IMG/VR virus record: IMGVR_UViG_2529293144_000007
Source of the DNA: a virus
Taxonomy: Duplodnaviria > Heunggongvirae > Uroviricota > Caudoviricetes
DNA: 42,671 nt
Reading direction: 5' to 3' (one strand)
In this document: positions 1 through 42,671 of the stretch, one piece after another
Numbering within the stretch: position 1 is the stretch's first letter
Layout of the letters: every line of letters begins with the position of its first letter
Notes under the pieces: model-generated
Databases searched by the model: none
What the model saw: only the letters and a program-made list of their open reading frames with translations
Told to the model about the DNA's origin: nothing
Program-made: the position numbers and the translations under genes

Positions 1-2160
1 CAGACCTGCTGCCCCCTGCGTATTGTCTGTCAGCGCGGCTACCCGACCTTTTGAAGCCAGATTAACTGATGATACTGCTGTTCCACCTGACGGTAGCGCC
101 CCGATCTCTGATGCCGTTGGCTTATTTCTGGAGTTATAGTCCCTTCGCCAGCCAGGTGAATAATCTGTTCCGTGATTAATATAGGTAAACTGGGCGTTGG
201 TTGTTCCGCCACCGCTGGATGTGGTCGGAGTGGTAATGCGGATCGTCATCGCTGACTTTATCCCCATTACTTCAATGACAGCTCCGGCGAGATGAATATT
301 ACCGCAGCCAGTATCAGTAATGATTTTATTATTGCCATAAGACCAGGAACCCTTGCACATCCAGTATGGATGGTTAAATGCTCCCTGAGAATCCAGCCAC
401 TCGATAAACTGTGCAGTCGTCCAGTTTCCTGTTGTTGTGCTTACTGACCCACCGAAGGCACGGCAGGCACCAATATTTTTCGTAAAGGTGTCTTTGCCAG
501 GGATATCCGCACCGTTCTGATCTTTCTGCAGACGTTTCTCAGCATTGTCATTGGCTGCTTTTACTGCCTTTGGCGTTGCCGCCAGCGTTTCAGACGTGCT
601 GTTGGTCGCGCTGCTTAGCTGGATTATCCCTTTCTGTGCTGTCGTTGCATCCTGTGCGGTGTATTTCCCGTTAGCCAGGTCATACGCGGCCTTAACGGCT
701 TTTGGTGTTGCCGCCAGTGACTCGGAAGTGCTGTTAGTCGCACTACTGAGCTGTACTATCCCCTTTTTCGTCGTGCTCGCATCCTCAAGTGCCACGGCGG
801 ATGCAATATCCTCTGCCCGTTTTGCCGCTGTCTCAGCGCGCGTTGCTGCAGATTCCGCCGTACTTTTGCTCTGAGCTGCTGCCTTCGCACTACCAGCAGC
901 CTCTGTCGCCTTCGTGGATGCCGTCGTGGCGCTGCCCTTCGCTGCTGACGCCTGTCTGGTCGCCTCATCTTTTGAAGCAGACGCCGATGATGCCGATGAC
1001 GCCGCCGAACTGGCGGACGATGCCGCTGCCGTTTTTGAGGATTCTGCACGGGTTTCCGACGCTTTCGCGTTCGTTTCGGATGTCTTCGCTGCGGAAGCTG
1101 ACCTCGCTGCTGCCGTGGCCTGCTCAGTGGCTTCGCCAGCCTTCGTTGTGGCTGTTGAAGCGGATGATGCGGCGCTTTCTGCCGATTTTCCGGCGGCGGT
1201 GGCACTGGCTGAGGCCTGCCCGGCACTTGTTGACGCGGCACTGGCAGACGACGCAGCCGCTGTTTTTGAGCCTGCCGCAGCTGAGGCGCTCTGTCCCGCT
1301 GCCGTCTCAGAAGACCTGGCGTTCGTCTCGGACGTTTTTGCCGCCTTCGCGGAATTTCCTGCCGCCGTTGCCGAGGAAGCTGCGCTACTGGCGCTCAAGG
1401 ATGCGTTCGTTTCTGATGATTTCGCTGCCTCTTTTGAGGCCGCCGCATCCCGGGCTGAGGTGGCAGCTTCTGACGCTTTCGTGGTCGCGGTGGATGCAGA
1501 AGTGGCGGCTGATTGTTCTGACGCTGCGGCATTCGTTTCTGACGTTTTCGCCGCACCGGCACTGGTAGCTGCCACGCTTGTTGAGGACTCTGCAGCGGCA
1601 GCACTTTTTGAGGCTTCAGTGGCCTTTGTTGATGCCGTTCCTGCGCTGGAAGACGCTGACTGAGCCGACGAAGCGGCCTGTCCGGCTGACGTGCTGGCTG
1701 CACGTGCTGAATCTGCAGCATCAGTCGCATGGGTTGCCGCCTCACGGGCAGATGTGCTGGCATCGCCGGCTGACTTCTTCGCGGCTGCCGTGTTCTGTGC
1801 CACTACGGACGCGTTACGCGCCACCTCTTCCACCATCAGTTCAAAACGGCGCAGTGCCTCCGGACGGGCATCATCCTCCGTCATGGCACCGAGAAAATCA
1901 TTCAGCGTACCGGGTTGAGAATCTTCATACACGGTGATGGTCCCGGCATGTGACGGCGGGAATCCTTCCACCAACAGAATAACGCTGTACTGACCGTACT
2001 CAACGTCCATGCTGTAACGCCCGGCTTCATCCGGATTTTCTGAGGCCAGCGTGTTCACCACCACCGTGGTGCTGTTACGTTTTGCTTTCAGCTGGATTGT
2101 GCAGTTCTGTACCGGTTTTCCTGTGCCGTCTTTCAGTACACCTGAAATCTTTACTGCCAT
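1..2160 (-). CDS. stf: side tail fibre protein, 3'-partial (ORF runs off the window start)
   Basis: Manual translation from ATG at 2160..2158 (GGGGTG RBS upstream) gives MAVKISGVLKDGTGKPVQNCTIQLKAKRNSTTVVVN..., matching the lambda Stf N-terminus as recalled, followed by Ala/Ser/Thr-rich repeats. Frame checked open in segments 1..600 and 1620..2160. Absent from the ORF track because there is no in-window stop. Confidence 0.75.
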   Translation of the reverse strand, partial: MAVKISGVLKDGTGKPVQNCTIQLKAKRNSTTVVVNTLASENPDEAGRYSMDVEYGQYSVILLVEGFPPSHAGTITVYEDSQPGTLNDFLGAMTEDDARPEALRRFELMVEEVARNASVVAQNTAAAKKSAGDASTSAREAATHATDAADSARAASTSAGQAASSAQSASSSAGTASTKATEASKSAAAAESSTSVAATSAGAAKTSETNAAASEQSAATSASTATTKASEAATSARDAAASKEAAKSSETNASLSASSAASSATAAGNSAKAAKTSETNARSSETAAGQSASAAAGSKTAAASSASAASTSAGQASASATAAGKSAESAASSASTATTKAGEATEQATAAARSASAAKTSETNAKASETRAESSKTAAASSASSAASSASSASASKDEATRQASAAKGSATTASTKATEAAGSAKAAAQSKSTAESAATRAETAAKRAEDIASAVALEDASTTKKGIVQLSSATNSTSESLAATPKAVKAAYDLANGKYTAQDATTAQKGIIQLSSATNSTSETLAATPKAVKAANDNAEKRLQKDQNGADIPGKDTFTKNIGACRAFGGSVSTTTGNWTTAQFIEWLDSQGAFNHPYWMCKGSWSYGNNKIITDTGCGNIHLAGAVIEVMGIKSAMTIRITTPTTSSGGGTTNAQFTYINHGTDYSPGWRRDYNSRNKPTASEIGALPSGGTAVSSVNLASKGRVAALTDNTQGAAGL

Positions 2161-2171
2161 ATTCACCCCAC

Positions 2172-2198
2172 AAAAAAGCCCGCCTGAACCGGCGGGCT
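2172..2198 (-). terminator. intrinsic terminator between lom and stf
   Basis: Minus-strand reading AGCCCGCC-GGTTCA-GGCGGGCT followed by TTTTTTG. Confidence 0.6.
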
Positions 2199-2224
2199 GT
2201 CATAACACTGTGTTACCTGGCTAA

Positions 2225-2824
2225 TCAGAACTTATAACCGACACCCACGATGAAACCGTCAGTGCGCCAGTCGCCACTGCCGGAGCCTTCATAAGCAATA
2301 TCAATGGCCACGGATTCGGTCGGGTTAAACTGCACGCCAGCTCCCCACGCCAGAGACGTGTTGCTGTGGCGACCGTCATCACTTCCGGTCAGCACATCGT
2401 GCTTTTTCCCCTTGTTGTCAGTTACGCGGAGATAATCCCCGGAGAAAGTCGACACACGGCTGTAAGCCACACCCGCCATCGCATACGCGCTGAACCATTC
2501 ATTCACGCGCACAGACGGCCCCGCCATCACGCTGAACCAGCGGTTACGCACGGAATCTTCATGCCAGCGGGTATCGCTGTAATGGGTCAGCTGGCGATTC
2601 TTGTCTCCTGCATAGCTGAATGACGTCACCATCCCCAGTGTGTCCGTAAACTCATAACGGTATTTCACGTTAATCCCGTTCAGATCATCGCTGCCGGGAA
2701 CGTTCGTCGAGGCATGAAGATACCCCGCGCTCAGCGTGGACTGATGTTCAGACGCCCATGCAGGCGCACCGGATACGGCCAGACAAATGGCTGCGGACAA
2801 AATGGCGGCATAAAGTTTACGCAT
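2225..2824 (-). CDS. lom: outer membrane protein Lom (Ail/Lom family)
   Basis: 199 aa with signal peptide (MRKLYAAILSAAICLAVSGAPAWA) and a beta-barrel pattern ending in YKF; position after J matches lambda. Confidence 0.9.
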   Translation of the reverse strand: MRKLYAAILSAAICLAVSGAPAWASEHQSTLSAGYLHASTNVPGSDDLNGINVKYRYEFTDTLGMVTSFSYAGDKNRQLTHYSDTRWHEDSVRNRWFSVMAGPSVRVNEWFSAYAMAGVAYSRVSTFSGDYLRVTDNKGKKHDVLTGSDDGRHSNTSLAWGAGVQFNPTESVAIDIAYEGSGSGDWRTDGFIVGVGYKF

Positions 2825-2849
2825 AATTACCTCTCGCTTTTCTGCAATA

Positions 2850-2874
2850 AAAAAGGCGTCATTTCTGACGCCCG
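2850..2874 (-). terminator. intrinsic terminator after J
   Basis: Minus-strand GGCGTCA-GAAA-TGACGCC followed by TTTTTT. Confidence 0.55.
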
Positions 2875-2890
2875 TTATGGGTTATAAAAT

Positions 2891-6291
<3,401 letters not shown>

Positions 6292-6348
6292 TCACGCTCC
6301 ATAAACGACAAAACCGCCCGCAGGCGGTTTCACATAAAACATTTTGCA

Positions 6349-6996
6349 TCAGCGACCAATCACCACAACCAGACCACCGTCCCCTTCGTCTGCCGTGCTG
6401 ATCTCCTGAGAAACCACCCGCGACCCCACACGCATTTCACCGTACAGAACAGGCAAAACATTGCCCTGAGCAACCATGTTATCCAGTGAGGAGAAATAGG
6501 TGTTCTGTTTGCCGTTATCTGTACTGGCTGCCGTGGGCGTCCTGGCTTTCGGTGCCAGCATCTGCGCCACACCGCCCAGGATCATACTGGCCCCTGCCGC
6601 ATACATGCCCGATACAGCCGCGGCACCCAGCCAGCCCACAGGGTTCCACCATGCCACCGCAATCAACGCCGCCCCCAGCACCACCTGAAATACACCGCCA
6701 CTTTTAGCTCCCGCCAGACGCGGCACGATATGGATCACGGCACCATTTGCCAGCGGCTCATTAAGACGGGCAGATAATTCGGTTTCACCTGCATCACGCC
6801 CGGCAATGCGCACCTGATACCAGCCGTCATTCAGTTTCTGACGAAACGCCGGGACCTGTGTGGACAGCGCCCGGATGGCTTCAGACCCCGTTTTTACACG
6901 AAGGTCGATGCGGCGGCCAAATCGTTGTAAATCCCCGTAAAGGCAGATGCGTGCCATGCCCGGTGACGCCAGAGGGAGTGTGTGCGTCGCTGCCAT
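6349..6996 (-). CDS. I: tail assembly protein I
   Basis: 215 aa; position and sequence (MAATHTLPLASPGMARICLYGDL...) consistent with lambda gpI. Confidence 0.85.
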   Translation of the reverse strand: MAATHTLPLASPGMARICLYGDLQRFGRRIDLRVKTGSEAIRALSTQVPAFRQKLNDGWYQVRIAGRDAGETELSARLNEPLANGAVIHIVPRLAGAKSGGVFQVVLGAALIAVAWWNPVGWLGAAAVSGMYAAGASMILGGVAQMLAPKARTPTAASTDNGKQNTYFSSLDNMVAQGNVLPVLYGEMRVGSRVVSQEISTADEGDGGLVVVIGR

Positions 6997-7637
6997 TTGT
7001 CGGTATACCTCTCTCGTTTACTCAGTTGTTCAGGAATATGGTGCAGCAGCTCGCCGTCGCCGCAGTAAATAGCGGCATGATTCGGCACCGATGAACCAAA
7101 ACAGCACAGCAGCACATCGCCCGGCTGCGCCGCTGACAACGGCACCTGATACAGCCCTGTGGCCTCCAGATTATCCAGATAGAGATTCTGACCGTGACGC
7201 CACCAGTCATCCCCGCGATGAAAATTCGGCATCTCAATCCCCGCCAGATGATAAGCATCCCGGAACAGCGTGTAACAGTCCGTCACCCCGTGCTCAAAGC
7301 GCCGCCCGGTGAGATGCGGCACACAGCGGAACTTATGAATCGCCCCCCGGCAGACCAGCAACCACGGCAAATCACTCTGCACCTGCAGCCGCCGGTCAGC
7401 CTCACTCAGCCAGGGCAGACCACCGGGGTGGCTGTGGACCAGCGCCACAATCTCACCCTGCATTTCTGCCTGCAGCCAGTCCTCCGGCGACATCCGGAAA
7501 TAATCCTCTGGCTCACCGGAGATATTCACGCAGGGAAAATATCTTTCCCCCTCCGGCGTGCTTACCACGAAGCCGCACGACTCCGCTGGCGCACATCGCC
7601 GGGCGTGCGCCAGAATCGCTGATTCTGTCTGTGTCAT
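6894..7637 (-). CDS. K: tail assembly protein K (MPN/JAMM plus NlpC/P60 domains)
   Basis: 247 aa with an HSHP JAMM-like motif and a Cys/His peptidase pattern; lambda gpK-like. Confidence 0.85.
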   Translation of the reverse strand: MTQTESAILAHARRCAPAESCGFVVSTPEGERYFPCVNISGEPEDYFRMSPEDWLQAEMQGEIVALVHSHPGGLPWLSEADRRLQVQSDLPWLLVCRGAIHKFRCVPHLTGRRFEHGVTDCYTLFRDAYHLAGIEMPNFHRGDDWWRHGQNLYLDNLEATGLYQVPLSAAQPGDVLLCCFGSSVPNHAAIYCGDGELLHHIPEQLSKRERYTDKWQRRTHSLWRHRAWHASAFTGIYNDLAAASTFV

Positions 7638-7642
7638 GGGAT

Positions 7643-8341
7643 TTACTGCGAAAGTTTGTTAATGGAAAGGAAGCCGCCAAAGTTGCCGACATTATTGCGG
7701 AACTTACAGCCACTCAGGCATTTGCTGCATTTATCCTTCGTGATATCGGACGTCGGCTGATCATATTCATCCGCGACAGCCGGACCGTGATAACCGCACT
7801 CATCACCGCGATAGGTCCAGGTGCAGGTATTAGCCAGCATGATGCGCCCCGGAAAAACGGCACCATCCGTTTCCGTCGGTGTGGACAACACAAAGGAGGC
7901 ACTGACCGCACTCAGTTCGCTGCACTGCTCTATGCGCCAGCGGCTGATCACCTCCTGCTCCGGATCGGCGTCGCTGTTTCCGTTGACGAAGTTCACCGCA
8001 TCCAGAAAACGGGCGTAAACCTTACGCCTGACCACCGTTCCGCCGACCAGACTCTGCAGGTCTTCCGCCATCCCCGTGACCATGCCGTGCAGGTTAGAAA
8101 CCGTCAGTGTCGGACGGGCAGCACTGCCCTTGCCGTTCAGTTCAAATCCCGTCCCCTGAATGGGGTATGCCTGATACTGCCGCCCCTGCCAGGTAACCGG
8201 CTCACCTTTTTCGTTCTGCTCATTACAGAAAAAATAACGTTCACCACCGACCTCTGTCAGATCGATTTCCCAGAGCACCACCTGGGCTGACTGAGTGAGG
8301 CGTGTCGTCTCATGATGTGTTTCCTGTGGAATATCCTGCAC
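7643..8341 (-). CDS. L: minor tail protein L
   Basis: 232 aa, same length as lambda gpL, with C-terminal Cys cluster (CSKCLSGC). Confidence 0.9.
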   Translation of the reverse strand: MQDIPQETHHETTRLTQSAQVVLWEIDLTEVGGERYFFCNEQNEKGEPVTWQGRQYQAYPIQGTGFELNGKGSAARPTLTVSNLHGMVTGMAEDLQSLVGGTVVRRKVYARFLDAVNFVNGNSDADPEQEVISRWRIEQCSELSAVSASFVLSTPTETDGAVFPGRIMLANTCTWTYRGDECGYHGPAVADEYDQPTSDITKDKCSKCLSGCKFRNNVGNFGGFLSINKLSQ

Positions 8342-8350
8342 CAGAGCCTC

Positions 8351-8680
8351 CTATGCCACGACCTGTTCAAAATCTGCCGTTATGGTTACCCACAGCGCCC
8401 CCACGCTTGCCGACCATTTACGACAAACCACCCTAATCGGTTTCCAGTCATAAGGTGGCGTCCACTGAAATGCGCGGACGCCACCGTGCCGTTCCAGAAA
8501 GGCTTTTAAAGATGGGTGTTCACATTTACGAACACGTATCGTCACGCTGTAAGTCGACAACTGGTTATTCAGTCCCGCCGCACGACGCTGTTCATAACCA
8601 TCGCCCAGCTTCACTGTCGCCACTTTCGGCTCTGATACCACATTCATATCCGGGCGCACTTTCCAGTGAAACGTCTCCAT
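8351..8680 (-). CDS. M: minor tail protein M
   Basis: 109 aa with WTPPY motif; lambda gpM-like. Confidence 0.9.
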   Translation of the reverse strand: METFHWKVRPDMNVVSEPKVATVKLGDGYEQRRAAGLNNQLSTYSVTIRVRKCEHPSLKAFLERHGGVRAFQWTPPYDWKPIRVVCRKWSASVGALWVTITADFEQVVA

Positions 8681-11600
8681 TACCGATATGCTCCACTTAA
8701 CCGACCACCATCACGGGCCTGCTGTTGCATAAAGTCCGCTGCCGCTTTTTTCCCAAGGTCATAAACCACCTTCAGGGCAGCCGGACCTATCTGCCCGTTC
8801 GTGCCATCGTTATTGATCTCGATGTTGTACTGCGGGGCAAACATCGCCATACCTGAACCACCAATATCCGCCACAACCCCCAGCTTACCGTCAGCACCAC
8901 GACGCAGTGGCAGAATGGCTTCAGGTCCAGCTTCCCCCATCACACCCGCGCCTTTTGCAAAAGCAAAAAACGTCGGACGGTTAACCACCGTGCCACTGTA
9001 GCGACTCAAATCAGCCGACTGATAAACACCGCCATCAGCATTGGCTACAAAATCAAAAGGCAGCGCGGAAGCAATGCCTTTTACCGCTTTCATTAAAGCT
9101 ATCTGAGCCATGATTCTGGACATATCTGACAGCACAGAAGAGGTGAAGGATTTGAAATTGAGTTTGCCTGTAGTACAGAATGTCGCCAGCCAGTCACTCA
9201 TGCTACTGAACGCAGACGTGAACAACTGTTCCACTGTCCCGGCTGTGTTATCCGCTTTCTCAGTGACATTCTGGAGTGCACGCAGGACTCCGTTTTTCCA
9301 ATCACCCTGAGCAATTTCAAGCTGTTGCCAATAACGGCGATTCTCATTCAGTTGTCGGTTCAGGCTCTCCGTCAGCGCCTGCTCGGCCTTTCTGTAGTCA
9401 TCCGTGTTATATGTCCCTTTCTGCTCACTATCCCGCCTCAACTGCTCCAGCTGTTGCTGGTATTTCTGGCGAAGACTCAGTTGTACCTGATATCGCTGCC
9501 GCTGCTGATCACCCATACCCACCGTGGCGATATCCAGGTCATGTTGCTGACGCTGAGCGCGCTCTTCTTCAGCCAGTTGACTGGTCAGCTGAATTGTTTT
9601 TTTCTTCAGCTCGTTGAGTGCCGTCTGTTTCTGAAGCTCCTGCTGTTTTACATCCAGCAGCGTCAGTGCCTGAATCAGTTCATCTTTACGGGCCAGCACA
9701 CTCTTTTCATCTGCCGTCAGTTTTTTCCCGTCCAGGTCGCTGATGCGCTGCTGCAGAGCCAGAAGCTGTTTATGCGCTTCTGTCATCTTTTCAGTGGCAA
9801 TGCCTGCTGACTGTCTTGCAGCAGCAATCTGCCCTTCCACCTGTGCCTGTTGCTGACTGTACTGCAGCAATAACCGGGTGGCCTCATCATTACGGGTTTC
9901 GCGTGTTTTTTTCTTACCGGATGCCAGGGCTTTCTCGTAACGTTCATTTTCACGTTGTATCGCCGCATCCCTGACAGCCTGGTCGGCGTACTGCATGGCA
10001 TTAATACGCGCAATTTCACGCTGATGTCGTGCTGCTTCCGTTTCATTCATCCGGTTCAGTGCAGCATTTTCAGCATTACGTCGTTTCTGTTGCTCCTGAT
10101 AATTCCGCTCTGCCTGCTCTTTTGCATCCTGCAAATCCTTCTGGCGTTTTTTCTCCTGAAGATCGTTAAGACGCTGCTGATCGTATTCAACCTGAGAAGA
10201 TGATGCCGTCCAGGGGAGTCTTTTCGCCCGCGACACTTTCTCCTGTAAAGCGGCAATCTGTTCATCCAGCGAGTCTTCACGACCAATATTCATGGCCGCA
10301 TCCCAGAAACGACTCCACAAATCAGACAGATACTTCAGCGTACTGCCAAGCGCATTGAGGTTATTATCAATATCCGCAGTACGCCGACCGGTTTCCTCTG
10401 CCAGTGCAGACATGGCTATCCGTGCAGCATCACTGGACCGTCCCTGATCCCCAAGGACACGTATCTGCTCAAGCTGAGTGGCAGTAAGAAAATGCAGCTC
10501 ATTGTCCAGAGCCTTCGCGGCATTTACAGGATCATCCTTCAGCCGCTTAAACTGATTTATGGTATCGCTGACCGACTGGCCAACCGATCGCTCCATCTGT
10601 GCGGCAGCTCTCGCCACCATACCGATATCGTTTCCACGAAATGCACCACTCCCCACCACCTGAGCCAGCGCACCGGCTGCAGCATTTTGCGTGATACCAT
10701 TCCCGGAAATAGCACGACTAAGCGTCCACAGCTGCCCGGCAGTGACTCCGGCATAATGCCCCGTCAGCGACAACTGGCGGTTAAATTCTTCCCCCTCCTT
10801 CTGACCGTCATACCAGGCTTTACCCAGACCATAGACGGCCGCGGCAATACCGCCAATAACCCCGCCCAGCATCATGCCTTTCGGTGACATCAGTGTGTCT
10901 ATCCATCCGGCACGGTTAGCCAGCGTTATCCCGGATCCCCTCAGCGCACCTAAATTGCCGCGAGCCAGTTCACCTATCAGAACGCCTATCTCCTGGCGGG
11001 CCGCTGCACTTTTCAGCCCCAGCGAATGCGTGGCTTTTCCTGCCTGCTCCATTTTGCGGATATACACTTCTGCAGCACTGCTTACCCCCAGCTGGGCAGC
11101 CTTAGCACGAAGCAACTCAGAAGAAGAAAGATTCTGGCGGGTTGCCTGCTCTTTAAGCTGACGGATAAACGCCACTTTCTGTCGGGTAGCCTCTTCCTCA
11201 GCCTGTGTAAGAACACGGGTTTTCGCCGTAACCTCAGAAATCAGCGCCAGATAATCCTGCTGACCAATCCCGCCACTGTTTCTGGCCTGTCGGATCTGCT
11301 GCTGAATACGCTGTAATTCCTGCAGCCCCGCACTGGCCTGTTTCACACTGTCAATCTGACGATAAAACGCAGCAGCCGCTTTATCCTGAGCCTCCGCCAG
11401 AGCCATGGCCTGCGCCTGTTCCTCGCGCATTTTCTGGCTCAGCGCCTCCATGCGCTGGCGGGTTTTCTCCACCTCGCGGGCCATGCGTTCATGAGCCTGT
11501 GCGTTCTTCTCCACCGTCTGCGCATGGACGGATGCGGCTGTTGCAGCCGAAGAAGCCGCCTGCGTTGTCTGCCGGGCGGCCTGAGTCTGACGCTCCATAA

Positions 11601-11736
11601 AACGCTGCATACGGGCAGACGACCGTTCTGCATCGCAGGCGGCACCATTCAGAAGGTTTTTGATACGGGGAATTTCATTTTTAAACTCTGCCGCATCAAT
11701 CCCCAAATCAATGACCAGGTTGGCTATCTGGTCCAT
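8680..11736 (-). CDS. H: tail tape measure protein H
   Basis: Long coiled-coil-rich ORF with C-terminus ...EINNDGTNGQIGPAALKVVYDLGKK... as in lambda gpH; start set at ATG 11736 (GGAGGTG RBS); the track ORF begins upstream at a TTG. Confidence 0.9.
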   Translation of the reverse strand: MDQIANLVIDLGIDAAEFKNEIPRIKNLLNGAACDAERSSARMQRFMERQTQAARQTTQAASSAATAASVHAQTVEKNAQAHERMAREVEKTRQRMEALSQKMREEQAQAMALAEAQDKAAAAFYRQIDSVKQASAGLQELQRIQQQIRQARNSGGIGQQDYLALISEVTAKTRVLTQAEEEATRQKVAFIRQLKEQATRQNLSSSELLRAKAAQLGVSSAAEVYIRKMEQAGKATHSLGLKSAAARQEIGVLIGELARGNLGALRGSGITLANRAGWIDTLMSPKGMMLGGVIGGIAAAVYGLGKAWYDGQKEGEEFNRQLSLTGHYAGVTAGQLWTLSRAISGNGITQNAAAGALAQVVGSGAFRGNDIGMVARAAAQMERSVGQSVSDTINQFKRLKDDPVNAAKALDNELHFLTATQLEQIRVLGDQGRSSDAARIAMSALAEETGRRTADIDNNLNALGSTLKYLSDLWSRFWDAAMNIGREDSLDEQIAALQEKVSRAKRLPWTASSSQVEYDQQRLNDLQEKKRQKDLQDAKEQAERNYQEQQKRRNAENAALNRMNETEAARHQREIARINAMQYADQAVRDAAIQRENERYEKALASGKKKTRETRNDEATRLLLQYSQQQAQVEGQIAAARQSAGIATEKMTEAHKQLLALQQRISDLDGKKLTADEKSVLARKDELIQALTLLDVKQQELQKQTALNELKKKTIQLTSQLAEEERAQRQQHDLDIATVGMGDQQRQRYQVQLSLRQKYQQQLEQLRRDSEQKGTYNTDDYRKAEQALTESLNRQLNENRRYWQQLEIAQGDWKNGVLRALQNVTEKADNTAGTVEQLFTSAFSSMSDWLATFCTTGKLNFKSFTSSVLSDMSRIMAQIALMKAVKGIASALPFDFVANADGGVYQSADLSRYSGTVVNRPTFFAFAKGAGVMGEAGPEAILPLRRGADGKLGVVADIGGSGMAMFAPQYNIEINNDGTNGQIGPAALKVVYDLGKKAAADFMQQQARDGGRLSGAYR

Positions 11737-12054
11737 AACGCACACCTCCGGAAATACCTTCCCCAAGATGCATCAGTTCTTCGTCCGTTCGCTCCGGTAT
11801 CCCGTTCTCTTCCGGTAAAAGGCTGAAATCAGCCACCGCAGCATCACTGCTTCCGGACACCATTCTCACGATCAATGCCTTCAGCGAGGCAAACTGCGCA
11901 TCCATCCACACATCACTGAAGCTCTGCATCCGGAAATAATCGCCCCACTCACCAAGCTCAGTGGCCGACATTTCCGACAGCATCCGCCGCCAGTCTGCCC
12001 GCCGGAACTCCCGGGCAAGCCGCATGACAAACTGCATTTCCCGCGTCAGGACTT
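11708..12054 (-). CDS. T: tail assembly chaperone T-extension, expressed as a G-T fusion by -1 frameshift
   Basis: The -1 frame relative to G is open from inside the G 3' end and encodes ...MQFVMRLAREFRRADWRRMLSEMSATELGEW..., lambda gpT-like. Confidence 0.75.
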
Positions 12055-12435
12055 TTCCGGCGTCAGCGCCTCATGCTCATCATCCCCGGCATTATCAATG
12101 GCCCCCATACCGCTCAGCGACAGAACCATCTCCGCCCCCGCCCCCAGGGCATCATACGACCATGTTGTAATAACGGATGCGCAAAGCGTCTCTACATCCT
12201 TAGACTGATCCGCATTCCACAGTGAGCGGGAAACCAGCCAGGCATTGATATCCATCCCCATCCGCAGAAAAGCAATCTGTCGTTCAGCCTCCGGCAGTTC
12301 TCCCTCCCCGGCATCAAACTTTGCCGTTCGCTGCTGAACAAACGCCAGATATTCAATTCTCTGCAGCCCGGACAGCTCACTGAGCACCACGGACTGTTTT
12401 TCATAATTAAACGTGTCCTGTTTCAGAAACATCAT
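12046..12435 (-). CDS. G: tail assembly chaperone G
   Basis: 129 aa, MMFLKQDTFNYEKQSVVLSELSGLQRIEYLA..., lambda gpG-like. Confidence 0.85.
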   Translation of the reverse strand: MMFLKQDTFNYEKQSVVLSELSGLQRIEYLAFVQQRTAKFDAGEGELPEAERQIAFLRMGMDINAWLVSRSLWNADQSKDVETLCASVITTWSYDALGAGAEMVLSLSGMGAIDNAGDDEHEALTPEKS

Positions 12436-12492
12436 GTTCTACACCTGCAAAAAAGCCCCGGATAACCGGGGCAAATGATGAGTATCGTCCTG

Positions 12493-13236
12493 TTAACCTG
12501 CGGCGCTGACAGTCACCGCAGCCACAGCCACAAAATTCCCGTCAGCGGTCATGCCCACAATGCTGACACTGCCCTGCTTCACGCCTTTCACCGTGGCCAC
12601 AAGCCCGTTCAGGGTCACCGTGGCAGTCTGTGGATCTGACGAATGCACACTGATCGCTTTGTCACTGGCTCCGTCAGGTTTTACTGTAAAGGTCAGCGTG
12701 GTGGTTGCTCCCACATTGACACTGGCAGATGCCGGTGCCACCGTCAGCCCGGTAACGCCCACGGTTTCAGTGCCCTCCTCTGCCAGATACGGACGCCCCA
12801 CACCGCTGATTTTCACGGTGCGGGTCATCACGTCTTTTGAGGCAATGGTTTTACCCAGTGAGCTCAGCCAGCCACGGAAAACATCAACAGTACCGTTGGG
12901 ATATTTGATACGAAACGCGCAGACTTCACCGGAGTCGAACAACTGAACCAGTTTTTTCTGTCCGCTGTCACCCGGACGCCAGGCCAGCGTCGCCGAAGTA
13001 TCACCGACGGATTTCTGCCCCTGAGTTGTCGTTTTCCAGTCTGCATCTTCATCATCGAGATAAGTATCATCTTCTGCATCAGCGGTCATTTCGCCAGGTT
13101 GCAGATCCTTCACCATCGCAAGACGCAGCCAGTCAGTGTCCGATAAAGGGTTCGCAAACGCATCGCCCTTGCCGGTGTACATCCAGAACGTCGTTCCCGC
13201 ACCTTTCGTTTTTGCCAGTGGATTTGGTGTGGTCAT
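12493..13236 (-). CDS. V: major tail protein V with C-terminal Ig-like domain
   Basis: Start chosen at MTTPNPLAKTKGAGTTFWMY; lambda gpV-like throughout, including the C-terminal Ig-like segment. Confidence 0.9.
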   Translation of the reverse strand: MTTPNPLAKTKGAGTTFWMYTGKGDAFANPLSDTDWLRLAMVKDLQPGEMTADAEDDTYLDDEDADWKTTTQGQKSVGDTSATLAWRPGDSGQKKLVQLFDSGEVCAFRIKYPNGTVDVFRGWLSSLGKTIASKDVMTRTVKISGVGRPYLAEEGTETVGVTGLTVAPASASVNVGATTTLTFTVKPDGASDKAISVHSSDPQTATVTLNGLVATVKGVKQGSVSIVGMTADGNFVAVAAVTVSAAG

Positions 13237-13246
13237 TACCACCTCC

Positions 13247-13660
13247 TTAATTCGTGTACGTGATCTGGTACGTGATTTCCGCCATCGCCCAGGTGGCCAT
13301 CTCATTATCACGTTGATAGTTAAAACCGAGTGGGATCAGGGTGTCGATGAGTCCGGAAAGTGCCGGTACATCATTCAGGGCCGGGAAAATGGTGCTCTCC
13401 ATCCACATATCCAGCTCTGAATCTGGTGCCTGTGCCCGGATGAAGACAGCAATATGCAGAACAGCCTGCCAGTCATCTTCATCCGTCATTTTTCCGGTGT
13501 ACTGAGCATCACTCAGCCACACCGCCACGGCAGGCAGTTCCTGCGCATCAACAAATGCCGGAAGTCCGTCAAAAAACGTGGCGCTGTCTCCACACTGTTC
13601 CTGAAGGCGTGCCAGTACGACCTGGCGTATTTGTGTATGTCGGTTCATCGGGTCAGCCAT
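13247..13660 (-). CDS. U: tail terminator protein U
   Basis: 137 aa with ATFFDG and PAVAVWL motifs; lambda gpU-like. Confidence 0.85.
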   Translation of the reverse strand: MADPMNRHTQIRQVVLARLQEQCGDSATFFDGLPAFVDAQELPAVAVWLSDAQYTGKMTDEDDWQAVLHIAVFIRAQAPDSELDMWMESTIFPALNDVPALSGLIDTLIPLGFNYQRDNEMATWAMAEITYQITYTN

Positions 13661-14223
13661 AATCTCAGTTGTTGTTTCAGTGCATACCCCAGCTGTTTCG
13701 GCATTTCCGCAGCAATGATGCGGTCGCGGGCATCTTCAAATGCCTGTGTCAGCGGTCCGGACAGCGGGATTTTCACCACATCAATGGGGTAACGATTTTT
13801 GCCATCAATACGCCGCATCACATGCCAGCGACCATTCGCCAGTTGCTGAATAAACGCATCCCGGAAAAGATATTTACCCACCTTCAGCACACTGCCACGG
13901 TACTGCAGTTTTCCACCACGCCGGGCCAGTCTGACCCGGGCTGTCCCCAGCTTAATGGCGGGCAGATTGCCTCGGTTAACGCGGATCCTGGCCGTCATTT
14001 TTCCTGACGGACTGGCTTTAAACACCCGGACACGCTGACGTACCAGTTTCAGGGGGATCCCTTTCACCTGGTTATCTCCCGCAACGGTATTCCCGGCAAC
14101 CTGCCGGGTGGCAACCGAGACCGCTTTCTGTGCCACACGGTTTATCGCCCATGCGCTGGCCTGTGGCACCATACGGGTATCAAGGCTGTTCAGATTGCGG
14201 ATGGCATTCTCAAGCCCCTTCAT
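13645..14223 (-). CDS. Z: tail completion protein Z
   Basis: 192 aa, same length as lambda gpZ, with shared FIQQLANGRWHVMRRIDGKNRYPIDVVKIP block. Confidence 0.85.
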   Translation of the reverse strand: MKGLENAIRNLNSLDTRMVPQASAWAINRVAQKAVSVATRQVAGNTVAGDNQVKGIPLKLVRQRVRVFKASPSGKMTARIRVNRGNLPAIKLGTARVRLARRGGKLQYRGSVLKVGKYLFRDAFIQQLANGRWHVMRRIDGKNRYPIDVVKIPLSGPLTQAFEDARDRIIAAEMPKQLGYALKQQLRLWLTR

Positions 14224-14234
14224 CCCACACCTCT

Positions 14235-14510
14235 TTACTCAATAAAGATCATTGGCTTACCGTTAAAACGTTCATGCCGTGTGACCGTCCATTGTTGTCC
14301 GTCATAAACAACGCGATCCCCGCGCCGTGGGCGGTATCCCGAAGAAAACACCACCAGAGAGACCGCAGGTCCGGACAGAGCATTCAGCTCTGCCAGTGTT
14401 TCTCCCGGGATCACAGTCATATCGACATCATTAATCGAGGCTGTCTTTCCCATCTTTCTGACCGTGATAGCATCCATACGCGCTGCCAGCCGGGAAAAGG
14501 GATCAGACAT
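14235..14510 (-). CDS. putative head-tail joining protein (FII position)
   Basis: 91-aa ORF between the head genes and Z; assignment by position and weak resemblance only. Confidence 0.5.
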   Translation of the reverse strand: MSDPFSRLAARMDAITVRKMGKTASINDVDMTVIPGETLAELNALSGPAVSLVVFSSGYRPRRGDRVVYDGQQWTVTRHERFNGKPMIFIE

Positions 14511-14826
14511 TGAGTTTTACCGGCACTTCTTCTGCACTGGTTCCGGCATCTGCCCAGACAACCCCGACCAGCGGATCAGAGCCGCTGTTAGTCAGCTGAA
14601 CTTTTCCGGACTTCAGATAAACCTTCTTACCCGTTTTCATGTCATCCGTTTTCAGCTTAGGCAGCATAAACACACCTTCGGTCATGCCGTCGCCTGTTTC
14701 ACCCTGTGGAATATCGGTCAGCGCCACCGCAAAAACATCACCCACCTGCACCAGATCTCCGCTGCTGATGGCTGCACTGGCAACAATCGCCACCGTTTTT
14801 CCTTCTTCTACAAAATTCTTTGCCAT
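14503..14826 (-). CDS. head-associated protein of unknown function (DUF2190-like, FI position)
   Basis: Start MAKNFVEEGKTVAIVASAAISSGDLVQVGD with GGAG RBS; family assignment from memory. Confidence 0.55.
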   Translation of the reverse strand: MAKNFVEEGKTVAIVASAAISSGDLVQVGDVFAVALTDIPQGETGDGMTEGVFMLPKLKTDDMKTGKKVYLKSGKVQLTNSGSDPLVGVVWADAGTSAEEVPVKLNV

Positions 14827-14869
14827 AACTGTCTCCGCACAGCCCCGTTCAGGGGCTGATTTCAGGTAC

Positions 14870-14888
14870 AAAAAAAGCCCTTACGGGC
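14870..14888 (-). terminator. intrinsic terminator just downstream of the capsid gene
   Basis: Minus-strand GCCC-GTAA-GGGC hairpin followed by TTTTTTT; a second hairpin (CAGCCCC-loop-GGGGCTG) lies at 14840..14858. Confidence 0.55.
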
Positions 14889-14912
14889 CATCAGAGTTGT
14901 TGTCTGCGACGT

Positions 14913-16871
14913 TTACGCCGTACATTTCACCAGACCGCGGTGATCAACTGGCGCGACACCGGCGTCAATACGCACTTTCGTTGTCACGCCATCCACACTG
15001 AAGCCCTCCATCTGATCAATATATGGCGTATCCACACCGTTGAGATAAGCCACTTCAATCGTATCGGAGCCTTTTGACGCAGCCAGGTAGAAGGTGGTCT
15101 GGCTGTTATCATCAAGACGAGGCTCTGCAATAACGGTCGCAAAATCTTTCACCGGGTTAATAATACCGGCGTTAATGTCAGCCCCCTTGACACTTGAGGA
15201 GCGAATGACCTGGTTAGCAACAGACTCCATCGCCGTCGGTACCAGTACGAACGCAGGACGAATATTCAGATGACGCTCCCCCTCTTTCTGAACGCGCATC
15301 AACTGGCGGGCTTTATCCAGCGATGCCACGTCCATTGCAGCGCTCTCCAGTACGTTTGCATGTTTCGCTTTATCGAACAGACTTACATTATCTGTGGAGA
15401 TTTTCGGGTTAGACGTCAGAATGGCATAAACCAGATCGGCAATAGTGGATTTCGCCGCACGGCCCAGTTTCATCGGGACATCGGTCAGCATATTCAGATC
15501 ATCATTGATAATGGCCTGACGGGTGATACTGAACAGCTCGCCATAGGTCGCCAGTGCAATAGTGGCCTGTTTATCTCCGGTGGTGACGTATTTATATTCC
15601 GCCCCTTCACGCACCTGACGCAGAGCACTGAAGCCCCCCATACCCACACGATGGGCAATTTTAAAATCAGACAACTGACCTTTCCGCGTCCACTGTTCAT
15701 AGGTTTCAGGGGCATCTTCCCAGCCCTGCAGAATGGCTTTGTTCGCAACATCCAGCAGAATATTACCGAAGTCAGACGTACTGTGTGTGAACGCCGCACC
15801 GACCATCTGCATCGGGTTATAACTGGAAACCCCAATACCCCGTTCAGTCAGTGACATACGGGCATATTCACGCAGGGTCATCCCGTTGTAGACATTATCA
15901 CGTTCGGTTTTTTCAAATCCGGCACGCGCCATCAGCGCCTGGCGGATCCCGTCCCCCACAAAATTACCGTTACCGGCATAAATATGAGCCGGGGTATTTT
16001 TATTGGATGGCGTGGACTCGCGCCCCATCTCGTTCAACAGCTTTTCGCGGGCCTGCTCCAGCGAACATTCAGGATCGGCAAGACACTGAGCCTGCAGCGA
16101 CTGATAACGCCCGCCAAACATGGCAAACAGATCATTAATACCGTTTACACGCGCTTTTTGCTCTGCCAGGACCTGCGCACGGATGCTGTTTTCATCCACC
16201 ACGGGTGCTGCTGCCTGCACTGGCGTCCGGGAGGCTGCAGGTTCATCATCCTGTACGCGTGGAGCACTGTTGCGTGGCGGAGTAATCATGTTTCGAATGG
16301 ATTCCGGCATCTTTTTAAATTCCTCTGTACGTTTTGACTGAATACATGCCATTGCCTTAACGGCTGGCGTTACCTGATCAGCAAATCCATGTGCCAGACA
16401 TTCGGCACCGGACATCCAGGTCTCATCCACCAGCATGGCAGCAATTTCATCGGTGGTTTTCCCGGTTTTCTGTGCATAAGCGGGTAACAGAACCGCCTCA
16501 ACCTTATCGAGCAGGTCGGCATAGGTGCGCATGTCCTCCGCATCACCGCCCGTAAAGCCAAATGGTTTATGAATCATCATGAAGGTGTTTTCCGGCATAA
16601 TGACCGGGTTTCCCACCATCGCAATGACCGACGCCATTGACGCCGCCACACCGTCGACATAAACGGTAATGGACGCACCATGTGTTTTCAGCGCATTAAA
16701 AATGGCGATGCCTTCAAAGACATCGCCACCCGGTGAATTAATATGGAGATTAATGTGGGTGATATCGCCCAGTGCATTCAGATCACTGATAAACTGCTTC
16801 GCTGTAACACCCCAGAAACCAATCTCGTCATAAATATAAATATCCGCGTCACTCTGGTGACCAGCCTGCAT
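14913..16871 (-). CDS. prohead protease (ClpP/S49-like) fused to major capsid protein
   Basis: N-terminal part has a ClpP-like signature (INSPGGDVFEG...MMIHKPFGF); C-terminal ~300 aa is major-capsid-like. Start set at MQAGHQ; the track ORF extends upstream into the portal overlap. Confidence 0.8.
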   Translation of the reverse strand: MQAGHQSDADIYIYDEIGFWGVTAKQFISDLNALGDITHINLHINSPGGDVFEGIAIFNALKTHGASITVYVDGVAASMASVIAMVGNPVIMPENTFMMIHKPFGFTGGDAEDMRTYADLLDKVEAVLLPAYAQKTGKTTDEIAAMLVDETWMSGAECLAHGFADQVTPAVKAMACIQSKRTEEFKKMPESIRNMITPPRNSAPRVQDDEPAASRTPVQAAAPVVDENSIRAQVLAEQKARVNGINDLFAMFGGRYQSLQAQCLADPECSLEQAREKLLNEMGRESTPSNKNTPAHIYAGNGNFVGDGIRQALMARAGFEKTERDNVYNGMTLREYARMSLTERGIGVSSYNPMQMVGAAFTHSTSDFGNILLDVANKAILQGWEDAPETYEQWTRKGQLSDFKIAHRVGMGGFSALRQVREGAEYKYVTTGDKQATIALATYGELFSITRQAIINDDLNMLTDVPMKLGRAAKSTIADLVYAILTSNPKISTDNVSLFDKAKHANVLESAAMDVASLDKARQLMRVQKEGERHLNIRPAFVLVPTAMESVANQVIRSSSVKGADINAGIINPVKDFATVIAEPRLDDNSQTTFYLAASKGSDTIEVAYLNGVDTPYIDQMEGFSVDGVTTKVRIDAGVAPVDHRGLVKCTA

Positions 16872-16884
16872 CCTGAACCAGGAA

Positions 16885-18393
16885 TTATTCTTCGGACTGG
16901 TCGTCGGTGTGCTGCGGCTCCTGTCGTTTCGTTGCGGCACTGCTGCCTCCTTTATCACTGGCCGGATCGGTATCAAATACCAGATCCAGCTTGCGGTTTT
17001 CATCAATTTCGGCCTTGCGCCGACGTTTGACATCATCCGGATTACGACCACCAGCACGTACCCAGTCTGATTCTGTCGCCGCTCCACCACGAATCTGGAT
17101 TTTCCAGGCCTCAGCCTCCTTAACAGGGTCAATCCACGGCATCACCGGTCCGGAATACACCGCGGTATACAGTGAAGAACGGTCAAGATCGCGGGGTAGC
17201 CTGATAACACCGGATGCCACAGCCTGTTTCAGCCAGGCACGATACATCGGGCGGGTGACGGCACCAATAAACCAGTCCTGCAGGATCAGGTAGCCATCAG
17301 TAGACTCAACCAGTTCCTGACGCTGGGCGCTGTAAGTGCCGTTATAGTTGCGTGCCGTACTGGAAAAACTCAGACGACTGCCCGCCGCCACGGCACGCAA
17401 CTGACCATTACGAAAAGTTTCAAGGTTAGGATTGGGACGATCCGACTTCACCATTCCGATTTCTTCGCCGGGTTTCAGATCGTCGTAAATAATGCCTGGC
17501 TGAATGGTAAGCTCGCGTTCATTCTCCTTGCTGCCATTACCATCCGGTTCATAGCTCTGCCCGTCGCCTTTCCGGATGTACATCCCCAGAGCAGCGGCGA
17601 TCCTTGCTGCAGTCAGCTCAGAATCTTCATACTCTTTCAGGGCACTGAGGCGGATCAGCACACCGGACAACAAAGACGTCCCGCGCATCTGGTGCAGACG
17701 GCGAACAAATTTAAGATGCAGCATTCGCTCTGCATCCACTTCTTTGGTTTCCATCTGCCGCCCGGATACGGGACGGCTTTTATACACCAGATATTTTTCG
17801 GGACGCCCCCAGTCATCAACAAACACGCCCTGATTCAGCCTGTTGCTCTCATCACTGGTCATGGGAATAAAGTCCGGCTCGAGCGCCTCCAGCCAGAAAT
17901 GAACACCGGCAGAAGGCGTCAGGCTGTTTATGCGCCCGGAAACCATCTGGGCAAACACCTCACCATCGCGCAGCCAGGTACGCAGCATCAGACGTTCCAG
18001 CATCGGACGGGTAAACTGCCCGGTGACTTCCGGACTGACAGACCATTCACTCCATCGGGTGCGTATCTCCGCTGCCAGATCACGGGCAATGGCCCCATTG
18101 CGTAATACCGGATGTGGCTCGACAATAATCCCGTTTTTCCCCACCACCCGTTCTTCCAGCTTGTCAAATACACCAATAACCAGATCGTGGTTGTTATCAA
18201 GGTAACGGGCCTGCTCACGTAACGACACGGCCCCGTACTGGCTTAACTGGTCGGCAGTTCGGTTTTCCCGCCGGGCTTTGTGTGTCCGCGTCGTTTTTAC
18301 GGCCTCATAAGCCTGGATCACCGCACGGGAACGCAGCCTTGCCGCTTTCCATCCTGGTGAAAAAACGCCAATCACATCATCAAGAATTGCCAT
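16885..18393 (-). CDS. portal protein (lambda gpB family)
   Basis: About 500 aa between W and the protease-capsid gene; start at MAILDDVIGVF overlapping the W stop (TGATG). Confidence 0.85.
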   Translation of the reverse strand: MAILDDVIGVFSPGWKAARLRSRAVIQAYEAVKTTRTHKARRENRTADQLSQYGAVSLREQARYLDNNHDLVIGVFDKLEERVVGKNGIIVEPHPVLRNGAIARDLAAEIRTRWSEWSVSPEVTGQFTRPMLERLMLRTWLRDGEVFAQMVSGRINSLTPSAGVHFWLEALEPDFIPMTSDESNRLNQGVFVDDWGRPEKYLVYKSRPVSGRQMETKEVDAERMLHLKFVRRLHQMRGTSLLSGVLIRLSALKEYEDSELTAARIAAALGMYIRKGDGQSYEPDGNGSKENERELTIQPGIIYDDLKPGEEIGMVKSDRPNPNLETFRNGQLRAVAAGSRLSFSSTARNYNGTYSAQRQELVESTDGYLILQDWFIGAVTRPMYRAWLKQAVASGVIRLPRDLDRSSLYTAVYSGPVMPWIDPVKEAEAWKIQIRGGAATESDWVRAGGRNPDDVKRRRKAEIDENRKLDLVFDTDPASDKGGSSAATKRQEPQHTDDQSEE

Positions 18394-18611
18394 CAGAACC
18401 TCGCCAGCCGGTACCCGGGATGCCCCCGTCGTCGTGTAATCAGAGCCGCAAGGCGGCGCTCCCACTCCTGCCGTCCCTGCCGGATCTCAGATAAGTTTTC
18501 CATGGTCATCTGCTGACCATTAAAGGTGACGGATTTTCCGTCCAGCACCGCCATTTCAGCTTCCGTATAACGCTGAATCATGGCTTCGATATCATTCTGG
18601 TTCATAACCAT
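18393..18611 (-). CDS. W: head-tail connector protein W
   Basis: 72 aa between terminase and portal; gpW-like size and position. Confidence 0.7.
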   Translation of the reverse strand: MVMNQNDIEAMIQRYTEAEMAVLDGKSVTFNGQQMTMENLSEIRQGRQEWERRLAALITRRRGHPGYRLARF

Positions 18612-20704
18612 CCTCCGGAAGTCAGCCAGGGGTTAACATCGTCAGTTACTGTTTTCTTCCGTTTTTGTTTTTTAACAGGCGTGGATACCGGTTCCGGTGA
18701 GGGTGACGGTTCGGTACTGTCCGGGACACACTCCAGCCAGGTTTCCCGGCTCGCCCACTCCGGTGCATCCGGCCAGCGGATCTTTTCGTATCCATGCAGA
18801 ATGACCAGAGCCTCGGCATACACCATTAGGTCAAAAGCTTCGTTGGCACCGCGACCCGGCTTACTCCATTTCCCGTCACTACTCCGCTCTTCATACGTCA
18901 GTTCGTCGTAAAACCAGCTCCCCAGCCAGTCAGGGAAATGCACATAGCCGGGACCTGGCGAGTCACGCCATAACGCGTTATTCACCCGGTCTTTCAGGGC
19001 ATCCGTCTGAAGAAGCCAGAGCGGCACATCACCTGCGGCCTGCGCCCGTCGGCCCGTTCGTCCGGTGTTATCAGGGAATGTACGGGTGATCAGTTTTGCG
19101 CGCCGGATGCTGTCGCCCTTAAACAGGTAAATACGTTTACCAAGGCCATCACGACGGCAACGACGCCAGAATTTATAGGCATTATCAGTGACCCCGTCTT
19201 CACCGCCGGAGTCCACCGCCATTGCCATCAGTCGCATTTGTTGAGAAGGATCGGAGGCCAGCGGCCAGCTTTTATGAAAAACATCCGTCAGCAGGACATC
19301 CCAGTCTTCCGGATAGCTGGCCGGATCAATTCGCTGGCTCTCCCCGTCGCTGTCACCGCGCAATGACTGCGTGATGTTGTAACGATCAATAATCCAGCGT
19401 TCGCCACGGCTGCCATAGCCCGTTACCTGAACCACAAAACGGCGATGACGTCCCGCCTGCACATCCACTGTCGCCACAAGGAAATTAACGCCATCCGGCA
19501 CACTGCGGGAAGGAACTGGCTCTGCCCGCTGCTCAAGCAGTTCACTTTTTCGTTGCTCCATGCTGGCACGGGGAAGATAAGGTAATCCCCAGTCGGTATT
19601 GATAACCGTCTTGAGTGTTTCTTCACTTCCGGTTGTCTCGTATTCCTGTTCTGCAGTAAGCAGTTTGTAAACGAGTTGCGAGAGTGTCTGGTAAGCAGCT
19701 GCCGGACCCTCCATCCAGAATGACGCAATACGTGAGCGTCGGGGATCACCATAACGACTGCCATCCGCATTGATGGATTCACCATCCCGCAACCAGACCC
19801 CACGTCCGTTCAGCTCACGTTTTTGTTCAGGCATAATCCGTCCTGAACAGGAAGGACACTGAATATAAGCCGCCTCACTTGCCAGCACGGGATCGGCAAT
19901 ATCACGGAAACCAGCAACCACATCGCCGCAGGGCTGAAAATACTCACCACAGTGTGGACAGGGCCAGTACCAGCGACGGCGATCGCCACGGTTATAGAGC
20001 GACAGTATCCCCGTGGTTGGTGGAGCCTCATGCGGTGAAGTCCGTCGCCATTTCACATCCTTCACATCCCTGCCGGGGGAACTCTCCACCAGCGTCATAC
20101 CACTGGACATAAATGTGGTGGTACGTTTTGAGGCAAGAGAGAAGGCATCCCCCTCGCCATCAATATCTTCCGGAAAACGGTCATAATCCGTCAGCGCCAC
20201 GCATTTATAATCTGATGAGGACATGATATTGACTGACGGCCAGCCGATTTTCAGGTAGTTGCCAGCAAGGAATGTTCTGTCATAAACGTTGTTGTCATTT
20301 TTGTTCGGACTCAGGCGACTGACCACTTCCGGGCTGACGCGAAACGTTCTGGCAAGTCGTTTTTTGGAGTGTTCGCGGGCTTTTTCCTCCGTCATCTGAA
20401 TGATCAGCATATCCGCAGGATCGCAAATCACGTTGTAAATCACCCAGCCGTCAATCAGGCCGATAGTCTTGCCGGTTCGTGCCGGACCAACAAATATCAC
20501 TGCGTCGTATTCACGCGAGGCCAGGCAGTTCATCGGCTCAATAACATACGGTGCCACCAGCGGATCCCACGGGACTGAGTTCCCTGCCCCCATGGGCACC
20601 CGCATATACTGAGCAACGGCATCAGCAACCCGCATTCGTCTCGGTGCGCGAAGGATATAACCTGAATCGGTTCGTGCTGCCTTTGCGGTTTCCTGATTCA
20701 GCAT
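18602..20704 (-). CDS. terminase large subunit (gpA family)
   Basis: 700 aa with Walker-A-like GPARTGKT and a C-terminal nuclease region. Confidence 0.9.
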   Translation of the reverse strand: MLNQETAKAARTDSGYILRAPRRMRVADAVAQYMRVPMGAGNSVPWDPLVAPYVIEPMNCLASREYDAVIFVGPARTGKTIGLIDGWVIYNVICDPADMLIIQMTEEKAREHSKKRLARTFRVSPEVVSRLSPNKNDNNVYDRTFLAGNYLKIGWPSVNIMSSSDYKCVALTDYDRFPEDIDGEGDAFSLASKRTTTFMSSGMTLVESSPGRDVKDVKWRRTSPHEAPPTTGILSLYNRGDRRRWYWPCPHCGEYFQPCGDVVAGFRDIADPVLASEAAYIQCPSCSGRIMPEQKRELNGRGVWLRDGESINADGSRYGDPRRSRIASFWMEGPAAAYQTLSQLVYKLLTAEQEYETTGSEETLKTVINTDWGLPYLPRASMEQRKSELLEQRAEPVPSRSVPDGVNFLVATVDVQAGRHRRFVVQVTGYGSRGERWIIDRYNITQSLRGDSDGESQRIDPASYPEDWDVLLTDVFHKSWPLASDPSQQMRLMAMAVDSGGEDGVTDNAYKFWRRCRRDGLGKRIYLFKGDSIRRAKLITRTFPDNTGRTGRRAQAAGDVPLWLLQTDALKDRVNNALWRDSPGPGYVHFPDWLGSWFYDELTYEERSSDGKWSKPGRGANEAFDLMVYAEALVILHGYEKIRWPDAPEWASRETWLECVPDSTEPSPSPEPVSTPVKKQKRKKTVTDDVNPWLTSGGWL

Positions 20705-21198
20705 TACTCCTCCTGCTGTAATTCCTCCTCATCATCCGCACCTGCTTCAGTCACCCGCAGGGCTATCTGATCGCGCAGATCATCAATAATGGACTGAACA
20801 CGGCTCACAGCGGCAGGCTGCAGACCGCAGTCACGTTCAAGAATATCCGGTAATGTCTCCAGCACCTGCACGACCGCTTTTGCCCAGATGGCAAACTCCC
20901 GTCTGACATCACTGGCCGGAATGAGTTGTGCCGTTTCCTGTTCGAACTTAAGACGCTCACGTTCAGACTGATACCAGGCTTTGCGCTCATGCGCGTCCAT
21001 TTCGCCTTCTGCAACCGGCGGTGGTAATGCCAGAAATGCCGACACAATATCAACCACCCGATAAAGCTTGAGGTTGCTTTCATGCCCCCCTGCAACGGGT
21101 AGATTTTGCAGCCTTGCCGCAGCAGTCTGGCGATGTACACCTGACAGTGCCGCCAGTTGACTGATATTCAGCGTCAGATTTTTTAACTCTCGATCCAT
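20704..21198 (-). CDS. terminase small subunit (Nu1-like)
   Basis: 164 aa with N-terminal HTH pattern (NISQLAALSGVHRQTAAARLQN) and acidic C-terminus, immediately upstream of the large subunit. Confidence 0.75.
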   Translation of the reverse strand: MDRELKNLTLNISQLAALSGVHRQTAAARLQNLPVAGGHESNLKLYRVVDIVSAFLALPPPVAEGEMDAHERKAWYQSERERLKFEQETAQLIPASDVRREFAIWAKAVVQVLETLPDILERDCGLQPAAVSRVQSIIDDLRDQIALRVTEAGADDEEELQQEE

Positions 21199-21558
21199 AC
21201 CCGCTCCAGAATGTTTTAAACATGCATCTTGCGAACAACTTTAGGCAAAAGGTGTTAGTGGTGAACAAAAAACAATCAAAATAGACACCATAAAAATAAA
21301 ATCACCGTAATATCAATACATTACAGTAGTGGTGATGACGAATGAAATTTCAAAAACTAGCCTTTTTCCGCGACGCTCCCGCCCCGTGGCAGGCCACCCC
21401 ACCGGGAGGACCCGTCAGCCTGACAGCTCTGACGAACGACTGATACAACGCCTTGCATGAGTGGCATCGGGATAATCCAGAAAGGCATAGCATCGTGCCC
21501 ACAAGAATCTGTGTAAGTGTCCTGTTTCTTCCACCCCCGCACAGGACTGGCGAGCATG

Positions 21559-21732
21559 AGGGACAAACCCGCGAACCATAAACGCGGTAAAAACCCGGTG
21601 TGCATCGTTTTTGATTATTCCCGCACACTCGCGCAGAAGGAGTTCCCCGTCGGGCTACGGTCTCTGTTAATACGGGAATACGGCGACGATACAGCGCATG
21701 ATGTGTCAGGCTTGAATACCTTTATCCTTTAA
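21559..21732 (+). CDS. small hypothetical protein in the cos-proximal region
   Basis: Plus-strand ORF (MRDKPANHKRGKNPVCIVFDYSRTLAQKEF...) followed about 50 nt later by a hairpin plus T-run at 21781..21806; no strong RBS. Confidence 0.3.
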   Translation, partial: RDKPANHKRGKNPVCIVFDYSRTLAQKEFPVGLRSLLIREYGDDTAHDVSGLNTFIL

Positions 21733-21816
21733 AAGGGATATCAGTTAAGTTATCCCGTGTAGGGTATAAGCCATTATCAAAGCCACTCTGTAGGAAGTGG
21801 CTTTTGTAATGGCAAT

Positions 21817-21840
21817 AAAAAGCCCCGCGAATGCGAGGCT
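21817..21840 (-). terminator. candidate terminator downstream of the lysis cassette
   Basis: Minus-strand hairpin AGCCTCGCATTCGCGGGGCT followed by TTTTT. Confidence 0.45.
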
Positions 21841-22013
21841 AAATCCTGGTATTTGTAATGACTGGCTCTTATCTCAACGCAGCCCCTTACCGCGCGCAAG
21901 ATGCTCAATATCAAGCATCAGCAATGAGATGTTTAATCTGGATTCACTCCAGAAGTGATCACCACCCTGTCTACAGAGCCAGATGTGAAGGATGATAAGT
22001 AAAATTATCGCTA

Positions 22014-22481
22014 TCATCGAAGGCATTGCGTCCTGATGTATTCCTGAAGCGTTCTCAGTGCTGTTTGGTCGCTGATGATTCCGTCCCGGATACCGAGAAC
22101 GTTTCGTCCAGCAACTGGAGAGAGTTCGACGGTGGCATCATTGCCCATGCCGGAGGCGCTGGAGGTTTCGGCTGAGGATGGCACAGGGCATTTTCCTTTG
22201 ACGAACACCCGACCACCATTATCAAGCTTGCGCCGAAGAGCATCATTTTCAGCTTTCGCATCAGCTAACTCCTTCGTGTATTTAGCATCGAGTGCATCAG
22301 CAGAACGCTGGCGCTGCTGCATGTCAGTAATGGTGGCGGTCGCCTGCTTCAGCTCACTGACTTTTTTATCTCGCTGTTCTTTGTAGGCGATGGCGTTATC
22401 ACGGTAATGATTGACCGCCCACGACAGGCAGACGATGATGCAGATAACCAGAGCGGAGATAATCGCGGTTACTCTGCTCAT
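22014..22481 (-). CDS. Rz: i-spanin Rz
   Basis: Start ATG overlaps the endolysin stop (ATGA); N-terminal TM helix ([20 protein letters not shown]) then coiled coil. Confidence 0.85.
22055..22261 (-). CDS. Rz1: o-spanin Rz1, embedded in Rz in the +1 frame
   Basis: Lipobox LIMVVGC and proline-rich mature region, fully nested in Rz. Confidence 0.75.
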
Positions 22482-22975
22482 TGTTGCCCCCACAAACAGA
22501 CTTCACGCTCAATCTCACGACGAGTCATCAGGCCTTTCCATTGCTTACCGCCAGCGTATGTCCAGCGACGTAGCTGGTCACATGCGCCTTTGATATCGCC
22601 CTGGTTTATTTTGCGAAGAAGCGTCGATGTTCTGAAATTGCCAGCACCCACGTTGTAGACGAACGAGTAAAGTGCGCCGCGCGTTGTTTCCGGTATATCG
22701 ACTTTGATGTACGGGTTAATTTGTCTGGCGACCGTGGCAAGGTCTTTATTCAGGAGGGCTTTGCATTCTGCTTCGGTATACGTTTTACCGAGCATGATGT
22801 CTTTTCCGGTGTGTCCGTGACATACAGTCCATACGCCAACGATATCTTTGTATGGTATGTAGCTGACACCTTCCAGGCCATCGTCACCACTTGGGCCAGT
22901 GATTAACACTGATGCTATAGCAATTGCTCCGCCACCAATAGCAGCAGCAACTGCTTTTCGTAATGATGGAGGCAT
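22478..22975 (-). CDS. SAR endolysin (lysozyme, phage 21 R-type)
   Basis: 165 aa with N-terminal Gly/Ala-rich SAR segment ([20 protein letters not shown]) and lysozyme core. Confidence 0.85.
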
Positions 22976-23190
22976 TATTCACCTCTCGCAGCCTTGCGCT
23001 TATCTTCTTTAATCTTGAAATAAAGGTTTGTCAGGTACGTCAGCAGGCCAAATACCAGGCTACCCAGCACACCTATTGCTGCCCACTGTGAGGGCGTGAC
23101 TTTATCGAGCAGCTGTAAAAACCAGTAACCGGCACTACCTGCTGAGGTGCCATAGGCGACACCCGTTGTTAACTTATCCATGGATTTCAT
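22975..23190 (-). CDS. pinholin (phage 21 S21-type holin)
   Basis: 71 aa, two TM segments; near-identical in pattern to S21 as recalled (MKSMDK...[15 protein letters not shown]). Confidence 0.85.
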
Positions 23191-23256
23191 AACCCCACCT
23201 CGCAGATGCGGGTGCTGTGTAATGGAAATAAAAAGGCCACCTGCGTGGCCACCAGA

Positions 23257-24309
23257 TTATTTCCCCACCAGCTCGTTTATCTCTTTCACTGTCTGGTTAA
23301 ACCGCTCTGACTCAAGCTCAACACCTAAGGCCCGACGCCCCAGCGCCATTGCTGCTTTTATTGTGGAACCGGATCCCATAAAAAAATCAGCAACCAGATC
23401 ACCAGGTCGACTACTGGCATTGATTATTTGCCTGAGCATATCCGCCGGTTTCTCACACGGATGTTTACCCGGGTAGAACTGAACGGGTTTATGCATCCAG
23501 ACATCGGTATAAGGCACGGAGACTGATACGGAGAAATAGCGCCGGAGAGATTTAAACTCATCCAGCAATTCAGAATATTTGCGATTCAGTGAATCATAAG
23601 ATGCCACCAGCTGGTGGTGTGGTTGTTCCAGTTGTTGTTCCTGAAACTTCTCTGCCGCTATACGGGAAAACAGTGCCTGTAACTTCCGATAGTCAGCCTC
23701 ATTCGGCAACTGCCACTGACTGGCACCAAACCAGTGGGAAACCATATTTTTCTTACCTGTGGCTTCGGCAATTTGTTTTGCCGTTATACCCAGTTCGGCA
23801 CGAGCATCCCTGAAATACGATATCAGCGGTGCCATTATGTGCTGTTTGAGTTCCCTTTCTTTTGCCGCATAGCCGTCACTTTTGCCGCGATATGGCCCCT
23901 GGTAATGTTCAGCAAACAGAACGCGCTCTGTGGCAGGAAAATATGCGCGCAGACTTTCTTTATTACACCCATTCCAACGTCCGGACGGCTTCGCCCAGAT
24001 GATATGGTTAAGCACGTTGAAACGTTCACGCATCATGATCTCAATATCAGATGCCAGGCGATGCCCACAGAACAGGTAAAGGCTTCCGGCAGGTTTCAAC
24101 ACCCGCCAGAACTGGGCCAGACAGTGGTCCAGCCACTTAAGGTAATCTTCGTCCCCTTTCCACTGATTGTCCCAACCGTTGGGTTTCACCTTGAAGTAAG
24201 GCGGATCGGTAACAATCAGGTCAATGGAATCATCAGGCAGGGACTGAATAAAATGCAGGCAATCAGCGTTGATTAAATCAACACTGTTTATTTTTACAGT
24301 GTTTTTCAT
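23257..24309 (-). CDS. DNA methyltransferase, beta-class (N6-adenine or N4-cytosine)
   Basis: DPPY motif near the N-terminus and FxGSGST SAM-binding motif near the C-terminus. Confidence 0.85.
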   Translation of the reverse strand: MKNTVKINSVDLINADCLHFIQSLPDDSIDLIVTDPPYFKVKPNGWDNQWKGDEDYLKWLDHCLAQFWRVLKPAGSLYLFCGHRLASDIEIMMRERFNVLNHIIWAKPSGRWNGCNKESLRAYFPATERVLFAEHYQGPYRGKSDGYAAKERELKQHIMAPLISYFRDARAELGITAKQIAEATGKKNMVSHWFGASQWQLPNEADYRKLQALFSRIAAEKFQEQQLEQPHHQLVASYDSLNRKYSELLDEFKSLRRYFSVSVSVPYTDVWMHKPVQFYPGKHPCEKPADMLRQIINASSRPGDLVADFFMGSGSTIKAAMALGRRALGVELESERFNQTVKEINELVGK

Positions 24310-24459
24310 GGATCAGTAAGCGTAACTCTGGTAGGCTCACTCTGCTTTTGCGCTAAAGCAGTGGGCCGTGGTTCGCTTGTGACCAGTAAGCATGAGCGAA
24401 TGGCTGGCAGGTGCTACCAACACCCACCAGCCGCCCATTTTCACAGCAGGAAACCGCCA

Positions 24460-24687
24460 TTACTGGCAGCGTCTGAATTTATTCCCGTACCCGCCGTTAT
24501 CCTTCGCCAGACCCGCCAGAACTAACTGAGTCAGTATTAACTGGCACCGGGCTTCGCTTACTCCGGTAGTTCTCGTCATCATGCGTGGCGTTACCCACTT
24601 GTCAGCAGGTAAGAAATGAAGGACTGCGGCGGCGGTTTCTGTCATATCTTGCTGTTTTAGCATGTCTTTTTCCCTTCTGGTTAACAT
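24460..24687 (-). CDS. small hypothetical protein, possibly DNA-binding
   Basis: 75-aa ORF between Q and the methyltransferase; basic C-terminus. Confidence 0.4.
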   Translation of the reverse strand: MLTRREKDMLKQQDMTETAAAVLHFLPADKWVTPRMMTRTTGVSEARCQLILTQLVLAGLAKDNGGYGNKFRRCQ

Positions 24688-24785
24688 GACATACCAATAA
24701 CTCTTGTCTAAAAAGCCAGCAAGATAAAAAGTCAGTATTCACGACCACCAGCGTGTTTACTGTACTGCACCAAGTTTACAGGTAC

Positions 24786-24810
24786 AAAAAAACCGCTCAG
24801 CGGCGGGTTT
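24786..24810 (-). terminator. candidate intrinsic terminator (possible tR'-like)
   Basis: Minus-strand CCGC-TGA-GCGG hairpin followed by TTTTTTT; stem is short. Confidence 0.45.
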
Positions 24811-24933
24811 AAGTTATGTGGCGAAGTAACCACTCTTAACAGCATATTTGATTTTTTACGATTGTAAACGGTTGATTATTCATCTCCAATAAAAATAATT
24901 GTGTGGGTATGCCCTTAACAATGGATAAGAAAC

Positions 24934-25380
24934 ATGAATAAAATGACTGTACTATTACTTAGCGCAACTATCATTTCAGGTTGTACTTCTTCCGTACCAT
25001 TAATAAAGAAAACTCAATCAGGAAAACCTGAGGGGGTTTATCAAAATACGACAAAAGATAAAGTCAAAGATGCTCTTGTGAATTACTGCAATAGTAGAGG
25101 GTTGATAATTTACAACGCGGATAACAGCAGTGTTATATGTGGTAAAGAACTGGAAGGCGGCTCTGCTGTTTTTGGACAAATGTTAATCGGCAATGCCTAT
25201 TCAACAACCCCGGTATCAAAAGTCAGATTTACTATCGCTCAACTTAATAACGATACAAAAGTGTGGGCCGATATGTGGATGGAAACTCAAATGGCAATGG
25301 GGCAAGTACAACAAATGGCTATAACAGACAACGCAAGCAAAAACACTATCCAACAACGTCTTGATGAATTAAAACCTTAA
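24934..25380 (+). CDS. lipoprotein moron, function unknown
   Basis: 148 aa with signal peptide and lipobox (LLLSATIISGC); AT-rich; opposite strand to the late genes. Confidence 0.75.
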   Translation: MNKMTVLLLSATIISGCTSSVPLIKKTQSGKPEGVYQNTTKDKVKDALVNYCNSRGLIIYNADNSSVICGKELEGGSAVFGQMLIGNAYSTTPVSKVRFTIAQLNNDTKVWADMWMETQMAMGQVQQMAITDNASKNTIQQRLDELKP

Positions 25381-25400
25381 GTAAATTAATTAAATAAAAT

Positions 25401-25422
25401 GGGGAGAATAAATCGACTCCCC
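25401..25422. terminator. hairpin between the lipoprotein gene and Q, candidate terminator (T-rich flank on minus strand)
   Basis: GGGGAG-10 nt loop-CTCCCC; minus-strand side followed by ATTTTATTTAATT. Confidence 0.4.
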
Positions 25423-25464
25423 ACACATTAAACTGATTCAATTACCCCCTCAATAAGAGGTCTT

Positions 25465-25830
25465 CTAACGATCCATCTCTAGCTCAATTTCTAACATCAT
25501 TAACATGCCATCAACTACACCTTCAGCCTTTTGCAATAAACGCCCAACCCAGCAATCAGAACGCCCATGTTTACGGGCAAGCGCCATAAACGTCATACCA
25601 CCTACATAATAATCCACTAATAAATCGTGCAAATCGCTGTTGTTCTTTTTCAGGCGAGCCATGCACCCACAAATGATCATCGCGTCATCGTCACAACATT
25701 GCGGGCGGGATTTTACTTTTGAAGGGATTAGTCCTTTAAATCCTGCAGCAATAGACGACCAGGTGACATCCTCGTGATTATTTGCCACCCATGCACCCCA
25801 ACGTTCAAGAACCATTTGAATATCACGCAT
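25465..25830 (-). CDS. late-gene antitermination protein Q (phage 82 / QuuD-like)
   Basis: Sequence from [34 protein letters not shown] with Cys cluster ([12 protein letters not shown]), matching the recalled Q82/QuuD family. Confidence 0.85.
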
Positions 25831-25847
25831 CAACTTTCTCCACAAAA

Positions 25848-26843
25848 TCAGGCCAGCACGCCAATTGCCAGCGCACGATCGATAAAACGAAATATCAGCT
25901 CCAGCTGGGAGCCATACCTCTCTTCAAATGCCACGGTATCCGCATGCAGCTCGTCGTGATGCTTTCTGCACAAAGGCAACACAAAAAGGTCATGCGCTTT
26001 TGTACCCATTCCACACTGACCGTGGCCTATCAGGTGGTGGGGATCATCAGCGGGCTTTCCACAACATGCACACGGCTGTGTCTTAACCCAGCGCGTGTAC
26101 TTTTCATTAACCCAGCGGCGACGTTTTGGGCGTAACATAAAAGACTCCGGCGACTCCGGATCCACTTTCAGCGCCAGCACCTTTTTCGCTTTATCCTGGA
26201 TGATGCTGGTGGCAGGAACCGAAGGCACAAGGTCACTTTCCCGGGTGACAGACGGCACAACAGGCTTCGGTAATCTCAGTGCCTTACGGGCTGCACTTTC
26301 CGGTAAGGCATCCGCCAGATCATTACGAATCAGCCACCAGCACAGTTCCGGCATTGTCACAACGTGACTATCATCAAAACCGAGATCCCGACGCACAACA
26401 GACAACATCCAGCGGGCACAGTTATCCGTTGCCATTGATTCCAGCCGTTCCGTGAACTGATCGCGCAGCTGGTTATCGCAGTGCCAGCACAGACGGATTG
26501 CGCCCGGCGCGTGTCGCATTGTGGTCGTATTCTCGCTGTGCCAGTCGGAATGAGGCCACTGGCAGCCTTTTTCACGAAGTAACCAGCTTTCAAGACATTC
26601 CACTCCACCAGCACGACGGATCACTGCCTCATTGCGGAACACGGCCCGAACGGCAGGATCATCCGCCAGCGGTTGTGATGCTGCCGGAACGGCACCACTG
26701 GCGAAAGATGAATAACGTTCCGGCTCAGGTTCCAGCAGGACACGCCCCTGCATAAACAGGGGCATCAGCTCTGAACCTGGTCTGAACAATACGATCCCCA
26801 TACGCGGGGCAATTTCAGGGGTCAGTAGTGCTCTCACGGTCAC
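25848..26843 (-). CDS. DUF968-like protein with C-terminal Cys/His cluster (YdfU-like)
   Basis: C-terminal [43 protein letters not shown]; family name from memory. Confidence 0.6.
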
Positions 26844-26844
26844 C

Positions 26845-27642
26845 TCAATGAACGGTATCGAGCAGCTTTAACAGCTCAGGGAATCGGGATTCGAAGAAAT
26901 GCGGCTGCGTCTCGCGCGGATTTGCGGGACTGGTGATGTTCTTGCCGAACATGCAGCCTTTCGCTGTCAGCGACCAGAATTTTTTGATGTTGTTAATCGC
27001 GGTACGGCTGTATCGTTCGCGTTGTTCAACGATCCCCAGCTTCACCATCTGGTGATATGCCTGATTAGCCGTCAGGCGGATACCATACTGCTTCAGCAGT
27101 GCACTCAGCGACAGCGTGGGGCGACTTGAGCCATCGTGTGCATCAGCAGGAGCATCAATGGCATAGCGCGGTGCCAGATTCGGTAAGCCAACAGCCTCCT
27201 GGAGTTTCTGACAGGCCCCAAGCACAGATGAGTTAGACAGGTTTAACTCCCGACGCATAAAGTCCAGCAGAATCACTCCAGCCTGCATCTTGTCAGCAGC
27301 CTGTCCGGATAATTTTTCCGGTGCGCTGGTTACCATGTCGAAAGTACGGATCACCTTCAGATGGAATGACGGGCTGATCCACATTGCATAGGCATACACC
27401 AGTTCCTTACAGACATACGTCCCCTGATTATTTCCGCCGCGAATAACGTTAACTGGCTCTATATTGACCGAGTTGCAAATCTGCAACTCGCTTATTAAAC
27501 GTTCAGTTTGCTCATTGCGGAGCCAGAATGCAGGCTTATGCTTATCCAGAGAACCGGCAGCCCTGTGCAGATCGTTCAGGCTGTAACGCCCATAAGCATC
27601 ACGACGAACTTCAATACCATCAATGACCATCAGATTATTCAT
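26845..27642 (-). CDS. KilA-N domain protein (antirepressor-like)
   Basis: N-terminus MNNLMVIDGIEVRRDAYGRYSLNDLHRAAG...AFWLRNEQTE; start chosen at MNNL with GGAG RBS. Confidence 0.55.
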   Translation of the reverse strand: MNNLMVIDGIEVRRDAYGRYSLNDLHRAAGSLDKHKPAFWLRNEQTERLISELQICNSVNIEPVNVIRGGNNQGTYVCKELVYAYAMWISPSFHLKVIRTFDMVTSAPEKLSGQAADKMQAGVILLDFMRRELNLSNSSVLGACQKLQEAVGLPNLAPRYAIDAPADAHDGSSRPTLSLSALLKQYGIRLTANQAYHQMVKLGIVEQRERYSRTAINNIKKFWSLTAKGCMFGKNITSPANPRETQPHFFESRFPELLKLLDTVH

Positions 27643-27661
27643 ACTTCGTTTCTCCTCTTGA

Positions 27662-28051
27662 TCAGGCGGCTGCACCCGCCGTTTTCTCGTACTTACTGAT
27701 AGTGATCTCGACCTTCCCTTCCGGGATAACCGGTCCCCACTCCACCAGCATTCTTTTCACCTGGCTGTCGTCTTCCCACACACCCGCGTGGGTCAGGGCG
27801 TCAAACAGTGCCTTGTTATAGTTGTCCAGATCGCGGATCCGGTTATCCGGAGGAAACAACACAATCTCCACTGAAGCAGGTGCCGACGTTGGTTTCGGCA
27901 GACGACGTAACTGCTCAACTATTGCTGCGCACGCCGCGCTCTGGAATTTTCGCCCCGCCGCACTTATCAGGCTCTTACCAGCAAATGCCCCTTTGTTGGG
28001 GTGTCGCCAGTAGGTGTTCACGCTGGGTGGAAAAGGCAGAATCAGCTTCAT
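27662..28051 (-). CDS. rusA: Holliday junction resolvase RusA
   Basis: Characteristic N-terminus LILPFPPSVNTYWR and acidic catalytic residues (DLDNYNKALFDAL). Confidence 0.85.
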   Translation of the reverse strand: MKLILPFPPSVNTYWRHPNKGAFAGKSLISAAGRKFQSAACAAIVEQLRRLPKPTSAPASVEIVLFPPDNRIRDLDNYNKALFDALTHAGVWEDDSQVKRMLVEWGPVIPEGKVEITISKYEKTAGAAA

Positions 28052-28374
28052 ACTTTCAGCCCCCTCTCATGTAACCAGTGGGTTGCACGCAGCCTGGCGT
28101 TTTCCTCACCGGCAAGCAGTGAGCGGATAATCCCGACCGCCTCGCTGTCGTCATCCTTCACCGCGGTATGAAGCGTGATGCCCCGGGCCACGCCACGCTT
28201 TATCGTGATGACGCCTTTTTTCTCCAGTGCGCGAAGATGCTCCACCGCTGCATTCACTGAACGGTATCCCAGCATGGTTGCCACCTCCTGATTGGTTGGC
28301 GGGAAGCCACGTTCTTTCTGATAAGAAATCAGCATATCCAGCACCTGCTGCTGGCATTGAGTTAACGTCGTCAT
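28048..28374 (-). CDS. LexA-like DNA-binding protein (N-terminal winged-helix domain only, no S24 peptidase domain)
   Basis: Aligns by eye to the LexA N-terminal domain (QQQVLDMLISYQKERGFPPTNQEVATMLGYRSVNAAVEHLRALEKKGVI) and stops at 108 aa. Confidence 0.7.
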   Translation of the reverse strand: MTTLTQCQQQVLDMLISYQKERGFPPTNQEVATMLGYRSVNAAVEHLRALEKKGVITIKRGVARGITLHTAVKDDDSEAVGIIRSLLAGEENARLRATHWLHERGLKV

Positions 28375-29024
28375 GCCGCCATCTCCCTGACCAGTTTTTC
28401 CGCCTGCTGGCGAACCTGCGCCAGAAACGCCTCACCACATGCCTCAAGTTCATCGCGCCCGATGTAGCTGATTGCCGGTCCCTTCCAGGTCTTGTCGAAA
28501 ACAGCAATAGCACCAGCGAAGAAAGCGCCTGTCGGCACCTGCTTCTCATTCTTCGGGATAAACCAGGCTGGCAGTTCAAAACCAATACGCCCGCGAATAA
28601 AAGCAATATGGTCTGCATCTTCCGGCCACCAAACTTCGCTGGTGGCAGCTTTGATCAGGAAAACATAGCGCCCGCCTTTATCACGCATAGCACTGGCATG
28701 TTTCATGATGTAACGCATGCCGGTGATGTATTGCCCCTCATGCTGACTGGCGCGGCTGTACGGGGGATTACCAAAGGCAGCACCTTTAAGCTCCGCAAGA
28801 CGTTCAGACCAGTCATGCGCCAGCGCGTTGTCTTCCGCAGTGTAATAAGCGGCACATTTGGCGTTATCACCATCAGTGAACAGATCCAGAACAAACGGGC
28901 CAAACAGGGTGTTAATTCCCCAGAAAATGTTGTCCGGCGTGCGCCACTGATCGCCCACTTCCTTCAGTTCATGGGCTGGTTTGTTCCGCAGCTCCACCAG
29001 CGCCTGGCAATATTTATTACTCAT
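28371..29024 (-). CDS. phage Dam-like N6-adenine DNA methyltransferase
   Basis: NPPY catalytic motif (FGNPPYSRA); start at MSNKYC overlapping the upstream stop. Confidence 0.75.
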   Translation of the reverse strand: MSNKYCQALVELRNKPAHELKEVGDQWRTPDNIFWGINTLFGPFVLDLFTDGDNAKCAAYYTAEDNALAHDWSERLAELKGAAFGNPPYSRASQHEGQYITGMRYIMKHASAMRDKGGRYVFLIKAATSEVWWPEDADHIAFIRGRIGFELPAWFIPKNEKQVPTGAFFAGAIAVFDKTWKGPAISYIGRDELEACGEAFLAQVRQQAEKLVREMAA

Positions 29025-29518
29025 TAAGCCCCCACGTAATTCCCTGACAGATACCACTCTTCACCCGATGCAGCGCGCTTGCTGCTTTTCCGTAAGCACC
29101 GCTCACGATGCGCCAGAAAATTGTTTCGTTCTGGCTGGGAGTGGCTTTCACGGAATGCCTCCATCCACACCGTTGCAGCTCGACGGAATAAGCCCCTGGA
29201 CTCCAGTTCTTCCGCCTGGCGGGTCAGGCACAAAATCACCCGGGGGTCGTTAGTGCCGACATAGAAATTGCGCACAGGTCTGGTTTCACGAACAGGTTGT
29301 GGTTCCGGCTCCTGCGCTCTCTCAGTCAGGCGCGGGAAATGTCTGCGTGTATCTCCTTCACAACGGTGAGCCACACGCCCACTCTGACGTAACTTGCTTG
29401 CTGACTGCAGAACGCGCTGCCGTGAGTAACCTGCAAAAGCATCCGCAATGTCTCCGGAAGTACAGCCCGGATGGGCTTCAATGAATTTCTGAACGTCATT
29501 TAACAGACTCATGATCAC
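29024..29518 (-). CDS. hypothetical protein (possible DNA-binding)
   Basis: 164-aa ORF tightly packed between the replication gene and Dam; no recognised motif. Confidence 0.5.
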   Translation of the reverse strand: MIMSLLNDVQKFIEAHPGCTSGDIADAFAGYSRQRVLQSASKLRQSGRVAHRCEGDTRRHFPRLTERAQEPEPQPVRETRPVRNFYVGTNDPRVILCLTRQAEELESRGLFRRAATVWMEAFRESHSQPERNNFLAHRERCLRKSSKRAASGEEWYLSGNYVGA

Positions 29519-30456
29519 CCCCTGAATCCTGCCGGGATCTGGCTGTAGTCCACGTTGTCGTAACTGGCTTTGAAGTACGGGTCCTCGCGTTTTTCGGTGT
29601 ACGTGCTGACGGACGGCGATAAGCGCAGGGAAAGCTCATCCCATTTTTCCCGCAGCTTCGACGGGCTGAGCACGTTACGGCACCAGAACGGATCGCGGCT
29701 GACGCGGCTGTACATCTCGCAGATTTGTTTGTGAGTACGCCCATCCTGTACACACATCAGGCGAATTTCGTTTGCCCAGACTGTCCAGTTCGGTTCTTTG
29801 GGACGAACCACCTCGCCGTCACATTCGGCGGCCTGCTCGTACAGGGCAATGATTTTTTTCCAGAGCCACTGTGCGCAGGTCAAATCATCCTGCGTTCCCC
29901 ACTGGCGCTTTTTAGGGCTGAATACAACCGCATCAGGATGGCGAGTTAAAAAATCCTGTTCAGCCGTCTGCGTGTCCGGTTGCGAAGCGTCCGGACGAGA
30001 AGGTTTTTTATCTGACGGATCATGTTTTGATTTTACTGACGGATCCCCGCCAGATTCTGACGGGTGAAAACCCACTTTTTTGCCAGATTTCGACGCATCA
30101 AATTTTGACGGGTCAGATTTTGATGCGTCAGATTTTGACGGGTCAGAATCTGACAGTTGAGAAAATGCCGCTGCCTGAAGCTTCGCAACGTTAAGCTGAT
30201 AAACATTCGACGCATTGCGGTTACCCTGGCGACGCGCCTTACGCGTTAACCAGCCTTCTGCTTCCAGCCGTGCGATAGCCGTTCTGACGGTACTCATCCC
30301 CGCGCCAATCTGACGGGCAATGGTTTCAATTGATGGCCAGCACACACCTTCGTCATTACTGAAATCAGCCAGGCGGGCCATAATTGCCACGCTGGATAAC
30401 TTCATGCCTGATGCAGCGCAACCATCCCATACATAGCCGGTTAATTTAGTGCTCAT
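29515..30456 (-). CDS. replication initiation protein (O-like; N-terminal HTH, repeat-encoded linker, C-terminal domain)
   Basis: N-terminal HTH replication-initiator pattern (ARLADFSNDEGVCWPSIETIARQIGAGMSTVRTAIARLEAEGWL); central SDPSKSDASKSDPSKFDASKS linker encoded by DNA iterons. Confidence 0.75.
   Translation of the reverse strand: MSTKLTGYVWDGCAASGMKLSSVAIMARLADFSNDEGVCWPSIETIARQIGAGMSTVRTAIARLEAEGWLTRKARRQGNRNASNVYQLNVAKLQAAAFSQLSDSDPSKSDASKSDPSKFDASKSGKKVGFHPSESGGDPSVKSKHDPSDKKPSRPDASQPDTQTAEQDFLTRHPDAVVFSPKKRQWGTQDDLTCAQWLWKKIIALYEQAAECDGEVVRPKEPNWTVWANEIRLMCVQDGRTHKQICEMYSRVSRDPFWCRNVLSPSKLREKWDELSLRLSPSVSTYTEKREDPYFKASYDNVDYSQIPAGFRG
30005..30160. repeat. iteron array (candidate origin of replication) inside the replication initiator gene
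   Basis: Repeats of consensus roughly AGATTTTGACGGGTC; the last four copies are spaced at about 15 bp. Confidence 0.65.
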
Positions 30457-30465
30457 GACCGACCT

Positions 30466-30804
30466 CTATTTCCCTGAATTTACGACGAAACTGTTCGAGC
30501 GGACTGAAGCATTCATGCTCATAACCTTCGCGGAGGTAGATAACCCGTTGTGTTTCCGGCTCCCAACGAATGACTCTGACGGGCACTCCGTAGTGATCTT
30601 TGAACCAGCGGTTAACTTGTCGCAAAGGACTGTCTCCTTCTGCCGGTTGAAATCACCCACAGCCCACTCTGCAAAGCTGTGGGTTACAATTTCCCTGTCA
30701 CCTGGTACATTCACTGCATAGCAATATTCCACCTTCGCTTTTCCACCCGGTACAGGAAGCGCAATCAGTTGCGAGCGACGGTAGTGTGTTGTTAAACTGT
30801 TCAT
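30466..30804 (-). CDS. hypothetical protein
   Basis: 112-aa ORF packed between the CII-like and replication genes; no recognised motif. Confidence 0.4.
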
Positions 30805-31370
30805 GCGTTAGTTTCTCCACAACCAGAAGCAATCGACGCCACGACGCCCGGAGCTGCACACTCGCGGGCGTCATTACTTTCTGAAATGCAAAAAATTTTG
30901 TAGACAAGTGCTGCATGCTCCTGCAGCTTCGAAATTGAGAGATACAGCTCGTCGTTAATTGCTGTCTTCTCATGCGGTTCCACTACACCGTCTTCGATTG
31001 CTGAACGAATCTGTTTTGAATAACTGCCGATCTGTTCAATGACTTCCAGCAGACGCTGGTTAATATCGGCGTTGTCCACATCCTCGACGTCAGGAAGAGA
31101 CACAAATACGCCATTTGCAGACTGCGCCACAGCATCAGCAATGAAGTGAGTGCCACCAGCACGCTGTAAAACCATTGCCCATCCCAGCGGGAAAATCTGA
31201 TCGCCATCTGCACGAAGGCGGTTGAATAAAGCGTTTTCTGTTACATCGAGCCAGTCACCCGCTTCAGCGTAACCACCCGGCAACGCCGCGATAGTTTTTC
31301 TGACAGCTTTCACGTACCACTCAGGCTGTTTTTCTATTTTCCAGTGATGCTTACCCACGATTAGCCTCAT
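30801..31370 (-). CDS. CII-like regulatory protein (YdaT family, putative)
   Basis: 189-aa ORF directly downstream of the cro-like gene; family assignment from memory and position. Confidence 0.5.
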
Positions 31371-31401
31371 CGTTCTGTGGTTAAAAATTGAAAGTGTTCT
31401 G

Positions 31402-31602
31402 CTAATCTTTCGGATAGATATCCGGTCTTAAGTCAGATTTCGTAATTGCACCTGACGTGCATTGCTCAAGTTTTTTAGCCAGCACAAAACTGGCTTTTTT
31501 ATAGCCATTGAAAACCAGCCGTAAGTAGCCAGGTGTTGAGCCAACTTTTCCGGCCAACTCGCCCTGCTGTTCTTTGGTTAAAGAGTCCCAATACGCTTTC
31601 AT
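31402..31602 (-). CDS. Cro-like repressor (YdaS/Cro HTH family)
   Basis: 66 aa from MKAYWDSLTKEQQGELAGKVGSTPGYLRLVFNGYKK, GGAGG RBS 10 nt upstream, divergent from the repressor gene. Confidence 0.75.
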   Translation of the reverse strand: MKAYWDSLTKEQQGELAGKVGSTPGYLRLVFNGYKKASFVLAKKLEQCTSGAITKSDLRPDIYPKD

Positions 31603-31605
31603 ACA

Positions 31606-31628
31606 ATATGTACCTCCGGTGTACATAT
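31606..31628. promoter_or_regulatory. candidate operator (inverted repeat ATATGTAC-N7-GTACATAT) overlapping the cro RBS
   Basis: Perfect 8-bp arms seen directly in the cI/cro intergenic region. Confidence 0.45.
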
Positions 31629-31656
31629 TACATGATTGAAATGAACCTTCAAGATA

Positions 31657-31677
31657 CTTGTACCTTAACGGTACAAG
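31657..31677. promoter_or_regulatory. candidate operator (inverted repeat CTTGTACC-N5-GGTACAAG)
   Basis: Perfect 8-bp arms, 16 nt upstream of the repressor start codon. Confidence 0.5.
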
Positions 31678-31692
31678 GGTTTTAATTTCGTT

Positions 31693-32367
31693 ATGAAAAC
31701 AATCCATGACATCCGGCGGTCTAACGCCAGAAAACTGAGAGATGGTGTTGGCGGGAATTCTTCCTTTGCCACTATGATTGATCGCGAGCCAACCCAGACC
31801 AGCAGGTTTATGGGAGATGGTGCTACTAAAAATATCGGTGACAGCATGGCACGACACATCGAAAAATGTTTCGACCTGCCTGTCGGATGGCTCGATCAAG
31901 AACACCAGACAACGAACATCACAAAAAAACCTGATGTTTCAATCACTAATAAACAAATCACATTAGTCCCTGTCATATCATGGGTACAGGCCGGAGCATG
32001 GAAAGAAGTTGGATATTCTGAGGTTGATTTGAGCACAGCAGAAACGTATCCCTGCCCTGTACCCTGTGGGGAAATGACTTATATCTTGCGGGTGATAGGT
32101 GATTCAATGATTGATGAGTACCGCCCGGGAGACATGATTTTTGTCGATCCTGAAGTACCTGCCTGCCACGGTGACGACGTTATTGCATTGATGCACGATA
32201 CAGGTGAAACCACCTTCAAAAGGTTGATAGAAGATGGGACACAGCGTTATCTCAAAGCGTTAAACCCAAACTGGCCTGAGCCTTACATTAAGATCAACGG
32301 TAATTGCTCTATAATTGGTACAGTGATTTTCTCAGGAAAACCAAGAAGATACAAAATCAAAGCCTAA
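31693..32367 (+). CDS. CI-like prophage repressor (HTH plus S24 LexA-like peptidase domain)
   Basis: N-terminal HTH region and C-terminal S24 signature (GDSM ... FKRL Ser/Lys dyad); divergent from cro. Confidence 0.85.
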   Translation: MKTIHDIRRSNARKLRDGVGGNSSFATMIDREPTQTSRFMGDGATKNIGDSMARHIEKCFDLPVGWLDQEHQTTNITKKPDVSITNKQITLVPVISWVQAGAWKEVGYSEVDLSTAETYPCPVPCGEMTYILRVIGDSMIDEYRPGDMIFVDPEVPACHGDDVIALMHDTGETTFKRLIEDGTQRYLKALNPNWPEPYIKINGNCSIIGTVIFSGKPRRYKIKA

Positions 32368-32378
32368 TCAATGTTTAT

Positions 32379-32402
32379 GAACCTGCTTCGGCAGGTTTTT
32401 TT
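32379..32402 (+). terminator. intrinsic terminator after the repressor gene
   Basis: GAACCTGC-TTCG-GCAGGTT followed by a T7 run, 12 nt after the stop codon. Confidence 0.75.
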
Positions 32403-32406
32403 ATAC

Positions 32407-32434
32407 TTGACAATGTACCTTTGAGATACATAAT
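32407..32434 (+). promoter_or_regulatory. candidate sigma70 promoter (TTGACA-N16-CATAAT), possibly pL-like
   Basis: Consensus -35 and near-consensus -10 seen directly after the terminator; flanked by direct AATGTACC repeats. Confidence 0.35.
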
Positions 32435-32774
32435 GTACCCAAGCGAAACAACGAACAGGCAGGACGCCCACGAAGTAGCCGCCTGGGGCATATGAAGTCC
32501 AGGATGATTCGTTAGCAACAAAAAAGCGCCCTATAGGACGCTTCGCTCTTTAACAATCTGGAGATCCCCAACACTTAACGGGATTTTGGCTTCGGTTCTG
32601 GCGGTGAAGGACGAGGTTTTAAGGGTATATGATCCTCTTTCCATGTATATATAAATGCATTCATTTGGTCATCTCAATATAGAATCCATTATTAATTCAT
32701 ACTCATAAAGCCTGTGTGACTTTGGTGATGGTGGTCTGGGCTTTGGAGGTACATGGTTAGGGATTATGGGAATT

Positions 32775-33254
32775 CTATTTGTCATTATTACACCTTTTTG
32801 ACCGAGGCAAATCTCCAGCAAACCATGCGATAACGCTATGCATGAATGATATTTCTGACTCATCAACACGTCCCAGCGCAATACAGGTCCGTTTGAACGC
32901 AGCATCTTGTAAAGATCTCCATGGATTACTATCAGCGTCTTGAACCTTTAAAAACCGAGTGCGTAGTTCGTCATCAGAAAGGGAGGAAAACTCAACAATC
33001 AACCTTTTATACTGTCGCATCTGTTCCTTTGATAAGCCAGCTTCCTGCCCAAATTGGTATACCAATTGAAGCACCGACAAAATAGCTACAGATGCGCCAA
33101 AAATAAACATATTGCTATATGGCGCAAAAACAGAAAAGCCCAAGACAATGAGAACAAGAGTTATGCTCTTGTCTATCCGATTTAAAAGGGTGTAATTCAT
33201 TTTCTCAAGAAAGAAAGAATAATGAATATCGAATGCTAGATCGTCTCGAGTCAT
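32775..33254 (-). CDS. hypothetical small membrane protein (2 TM) in the immunity region
   Basis: 159-aa AT-rich ORF with hydrophobic segments ITLVLIVLGFSVFAPY and FIFGASVAILSVLQLVY; weak RBS. Confidence 0.45.
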   Translation of the reverse strand: MTRDDLAFDIHYSFFLEKMNYTLLNRIDKSITLVLIVLGFSVFAPYSNMFIFGASVAILSVLQLVYQFGQEAGLSKEQMRQYKRLIVEFSSLSDDELRTRFLKVQDADSNPWRSLQDAAFKRTCIALGRVDESEISFMHSVIAWFAGDLPRSKRCNNDK

Positions 33255-33634
33255 CTCTATTCCCTTACATTTCAGGTTTCGGCTCAGGGATCGGTGCTGG
33301 TCTCTGATTTACCGGAACATGAAATTTTTCATTGCTATCTACGTACATATTTCCTTCCTACCTGTTGTTGGGATATCCAGATTATACCGAATCCTTGTTG
33401 TTGGGGAATAACCAAGTCCACCTCGCCTGATGTGGCTAAAAGCAGGCACATAACAGCTAAGTATTTTCAACCAGAGAGAATCCTTAGCGTTGTGGTGAAT
33501 GCGGCTCAGCGCACGCGGGTTAAGGTTGAGGCTGACAGTCGACCTTCTGTGGATACCCACCCGTCTGGTGTACAACCTTCGCCAGGCACCGGGAGGCACC
33601 CGGCACCACAACTTTATGCTGTGTGTTGTCTTGG

Positions 33635-33680
33635 CGGTACCAGCTTGTACCCTTGCTTCCGGCTGGTACCGTCCTTTTTA
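33635..33680 (+). terminator. terminator-like hairpin in the early-left leader
   Basis: Perfect 10-bp inverted repeat CGGTACCAGC / GCTGGTACCG with a 17-nt loop (containing CTTGTACC), followed by TCCTTTTTAC. Confidence 0.45.
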
Positions 33681-33892
33681 CAAAACAGAGAAGAGCATCA
33701 TCGGACGACGGGCTCATAACCCAATCCATCCGGGCGGCTGCCACCGCAGGTGTTCTTCTCTGTTTTGTGGAGAAACTAACCGCCCCTACGGGGGCATTTA
33801 TGGAAATGTAATTGACTCAATAATCGACGGACGGTGAGGGCTTCCTTTTACCCGAATTCAGCGCGGTGCAGCGCATATACGTGGAGAACAAA

Positions 33893-34429
33893 ATGTCATT
33901 TATTAAAACTTTTTCCGGGAAGCATTTTTATTATGACAGGATAAATAAAGACGACATCGTTATTAACGATATCGCAGTTTCCCTTTCAAATATCTGTCGC
34001 TTTGCAGGACATCTTTCACACTTCTACAGCGTCGCCCAACATGCGGTGCTTTGCAGCCAGCTGGTACCGCAGGAATTTGCTTTTGAAGCGTTAATGCATG
34101 ATGCAACAGAAGCGTATTGCCAGGACATCCCGGCTCCACTGAAACGCCTTCTTCCTGACTATAAACGGATGGAAGAAAAAATAGACGCCGTAATCCGTGA
34201 GAAATACGGGTTACCCCCGGTTATGAGTACACCCGTGAAATATGCCGATCTCATCATGCTGGCAACCGAACGCCGCGATCTCGGGCTTGATGATGGCTCT
34301 TTCTGGCCTGTGCTGGAAGGTATCCCGGCAACAGAGATGTTCAACGTGATTCCACTGGCTCCAGGCTATGCCTACGGGATGTTTATGGAACGCTTTAACG
34401 AATTATCGGAGTTACGCAAATGCGCATGA
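33893..34429 (+). CDS. HD-domain phosphohydrolase
   Basis: HD motif (LMHDATEAY) and upstream His; start at MSFIKTF with GGAGAA RBS. Confidence 0.7.
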   Translation: MSFIKTFSGKHFYYDRINKDDIVINDIAVSLSNICRFAGHLSHFYSVAQHAVLCSQLVPQEFAFEALMHDATEAYCQDIPAPLKRLLPDYKRMEEKIDAVIREKYGLPPVMSTPVKYADLIMLATERRDLGLDDGSFWPVLEGIPATEMFNVIPLAPGYAYGMFMERFNELSELRKCA

Positions 34430-34782
34430 ATGTTTTCGAAATGGAAGGGTTTCTTCGCGGGAAATGTGTACCGCGAGATCTGAAAGTGAACGAAACAAAT
34501 GCTGAGTACCTGGTACGTAAATTCGACGCGCTTGAAGCTAAATGTGCGGCACTGGAAAGCAAAATAATACCAGTGTCAGCTGAACTGCCTCCAGCAAATG
34601 AAAGTGTTCTGTTATTTGATGCTAACGGAGAAGGCTGGCTGATTGGCTGGCGTTCTCTCTGGTACACCTGGGGACAAAAAGAAACCGGAGAATGGCAGTG
34701 GACATTTCAGGTCGGGGACCTTGAAAACGTCAATATCACTCACTGGGCAGTAATGCCGAAAGCACCAGAGACTAAGAAATGA
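34420..34782 (+). CDS. DUF551-like phage protein
   Basis: 120 aa with C-terminal ITHWAVMP motif; overlaps the HD gene stop. Confidence 0.55.
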   Translation: MRMNVFEMEGFLRGKCVPRDLKVNETNAEYLVRKFDALEAKCAALESKIIPVSAELPPANESVLLFDANGEGWLIGWRSLWYTWGQKETGEWQWTFQVGDLENVNITHWAVMPKAPETKK

Positions 34783-34994
34783 GCGTGATAAAAACTCATA
34801 CAGGAATTGTTATCACCCGAGACGGTGAAAAGCGGATGAAATTACATTCCACTGAAACGTCCTGGGTTGCCGGACGTTGTGAATCCTACGACAAAAAGAC
34901 TGGTTACCGTTGGGGTGCACCTAACATGCGTCGCCGTCTGCTACTGGACAGCATCAGGCCAATAAAACAGGTAGCAACCAGGGAACAAAATTAA
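34779..34994 (+). CDS. hypothetical protein
   Basis: 71 aa; ATGA overlap with the upstream gene. Confidence 0.5.
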   Translation: MSVIKTHTGIVITRDGEKRMKLHSTETSWVAGRCESYDKKTGYRWGAPNMRRRLLLDSIRPIKQVATREQN

Positions 34995-35053
34995 TTATCA
35001 GGACTGGAATTTGGTATTACTGCCCGTGTGCAGCGGGCTAAGTGGAGAAACAT

Positions 35054-35260
35054 ATGCTGAACCTCGATTGTGTTCCAATCTCAACTTATTGCAAAGAAAC
35101 TGGCGAAACTCCTGAAGCAATAAACAAACGTGTACAGCGCGGTGTTTGGCGTGAAGGTGTTCAGGTTTTAAAGGTTGAAGGCGTTAAGGAGAGGTGGATT
35201 GATCTTAGTGAGGTTGCAAAATGGGCCAGACAAAACTGCTCAAACTACCGCGCGGCGTAA
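35054..35260 (+). CDS. excisionase-like DNA-binding protein (putative Xis)
   Basis: Small basic protein immediately upstream of and overlapping int; start at MLNLD with GGAGAAA RBS. Confidence 0.55.
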   Translation: MLNLDCVPISTYCKETGETPEAINKRVQRGVWREGVQVLKVEGVKERWIDLSEVAKWARQNCSNYRAA

Positions 35261-36396
35261 CAATCAGGAAACACCGCCAGGGCGAAACGATCAATATAAC
35301 TTTCACCTACAAAGGAGTTAAATGTCGTGAGCCTCTTTCCAATCTGGAAGTAACACCAAAGAACATTAAATACGCCGAGCGCACACTCGGCGAAATTCAT
35401 AATAAGATCGAAAGGGGAACATTCATTTATGCGGAATATTTTCCCCGTTCTGCTCGTTTGAAAATTTTTGGTAATGCTGTTGCAGGCAAAACGGTAAAAA
35501 TGTACCTGGACGAATACCTTGAAATCTGCGAAACGAGAAAACTCTCACCCTCAACGATTGGTGGTTATAAAAAATGCCGTAGTGCGTTAGCCTCACTCCA
35601 CATTTGCCCTGCAAGTGAATTAACACCAGCAATCCTGAAAGCGTGGATTCAAAGCCAGAAAACGACCTTAAAAACAATTCGCAACCAGTTATCTTTCCTG
35701 CGGTCAGCACTTGATGAAGCCGTAACCGATGGGGTACTTCAAATTAACCCCGTATCGTTGGTAACTGCTTCGCGCTACCAAAGTGATAAGTCAGAAGCAG
35801 AAAGCAGCTACGTGGTTGATCCGCTATCACCAGCAGAAGTTGATGCATTACTAGCAGCAGCCGGAAACAAACAATGGGAAAATCTGTTCCGGTTCGCCAT
35901 ACATACAGGCCTGCGTAGTTCTGAATTATGTGCCCTTCGTTGGCGTGATATCGATTTTGTAGGGAAAACTGCCCACGTTCAGAACGCCAGTGTAGTTGGC
36001 GTAATCAAGGGGACAAAAACAAAAGCCGGTACACGAAAAGTTGAACTGAATGAGGAAGCAATGGCAGCTCTGACAAATCAGAAACCGTTCACGTTCATGA
36101 AGGACGCTACTGTCTTTGAAGATCCAAAAACCAATAAGCCGTGGGCAAGTGCTGATGCAATTAGAAAAAAAGCATGGGTCCCGACATTGAGAAAGGCAGG
36201 TATTCGATACAGAAACCCATATCAGACTAGGCATACATTCGCCACCAGCCATATCAGCCGGGGAACAAACCTTTTCTGGCTTGCAGCTCAAATGGGGCAT
36301 AAAGGGCCAGAGATGCTTTTTAGACACTATGGTCGGTATTTGAAGGAATATGACAACAATACATCTTTAAATAAATTGAAAACAATTAATAAATAG
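35221..36396 (+). CDS. tyrosine integrase (lambda Int family)
   Basis: 391 aa with N-terminal arm-binding-like region and C-terminal catalytic signature (RHTFAT ... HKGPEMLFRHYGRY). Confidence 0.9.
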   Translation: MGQTKLLKLPRGVTIRKHRQGETINITFTYKGVKCREPLSNLEVTPKNIKYAERTLGEIHNKIERGTFIYAEYFPRSARLKIFGNAVAGKTVKMYLDEYLEICETRKLSPSTIGGYKKCRSALASLHICPASELTPAILKAWIQSQKTTLKTIRNQLSFLRSALDEAVTDGVLQINPVSLVTASRYQSDKSEAESSYVVDPLSPAEVDALLAAAGNKQWENLFRFAIHTGLRSSELCALRWRDIDFVGKTAHVQNASVVGVIKGTKTKAGTRKVELNEEAMAALTNQKPFTFMKDATVFEDPKTNKPWASADAIRKKAWVPTLRKAGIRYRNPYQTRHTFATSHISRGTNLFWLAAQMGHKGPEMLFRHYGRYLKEYDNNTSLNKLKTINK

Positions 36397-36403
36397 ATAA
36401 TAA

Positions 36404-36429
36404 TCCCCATCAGTAAATACTGATGGGGA
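36404..36429. other. perfect 11-bp-stem hairpin immediately after int
   Basis: TCCCCATCAGT-AAAT-ACTGATGGGGA; overlaps the start region of the next ORF. Confidence 0.4.
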
Positions 36430-36437
36430 CTGAAAAG

Positions 36438-37235
36438 ATGTCAGGTAACATGACTACAATATTATCTTGCTTTGCTGCTCTTGTTTCTGCTGCGACTGCT
36501 ATATACGCAATCAAACAGTCGAACTTACAAAGAAGATTGTCATATAAGCCACAACTTTATATTGAGGATTACCGTGACAAATACTTTGCTCCAACTACTA
36601 ATACCTTCGACCATGGTATAAATGGCAGACCTACCTTTAATCTCCATGAACTTTCAATAATAAACATTGGAAATGGCTCAGCTCAAAATATAAAATACAA
36701 ATGGGTATATAATTATAGCAATGCTTTAAAGGACATTTCATCTATCATTGAAAAACTGGGAGCCTCAAAAAACAATAAAATTAATTTATTCAATTATGAA
36801 GTCGTTGAGCATAAAAAAATAATCATTAACGATAAATGTTTTAACATCCATTTCAATTTCAACGAGAAATATATATTACCTCAACATCAAATAGAAGGTA
36901 ATTTAAAAAACACAATAATACACTTGCCAATTATATTAACAACTGTACTATATAACTTGATTAATCTTAGATTATTAGCGGGTGAGACATTAGAAAGCGT
37001 TCATGGTCCTAAGCTAGTTATTACATACCAAGATTCAGGCGGCGCTCTCATCACTGATCATTTTGAGAGTGAATTTATTCTCAAATCTTCCACACAAAAT
37101 ACAAGTCAGACCATACAAAACGTTAGAATGACATTTAGGAAATTGGACCGTCATTGGACACAGCAATCACATCAATGGAGCCGTAAAAGTCACGCAGAAA
37201 CTACTGAAGAAAAAGAAATCAATTATTTCAGTTAG
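36438..37235 (+). CDS. AT-rich cargo protein of unknown function with N-terminal TM anchor
   Basis: About 266 aa from MSGNMTTILSCFAALVSAATAIYAI; located between int and the att fragment. Confidence 0.6.
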   Translation: MSGNMTTILSCFAALVSAATAIYAIKQSNLQRRLSYKPQLYIEDYRDKYFAPTTNTFDHGINGRPTFNLHELSIINIGNGSAQNIKYKWVYNYSNALKDISSIIEKLGASKNNKINLFNYEVVEHKKIIINDKCFNIHFNFNEKYILPQHQIEGNLKNTIIHLPIILTTVLYNLINLRLLAGETLESVHGPKLVITYQDSGGALITDHFESEFILKSSTQNTSQTIQNVRMTFRKLDRHWTQQSHQWSRKSHAETTEEKEINYFS

Positions 37236-37242
37236 TTATAAC

Positions 37243-37279
37243 ATTTCGGACATGGGTTCAACTCCCGCCAGCTCCACCA
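37243..37279 (+). other. ssrA (tmRNA) 3'-end fragment, candidate att core / prophage junction
   Basis: ATTTCGGACATGGGTTCAACTCCCGCCAGCTCCACCA matches the last ~37 nt of E. coli tmRNA as recalled, with two mismatches; upstream sequence is unrelated to tmRNA. Confidence 0.75.
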
Positions 37280-37313
37280 CTTTTTAGTTGTTTGAAGTTC
37301 AATGAAGTCTACT

Positions 37314-37347
37314 AAGCCCACACAGCACAAGCTCTGCGGGCTTTTTT
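37314..37347 (+). terminator. terminator-like hairpin after the ssrA fragment
   Basis: AAGCCC...GGGCTT inverted repeat followed by TTTTTT. Confidence 0.5.
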
Positions 37348-37444
37348 ACGTCTATTGTCGTCCAGTGAGAATTGCTGAGAACTACGAGTTATGGCACCCT
37401 GAATGGGACCCACTAAGAAGGGTCCAAAAACCGAGGGTCCCAAA

Positions 37445-38674
37445 ATGGCAAAAATCGCTAAGAAGCTCACTGACACTGAAATCAAAAGCACCAAGCCAGC
37501 CGATAAAGAAATCAACTTGTTTGACGGTGATGGTCTGATTCTACGAATCGCTCCTTTGGCGAAAGGAGGCAAGAAAAATTGGTATTTCAGGTATGCAGTA
37601 CCAGTGAGCAAGAAAAGAACCAAAATGAGCCTTGGGACATATCCTCACCTTACCCTTGCAAGAGCCAGAGCCTTACGTGATGAATATCTCTCCTTTCTGG
37701 CAAATGGTGTTGATCCCCAAATCCATAACAACGATAAGGCGAAGGCATTAAAGAGTGCTACTGAGCACACTCTCCAAGCCGTAGCGCGGAAATGGTTAGA
37801 TGAGAAGGTAAAGACATCAGGTATCTCACAAGACCATGCAGCAGACATCTGGCGCAGCTTAGAGAGAAATGTCTTTCCCGGTCTGGGTAATGTCCCTATC
37901 AATGAGATCCGACCTAAGCTCTTAAAACAACACCTTGATCCTATTGAGCAACGAGGCGTATTGGAAACTCTACGCCGTATCATTTCACGTCTGAATGAAA
38001 TCTTCCGGTGGGCAGCTACTGAAGAACTTATTGAGTTCAACCCGGCTGACAACCTTGGTCAAAGATTCAGTAAACCAAAAAAGCAAAATATGCCTGCCCT
38101 TCCCCCAAGCGAATTGCCAAGGTTTATGGAATCTTTGACGAATGCGTCAATCCGGTTGGAAACACGTATGCTAATTGAATGGCAATTGTTGACATGGGTT
38201 CGTCCGGGTGAAGCCGTTCGCGCAAGGTGGTCTGATATTGATACAACCAACAGCATTTGGAACATTCCTGCTGATTTCATGAAAATGAAAAAGCTTCACA
38301 AAGTTCCTTTGAGTAAAGAAGCTTTGCGCATCCTTGAATTAATGAAATCAATAAGTGGGCATAGAGAATGGGTTTTCCCCAGCATAAAAGCGCCTCTTAA
38401 TCATATGCATGAACAAACAGCCAACGCAGCTATCATCCGAATGGGGTTCGGAGGCGAGCTTGTAGCTCACGGTATGCGTTCTATTGCACGAACAGCGGCA
38501 GAGGAGTCTGGTAAATTCAGAGCTGAAGTTCTTGAGGCAGCGCTTGCCCACTCGAAAAAAGATGAAATTATCGCAGCATACAATCGTGCAGAATATCTGA
38601 TAGAGCGACAGAGTTTGATGCAATGGTGGAGTGATTACGTTCAAGCTCAAAGATCAAATGCTCTGGTAGCCTAA
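37445..38674 (+). CDS. P4-type tyrosine integrase (IntA-like)
   Basis: N-terminus MAKIAKKLTDTEIKSTKPADKEINLFDGDGL typical of P4/CP4-57 integrases; C-terminal catalytic region (HGMRSIARTAA). Confidence 0.85.
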   Translation: MAKIAKKLTDTEIKSTKPADKEINLFDGDGLILRIAPLAKGGKKNWYFRYAVPVSKKRTKMSLGTYPHLTLARARALRDEYLSFLANGVDPQIHNNDKAKALKSATEHTLQAVARKWLDEKVKTSGISQDHAADIWRSLERNVFPGLGNVPINEIRPKLLKQHLDPIEQRGVLETLRRIISRLNEIFRWAATEELIEFNPADNLGQRFSKPKKQNMPALPPSELPRFMESLTNASIRLETRMLIEWQLLTWVRPGEAVRARWSDIDTTNSIWNIPADFMKMKKLHKVPLSKEALRILELMKSISGHREWVFPSIKAPLNHMHEQTANAAIIRMGFGGELVAHGMRSIARTAAEESGKFRAEVLEAALAHSKKDEIIAAYNRAEYLIERQSLMQWWSDYVQAQRSNALVA

Positions 38675-38712
38675 GTATCAGAATAGCTAATATAATCCTG
38701 AAGGTAAAGAAA

Positions 38713-39129
38713 ATGGAAACCCTATTCAAAGTTTTTGAAAAATTTAGTTCCAGACCACTTTTTTTTATTTTTTTCGGACTCTCACTTTGTGAATTTTTTC
38801 AGAAACAATCTGTTCTGATGAATCCATCAGCAGATAACATCGCGAAATTATTCGCAGCCATGATATTAGTTGTTTTTTTTACTTGGGGATTTGAATGGCT
38901 AATCTTCAAGTTCAATGTAAACCTTGAACCTCATGATCAAGGCGATATTGGACCAACAATTGGAACGGCTACTTTAGCTGTATACTTAGTTTATGCCTTT
39001 CACTTTCTCAGTGAAAATCCTGAAGCATTAAATTTAAAGTTATTAACTAACTCTGGCTTTATATACAGCACAACTCTATTATTATTCTCATTAGAATGCA
39101 TGAAGCTTAGAAGACTTAAACAAAAATAA
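38713..39129 (+). CDS. hypothetical polytopic membrane protein
   Basis: 138-aa AT-rich ORF with several hydrophobic segments. Confidence 0.5.
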   Translation: METLFKVFEKFSSRPLFFIFFGLSLCEFFQKQSVLMNPSADNIAKLFAAMILVVFFTWGFEWLIFKFNVNLEPHDQGDIGPTIGTATLAVYLVYAFHFLSENPEALNLKLLTNSGFIYSTTLLLFSLECMKLRRLKQK

Positions 39130-39352
39130 ACAACATCATTGTGATGATAAATATAAAATAGGCATGGCGAAAAAAAATCACCACGCCTAAAATATAATAA
39201 TTATGGTAGCATCATTGATACATAATAATCCACACCAATCCTTGAGCTATACTGAGACGCTATAGCCTGATATCTTTCTGCATAACCAGTTCTCAGTTGA
39301 GATTTAAGTTTGAGTCGGACAGGAACATTTTGCACGTTGCCATCCATATTAC

Positions 39353-40969
39353 TTAAAAACACGGCAGAAATAATATTTTTTCTTCGCCATCAACTGTTGT
39401 TCCATGATTCAACACCACCATATAATCAACAACAGGAAGCGTTTTATCCCCTTCGAAAATAGAGAGATATTTTCTTTGATTTTTATGCATTACATATATA
39501 TATTTCGAATGTTCAGCAAATGGCAATGCTTTACTCTGACTGGCGTTAAAAAGCTCCAGAACTTTAATGAGCCTGTGCGGACTTAATCTTACATGGTGAG
39601 GGTCGTTACACTGAGTAGGAACCAAATCACATGCCGCAGATACACATAAATACCATTTGTTCGACTCTGTATCAAAGAAAATAGTGCCAGTAGAAATATG
39701 ACCATCTTCAAAATTCTTTGAAGACAAATTCATATTTAAAGCATGATACATTTCGTGATAAGTATCATTATTTGATGGCAGATCCATTTTTGAAGAGCAA
39801 TATTGGAGCAATGCAGCAACTCCGCTGTTAGCGTATTCATTTGAATAGCTATCAAAAACACTTTTGATAAATTCATCCAGCGTATTATTATTTTTAAGTC
39901 TTTGATAAAGCTCTTCTGATAAATTACCAAATACAAAGTCAATATTTCTACATCTAATATCAGGCGAGTCTGATTTTAATATCTCATTTAACCACGCAGC
40001 TTGACCGTAATGATCGTTAGCCAAATGATTTACAAAAGATAAAGCCTCAGCTTCGATTGCATTCTGAATTTCAGATTTTATTAACTGATAATAAGATGGT
40101 TTCCATTCAATGAGAGAATCATTGAGAGTTTGCCAAATCCTATCTCCATCGTTTTCATGATCATCTTGAACCTTATGAAATAGGGAGACAAAGATATTAC
40201 CACATTGAATCCATTTTACTCCGCTTTCATCACCCCGAATGACATTGCCAGATGTGTTGCTAGAAATAATTGCATTTCTAGACACAGCATATTCTGCAAT
40301 CATTTTTGCAATGAAGTTTTTATCCTTTTGATCCTCCAACACAGCATCATCATGTATTAATCTTTTAATTCTTCTACAAGGCTTACTGTCTTTAATATAG
40401 GCTATTGTTTCATCTCTTGTGAGAGCTTTATTACCATTATCATTTAAGTTCGGTAATACAACGTCTTCCCAATAACTTTGGACATCTTCATTATCGTAGT
40501 CAATGATCAAGCTGTTGATATCCAGAGCACCTTTGAGAGTCGATGATATCTGCATCCAAACCGTTTCTAAATTCTCTCTAGTATATATTACAATCATTTT
40601 TAAATGATCGGAGTCTTTCAAATCTTGTAATAGTTTAAGTGTTTTATCAGGTGCATTATTATCAAGATGATAATCTACAATAATAAGATCTGATTTTCTA
40701 ATCCGATCCACATCGAAATTAACAGAACCATTGTCAACATCACAAATCATATTTTTAGATTGAAAAAAGCTCTCAAGAGTAGCGGCTCGTTTAGATGAGT
40801 CAATTTTGTTGTAGTCTAAATCAACTTCGTTATTCAACGCCCTGATTGATTCAGAATACGTCAGAAAATCGTCATCAATCATGACAACGGAACGAATTGC
40901 ATTTTCGCAGAAAGTTTTCTGGACAAGAGAATTATAATTTGCCACTGTCATATTAGAACTCCACTCCAT
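39353..40969 (-). CDS. receiver (REC)-domain protein with large uncharacterised C-terminal domain (putative effector)
   Basis: N-terminal REC-like signature: VVMIDDD acidic pair, DLIIVDYHL candidate phospho-Asp strand, MIVIYT; about 380 aa C-terminal region without recognised motifs. Confidence 0.6.
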   Translation of the reverse strand: MEWSSNMTVANYNSLVQKTFCENAIRSVVMIDDDFLTYSESIRALNNEVDLDYNKIDSSKRAATLESFFQSKNMICDVDNGSVNFDVDRIRKSDLIIVDYHLDNNAPDKTLKLLQDLKDSDHLKMIVIYTRENLETVWMQISSTLKGALDINSLIIDYDNEDVQSYWEDVVLPNLNDNGNKALTRDETIAYIKDSKPCRRIKRLIHDDAVLEDQKDKNFIAKMIAEYAVSRNAIISSNTSGNVIRGDESGVKWIQCGNIFVSLFHKVQDDHENDGDRIWQTLNDSLIEWKPSYYQLIKSEIQNAIEAEALSFVNHLANDHYGQAAWLNEILKSDSPDIRCRNIDFVFGNLSEELYQRLKNNNTLDEFIKSVFDSYSNEYANSGVAALLQYCSSKMDLPSNNDTYHEMYHALNMNLSSKNFEDGHISTGTIFFDTESNKWYLCVSAACDLVPTQCNDPHHVRLSPHRLIKVLELFNASQSKALPFAEHSKYIYVMHKNQRKYLSIFEGDKTLPVVDYMVVLNHGTTVDGEEKILFLPCF

Positions 40970-42671
40970 TGAACTGGATCACAAAATTAGCGCCATCTTT
41001 TATTAAATAGTTATCGCCTTCATCAGGTTCTGAATACCATATTTTATGATGTGCAACAGCAAGGTTTTCTCGACATAGATACAGACCTACCCCATGTCCA
41101 TTTGCTCTTTTGCTATAAAATAGTTCAAATAGTCGCGGGATATCATCGGTATCAATTGCCGGACCAGAATTTGCTATGATAACCAAAGAATTCACAAAAC
41201 CAATCTTTATGAGCCTATTATTTGACAGACTGACCCAATACATTGCATTGTTGATAATATTAGTAAAAACAGGATAGATCCTTGATGGTATATCTGTTAT
41301 TGCGATTTGCTTAAACTCTTCACTAAATTCAATAGTTATTCGTTGCCGTTCGAAACGCTCCCCAAAGAACTTCAGGACATAATCCATGATATTTTTTCCA
41401 GTTATTCTCTGCCTGGATTGATAACCTGATATTTTCAAAGGTGATAAGAAACGTATTTGTTGAGTAAGCGATCTGTGAGCATTTAACGCCAATGAAAAAC
41501 CAGGGTGTTCTTTTACAGAAGTAGGAAGAGAGTTTAGTCCTCTGGTTACCATAGAATCCATTTCTTCAAGTTCATGAGATATTATCTCAACACTAATACC
41601 TAACTGTGCAAGCGCGTTTAAACTTTTAGCTTTTTCTTCAAAATATGAGCGTTCTTCTTCAGATAATGAGAATGCTGAATCTAAGTTTATACCTTCAAAT
41701 AATCTATCGAGACCTTTTATTATTGATTGATATTTGAAAGTTAGGGTATCAACTGACTCAACATATAAACTATCGAGCAAATTAAACACATTTTCAATTT
41801 GTGAATCATTATCTATTGAATCAACAACTGATATAGTTTTAGCATAATAATCACTTCGATCAACCTTTATTTCATCGGCCCATTTTTTTAAAAGAGAATG
41901 TATCTTCTCCTCTATCGTGTTATTAAACTTAGTTAGTTTAGAATTAATAATACCTTGATTTTTTTCAAGGTGATTTTTCGCTGACAATGAAGGCTCAAGT
42001 TTATTTAATTCAGAATCAAGTTTATTAATTGCTAACTTCATTTGTAGAATATACGCAGAGAACTCATTAAATTTATCTCTGTAGTCTCTATATTTCTCTT
42101 CATACATTCCAAGTTTTGGAGGTTTGATAGGCGTTTTAATTTCACTGCGCAACGCATCTAAGTTTGTAAGATCACTGTCTATAATTTTAAGATAGTTTAA
42201 ATCTAACGAACCATCAGTTTTATCAAGCTTAGTTTTCAGCCTTTTAACAGCCTCCAAGGAAGCATCAAGAACTGGTGTCTGATTCTTCAAAGCTTCTGAA
42301 AAACTTTTTTGTGTTGATTTTCGAGCTTGTTGTTGAGCAGATTTTCTTAACTCTTTTTCACGCTTAACTTGTTCTAAAAGCTCTTTACGGTCATCAGAAC
42401 GTGAACCAAAAAATCTATCAGCAAGTTCAGTTAACAAATTAGATATAATAGTTTTCAGTTCTCTTGCAGCCTGGTTTCTTATGAATCCCTCTCTCCCCGA
42501 CTTATCTTTCAGCTCTTTATTACTGGATTGAGTAATTCCAATATAACCAAAAATCCTTCTATTAGACCAATAATATCGCCCTGCATTCCATGAACGTCTT
42601 TCTTCTATCTGGAAGAAATCATTATCTACTCGACCATAAGGTAATACTCTCAAGCTATCCCTAAAAATCAT
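40953..42671 (-). CDS. histidine-kinase-like protein (coiled coil, H-box, HATPase_c); may continue beyond the window end
   Basis: H-box-like ISHELEEMDS about 105 aa upstream of N-box FTNIINNAMYW, G1-like ANSGPAID and G2 GHGVGLY; the Met at the window edge may be internal. Confidence 0.6.
   Translation of the reverse strand: MIFRDSLRVLPYGRVDNDFFQIEERRSWNAGRYYWSNRRIFGYIGITQSSNKELKDKSGREGFIRNQAARELKTIISNLLTELADRFFGSRSDDRKELLEQVKREKELRKSAQQQARKSTQKSFSEALKNQTPVLDASLEAVKRLKTKLDKTDGSLDLNYLKIIDSDLTNLDALRSEIKTPIKPPKLGMYEEKYRDYRDKFNEFSAYILQMKLAINKLDSELNKLEPSLSAKNHLEKNQGIINSKLTKFNNTIEEKIHSLLKKWADEIKVDRSDYYAKTISVVDSIDNDSQIENVFNLLDSLYVESVDTLTFKYQSIIKGLDRLFEGINLDSAFSLSEEERSYFEEKAKSLNALAQLGISVEIISHELEEMDSMVTRGLNSLPTSVKEHPGFSLALNAHRSLTQQIRFLSPLKISGYQSRQRITGKNIMDYVLKFFGERFERQRITIEFSEEFKQIAITDIPSRIYPVFTNIINNAMYWVSLSNNRLIKIGFVNSLVIIANSGPAIDTDDIPRLFELFYSKRANGHGVGLYLCRENLAVAHHKIWYSEPDEGDNYLIKDGANFVIQFNGVEF

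Follow-up and report, generated by a model that had tools for sequence, protein, structure and literature searches.

The window, a stretch of 42,671 nucleotides, is a lambda-like prophage close to Escherichia phage PhiR40_1, with which it shares 87-98% nucleotide identity over most of its length. The rightward early and late genes of this prophage read on the minus strand. Between the antiterminator gene Q and the late operon lies a gene on the plus strand, so that it runs, as had been predicted, in reverse orientation to Q and the lysis genes. It encodes a 148-aa lipoprotein with an ATG start, whose N-terminus is MNKMTVLLLSATIISGC... The features of the locus are collected in Table 1.

Table 1. 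Coordinates in the window of the lipoprotein gene and the features around it, with the basis of each assignment.
Feature	Position	Strand	Basis
Lysozyme	22975..22478	-	domain search
P21-type holin	23190..22975	-	domain search
N6/N4 DNA methyltransferase (350 aa) in the late operon	24309..23257	-	domain search
75-aa ORF, PHROG 331, first downstream of tR'	24687..24460	-	ORF list, PHROG match
tR', putative intrinsic terminator of the short pR' leader	24786..24810	-	scan; alignment with VT1-Sakai
Putative late promoter pR', TTTACA-16-TATGCT	24868..24841	-	promoter scan; alignment with VT1-Sakai
Acquired low-GC cassette, approximate extent	24869..25464	.	pR' -35 hexamer to Q stop codon
Candidate sigma-70 promoter of the lipoprotein gene, TTGATT-16-AATAAT	24872..24899	+	consensus match only, 9/12
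Lipoprotein gene (148 aa + stop)	24934..25380	+	ORF list, PHROG 3152, alignments, AF2, pN/pS
Predicted signal peptide with lipobox I-I-S-G-C	24934..24984	+	read from sequence; +2 = Thr
Hairpin between the 3' ends of the converging Q and lipoprotein genes	25403..25422	.	folding, sequence
Q antiterminator, Q21/933W family	25845..25465	-	PF06530 E 2e-51; BLASTP

The signal peptide of the lipoprotein consists of a basic n-region, a hydrophobic h-region and a lipobox (MNKMTVLLLSATI-ISGC) that matches the pattern [LVI][ASTVI][GAS]C and places cleavage at IISG-C17. The predicted mature protein would thus start at Cys17 (codon 24982..24984) and comprise 132 residues. In alignments of 21 and of 32 homologues Cys17 is invariant and the lipobox is kept, in agreement with the original prediction of a 148-aa lipoprotein with the lipobox IISGC. 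In E. coli, lipoproteins that lack Asp at position +2 are transferred to the outer membrane by the Lol pathway. The window protein has Thr at this position and the A1 homologues have Ala, Thr or Val; because none of them has Asp, sorting to the outer membrane is predicted. We infer on these sequence grounds that the lipoprotein probably resides there.

An AlphaFold2 model, computed with the 21-sequence alignment as input, has a mean pLDDT of 85 and a pTM of 0.75. In it, a tether of about 14 residues links the lipobox Cys to a domain with the topology beta-alpha-beta-beta-alpha-beta-beta-beta-alpha. In this model the mature domain is predicted to be of an alpha/beta type that may resemble KA1, BamC-domain or helix-grip folds, at approximately 10% identity to the matches in that class. 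Foldseek searches of the model returned nothing at E <= 0.001 from either the PDB or BFVD, and a profile search of PDB sequences yielded no meaningful match. For the window protein and 32 diverse relatives, no model in Pfam, NCBIfam or PADLOC covers the domain; the matches were below threshold or at the level of the signal peptide. Among the PADLOC defence profiles the window protein picked up just PbeC, as a partial match (E 0.0065, 13 bits). A literature search with the protein accession and the UTI89 locus tags found no paper that mentions the protein.

The lipoprotein matches the PHROG 3152 profile over its full length (residues 1-148 on 1-148, E 2e-104), a family that carries no annotated function in the database. 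Homologues at 48-72% identity occur in other Enterobacterales; the full-length ones from a word-indexed search, at 50-72% identity, belong to Salmonella, Jejubacter, Citrobacter, Enterobacter, Phytobacter, Xenorhabdus, Photorhabdus, Arsenophonus and Morganella. With an exhaustive profile search we retrieved 823 cluster representatives at E <= 1e-3, of which 408 remain at E <= 1e-10; the PHROG 3152 class has at least 823 clusters at 50% identity. Every full-length member that we inspected keeps Cys17, Cys52 and Cys69. Family members have the motifs SGKPE, IGNxYSTTP and KVWADxWxETQMxxGQ in common, and an alignment of homologues at 49-98% identity contains 25 invariant columns. The family is widespread and mostly phage-borne, without a curated model or a dedicated study.

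Two other identities were considered and rejected. The UniRef name "VirB7" on a Xenorhabdus homologue was taken for a label based on the lipobox, and no T4SS context was seen at the other loci inspected. Matches to PHROG spanins, which might point to an Rz1-type o-spanin, are at E ~0.03 and span only residues 1-45, the signal peptide; the gene also lies about 2.5 kb from the lysis cassette and on the other strand. The window protein belongs to PHROG 3152 and not to the Bor, Cor, Llp or Rz1 families.

The gene is under purifying selection. The 51 E. coli-type copies fall into 15 alleles with 10 synonymous and 9 non-synonymous variable codons, giving a pN/pS of approximately 0.24, and all 51 are intact, with no internal stops. 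The original prediction counted on conservation, and the profile match, the homologues at 48-72% identity and this ratio together bear it out.

A separate observation concerns the codons for the SGKPE motif, which at 25018..25031 of the window form a 5-bp palindrome, TCNGG-NNNN-CCN'GA. It is present in 11 of 22 distinct nucleotide versions, compared with a chance expectation of 25%, a count that is uncorrected for phylogeny. All four complementary N/N' combinations occur. The palindrome may be due to chance, or it may be a small RNA or DNA hairpin under selection.

We compared the region with the Stx phage VT1-Sakai. By BLASTP the window Q is 80% identical to VT1-Sakai Q but ends short of its last ~23 residues, the part that in VT1-Sakai overlaps pR'. 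On the minus strand, 24868..24786 is collinear with the VT1-Sakai annotations "putative late promoter" (TTTACG-16-TATCAT), "putative Q-utilization" and "rho-independent terminator for pR' transcript". Both pR' and tR' of the window, the latter at 24804..24792, were also picked up independently by a promoter and terminator scan. The promoter is followed by a conserved leader, GTTAAGAGTGGTTACTTCGCCACA, and the tR' hairpin itself (24792..24806) has a 5-bp GC stem and then T7 on the minus strand.

The same element recurs widely, with the minus-strand segment 24885..24780 matching 356 phage records, and the annotations of SfV and Ayreon also mark tR' as a terminator. The part that holds the promoter and leader co-varies with the type of Q. 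Four phages with a QuuD-type Q carry it, namely a DLP12-like prophage, mEp460_4F5, the cdtI phage and 569R4. SfV and Ayreon, whose Q has 250 aa, contain other sequence in its stead, but they still share the terminator and the DNA beyond it.

A pR' within the 84 bp between Q and the lipoprotein gene was considered and rejected: no promoter-like site scores there in a consensus scan, and the counterpart of the VT1-Sakai pR'/qut/tR' is at 24868..24786. From this alignment, the lipoprotein gene lies between Q and pR' and is divergent from pR'. With pR' located on its late side and pointing in the other direction, the gene is not antisense to Q-dependent late transcription, and the original prediction fails on this point. 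Only early, pR-derived transcripts that read through Q and the hairpin behind it could be antisense to the gene.

This arrangement also changes how the flanking hairpins are read. The gene had been described as flanked by hairpins at 25401..25422 and 24786..24810, and both exist, but neither seems to be its own terminator. The hairpin at 24786..24810 is upstream of the lipoprotein ORF and belongs to the leader of the late operon, as tR'. The other one, at 25403..25422, has a stem of 7-8 bp, and its plus-strand RNA folds at -11.2 kcal/mol (z -1.9). A U-rich tail is found on the minus (Q) strand only; on the plus strand the stem has no U-tract. This hairpin is best read, from its sequence, as a probable terminator of the early transcript after Q; a second possible role is to protect the lipoprotein mRNA at its 3' end.

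The candidate promoter of the lipoprotein gene would give a leader of about 28 nt. Its -35 hexamer (24872..24877) stands back to back with that of pR' (24868..24863), 3 bp apart, and the Shine-Dalgarno sequence of the ORF is weak. An alignment of the upstream regions of nine homologues showed no common promoter sequence. Promoter signals were sought at three homologous copies, two of which have no detectable promoter of their own. The third, in Citrobacter, is closely preceded by a promoter-like TTGATT-17-TATTAT and closely followed by a strong intrinsic terminator.

Beyond tR', the first genes of the late operon are the PHROG 331 ORF and the methyltransferase (23257..24687), not the holin. 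SfV, Ayreon, the cdtI phage and UTI89 have this pair at the corresponding position, and PHROG 331 has no function assigned in the database. Given its place after tR', the methyltransferase would be a Q-dependent late gene. Within the lysis cassette, the lysozyme (22478..22975) is approximately 33% identical to that of PhiR40_1, with the holin, Rz and flanking genes at 95-100%; the divergence of the lysozyme is a mosaic swap inside the cassette.

Two further features of the window were seen away from the locus. The tail-tip host-specificity gene J is split on the minus strand, giving one ORF at 6288..3613 (891 aa) and another that overlaps it at 3640..2891 (249 aa). In PhiR40_1, J is one ORF of 1232 aa, and its C-terminal part is just 64% identical to the window J. 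The split at 2891..6288 may reflect a mosaic junction, an error in sequencing, or a frameshift or pseudogene. At the opposite end of the window, a second integrase (37403..38674) adjoins the prophage integrase (35221..36396), and the segment 35221..42671 also holds two genes, one with Response_reg_2 (PF19192) and one with HEF_HK and HATPase domains (PF19191, PF02518). Possibly, this segment is an integrated island of its own that includes a defence-like module of two genes.

Several properties mark the lipoprotein gene as an acquisition. GC content drops to a trough of 0.33-0.39 at the gene, compared with ~0.50 in its flanks. Homology to related QuuD/933W-type Q genes ends at about 25471, at the Q stop codon, and homology to the late-promoter regions of other phages begins at about 24869. 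Among 50,697 phage records, tblastn found the protein encoded in two, PhiR40_1 and PhiR55_1, even though the flanking DNA is common. The atypical GC content, the presence or absence of the gene among related phages and the different positions of its homologues confirm that it is a moron, as first proposed. These comparisons show that a single-gene cassette was horizontally acquired into a lambda-like prophage of E. coli.

As a 654-bp unit, the cassette is present in 188 of 5426 complete E. coli genomes (3.5%), always on the chromosome, and its carriers include the extraintestinal pathogenic strain UTI89 and avian isolates. Every context of the E. coli allele that we inspected is the slot between Q and pR'. 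In all 50 IMG/VR contigs that contain the E. coli-type allele with its flanks, the same Q adjoins it and the orientation is the same. On the other side, these contigs have the PHROG 331 ORF wherever they reach far enough, usually followed by the methylase and a holin.

Other phages use the same slot for other genes. In the DLP12-like prophage and phage 434 it holds the nmpC porin gene, which is reverse-oriented and accompanied by a likewise shortened Q. Reverse-oriented membrane genes of other kinds occupy it in the cdtI phage, mEp460_4F5 and 569R4, examples being the multi-pass membrane orf53 together with orf54 in the cdtI phage and a 308-aa ORF in mEp460_4F5. We considered cdtI orf53 as a possible relative on account of its equal size and slot and rejected it, as its product is a multi-pass membrane protein. 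Envelope morons thus have an established home in this slot, between pR' and a Q of the Q21/933W type that is shortened at its C-terminus. In position and orientation, the closest analogue of the window gene is lc/nmpC of PA-2, DLP12 and 434. It has exactly the same slot, between a truncated QuuD-type Q and the conserved pR'-leader-tR', the same reverse orientation and an outer-membrane protein as its product, as is predicted for the lipoprotein, but this product is a beta-barrel porin rather than a lipoprotein and its sequence is unrelated.

A different layout was observed in Ayreon (L002, 2581..3298), where an unrelated, forward-oriented lipoprotein gene (MKKVLIAAIGFCLVGC...) lies downstream of the 250-aa Q. 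A copy of the terminator AACCCGCCACTGAGCGGGTTTTTT stands on either side of it, an arrangement that looks as though the cassette came in by duplication of tR' or by recombination at tR'.

Diverged homologues are found in a different setting. We examined 26 loci on viral contigs with alleles at 40-70% identity and found 23 of them inside tail or tail-tip gene clusters, co-oriented with the cluster. The junctions hit there are V/G-H, H-M, M-L and K-I. Placement in tail clusters is also seen in genomes of Salmonella, Citrobacter, Morganella, Photorhabdus and Haemophilus: between K and I in Salmonella, Morganella and several viral contigs, and between H, the tape-measure gene, and M in Citrobacter, Haemophilus, Photorhabdus and several viral contigs. 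Further diverged alleles lie between M and L or upstream of H. Elsewhere, the Phytobacter homologue is in an early region between recA-like and lexA-like genes, one homologue sits in a P1-like element, and others are near terminase genes in Halomonas prophages. Almost all of the contexts that we inspected are prophages or phage contigs.

The tail-tip cluster of phi80 provides a second example of a lipoprotein moron in such a place. Its morF (L118, 2105..2638), between I and J, encodes a lipoprotein with the lipobox FISGC that is unrelated to the window protein, and phi80 has this gene in addition to cor.

If the lipoprotein blocked the receptor of its own carrier, it might be expected to vary together with the receptor-binding end of J. 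Across carriers we found no co-variation between the lipoprotein and the C-terminal 300 aa of J (Spearman 0.19), a rank correlation no higher than shared ancestry would give. For example, two carriers (L110 and L112) have lipoproteins that are 100% identical and C-terminal 300 residues of J that score 27 out of 100 (identity x coverage). On the same measure, the lipoproteins of PhiR40_1 and another carrier (L004) score 72 and their J ends 7. This lack of co-variation argues against a Cor- or Llp-type blocker of the carrier's own receptor.

Considering these results together, the reading that we favor, at a probability of roughly 0.4, is that the gene encodes a periplasm-facing outer-membrane lipoprotein that the prophage expresses to block phage entry, that is, a superinfection exclusion factor. 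Signal peptidase II would process the protein and Lol would sort it to the inner leaflet of the outer membrane, where a Cys52-Cys69 disulfide would stabilise it. In the lysogen, the gene's own candidate sigma-70 promoter would drive it, with pR repressed and nothing converging on it. From the periplasmic face of the outer membrane, the lipoprotein would then interfere with infection by other phages. Its target would be a step or a host component common to many siphophages, such as tail-tip penetration or DNA entry; because the protein does not track the receptor-binding end of J, a shared step is more probable than the primary receptor of the carrier itself.

Favoring exclusion are the conserved lipoprotein features, the hallmarks of a moron, purifying selection and the position of the gene relative to pR', along with the linkage of diverged alleles to phage entry machinery, 23 of 26 being in tail or tail-tip clusters. 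There are also precedents in T5 Llp, in the lipoprotein genes of the mEpimmI phages and in nmpC at the Q-pR' slot. Against exclusion, the protein resembles none of the characterised exclusion lipoproteins in sequence or structure and has no PADLOC match, and in the window the gene is not beside tail genes. The bias toward the tail module may be no more than a sign of where insertions are tolerated, the promoter call is only a consensus match, and the C-terminal PDZ, BamD-like TPR or SHOCT extensions of some distant relatives suggest a more general role in periplasmic binding.

In likely mode of action, the closest analogues would be Llp, Cor and the mEpimmI Lpp proteins. An outer-membrane lipoprotein on the periplasmic side with a disulfide bond, T5 Llp is encoded beside the gene of the receptor-binding protein and blocks FhuA allosterically (PMC9586334). 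Like llp and the FhuA-blocking cor of phi80, N15 and T1, the homologues of the moron are usually within or beside tail or receptor-binding genes. The window gene differs from both in lying beside Q rather than tail genes, in showing no matching to the receptor-binding end of J and in the size of its mature product, 132 aa compared with ~60 aa. Its protein has no sequence similarity to Cor (E 9); Llp gave no match among PDB sequences and is absent from the best fold matches listed.

The mEpimmI coliphages, which are temperate siphophages, carry lipoprotein genes as morons inside their tail or structural cluster (mEp021 gp81 and mEp010 gp116), and expression of these genes leads to phage exclusion (PMC11893012). 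If those genomes are among the 50,697 records, where the only tblastn matches were PhiR40_1 and PhiR55_1, the Lpp proteins are no homologues of the window protein.

HK97 gp15 is an inner-membrane protein and not a lipoprotein. Cumby et al. are said to have described it in 2012 as an exclusion moron within structural/tail genes.

The original prediction had likened the gene to those for Bor, Cor and Llp, and proposed a comparison with known exclusion lipoproteins by homology and structure. The likeness to bor in position is fair, and the comparison did reveal a conserved family; kinship with Bor, Cor or Llp in sequence or fold, by contrast, is absent. Like lambda bor and iss, the window gene is a lipoprotein moron opposite the late operon and near the lysis cassette. 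It differs in being located between Q and pR', where bor is downstream of Rz, and in its product, since Bor has 97 aa and no sequence similarity to the window protein (BLASTP E 0.31 over 40 residues).

The resemblance to bor raises an alternative in which the lipoprotein is a host-fitness or virulence factor like lambda Bor or Iss and confers resistance to serum, complement, bile or envelope stress, with no action on phages. Its reverse orientation adjoining the lysis cassette, its predicted arrival at the outer membrane and its 188 carrier genomes, with extraintestinal pathogens such as UTI89 and avian isolates among them, would all fit such a role. However, serum resistance would be meaningless for the homologues in insect, nematode and environmental bacteria (Photorhabdus, Xenorhabdus, Arsenophonus and Halomonas), the strong bias toward tail-tip clusters is left unexplained and the similarity to Bor is lacking. 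We therefore regard this role as improbable.

A lytic-cycle helper seems no better a candidate. Here the lipoprotein would be made late, by read-through of the tail operon, and would mask entry sites on lysing cells and their debris, which would spare the progeny. T5 Llp, a "lytic conversion" protein, sets a precedent (PMC9586334), and most homologues are indeed co-oriented within late tail operons, with two of the three checked having no detectable promoter of their own. The window gene, however, is outside the early and late units and opposite to them, so late read-through could not express it, and the absence of co-variation with the J end speaks against masking of the phage's own receptor.

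We give similarly low odds to a general periplasmic lipoprotein that binds a ligand or protein, has a helix-grip or BamC-like fold, serves outer-membrane homeostasis and travels with phages as a passenger, affecting phages and virulence little or not at all. Against it, nearly all of the inspected contexts are prophages or phage contigs, and the fold matches are at ~10% identity, with nothing from Foldseek at E <= 0.001. Finally, a decaying or unexpressed passenger ORF without function, for which the weak Shine-Dalgarno sequence and a promoter that is only a consensus match might be cited, is very hard to reconcile with 51 of 51 intact copies, a pN/pS of ~0.24, 25 invariant columns and a confident fold prediction.

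Returning to superinfection exclusion, a bolder version of it would extend to the whole family. PHROG 3152 would then be a widespread class of outer-membrane lipoproteins that exclude siphophages independently of the primary receptor, a generalisation that we consider doubtful. Such a protein would jam a conserved step, either penetration by the tail tip or passage of the tape measure and DNA, from the periplasmic face. This would explain why the gene has inserted repeatedly at H-M-L-K-I-J junctions without tracking the receptor-binding domain of J.

One of the main ways in which temperate phages alter the phage sensitivity and virulence of their hosts is through prophage morons for envelope proteins. 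The gene described here is an ordinary kind of phage accessory gene with a protein family that has never been studied, most likely a prophage-expressed envelope or phage-exclusion factor. That family is conserved and common, with homologues in many prophages inside and outside Enterobacterales, but it has drawn neither a curated model nor a study. The corrected map, with a moron in the nmpC slot, should be useful for annotating late regions of the Q21/933W type, including those of Stx phages. Should the lipoprotein exclude phages irrespective of their J end, this would indicate a target after adsorption that is common to lambda-like phages, and such a target would matter for predicting host range in phage therapy.

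Follow-up and report, generated by a model that had tools for sequence, protein, structure and literature searches.

Conserved structured-RNA modules with a diverged STnc100/PasD-type core in the non-coding early-left leader of an SfII/SfV/ST64B-like prophage

The interval 33294–33866 in an SfII/SfV/ST64B-like prophage of Escherichia coli is a mosaic of conserved structured-RNA modules in the non-coding leader of the early-left (pL) operon. All coordinates refer to the window, the whole 42,671-nucleotide stretch of DNA analysed. The core of the interval (33456–33679, modules A and B) is paralogous to, and diverged from, the STnc100/PasD family of prophage small RNAs, and the modules recur with constant order and strand in more than 30 related phage loci. 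Parts of the interval sequence are matched in 3010 of 5426 complete E. coli genomes, that is, in more than half. Judged from sequence, A and B together most likely form a small RNA of this family that also gates downstream expression, a reading that we regard as probable.

The interval lies in the early-left region, among the following features:

31693–32367, plus strand: cI, with a Peptidase_S24 match
32379–32398: terminator of cI, just 5' of the pL-type promoter
32407–32434, plus strand: pL-type promoter (TTGACA-16-CATAAT; 11 of 12 matches in the promoter scan)
32412–32450, plus strand: two oR-type operator copies, overlapping the pL-type promoter
32447–32516, plus strand: element L, a structured RNA of ~70 nt at the 5' end of the pL transcript
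32523–32544, minus strand: terminator of the 159-aa gene, from the terminator scan
32775–33254, minus strand: 159-aa accessory gene (moron) in opposite orientation, matching phrog_6315 (E = 2.8e-51)
33893–34429, plus strand: yfdR-type HD 5'-deoxynucleotidase (Pfam YfbR-like and HD_3; RefSeq annotation yfdR)

The pL site is tied to oR (31608–31677) by the operator repeat families D1, D5 and D7. The interval lies ~1 kb 3' of the pL-type promoter on the same strand, starting ~850 nt past the predicted pL start, and the 159-aa gene, whose PHROG label is function unknown, is inserted between the two. Homology with relatives begins only at ~33364; the preceding 33255–33363 is not common to them and probably contains the promoter and 5' UTR of the minus-strand gene. 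Along the ~1.45 kb leader there is no plus-strand ORF, and yfdR is the first plus-strand gene after pL in this prophage.

A preliminary description of this DNA had taken the interval to be a structured, GC-rich, non-coding leader, and its non-coding status holds up. The ORF fragments it noted on both strands are present, with ORFs of at least 30 aa in all six frames of 33294–33866, none of which matches a Pfam or PHROG family. A conserved coding frame, which would argue against an RNA element, was looked for: codon periodicity is lacking, substitutions between the window and ST64B are flat over codon positions 1/2/3 (16/22/17), with no third-position excess in the SfII_35-like frame, and the frame is not kept, since the indels between the two (1, 1, 20 and 2 nt) are frame-breaking and not multiples of three. 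In relatives the stretch is unannotated and the yfdP start is placed just after it. Some phage records call a small protein gene here (SfII_35, 112 aa, equivalent to window 33499–33837), and this ATG frame is indeed open in both the window and SfII; yet it is closed in Klebsiella and other variants, it has no Pfam or PHROG family, its 3' third exists solely because of a yfdP–yfdQ deletion junction, and the conservation is accounted for by covariation of paired columns. A protein-coding origin is therefore hardly credible, and the "hypothetical proteins" that SfII, SfIV and related records place here very probably do not correspond to genes.

The interval is organized into the following modules:

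33364–33455, plus strand: upstream block, core U preceded by one or two small hairpins whose loop is of UUGUUGGGGAAUAA type
33418–33455, plus strand: core U, CCACCUCGCCUGAUGUGGCUAAAAGCAGGC
33456–33613, plus strand: module A, a 5' hairpin followed by a multi-stem domain
33456–33488, plus strand: 5' hairpin of module A
about 33488–33613, plus strand: multi-stem domain of module A, with closing stem GUUGUGGUG/CACCACAAC, holding the invariant CCGGGAGGCACCCGG hairpin
33614–33632, plus strand: conserved single-stranded linker with the core GCUGUGUGWAGUCUU
33633–33679, plus strand: module B, a predicted intrinsic terminator with a 12–13-bp stem, 17-nt loop and U5
33676–33775, plus strand: module C, a long hairpin; the 5' arm of its basal stem (23 bp) begins in the U-run of B
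within 33676–33775, plus strand: two hairpins inside C, first a CCGGA...UCCGG one with GACGGGCUCAUAACCCAAUCC, then one that is variable
33782–33892, plus strand: yfdQ–yfdR intergenic spacer, including a small GC hairpin at 33781–33796

The leader is conserved folded RNA on the same strand as pL, and its structured character had been surmised. The plus strand of 33440–33900 folds with −180 kcal/mol (z = −5.3), the minus strand with z = −2.7. Single-sequence folding does not tell the strands apart for A or C, and their strand assignment is based on the U-run, G-U pairs and fixed orientation. On the pL strand, the modules follow one another as L, (U), A, B, C in more than 30 of the ~130 L-carrying loci, ~28 of which hold A, B and C together, and independent shuffling between phages has given rise to L-C, L-U-C and L-A architectures. 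Core U is 92–100% identical across 26 loci, some without an adjoining module A, and the stems 5' of it vary by locus (CUUG/CAAG, UCUCG/CGAGA, ACUGG/CCAGU). The upstream block 33364–33455 carries no thermodynamic fold signal (z = +1.4).

Module A is a diverged STnc100/PasD-type RNA domain. An Rfam covariance-model search, as proposed earlier for this DNA, returned nothing for the whole window at gathering thresholds; in E-value mode, STnc100 (RF02076) aligned end to end, terminator included, with plus-strand positions 33459–33682, scoring 39.6 bits (E = 1e-6), less than the family's gathering score of 47. Matches to DicF, ar7 and other Rfam families in the same mode were discarded as noise over hairpins, leaving STnc100 as the only credible one. 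Close relatives of the element score 35–42 bits against the same model, and the bona fide STnc100 copies of the phage contig L025 score 72.2 and 52.6 Rfam bits. A covariance model built in this analysis (R1) retrieved 47 matches, including bona fide STnc100, phiES15 and three copies in the ban operon of P1. Comparative alignment revealed compensatory changes, with both sides altered in 10 of the 17 pairs of module A; 92% of cells are paired, against 30–64% with slid partners, and none of 500 shuffles reaches this value. Together, the sub-threshold Rfam match, the joint model and the covariation place the element closest to the last option of the preliminary description, "another ncRNA". The small CCGGG-AGGCA-CCCGG hairpin it listed is present within A at 33589–33603.

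No convincing sigma-70 promoter was found directly upstream of A in the promoter scan; the best candidate there (CTGATG-16-CATAAC, 7/12) is below the scan threshold, so the RNA would arise only after induction or by processing. A promoter of A's own was considered and rejected: nothing reached the scan threshold, and U is not always adjacent to A. One P1 copy, abutting tciA, has no terminator, which indicates that A can exist as a purely internal part of an mRNA. STnc100 copies are expressed, which for one of them a Northern blot confirmed in EDL933 (PMC5331693), and an Hfq-binding small RNA downstream of stx2 overlaps STnc100 (PMC12711010). PasD, found by Hfq RIL-seq, is a structural relative of STnc100 (bioRxiv 10.64898/2026.05.13.724894). 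A literature search on small RNAs of ST64B found nothing relevant.

Module B is, by prediction, a genuine intrinsic terminator. The inverted repeat reported previously is formed by CGGTACCAGC (33635–33644) pairing with GCTGGTACCG (33662–33671), the stem extends to 12–13 pairs, and the T-rich tail is TTTTT at 33675–33679, after the stem. The hairpin folds with −23 kcal/mol (z = −4.6), and 0 of 200 shuffles fold as well. A hairpin plus U-run occupies this position in at least five unrelated sequences (ST64B, phiES15, Kp4866-6, L038 and L026), which shows that a terminator has been maintained here while its sequence turned over completely. The linker preceding it is likewise kept in the window, ST64B, phiES15, Klebsiella and other variants, although these differ from one another in the terminator and inside A, and it may serve as a seed or protein-binding segment. 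Within the window, sites complementary to the linker are found at chance level only.

The loop of B had also been described as carrying the operator half-site seen at oR. The motif CTTGTACC is indeed present at 33644–33651, but its likeness to an operator half-site is coincidental. It occurs three times in the window against 0.85 expected, two of these being the halves of the oR palindrome, so that one extra half-site is within chance, and no full operator (TGTACC-N4-6-GGTACA) exists in the window outside oR. An operator role was rejected because the same loop follows operators of no fewer than four unrelated types and is missing from a phage with TGTACC-type operators.

Module C folds with −46.4 kcal/mol (z = −6.4) and is present in 53 loci, some of them without A or B. 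Across these, 97.8% of cells are paired and four pairs show compensatory changes, while many G-U pairs indicate that the plus strand is the RNA strand. C has no match in Rfam. A conserved GGAGAAAC directly follows it, and in loci that keep yfdP–yfdQ, yfdP/sb37 starts ~40 nt past the module. The last ~110 bp, previously counted as part of the structured leader, are instead the yfdQ–yfdR spacer, 92–94% identical to the stretch just 5' of yfdR in E. coli K-12 and in phages that keep yfdP–yfdQ (spacer matches at 5224–5335 of locus L004 and 8874–8985 of L005). A deletion of yfdP–yfdQ has joined this spacer to module C.

Regarding antitermination, Q is present as reported, 8 kb from the interval and on the opposite strand (25465–25845, minus; Pfam Phage_antitermQ, E = 2e-51), and no N-type family matches any ORF between cI and int. 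The interval itself bears no sequence likeness to an HK022 put RNA, as putL read from HK022 does not align with it, and no conserved lambda-type boxA–boxB exists there: the features of a nut site (CGCUCUUA-like boxA, boxB hairpin, N protein) were not found together. A perfect rrn-type boxA at 32546–32557 is part of the junction at the inserted minus-strand gene, and relatives do not generally have it. The best candidate for a put-like role is instead element L, ~800 bp 5' of the interval. L consists of an outer stem, an invariant GGC/GCC hairpin, the invariant single strand CCACGAAGUAGCC and a hairpin with a variable stem. It was found in 54 phage records, which span at least eight genera, and likewise in 120 or more IMG/VR contigs, always as one copy per phage; compensatory changes affect 9 of its 13 pairs and 98.7% of cells are paired, which none of 500 shuffles matches. 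Its core begins 19–23 nt past the best −10 hexamer at 42 of the 104 distinct loci. L is absent from Rfam, and a literature search with its sequence strings found no paper. By analogy, L is a candidate antiterminator RNA. BoxA is not enriched downstream of L (15 loci sense, 21 antisense), and the presence of at least one sense terminator downstream of it in 67 of 102 loci does not discriminate, since the antisense strand has more.

We propose the following working for the small RNA that also acts as a gate. When pL fires, polymerase would transcribe L, pass antisense through the accessory gene and then transcribe A. A stop at B in vivo would release a discrete RNA of ~190–225 nt with a 3' hairpin and U-tail, presumably acting in trans, this A–B form being the one in which relatives appear as Hfq-associated small RNAs. 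Read-through past B would expose hairpin C and then reach yfdR ... xis-int, so that B would also gate delayed-early expression. Such read-through would depend on modification of the polymerase, most plausibly by L. A bolder variant, possible but doubtful, holds that the N-less lambdoid early-left operon is controlled by RNA throughout, with L as a new class of processive antiterminator (analogous to HK022 put, though unrelated) that carries polymerase past B, and with A and C as new functional RNAs (small RNA; yfdP leader) that this choice would release or expose.

Other explanations read the same modules differently. A, C (and U) may act purely in cis, with processing, stability or anti-Rho functions in a long untranslated leader of the operon, or be decoy or anti-defence RNAs co-expressed with phage tRNAs. 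Such a role would suit the ~1.45 kb of leader free of plus-strand ORFs, the shuffling of modules among L-C, L-U-C and L-A arrangements, the three A-like P1 copies among the ban-operon tRNA genes (including the terminator-less one at tciA), and a T-arm-like GGGYUCAUAWCCC-AAUC found inside C and beside the P1 copies. It is nevertheless unlikely: early-left A nearly always comes with a kept terminator and conserved linker, the anatomy of a released small RNA, its relatives have been seen as discrete Hfq-associated RNAs (PMC5331693, PMC12711010), and the T-loop likeness lacks the invariant A58, with ARAGORN reporting no tRNA-like gene in the window or relatives except P1's known tRNAs.

The layout of a complex junction domain followed ~20 nt on by an intrinsic terminator is that of a classical operon leader, and the loops and junctions of A (GGUGAAU, CCGGGAGGCACCCGG) are highly conserved, which could suggest a riboswitch- or attenuator-like device in which A senses a ligand, protein or RNA and sets B to control yfdR–xis-int. 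We consider this improbable, as A and the 5' arm of B showed no conserved alternative (antiterminator) pairing, the terminator is wholly different in ST64B, Kp4866-6 and phiES15 without a matching change in A, canonical family members occur in unrelated gene contexts (PMC12711010), and interior hairpins of A are swapped wholesale between variants, unlike a ligand pocket. That the interval itself is an antitermination site, put-like or nut-like for an unrecognized N-like factor, is very unlikely. The lack of an N gene beside a present Q, a boxA-like GCUCUU just 5' of the closing stem in several A variants and the boxB-like size of CCGGG-AGGCA-CCCGG speak for it; against these stand the missing likeness to HK022 putL/putR, the distance of ~1 kb from the promoter, the degenerate state of the boxA-like motif in the window (AUCCUUAG), the absence of any N-like ORF conserved adjacent to the element across loci, and the occupation of the put-like position by a different element, L.

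These findings widen the STnc100/PasD family by a second, early-operon subfamily that ranges over phages of E. coli, Shigella, Salmonella, Cronobacter, Pantoea and Klebsiella and the P1 ban operon. They also bring to light two conserved RNA motifs that Rfam lacks, module C and, with very strong covariation, element L of the pL leader, and they correct the annotation of SfII, SfIV and related records, where this stretch is given as "hypothetical proteins". If L is an antiterminator, it would explain delayed-early expression in widespread N-less lambdoid phages and would be a second, independent case of RNA-only processive antitermination.

Several known systems resemble parts of this arrangement. 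DicF-type RNAs (Qin dicB operon; dicF-like region of P1 ban) are likewise non-coding RNAs from an early, repressor-controlled operon, and in P1 the A-like copies share the ban operon with the dicF-like region; however, there is no kinship in sequence or structure, the Rfam DicF match (17 bits, E = 1.3) covering the terminator hairpin only. As in lambda nutL/tL1, an intrinsic terminator separates pL from the genes for recombination and integration, so that downstream expression needs read-through, although here there is neither an N gene nor a conserved boxA–boxB pair at the position. With HK022 put, the prophage shares the setting of a lambdoid phage without N and with early-operon terminators. 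The put RNAs, with two stems and a conserved U28/G35 context, cause terminator read-through in cis, which is blocked by mutations in the beta-prime zinc-binding domain of RNA polymerase. In HK022, putL opens the pL transcript (PMC9378689), a position shared by L but not by the interval. The L model does not match HK022, and HK022 putL and L have only ACGAAC and CAGGAUGA in common; L is built from a closing stem and two hairpins, whereas HK022 put has two long stems with a triplex, and unlike the HK022 pair putL/putR, L has no second copy 3' of pR, none being found on the pR side with the L model and filters off.

The closest likeness is to STnc100/PasD. The element and STnc100 share the closing stem, followed by GGUGAAU and the first hairpin, and an CCGGGAGGCACCCGG hairpin before the 3' strand of that stem, so that the core fold is the same; a linker and an intrinsic terminator at the 3' end, as well as carriage by prophages, are common to the element and STnc100/PasD, and the single model R1 retrieves both kinds. 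The interior hairpins of STnc100 are unlike those of module A, and only the element described here is coupled to the further modules U and C. Canonical copies reside in the late region near Q, stx and lysis genes, whereas the present element lies in the early-left pL leader, 3' of cI/pL and 5' of yfdR–xis-int. Since the phage contig L025 carries both kinds, they are paralogues and not one locus.

The leader on the pL strand of this lambdoid E. coli prophage is a non-coding, modular, covarying RNA that holds a domain of the STnc100 family whose terminator is maintained. The interval 33294-33866 is 100% identical to several RefSeq chromosomes; Shigella phages SfII, SfIV and SfV are close kin of the window, and Salmonella ST64B is more distant. 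Because the near-consensus promoter directly 3' of the cI terminator, overlapped by two more operator copies, is the pL equivalent, the interval is sense-strand sequence of the early-left operon, at ~850-1400 nt from the operon start.

Genes and control sites around the leader
25465-25845, minus strand, Q
30801-31370, minus strand, CII-like gene
31608-31677, oR operators, TGTACC-N5-GGTACA-type palindromes
31693-32367, plus strand, cI (Peptidase_S24)
32407-32434, plus strand, pL equivalent, TTGACA-16-CATAAT
32775-33254, minus strand, 159-aa gene (phrog_6315), antisense insert in the pL leader between pL and the interval
33893-34429, plus strand, yfdR, first plus-strand gene, followed by DUF551, xis and int
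35221-36396, int
36423-37235, 270-aa gene (phrog_7259)

The 159-aa gene, whose product is probably a membrane protein judging by its sequence, has its own terminator, and its insertion place holds other inserts, or none, in relatives. The adjoining 33255-33363 is without counterpart in relatives and probably serves this gene; its presumed promoter region contains a palindrome, ATGAAATTTTTCAT (33319-33332). Immediately after the gene's terminator hairpin comes a perfect rrn-type boxA (GCTCTTTAACAA, 32546-32557; junction 32523-32557). Such junctions occur in ~10 of 99 loci with differing inserted genes, and boxA shows no general excess downstream of element L across loci. Partial tmRNA and IsrM matches at 37177-37347 (plus strand), just past int and the 270-aa gene, probably mark the prophage attachment site at ssrA. 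C4 antisense RNA and isrK, both over Rfam thresholds, were found on the minus strand in right-operon regions of a related Stx2c phage and ST64B (comparison loci L002, 914-1102, and L003, 909-1097); neither is in the window.

BLAST of sub-segments against ~135 related loci delimited the modules, which are conserved independently, in fixed order and always on the pL strand.

RNA modules of the leader
32447-32516, plus strand, L
33418-33455, plus strand, U (optional)
33456-33613, plus strand, A with 5' hairpin
33614-33632, plus strand, linker
33633-33679, plus strand, B (intrinsic terminator)
33676-33775, plus strand, C

The architectures seen are L-C, L-U-C, L-A and L-A-B-C; A stands without other modules both in the ban operon of phage P1 and, in Cronobacter phiES15, upstream of kil, and C does so in Klebsiella and Citrobacter phages. 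Upstream of A, a conserved block (33364-33455, plus strand) comprises small hairpins with UUGUUGGGGAAUAA-type loops, their stems varying from locus to locus, and then a near-invariant 30-nt core (U), present too where A is non-adjacent.

The non-coding status proposed in the preliminary description is upheld. ORFs of at least 30 aa are present in all six frames over 33294-33866, and in some phage records the stretch bears a hypothetical-protein annotation (SfII_35, window 33499-33837). In that frame, substitutions between the window and ST64B (~77% identity) number 16/22/17 at codon positions 1/2/3, and indels measure 1, 1, 20 and 2 nt; in more distant variants the pattern is likewise flat and the frame closed. 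Neither the 112-aa ORF nor a 141-aa ORF (33294-33719) matched a Pfam family, nor the former a PHROG family. PhiR29, ST64B, phiNP and Stx2c phages leave the homologous DNA unannotated, the first gene, yfdP/sb37, starting just 3' of it. Since 33782-33892 shares 92-94% identity with the spacer immediately upstream of yfdR in genomes retaining yfdP-yfdQ, E. coli K-12 CPS-53 included, both genes have been lost here, as in SfII. Across the junction 33776-33800, C, usually ~40 nt ahead of where yfdP begins, now runs into the yfdQ-yfdR spacer without yfdP and yfdQ (DUF2303) in between; this fusion created the spurious 112-aa ORF. We give almost no weight to a protein gene.

Rfam at gathering thresholds returned no match in the window. 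In E-value mode, STnc100 (RF02076) aligned end to end, terminator included, at 33459-33682 (plus strand; 39.6 bits, E = 1e-6, gathering score 47), and relatives scored 35-42 bits. A covariance model, R1, built from 13 diverse module A variants found 47 copies (window, 117.6 bits), including three in the P1 ban operon among tRNA genes and two bona fide STnc100 in the IMG/VR contig L025 (210-405 and 545-712, minus strand; Rfam 72.2 and 52.6 bits). L025 also carries the early-left type at 10153-10337 (plus strand), downstream of its L, so both types can be found together in a single phage. In the resulting alignment, whose fitting to the model is a caveat, both partners are altered in 10 of 17 pairs (GUUGUGGUG/CACCACAAC, for instance, becomes GUUGCGGUG/CACCGCAAC in P1), 92% of cells are paired versus 30-64% with slid partners, and none of 500 shuffles matched the covariation. 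We read module A as a diverged RNA of the STnc100 type. The P1 domains (2507-2659, 2740-2843 and 3001-3126), unannotated in that record, sit between tRNA genes and tciA in the ban operon, which C1 controls; a T-arm-like motif, GGGYUCAUAWCCC-AAUC, occurs beside them and inside C of the window (33711-33731).

A single-strand linker with core GCUGUGUGWAGUCUU, followed by a hairpin and U-run, is conserved 3' of A in every early-left variant continuing into C. All the features given in the preliminary description are there. In the perfect 10-bp inverted repeat, CGGTACCAGC (33635-33644) pairs with GCTGGTACCG (33662-33671); the stem reaches 12-13 pairs, with TTTTT after it at 33675-33679 (-23 kcal/mol, z = -4.6 versus shuffles). 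The small hairpin CCGGG-AGGCA-CCCGG was located at 33589-33603, and folding of 33440-33900 gave z = -5.3 on the plus and -2.7 on the minus strand. Stem and loop of the terminator hairpin are wholly different among the window, ST64B, phiES15, Kp4866-6 and comparison loci L038 and L026; this retention of a terminator despite sequence turnover argues for selection on termination or on a stable 3' hairpin. The P1 copy adjoining tciA is without a terminator. CTTGTACC does sit in the loop of the window's terminator hairpin (33644-33651). Its suggested meaning as an operator half-site fails: one extra copy in 42.7 kb is chance level (three copies against 0.85 expected, two of them making up the oR palindrome), and oR is the only place in the window with a complete operator. 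At least four unrelated pL/operator types are followed by this same loop, and a phage with TGTACC-type operators carries another; its presence is coincidence.

Module C has a 23-bp stem, with the 5' arm starting inside the U-run of B; the stem encloses a hairpin with invariant GACGGGCUCAUAACCCAAUCC and a variable second hairpin, and conserved GGAGAAAC comes after it (module fold -46.4 kcal/mol, z = -6.4). In a set of 15 diverse sequences, pairing holds in 97.8% of cells, four pairs show compensatory changes, and the numerous G-U pairs identify plus as the functional strand. Rfam contains no counterpart.

L, an unannotated ~70-nt structured RNA, starts a few nt past the predicted pL start, just 3' of the repressor gene for any immunity type. 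It occurs once per phage, in 54 phage records from at least eight enterobacterial genera (Escherichia, Shigella, Salmonella, Klebsiella, Citrobacter, Yersinia, Pectobacterium, Pantoea, Providencia) and in at least 120 IMG/VR contigs. Its 23-nt core is invariant, and the distance from the best -10 hexamer to the start of this core is 19-23 nt in 42 of the 104 distinct loci, whose promoters are diverse. Its two stems are rich in compensatory changes, with 9 of 13 pairs affected and pairing in 98.7% of cells (0/500 shuffles as good). Position and invariance suggest contact between L and some conserved host machine, for instance RNA polymerase.

Firing of pL would set A and B free as a small RNA, B would gate yfdR-xis-int, and L would supply read-through. 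In lambdoid prophages, STnc100 copies occupy late regions, among them the stretch downstream of stx2B (PMC5331693, PMC12711010, PMC12370729, bioRxiv 10.64898/2026.05.13.724894); they are transcribed, one confirmed by Northern blot (PMC5331693), and overlap an Hfq-binding sRNA (PMC12711010), and PasD, identified by Hfq RIL-seq, is structurally related (bioRxiv 10.64898/2026.05.13.724894). That the modules are purely cis-acting processing, stability or decoy elements is unlikely. Sensor control of terminator B is less probable still. As first described, the window has Q, and none of its early-left ORFs matches an N family. An antitermination site inside the interval is nevertheless very unlikely, the lowest-rated of these three readings, and the proposed HK022 put-like RNA is not borne out: putL (sequence from the phage record, residue numbering verified with PMC9378689) does not align with the interval.

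L is instead our candidate analogue of put. It has only ACGAAC and CAGGAUGA in common with HK022 putL, its model found no match in HK022, and it is absent from Rfam, as is its sequence from the searchable literature. The surrounding RNA-rich leader, L above all, merits experiments. As motifs, C and L are apparently undescribed, and the leader core adds a new subfamily, found in a new setting, to a known prophage small-RNA family.

Follow-up and report, generated by a model that had tools for sequence, protein, structure and literature searches.

Background

HK97 gp15, P22 SieA, lactococcal Sie2009 and AbiP are single-pass membrane proteins of temperate phages that act in exclusion or abortive infection (Abi), and AbiP combines an N-terminal anchor with a cytosolic domain. 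The gene analyzed here, which lies at the integrase end of an ssrA-integrating lambdoid prophage in a DNA stretch of 42,671 nucleotides (hereafter the window), resembles this group in being an AT-rich prophage moron with a single N-terminal anchor, situated beside the integration module. It differs from the exclusion and Abi membrane proteins in that its product exhibits no sequence or profile similarity to their Pfam or PADLOC models and is predicted to carry a generic Ig-like sandwich.

Three further systems are relevant to the regulation and location of the gene. In IS10/Tn10, fold-back inhibition, reportedly described by Davis, Simons and Kleckner in 1985, is said to block translation of the transposase on transcripts that come from outside promoters. 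The present locus is similar in that an upstream segment is predicted to pair with the ribosome-binding site on transcripts from further upstream, and in that its own promoter is placed such that transcripts would lack the 5' arm of the hairpin (as judged from the predicted transcription start). Unlike in IS10, it is the xis-int operon of the phage itself that supplies the outside transcription, what is protected is prophage cargo instead of a transposase gene, and no counterpart of the antisense RNA-OUT is evident at the cargo locus.

The sib element of phage lambda is distal to attP, is split from int by integration, and is a long RNase III substrate. Like lambda sib/tI, the present locus has a stem-loop directly downstream of int and near att, which could distinguish transcripts by their origin. 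Unlike sib, this hairpin (36404-36429) is located between int and the att core (37245-37279) and is linked to int in both states, its stem comprises only 11–14 bp, a U-tract is missing on the int strand, and the 3' arm provides the Shine-Dalgarno (SD) sequence of the next gene; it is neither distal to attP nor a long RNase III substrate, as a sib-type retroregulator would be.

Defense hotspots have been described in P2 and P4 among temperate phages and satellites (Rousset et al. 2022, PMC9122126). The slot studied here is likewise fixed between conserved phage genes and occupied by alternating unrelated cassettes, including AbiL, but it belongs to another phage group and another position, namely the int-att junction of ssrA-integrating lambdoid prophages, and in 23 of the 31 IMG/VR loci retrieved with the family query it is filled by one hypervariable family with its own regulatory module.

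Results and discussion

Organization of the locus

An earlier note on this DNA had proposed an AT-rich, membrane-anchored cargo gene between int and att, preceded by a perfect hairpin. The layout is as claimed, and the GC content of the cargo gene (32.5%) is far below that of the integrase gene (44.1%) and of the prophage (52.4% in 1-35220). The features of the locus are as follows:

35221..36396, + strand: tyrosine integrase of the ssrA-specific type, 391 aa (Pfam Arm-DNA-bind_2 3.4e-23, Phage_integrase 4.8e-17; PHROG integrase)
36376..36404, + strand: predicted sigma-70 promoter, -35 TTGAAA (36376-36381), 17-nt spacer, -10 AATAAT (36399-36404)
36404..36429, + strand: hairpin, perfect 11-bp stem with a 4-nt loop, TCCCCATCAGT-AAAT-ACTGATGGGGA (from the sequence)
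36438..37235, + strand: cargo coding sequence, 265 aa (WP_000016409.1, member of phrog_7259)
36456..36512, + strand: codons of the predicted transmembrane (TM) helix, residues ~7–25
36549..37151, + strand: codons of the predicted Ig-like beta-sandwich with two inserted helices, residues ~38–238
37152..37232, + strand: codons of the predicted C-terminal helix, residues 239–265
37177-37184: candidate Int arm-type site GGAGCCGT, within the codons of the C-terminal helix
37245..37279, + strand: attR core, a copy of the 3' end of ssrA (tmRNA), with an identical 25-mer at 37255-37279
37329..37347, + strand: putative intrinsic terminator of the displaced ssrA locus (terminator-like scan match, AAGCTCTGCGGGCTT followed by TTTTAC)
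37403..38674, + strand: second, P4-type integrase of an adjoining CP4-57-like island (Pfam Arm-DNA-bind_3, Phage_int_M, Phage_integrase)

In the source genome the intact ssrA gene lies at the opposite end of the prophage, and the P4-type integrase marks the outer side of attR. The same att core is found 3' of the family gene in 12 of the other loci compared, and phage LLS has its annotated attP and a tmRNA pseudogene at the equivalent place. The terminator of the displaced ssrA locus, whose AAGCTCTGCGGGCTT site is kept in two other loci (L003 and L016), would stop the cargo transcripts in the prophage state and is the only terminator at their disposal.

The open frame (36423..37235) comprises 270 aa counted from its first ATG, while the RefSeq entry, annotated as 'hypothetical protein', begins at the ATG at 36438; a further in-frame ATG is present at 36450. 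The start at 36438 is favored because of the family alignments and of the spacing from the GGGGA sequence at 36425-36429.

Family membership and predicted structure

The profile HMM of phrog_7259 matches the open frame over its full length (E-value 5.5e-140, 466 bits, residues 3–270 of 270 and profile positions 1–277 of 277). Since this family is annotated as being of unknown function, membership in it names the cargo gene and gives no explanation. The wider family gathered here comprises about 270 representative clusters and is much more diverse than phrog_7259. The term 'moron' used in the earlier note fits as to the atypical composition and the presence or absence of the gene among related phages, but the gene is no one-off, belonging to so large a family and being tied to an integrase type. 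The search of Pfam with the cargo protein gave nothing above the cutoff (Cloacin_immun, 15.7 bits versus 25), and the Cloacin-immunity and TACO1 matches, both sub-threshold, were dismissed as noise; no Pfam family recurs across 101 members of the family, neither PADLOC-DB v2 nor NCBIfam returned a match, and the PDB profile search and the fold searches revealed nothing specific. The statement of the earlier note that the protein has no recognizable domain stands with respect to Pfam, NCBIfam and PADLOC. The conserved residues of the family are structural, with no catalytic signature seen among them. No paper citing WP_000016409 was found in the literature; recent articles on prophage defense concern proteins unrelated to this one (the GiPD474 ATPase and the HepS HEPN protein).

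The AlphaFold (AF2) model (pLDDT 92.7) comprises the anticipated N-terminal TM helix, an Ig-like beta-sandwich and a C-terminal helix. A single hydrophobic helix is present (AF2 helix 3–35, Kyte-Doolittle 1.95), with the conserved small residues S17, A18 and A21; after it comes the basic motif KQSxLQRRLSYKPQ. The sandwich exhibits the conserved motifs N-I-G-x-G-x-A-x-N and Y-x-D-x-G-G; its predicted fold is of a generic Ig-like or CARDB-like type, and the fold searches did not pick out specific relatives. K and R residues are more frequent after the TM helix than before it in 99 of 101 members (3.63 versus 0.42), and the positive-inside rule, taken by itself, predicts the N-out/C-in topology, with a short periplasmic N-terminus and a cytoplasmic sandwich. 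The protein does not show the combination of a basic n-region before the hydrophobic core and a cleavage motif after it that would be expected of a Sec signal peptide or a type IV pilin-like leader.

Sequence variation and the int-att slot

The ORF of about 266 aa described in the earlier note is a real gene (265 aa), which is under purifying selection: dN/dS amounts to 0.42 and 0.31 in the two pairs with less saturation and to 0.23 in a third, dS-saturated pair, all below 1, compared with 0.03–0.07 for int. The family combines a hypervariable middle, i.e. the sandwich, with conservation of both ends, including the TM and juxtamembrane segment at the N-terminus, and the flanking int and att are conserved. 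Between the window and one other locus (L010), dS is 0.11 for the cargo gene and 1.23 for int, which shows exchange of the cassette between phages. Conserved ends around a variable middle could also come from such exchange via flanking homology, without diversifying selection.

A 390/391-aa integrase of the same type lies directly upstream of the family gene in 23 of the 31 IMG/VR loci, and the family gene directly follows this integrase in all Enterobacteriaceae loci examined. Altogether the gene stands alone in three phage positions: after the ssrA-type integrase, after a P2-type integrase, and beside rusA. Several E. coli genomes share the cargo sequence at 100% identity, with the allele in about 8–10 of 5426 genomes and the integrase type in 396 of 5426 complete E. 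coli genomes (about 7%); the family occurs also in prophages of Klebsiella, Citrobacter and Cedecea. A search for similar loci across the genome contigs found nothing.

Related E. coli prophages whose integrase is of the same family carry other cargo in this slot, namely AbiLi/AbiLii (PADLOC 4e-101 and 5e-29, in a sister prophage), a weakly HEPN-like pair, or a trio that is either STAS-like or ParA-like. Because AbiL or other cassettes occupy it, the slot is a cargo hotspot, as the earlier note had supposed from the int-att position, although some of the cassettes are not recognizable as defenses; as an argument for function, this location offers guilt by association only. A 271-aa ORF in CFT073 was considered as an inverted family member and ruled out (hhalign probability 0.2%). 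In Cedecea the prophage has undergone internal deletion, and the locus now comprises ssrA, AbiTii, an int 3' fragment, the family gene and a degenerate attR; the family gene and the AbiTii gene from the other end have remained intact while nearly all else was lost. An AbiTii gene is found also at the other end of the window's prophage. An obligate pairing of AbiTii with the cargo gene was ruled out: the adjacency in Cedecea is due to the internal deletion, phage LLS has a Bro-N gene across attP, and of the 12 IMG/VR contigs that carry close AbiTii relatives, just one belongs to the 33 contigs of the family.

It is conceivable, but in our estimation unlikely, that the gene is a lysogenic-conversion or fitness factor with no role in defense, e.g. 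one that uses its TM helix and cytoplasmic binding domain to modulate an envelope process, a virulence trait or an inner-membrane protein of the host. The ParA-like and STAS-like trios in the slot do not look like defense cassettes, the cargo protein itself bears no defense-family signature, and the conserved face of its TM helix could dock on a host membrane protein. However, a conserved host target would not predict such variability of the binding domain between otherwise similar prophages, and the presence of AbiL in the slot of a sister prophage, as well as the rarity of the gene in E. coli, are more difficult to reconcile with this explanation.

Predicted promoter and hairpin upstream of the cargo gene

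The hairpin lies exactly where the earlier note had placed it, and no other close inverted repeat in the window is perfect over 11 nt or more; its folding z-score versus shuffles is -5.5. It begins 7 nt after the integrase stop codon, and 8 nt separate it from the likely start codon, so that the overlap with the start region claimed in that note applies only to the upstream in-frame ATG at 36423. Its 5' arm is pyrimidine-rich and resembles an anti-SD sequence, and its 3' arm contains the SD-like GGGGA. The stem measures 11–14 bp, and in the 20 distinct variants of the locus the 3' arm reads GGGGA, GAGGA or GGAGG at 2–11 nt from the start codon. Among 17 register-aligned variants, 90.2% of the cells are paired, a figure to be read with the fact that the register-anchored alignment itself leans towards structure; 9 of the 12 pairs change on both sides, none of 500 shuffles attains as high a value, and slid controls do not exceed 54%. 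The ribosome-binding site is thus paired with an upstream complement, as in an IS10-type arrangement. Judged from these comparisons, the hairpin is a conserved, covarying + strand RNA element with the Shine-Dalgarno sequence as its 3' arm, and not an incidental one.

The predicted promoter matches the consensus in 10 of 12 positions in silico. It spans the integrase stop codon, with its -35 element inside the final integrase codons, and its -10 hexamer extends to 36404, where the stem begins, so that the conserved -10 forms the hairpin base. The TTGxxx -35 element, the 17-nt spacer and the (A/G)ATAAT -10 element are kept in 20 of 20 distinct locus variants, and the spacing is preserved even in those with the stop codon shifted by 3 nt. 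The modeled probability of the SD arm being unpaired is 0.07 in the read-through RNA versus 0.45–0.51 in RNAs that start 6–9 nt past the -10 element. No equivalent hairpin precedes the family genes located after the P2-type integrase or beside rusA, which indicates that the element is a property of the ssrA-integrase cassette rather than of the gene itself. The promoter-hairpin module is absent from CFT073, where the slot has other cargo, and in Cedecea, with its dead int, the 5' arm of the module has decayed and the SD sequence is kept.

The hairpin might instead be mainly a terminator or RNA-stability element, which either ends or stabilizes the int mRNA on the + strand or serves as an intrinsic terminator of - strand transcripts arriving from the AT-rich gene or from outside the prophage. 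We regard this as rather improbable as its main role, and it is compatible with translational gating, the two being not mutually exclusive. The hairpin does lie close behind the int stop codon, the terminator scan flags it on the - strand only (13 pairs and the T-rich tail ATTATCTATT; likewise in Klebsiella), and in the window itself the stem has a slight advantage in stability on the - strand. However, the + strand has CTGAAAAGATG after the hairpin in place of the U-tract of a Rho-independent int terminator, and the - strand 'T-tail' is the complement of the conserved -10 hexamer. Moreover, 14 of the 15 wobble pairs have U in the 5' arm and G in the 3' arm when read on the + strand, which on the - strand would amount to A-C mismatches, the + strand folds are the more stable ones in 14 of 20 variants (mean -17.1 versus -14.6 kcal/mol), and the 3' arm is always an SD sequence just before a start codon. 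A stem of this length also falls short of a classical RNase III site. The - strand terminator and RNase III readings were therefore ranked below the sequestration of the SD sequence on the + strand.

The 3' end of the gene and attP

About 85 nt before the att core are conserved as DNA, third codon positions included, across otherwise unrelated gene bodies, and the codons of the C-terminal helix overlap this block. It probably contains Int arm-type sites, of which the one listed above is a candidate. The motif GGA[TG][AC]CG[CT] is found three times in the reconstructed attP, at -78, +117 and +128, and has 11 matches in the whole window on both strands; it was spotted by eye and defined afterwards, and its statistics are therefore post hoc. 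An exact search for 8–9-mer arm sites returned palindromes only.

This overlap with a repeated motif, together with the near-obligate linkage to the integrase, could be taken to mean that the gene belongs to the phage life cycle, as an accessory of integration or excision or in the lysis-lysogeny decision. Such a role is quite improbable: sister prophages with the same integrase family have other cassettes and no family gene, ISVsa5 interrupts the gene in two strains in which the prophage is otherwise retained, family members are found also after the P2-type integrase and beside rusA, and the gene persists in a remnant with a dead integrase. Still less probable is an addiction-module membrane toxin that is restrained by the hairpin or an antisense RNA and stabilizes the prophage instead of defending the host, since the small single-pass protein with its strongly sequestered ribosome-binding site and the - strand promoter-like sites in the 5' part of the gene, which would suit it, are offset by the length of 265 aa and a large folded domain unlike those of type I toxins, by such promoter-like matches being expected in AT-rich DNA and not conserved in position in other loci, and by the lack of a conserved antitoxin partner.

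Proposed function and regulation

Taken together, we tentatively suggest, as the explanation that we hold to be the most plausible one, that the gene encodes an anti-phage or exclusion membrane protein expressed in the lysogen, translated solely from transcripts of its own promoter and shut off on int read-through. The anti-phage function is inferred from the location, the hypervariability and the architecture. The region would constitute a self-contained cargo cassette of the prophage, and its product an inner-membrane protein with the predicted order of short periplasmic N-terminus, TM helix, cytoplasmic sandwich and C-terminal helix, in which the fast-diverging sandwich may act as the recognition module and the conserved TM helix as the output or assembly module. 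Most likely, its role would be to shield the lysogen from other phages or from mobile elements. By binding a variable component of the invader at the inner face of the membrane, the protein could bring about exclusion or, through membrane damage, abortive infection. As the sandwich is predicted to be cytoplasmic, we lean slightly towards a sensor-effector (Abi-like) mode; many classical exclusion proteins work from the periplasmic side, and a cytoplasmic domain fits them less well.

With regard to expression, transcripts from the gene's own promoter should begin inside the 5' arm, at about 36410–36413 in the lysogen, so that the hairpin could not form on them and translation would proceed. The xis-int read-through RNA, abundant after induction, would carry the whole hairpin with the ribosome-binding site buried in it. 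Promoter use, this gating and the membrane topology are predictions; on the first two, lysogens would produce the protein, and its overproduction would be avoided while the phage itself grows lytically. A transcription start upstream of the hairpin would leave the ribosome-binding site permanently masked, and some other activator would then be required. At its other end, the last ~85 nt of the gene would serve a second purpose as DNA flanking the att core, with probable Int arm-type sites.

Significance

If the proposed function is true, the family would be a new single-gene defense or exclusion family without homology to the catalogued systems, and the int-att junction of ssrA-integrating lambdoid prophages would be a defense hotspot that can be mined. 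The series of alleles with conserved ends and a variable sandwich provides a ready set for the mapping of specificity. A promoter embedded in a hairpin would, if confirmed, keep the cargo on in the lysogen and untranslated on the prophage's own induction transcripts, a design that bears on how prophages avoid self-targeting. A more far-reaching possibility, which we consider doubtful, is that the family represents an unrecognized class of single-protein, membrane-tethered phage sensors, characterized by Ig-like recognition, TM output, a hairpin-embedded promoter and a 3' end that overlaps attP; in such a class, the prophage would silence its own weapon on the read-through transcripts of induction.

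The cargo gene and its protein family

The window DNA originates from an E. coli chromosome, and its segment 36300-37400 shows 100% identity with strain 3985 and several other strains. A lambdoid prophage occupies nucleotides 1-37279 with int at its end, and an intact tmRNA gene lies at the opposite prophage end in the source genome. The int-att interval contains a single ORF, referred to here as the cargo gene:

35221..36396: tyrosine integrase, 391 aa (Pfam Arm-DNA-bind_2 and Phage_integrase)
36404..36429: perfect hairpin, TCCCCATCAGT-AAAT-ACTGATGGGGA
36438..37235, + strand: cargo gene
37245..37279: attR core, a 35-nt copy of the ssrA 3' end, 849 nt past the int stop
37403..38674: second, P4-type integrase beyond attR, opening a separate island

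RefSeq places the start at ATG 36438 (265 aa, WP_000016409.1, 'hypothetical protein'); starting at the in-frame ATG at 36423 instead would extend it to 270 aa, but family alignments and the spacing from GGGGA (36425-36429) favour the former. The earlier note had described an AT-rich gene without a recognisable domain, and both points hold: the G+C content is 32.5%, against 44.1% in int and 52.4% in the remaining prophage, and no Pfam, NCBIfam or PADLOC model matched the protein. Its sole assignment is to phrog_7259 (function unknown; E = 5.5e-140). A word-indexed search yielded only 8 clusters, from E. coli and Klebsiella. When 1.84 billion representatives were searched exhaustively with a profile, 270 clusters passed E <= 1e-3 and 57 passed E <= 1e-10, almost all of them 240–290 aa long. 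No Pfam family recurred among 101 members, and the family profile matched no PDB sequence.

AlphaFold, supplied with the 101-sequence alignment, returned a confident model (pLDDT 92.7, pTM 0.83) comprising a helix (residues 3–35), a beta-sandwich with two inserted helices (about residues 38–238) and a C-terminal helix (residues 239–264). The conserved positions, i.e. small residues in the TM helix (S17, A18, A21), the juxtamembrane Q31-R32...P38, the turn motif N76-x-G78-x-G80-x-A82, W89 and Y-x-D199-x-G-G, look structural, and no catalytic signature was found among them. K+R is more abundant in the flank after the hydrophobic helix than in the flank before it in 99 of the 101 members (mean 3.63 vs 0.42); the positive-inside rule therefore predicts a periplasmic location for the short N-terminus and a cytoplasmic one for the sandwich. 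This charge pattern speaks against both a Sec signal peptide and a pilin leader.

A conserved, predicted promoter-hairpin module ahead of the gene

The hairpin announced in the earlier note is indeed perfect and lies exactly at 36404..36429; the sole correction is that 8 nt separate its end from the probable start codon. No second perfect close inverted repeat exists in the window, and the hairpin folds far better than shuffled sequence (z = -5.5). All 20 distinct variants of the int-gene junction share a -35 element (TTGxxx) within the final codons of int, separated by a 17-nt spacer from a -10 element ((A/G)ATAAT) just past the stop; this spacing is held even where the stop codon is displaced by 3 nt. 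In all 20, the last AAT of the -10 element forms the hairpin base, and a purine-rich 3' arm (GGGGA, GAGGA, GGAGG) lies 2–11 nt ahead of the start codon.

The stem interior varies widely with complementarity kept: among 17 register-aligned arms, 90.2% of cells pair and both sides change in 9 of 12 pairs, values reached by none of 500 shuffles (slid controls pair at <= 54%), although the structure itself served as anchor for the alignment and is thereby favoured. Wobble pairs are nearly always U(5')-G(3') on the + strand (14 of 15), and the mean fold energy is -17.1 kcal/mol on the + strand vs -14.6 kcal/mol on the - strand, the former being more stable in 14 of the 20 variants; hence it is in the sense RNA that the structure acts. 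A purely transcriptional role of the hairpin is a rival explanation. The hairpin is not a + strand terminator, since the stem lacks a T-run after it, and the T-rich tail that gives it the look of a - strand terminator simply complements the -10 hexamer.

Where the slot carries other cargo the module is missing; in CFT073 a plain terminator spans the int stop. Family genes outside the ssrA-integrase context have no equivalent hairpin. In a Cedecea remnant with a dead integrase the 5' arm has decayed and AGGAG is retained. The feature is real, neither the ORF nor the hairpin being due to chance, and the reading of the latter as part of a newly described promoter-hairpin module that sequesters the Shine-Dalgarno sequence (SD) is well supported.

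Selection, exchange and overlap with attP

The cargo gene is under purifying selection, weaker than that on int: dN/dS was 0.42 and 0.31 in two less saturated pairs and 0.23 in a third, dS-saturated pair, compared with 0.03–0.07 for int. DNA identity between the compared prophages is about 65–93% per 60-nt bin in int, drops to 35–50% within the cargo gene and recovers over the final ~85 nt of the gene and in the att core. Between the window and the related locus L010, dS is 0.11 for the cargo gene and 1.23 for the integrase, so that the gene is by far the younger of the two; the cassette must have been passed between phages along with the final ~250 nt of int. The 5' part of the gene carries an inserted ISVsa5 (IS4-like) element in strains AR436 and AR_0374, the prophage, integrase and att being otherwise intact (E. 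coli AR436, L002 4685-5893).

The ~85 nt ahead of the att core are conserved in DNA, third codon positions included, despite unrelated gene bodies, and encode a tail motif, IRKSYxDFxxEHDFNKNR, specific to the ssrA-integrase context. In the attP reconstructed from both prophage ends, GGA[TG][AC]CG[CT], a motif defined after inspection of the data and occurring 11 times in the whole window (both strands), is found at -78 (window 37177, inside the cargo gene), +117 and +128, which suggests candidate Int arm-type sites within the coding sequence. That the gene serves the phage's own integration is a rival explanation.

The int-att slot as a cargo hotspot

E. coli, Klebsiella and E. coli/Citrobacter loci share the order xis, int, gene, att(ssrA), even where protein identity is as low as 23%, and so do 23 of 31 IMG/VR loci. 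The order is also found in Escherichia phage LLS, the sole isolated phage with a family member, whose gene 31 adjoins the annotated attP. Other members follow a P2-type integrase or, in another lambdoid phage, lie next to rusA. The loci examined have no conserved partner gene, hence we regard the gene as stand-alone cargo; a toxin-type addiction module is a rival classification. Of 5426 complete E. coli genomes, 396 carry the integrase type and about 8–10 the window allele, which is disrupted by ISVsa5 in two. The sampled sister prophages show that the slot is a cargo hotspot, with alternative contents:

Ecol_AZ146: divergent family member (hhalign probability 100%)
W619: AbiLi/AbiLii (PADLOC 4e-101, 5e-29)
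CFT073 (L019 683-1871): unrelated convergent pair, 271 aa and a 127-aa weakly HEPN-like ORF
UTI89 (L066 3665-5535): STAS-like trio
O103 strain WL1467 (L068 3927-5849): ParA-like trio

The last three cassettes are mostly unannotated and are further candidates for prophage cargo functions. A decayed Cedecea neteri prophage has been reduced to ssrA, AbiTii, an int 3' fragment, a family member that is still intact and a degenerate attR.

Other candidates in the window and at the ssrA locus

24934-25380, + strand: ORF of 148 aa with a lipoprotein signal (LSATIISGC), about 37% GC
30084-30158: overlapping 30-nt repeat copies, 15-nt spacing, CAGATTTTGACGGGT-like units, inside a replication-initiator-like gene
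32775-33254, - strand: ORF of 159 aa with hydrophobic segments, phrog_6315 (unknown function), 40–42% GC
38713-39129: hydrophobic ORF, 138 aa, in the island next to attR
39353-40969, - strand: Response_reg_2 (PF19192) ORF, frameshifted according to RefSeq
40953-42671, - strand: HATPase_c/HEF_HK ORF overlapping the preceding one

The first ORF, on the strand opposite to its neighbours (a methyltransferase-like ORF and a 126-aa ORF at 25465-25845, - strand), looks like a second moron, e.g. a Cor/Bor-type lipoprotein. The repeats look like iterons of a lambdoid origin, and the 159-aa ORF, which adjoins a LexA/cI-like repressor gene, is another candidate for lysogeny-region cargo. The island adjoining attR (37403-42671) begins with the P4-type integrase; its kinase-like/receiver pair, found after ssrA in Klebsiella (L008) and in E. 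coli (L016, L017) as well, has no significant PADLOC match and thus may be an uncatalogued conflict system.

The other prophage end, adjoining the intact ssrA in strain 3985 (L018 4278-8271, outside the window), encodes a 306-aa AbiTii-domain protein (PADLOC AbiTii 1.6e-32; 92% identity with its Cedecea neteri counterpart) and an STM2767/STM2766 helicase pair, so that defence-type cargo lies on both attP flanks. In Klebsiella and E. coli relatives (L003, L006, L010) a P4-like satellite (Psu, Ogr/Delta) is located downstream of the ssrA att core, its hotspot containing DUF4435 with AAA_15/21 (PARIS-like) or a protein with weak to faint NACHT-type Pfam matches; the ssrA locus thus stacks phage and satellite, each with its own defence cargo.

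Expression model and possible function

The promoter-hairpin layout follows the same logic as the fold-back inhibition of IS10. An RNA starting about 7 nt after the -10 element (about 36411) would lack the 5' arm and leave the SD free; a read-through RNA from xis-int would include the entire hairpin, with the SD buried in it. In the model, the SD arm is unpaired with a probability of 0.45–0.51 in the former and 0.07 in the latter. The protein would then be made in the lysogen from its own promoter, not from the abundant int read-through transcripts that follow induction.

We tentatively suggest, at slightly less than even confidence, that the cargo protein protects against other phages or mobile elements, because it combines a conserved TM face with a fast-diverging, non-catalytic, predicted cytoplasmic binding domain, and because its gene stands alone, has low G+C, is retained in a decayed prophage and occupies a slot that elsewhere holds AbiL. 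The sandwich may be the recognition module and the TM helix the conserved output; exclusion and abortive infection are both possible modes. A host-directed conversion factor is a rival reading of the protein. The gene represents an uncharacterised, hypervariable cargo family, located in a defence-type hotspot of prophages and of putative function; we would class it as a prophage moron or exclusion-type cargo, with predicted fold-back control of translation. A membrane protein that does harm in excess, or that would interfere with the phage itself, could sensibly be gated in this way.

Follow-up and report, generated by a model that had tools for sequence, protein, structure and literature searches.

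The locus lies at the end of the window, the whole 42,671-nucleotide stretch of the virus record IMGVR_UViG_2529293144_000007 (Caudoviricetes). Two minus-strand open reading frames are found here, at 40953-42671 and 39353-40969, in a region where the GC content is 0.33-0.34 (39-42 kb) compared with 0.5-0.6 in most of the window. The upstream frame encodes a histidine-kinase-like protein and the downstream frame a receiver-effector protein; the genes are adjacent and co-oriented, with the kinase stop codon (40953-40955) one base from the receiver start at 40951. A fragment resembling the 3′ end of ssrA is located at 37244-37280 on the plus strand, with two mismatches to the ssrA 3′ end of Escherichia coli SE11 (L001, 10236-10280), and the sequence downstream of this att fragment is identical to SE11. 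It marks the junction between an upstream lambdoid prophage and an older P4-type island. ARAGORN detected no complete tmRNA in the window. The fragment is followed by a P4-type tyrosine integrase of 423 aa (37403-38674, plus strand) with three Pfam domains (Arm-DNA-bind_3, 2.2e-22; Phage_int_M, 2.7e-23; Phage_integrase, 1.9e-19), and the same integrase gene stands 3′ of ssrA both in SE11 and in an intact form of the element from other Enterobacterales (L003/L004). The initial annotation, which had described two AT-rich genes in the cargo of an ssrA-integrated element beside a P4-type integrase, was therefore accurate as to the setting.

A gene for a hydrophobic protein of 138 aa (38713-39129, plus strand) is convergent with the receiver gene and has neither a Pfam nor a PADLOC match. 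It adjoins the pair in E. coli, in L003/L004 and in Salmonella (L006/L007), is missing at the Acinetobacter and Acidobacteria loci, and is an enterobacterial island neighbour outside the conserved core. The pair itself was present in 586 of 5426 complete E. coli genomes, about a tenth, each time within this ssrA island.

The kinase-like gene (40953-42671, minus strand) is truncated at its 5′ end, and its 572-aa product shares 99.1% identity with residues 417-988 of a 988-aa relative (P0148). Pfam profile searches gave two matches above cut-off, HEF_HK (PF19191; residues 356-414, 41430-41606), which is marginal at 26.1 bits versus 24.1 (1.2e-5), and HATPase_c (PF02518; residues 462-553, 41013-41288), at 44.9 bits versus 26.4 (1.8e-11), in agreement with the GHKL/HATPase_c kinase core with an H-box that had been proposed on first reading. 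The H-box histidine is His366 in SHELEE (41574-41576), equivalent to His782 of the 988-aa protein, and the N box NIINNAMYW (41235-41261), the G1-like box ANSGPAID (41151-41174) and the G2 box NGHGVGLYLC (41073-41102) lie on the same strand; the kinase motifs, including SHELEE, are kept in 18 full-length relatives. The G1 box has asparagine at the position of the usual kinase aspartate, and given this substitution ATP use by the protein is putative. The protein is soluble, in line with the earlier remark that no TM sensor was visible. Its coiled coil, DHp and catalytic HATPase_c domains are retained, but it is devoid of the paraMORC HATPase_c_3 domain, which P0148 carries at residues 28-137 (PF13589).

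The receiver-effector gene (39201-40951, minus strand) belongs to the Response_reg_2 family and is a pseudogene in the window. Its 538-aa ORF (39353-40969) matches PF19192 at 4e-31, with 109 bits versus a cut-off of 27. The segments MIDDD, DLIIVDYHL and MIVIYT, which had suggested a receiver-like N-terminus, coincide with the family-invariant residues D26, D27, D88, D93 and T124, and the receiver fold was confirmed. In AlphaFold models a receiver-like domain spans about 40166-40951 and is followed by a helical domain at about 39722-40150; the beta-rich effector domain covers 39201-39721 and is frameshifted in the window. The effector region has no Pfam match, consistent with the earlier description of a receiver fused to an unrecognised effector. 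Its only structural resemblance, a weak one, is to toxins of the MazF/CcdB/Kid fold, and the domain is confined to the receiver-effector family, which comprises 627 clusters; in nearly all of them it occupies about residues 260-600. No DNA-binding output was recognisable in the receiver protein, and searches of the kinase-like and receiver proteins turned up no nuclease fold.

The intact receiver-effector allele encodes 582 aa (P0001/WP_000214990.1). Alignment with the allele of E. coli O111, together with the gene alignment and conservation data, placed a 1-bp deletion at 39376-39381 (minus strand), where a run of seven A residues in the intact allele is reduced to six. This shift converts the last 57 residues (526-582) to seven unrelated residues and ends the 538-aa ORF early; the final pair of long strands and the helix at the C-terminus are lost, and with them the invariant L553 and R554 and the R571/G573/D575 motif. 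PGAP labels the identical copy of SE11 as 'frameshifted', and exactly this allele was found in 77 of 560 E. coli genomes. Two other changes on the same strand were a 3-bp (ATT) duplication near the original stop codon (39223-39229), which adds a tyrosine in the old frame and is common to the window and L012, and a G448C substitution (39608-39610) in the conserved PTQGNDPHH segment of the effector domain, identified from the gene alignment and homologue comparison.

Relatives with about 99% DNA identity occupy the same ssrA site in other Enterobacterales (L003/L004). Their gene order is a DNA_methylase, a 988-aa HATPase_c_3/HATPase_c protein and a 582-aa Response_reg_2 protein, encoded by ORFs that overlap or abut, and the 988-aa protein combines paraMORC-GHKL, HEF_HK and HATPase_c modules. 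Salmonella has the same three genes, as do a Tn7-like element of Acinetobacter junii and a conjugative element from Acidobacteria. A C5 methylase was present in L003, L004, L005, L006, L008 and L010 but not in either of the two E. coli islands for which flanking sequence was read; the methylase of the intact relatives matches type II methyltransferase models (MTase_II) at 6.7e-80. At the Acinetobacter locus an HTH gene lies upstream of the methylase, a placement like that of controller proteins in restriction-modification (R-M) systems. Between the receiver gene and its counterpart in the intact element there were 12 synonymous changes and one nonsynonymous change.

Comparison with these relatives accounts for the short kinase-like protein. 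Its ORF starts at what is the internal Met417 of the 988-aa protein, and in both SE11 and O111 the DNA homology to the intact element L003 ends at about kinase codon 376, the methylase gene having been deleted together with the first ~375 codons of the kinase gene. In these genomes the stretch of kinase codons ~376-416 (about 120 bp) gives way to an IS3 or an alpha-amylase pseudogene. No N-terminal part of the kinase was found upstream in these two complete E. coli genomes with flanks read, and the ORF is thus not merely cut by the end of the window. A scan for promoters ahead of the truncated O111 gene gave nothing above chance. The top-ranked E. coli homologues are nearly all 572 aa, a few being slightly longer or shorter, and the 99%-identical proteins of Klebsiella, Serratia and Salmonella are 988 aa. 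The 572-aa proteins of Salmonella L006/L007 were considered as independent truncations and rejected: there the kinase ORF stays open over 996 codons, with its ATG overlapping the methylase gene, which makes the 572-aa version an artefact of annotation.

The E. coli copies have continued to decay. Set against the O111 allele, the window has two nonsynonymous changes, no synonymous change and two indels. Eight E. coli alleles, a sample biased toward the most divergent, displayed 14 nonsynonymous and four synonymous SNPs (dN/dS about 0.9), and these same alleles carry four further independent frameshift or nonsense lesions (one nonsense). Pseudogenes are flagged by PGAP in several genomes, and some copies contain IS insertions. 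The E. coli alleles are evolving neutrally. Having neither the methylase nor the sensor ATPase domain, and with an effector stripped of its conserved C-terminus, the module in the window cannot work, and the proposal of a working two-gene system is not supported, the intact unit having three genes. That a single deletion took out both the methylase and the sensor domain could be due to chance and not to selection, and the truncated pair may have residual activity in strains without this frameshift allele (483 of 560 E. coli copies).

The pair had been put forward as a candidate novel system, a claim that is superseded because PF19191 and PF19192 were defined on exactly this gene pair, with E. 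coli members among the representatives (Bellieny-Rabelo, Pretorius & Moleleki, Genome Biol Evol 2021, PMC8011034). That study reported 91.6% linkage of the two genes, frequent upstream C5 methylases and an N-terminal HATPase_c_3 in 83% of the HEF_HK family (PMC8011034). The window copy resembles the family in having both Pfam domains above threshold, adjacent co-oriented genes, a soluble kinase with a C-terminal HATPase_c and a position in a mobile island, but differs in lacking HATPase_c_3 and a linked C5 methylase and in the frameshift of its receiver gene. The searched literature held no experimental characterisation of the HEF_HK/Response_reg_2 family. In Table S5 of DefensePredictor, WP_000577254.1 (the kinase-like protein of the window) and WP_000214990.1 (the intact receiver allele) both carry the label 'Predicted novel defense gene' (DeWeirdt, Mahoney & Laub, Science 2026, PMC13092281). 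Their log-odds of 6.64 and 12.05, respectively, against a strict threshold of 4 make the suggested defence role plausible; neither protein is in the table of cloned/validated units of that study (PMC13092281).

The likeness to Detocs (DtcA kinase, DtcB Hpt, DtcC receiver-PNP) drawn in the initial annotation extends to a His-Asp phosphorelay into a non-transcriptional effector, which is predicted here. The pair has neither an Hpt protein nor a nucleoside phosphorylase, the intact sensor is a methylase-tied paraMORC ATPase, and PADLOC v2 returned no relevant match to Detocs or any other system for the window or the intact proteins, with no third small gene in the operon; the resemblance was therefore discarded. 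The pair also departs from canonical two-component systems, as no PF00512 or PF00072 match was obtained and the residue at His+4 in SHELEE is glutamate, not the threonine or asparagine of the phosphatase motif. The N-terminal HATPase_c_3 domain of the intact relatives, beside a methylase, recalls the paraMORC/MutL-like GHKL ATPases of R-M contexts (Iyer, Abhiman & Aravind 2008), and the HHblits search of DefensePredictor gave a remote match to MzaB of the Mza system (Gao 2020) at 95% probability (PMC13092281). The full-length 988-aa protein did not match the PADLOC Mza model. We know of no paraMORC or Mza system in which a kinase module of DHp and catalytic domains, or a receiver partner, has been described. 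With respect to type II R-M systems, the intact relatives have a methylase that matches MTase_II, the searches of both partners gave no nuclease fold, and the window has no methylase. Two further candidates were rejected: the preprint on the methylation-associated defence system (MADS) brings in a histidine kinase solely as a gene at the island boundary, providing no link, and the paraMORC mentioned with WonAB, GrwAB and VcSduA of Vibrio cholerae is a GHKL-Shedu fusion of another architecture.

These observations make it likely that the pair is the decaying remains of a three-gene module on a mobilisable ssrA-integrating island, and that the intact module is R-M-like; the window locus is probably a fossil of this known family. 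It could instead be supposed that the truncated kinase core (DHp and catalytic domains) still phosphorylates the receiver-effector without methylase or paraMORC, forming a working minimal two-gene defence or signalling system. The H-box, N box, G2 box and receiver catalytic residues are undamaged in the window, the frameshift allele is missing from 86% of E. coli copies, both proteins were scored as defensive by DefensePredictor, and a 'group 2' architecture without HATPase_c_3 was described in 34 of 222 proteins of the family (PMC8011034). We nevertheless consider this very unlikely, as the effector frameshift in the window precedes the most conserved C-terminal motifs, the kinase ORF begins at an internal methionine of a deleted gene with no above-chance promoter signal upstream in O111, and the E. 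coli alleles combine a dN/dS of about 0.9 with repeated independent disruptions; furthermore, at least some of the 572-aa proteins of 'group 2' type are start-site misannotations of full-length ORFs.

Another possibility, suggested in the 2021 paper, is that the intact pair is a regulatory cascade controlling the expression or activity of neighbouring R-M genes and is not itself restricting or toxic. While R-M domains are over-represented within ten genes of the pair (PMC8011034) and a ScoMcrA-SBD/HNH_2 gene lies near it in Salmonella L006, no DNA-binding output could be recognised in the receiver protein, whose effector domain is exclusive to one protein family of 627 clusters, and in L003, L008 and L010 the methylase is the only conserved R-M-type gene, leaving no separate nuclease to regulate. 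We regard this role as unlikely. An ordinary housekeeping two-component regulator conserved at the locus has next to no chance of being the right description. The catalytic domain is weakly like the AtoS, DcuS and PhoR kinases (NCBIfam), but all of these scores are far under cut-off (for example 36 bits versus 646), and there is not a single HisKA or Response_reg Pfam match. The pair is found in just 586 of the 5426 E. coli genomes, sits in AT-rich, integrase-linked DNA and has near-identical copies on mobile elements of other genera; its distribution and context thus refute the housekeeping reading.

For the intact three-gene module we propose a mechanism that would operate like R-M. The C5 cytosine DNA methylase would mark the host's own DNA, and the paraMORC ATPase would detect DNA that is unmarked or foreign. 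Sensing would lead the C-terminal catalytic domain to drive autophosphorylation of the H-box histidine, from which the phosphoryl group would pass to Asp93 of the receiver and switch the effector on. The weak MazF/CcdB-type likeness of the effector suggests growth arrest, not a classical restriction nuclease. More tentatively, the intact relatives might represent a new kind of R-M-like immunity, in which a MORC-type DNA-clamping ATPase detects missing cognate C5 methylation and signals through His-Asp phosphotransfer, one-way as the phosphatase motif is lacking, to a receiver-gated, toxin-like effector without a solved fold counterpart. Some methylase-independent activity of those E. coli alleles whose receiver gene is intact would be a less likely extension of this immunity model.

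The locus is thus a pseudogenised remnant that roughly one in ten complete E. coli genomes carries. Its family is already represented in Pfam and has been predicted to be defensive by a published machine-learning method. Short start-site annotations appear to have spread from the abundant 572-aa truncated protein of E. coli onto intact genes of other species, and the published 'group 2' architecture may therefore be inflated. Tests of the predicted E. coli system would be better served by the intact three-gene operon of Klebsiella, Serratia or Salmonella than by the E. coli two-gene fragment. The family joins a MORC-like ATPase, a kinase core, a receiver and an effector to a methylase, which makes it a reasonable target, and if the model of R-M-like immunity is true, the window would be a pointer to that system rather than a working example of it.

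The gene pair consists of two tightly packed minus-strand ORFs in the ORF listing of the window, one kinase-like (40953-42671; 572 aa) and one receiver-like (39353-40969; 538 aa), both lying in DNA with a GC content of 0.33-0.34 compared with 0.5-0.6 over most of the window. Pfam searches, which the initial annotation had recommended, matched the kinase-like protein to HEF_HK (PF19191, residues 356-414) and HATPase_c (PF02518, residues 462-553), each above the gathering threshold, and the receiver-like protein to Response_reg_2 (PF19192, 4e-31). The H-box (His366; 41574-41576, minus strand) and the N, G1-like and G2 boxes (41073-41261, minus strand), read earlier by eye, sit where these profiles place them, and the kinase motifs are kept across 18 full-length relatives. 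The G1 box reads ANSGP (41151-41174, minus strand; residues ~916-923 of P0148, the 988-aa kinase-like protein of an intact element). Because asparagine here replaces the adenine-contacting aspartate of histidine kinases, a substitution kept in at least 80% of the 18 relatives, the nucleotide preference is uncertain and may be altered.

The adjoining integrase is P4-type and the segment at 37244-37280 copies the 3′-end of ssrA with two mismatches, in agreement with the island first proposed. A 138-aa hydrophobic protein is encoded convergently with the receiver gene (38713-39129, plus strand). It accompanies the module in every enterobacterial ssrA island seen, is missing from the Acinetobacter and Acidobacteria loci and is not conserved beyond Enterobacterales. 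Most of the window (1-36400) is a lambdoid-type prophage inserted in ssrA upstream of the older island, making tandem elements at a single att site; in E. coli O111:H- strain 110512 the same place is held by a different, IS-disrupted prophage. Between the lambdoid integrase (35221-36396) and the ssrA fragment lies an AT-rich orphan ORF (36423-37235, plus strand; 270 aa, GC about 0.35) with a hydrophobic N-terminus and no match in Pfam or PADLOC, at a typical place for prophage accessory or defence cargo. Another prophage ORF (33866-34429, plus strand) shows weak HD-domain/YfbR-like 5′-deoxynucleotidase similarity (3.2e-5, just under the Pfam cut-off).

The suggestion that the pair is a novel system was not borne out, as Bellieny-Rabelo et al. 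had already derived PF19191 and PF19192 from this very pair (PMC8011034). In that study the two genes were linked in 91.6% across 644 loci; C5 methylases were often upstream, restriction-modification domains were over-represented nearby, HNH_2 was the commonest nuclease domain, and the main kinase-like architecture was HATPase_c_3 + HEF_HK + HATPase_c (PMC8011034). WP_000577254.1, annotated on the E. coli SE11 sequence that is identical over the gene pair, and its intact neighbour WP_000214990.1 are both listed as 'Predicted novel defense gene' in DefensePredictor Table S5 (log-odds 6.64 and 12.05, respectively), and neither is in the table of cloned units (PMC13092281). The proposed classifier check gave no call, PADLOC v2 having no model for either protein, and no experimental study of the pair was found in the searchable literature.

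Intact modules were found in relatives. Klebsiella, Serratia and Salmonella encode 988-aa proteins that share 99% identity with the 572 aa encoded in the window. The locus of one of these proteins (L003/L004) lies at the same ssrA site and shares the integrase and the 138-aa gene. In it a DNA_methylase gene (402 aa) is followed by the 988-aa ORF, which overlaps it by 20 bp, and then, one base on, by a 582-aa Response_reg_2 gene; a relaxase and more recombinases lie beyond the trio. The full-length protein carries PF13589 at residues 28-137. The same trio is present in an acidobacterial conjugative element, in Salmonella, and in a Tn7-like element of Acinetobacter junii with a convergent methylase gene that has an HTH gene upstream. 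Just past the 138-aa gene, one Salmonella locus (L006, 9775-10650) encodes a ScoMcrA-type SBD + HNH_2 protein that looks like a modification-dependent nuclease, in agreement with the published prevalence of HNH_2 (PMC8011034).

A separate model of the C-terminal 321 residues of the receiver protein (pLDDT 83.8) shows a bundle of helices and, after it, a beta-rich domain ending in a helix. The initial annotation had recognised no motif here; Foldseek returned nothing significant, and neither PDB sequences nor Pfam gave a profile match. Its own profile retrieved 627 clusters from 1.84 billion representative proteins. In nearly all of them the domain occupies about residues 260-600 of ~600-aa proteins, and so always comes after the receiver domain; shorter matches look like fragments. 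The domain is thus specific to the HEF_HK/Response_reg_2 family. A weak structural likeness to MazF/CcdB-type toxins is a lead only.

In its intact form the module is obligatorily tied to a type II-like C5 methylase and travels on mobile elements, and one locus has an HTH gene resembling a controller; these three features point to a restriction-modification-like logic. The paraMORC ATPase, placed where kinases carry a sensor domain, is the candidate sensor of DNA state. The H-box, N box and G2 box are conserved, as are the receiver Asp/Asp/Asp/Thr/Lys residues, which points to phosphotransfer from kinase core to receiver. Since Glu occupies the His+4 position and the T/N phosphatase motif is missing from PF19191 family-wide, the switch would be one-way.

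In E. coli the module survives as a fossil. The 3.7-kb region in the window is 100% identical to SE11 and many other strains and is carried by 586 of 5426 complete E. coli genomes, always on the chromosome. The SE11 order is smpB, ssrA, integrase, 138-aa protein, receiver gene (annotated as a frameshifted 'response regulator receiver domain'), kinase-like gene (572 aa, 'ATP-binding protein'), IS3 and an alpha-amylase pseudogene; O111:H- 110512 has this order without IS3 and an intact 582-aa receiver gene. In both, DNA homology to L003 begins at the att site and ends at L003 position 11127/11128, kinase codon ~376. A single deletion thus took away the methylase, the remaining element and the entire Bergerat ATPase domain, and the 572-aa ORF is the stretch from the first in-frame methionine (Met417) onward. 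In SE11 an IS3 lies exactly at the deletion junction within the kinase gene (L001 ~15795-17016) and in O111 the same junction directly abuts the truncated pseudogene (L002 ~11791); the SE11 arrangement reflects either an IS-mediated deletion or a later IS3 insertion. Neither complete genome contains the kinase N-terminus upstream, so extending the contig, as had been advised, would probably recover nothing. Within the window an A7-to-A6 deletion (39376-39381, minus strand) frameshifts the last 57 receiver codons, removing the family-invariant L553, R554, R571, G573 and D575; this allele is common to 77 of 560 E. coli genomes. Two further changes in the gene are an ATT insertion and the substitution G448C within the conserved PTQGNDPHH stretch. 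Eight E. coli alleles differ by 14 nonsynonymous (one nonsense) and 4 synonymous changes (dN/dS about 0.9), plus an 11-bp deletion and two more 1-bp indels; PGAP flags pseudogenes in three of the six genomes sampled, and other copies have ISVsa5 or IS3-family insertions. Against the intact element, by comparison, the receiver gene shows 12 synonymous and 1 nonsynonymous change, so selective constraint was present before the deletion and gone after it. The original observation is confirmed, and its interpretation holds in part: the pair is two-component-like, on a mobile island and probably defence-related. The claim of a novel system fails because the family is published and because the copy in the window is dead.

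The truncated form may also have shaped annotation elsewhere. In Salmonella enterica the kinase-like ORF (L006 3993-6983; L007 2247-5237) is open for 996 codons from an ATG overlapping the methylase gene. The annotated protein is nonetheless 572 aa, so that 1.25 kb after the methylase appears as an 'empty' gap. The short start has the look of a misannotation, perhaps copied from the truncated protein so abundant in E. coli, and such starts may inflate the 'group 2' class, without HATPase_c_3, of the 2021 paper.
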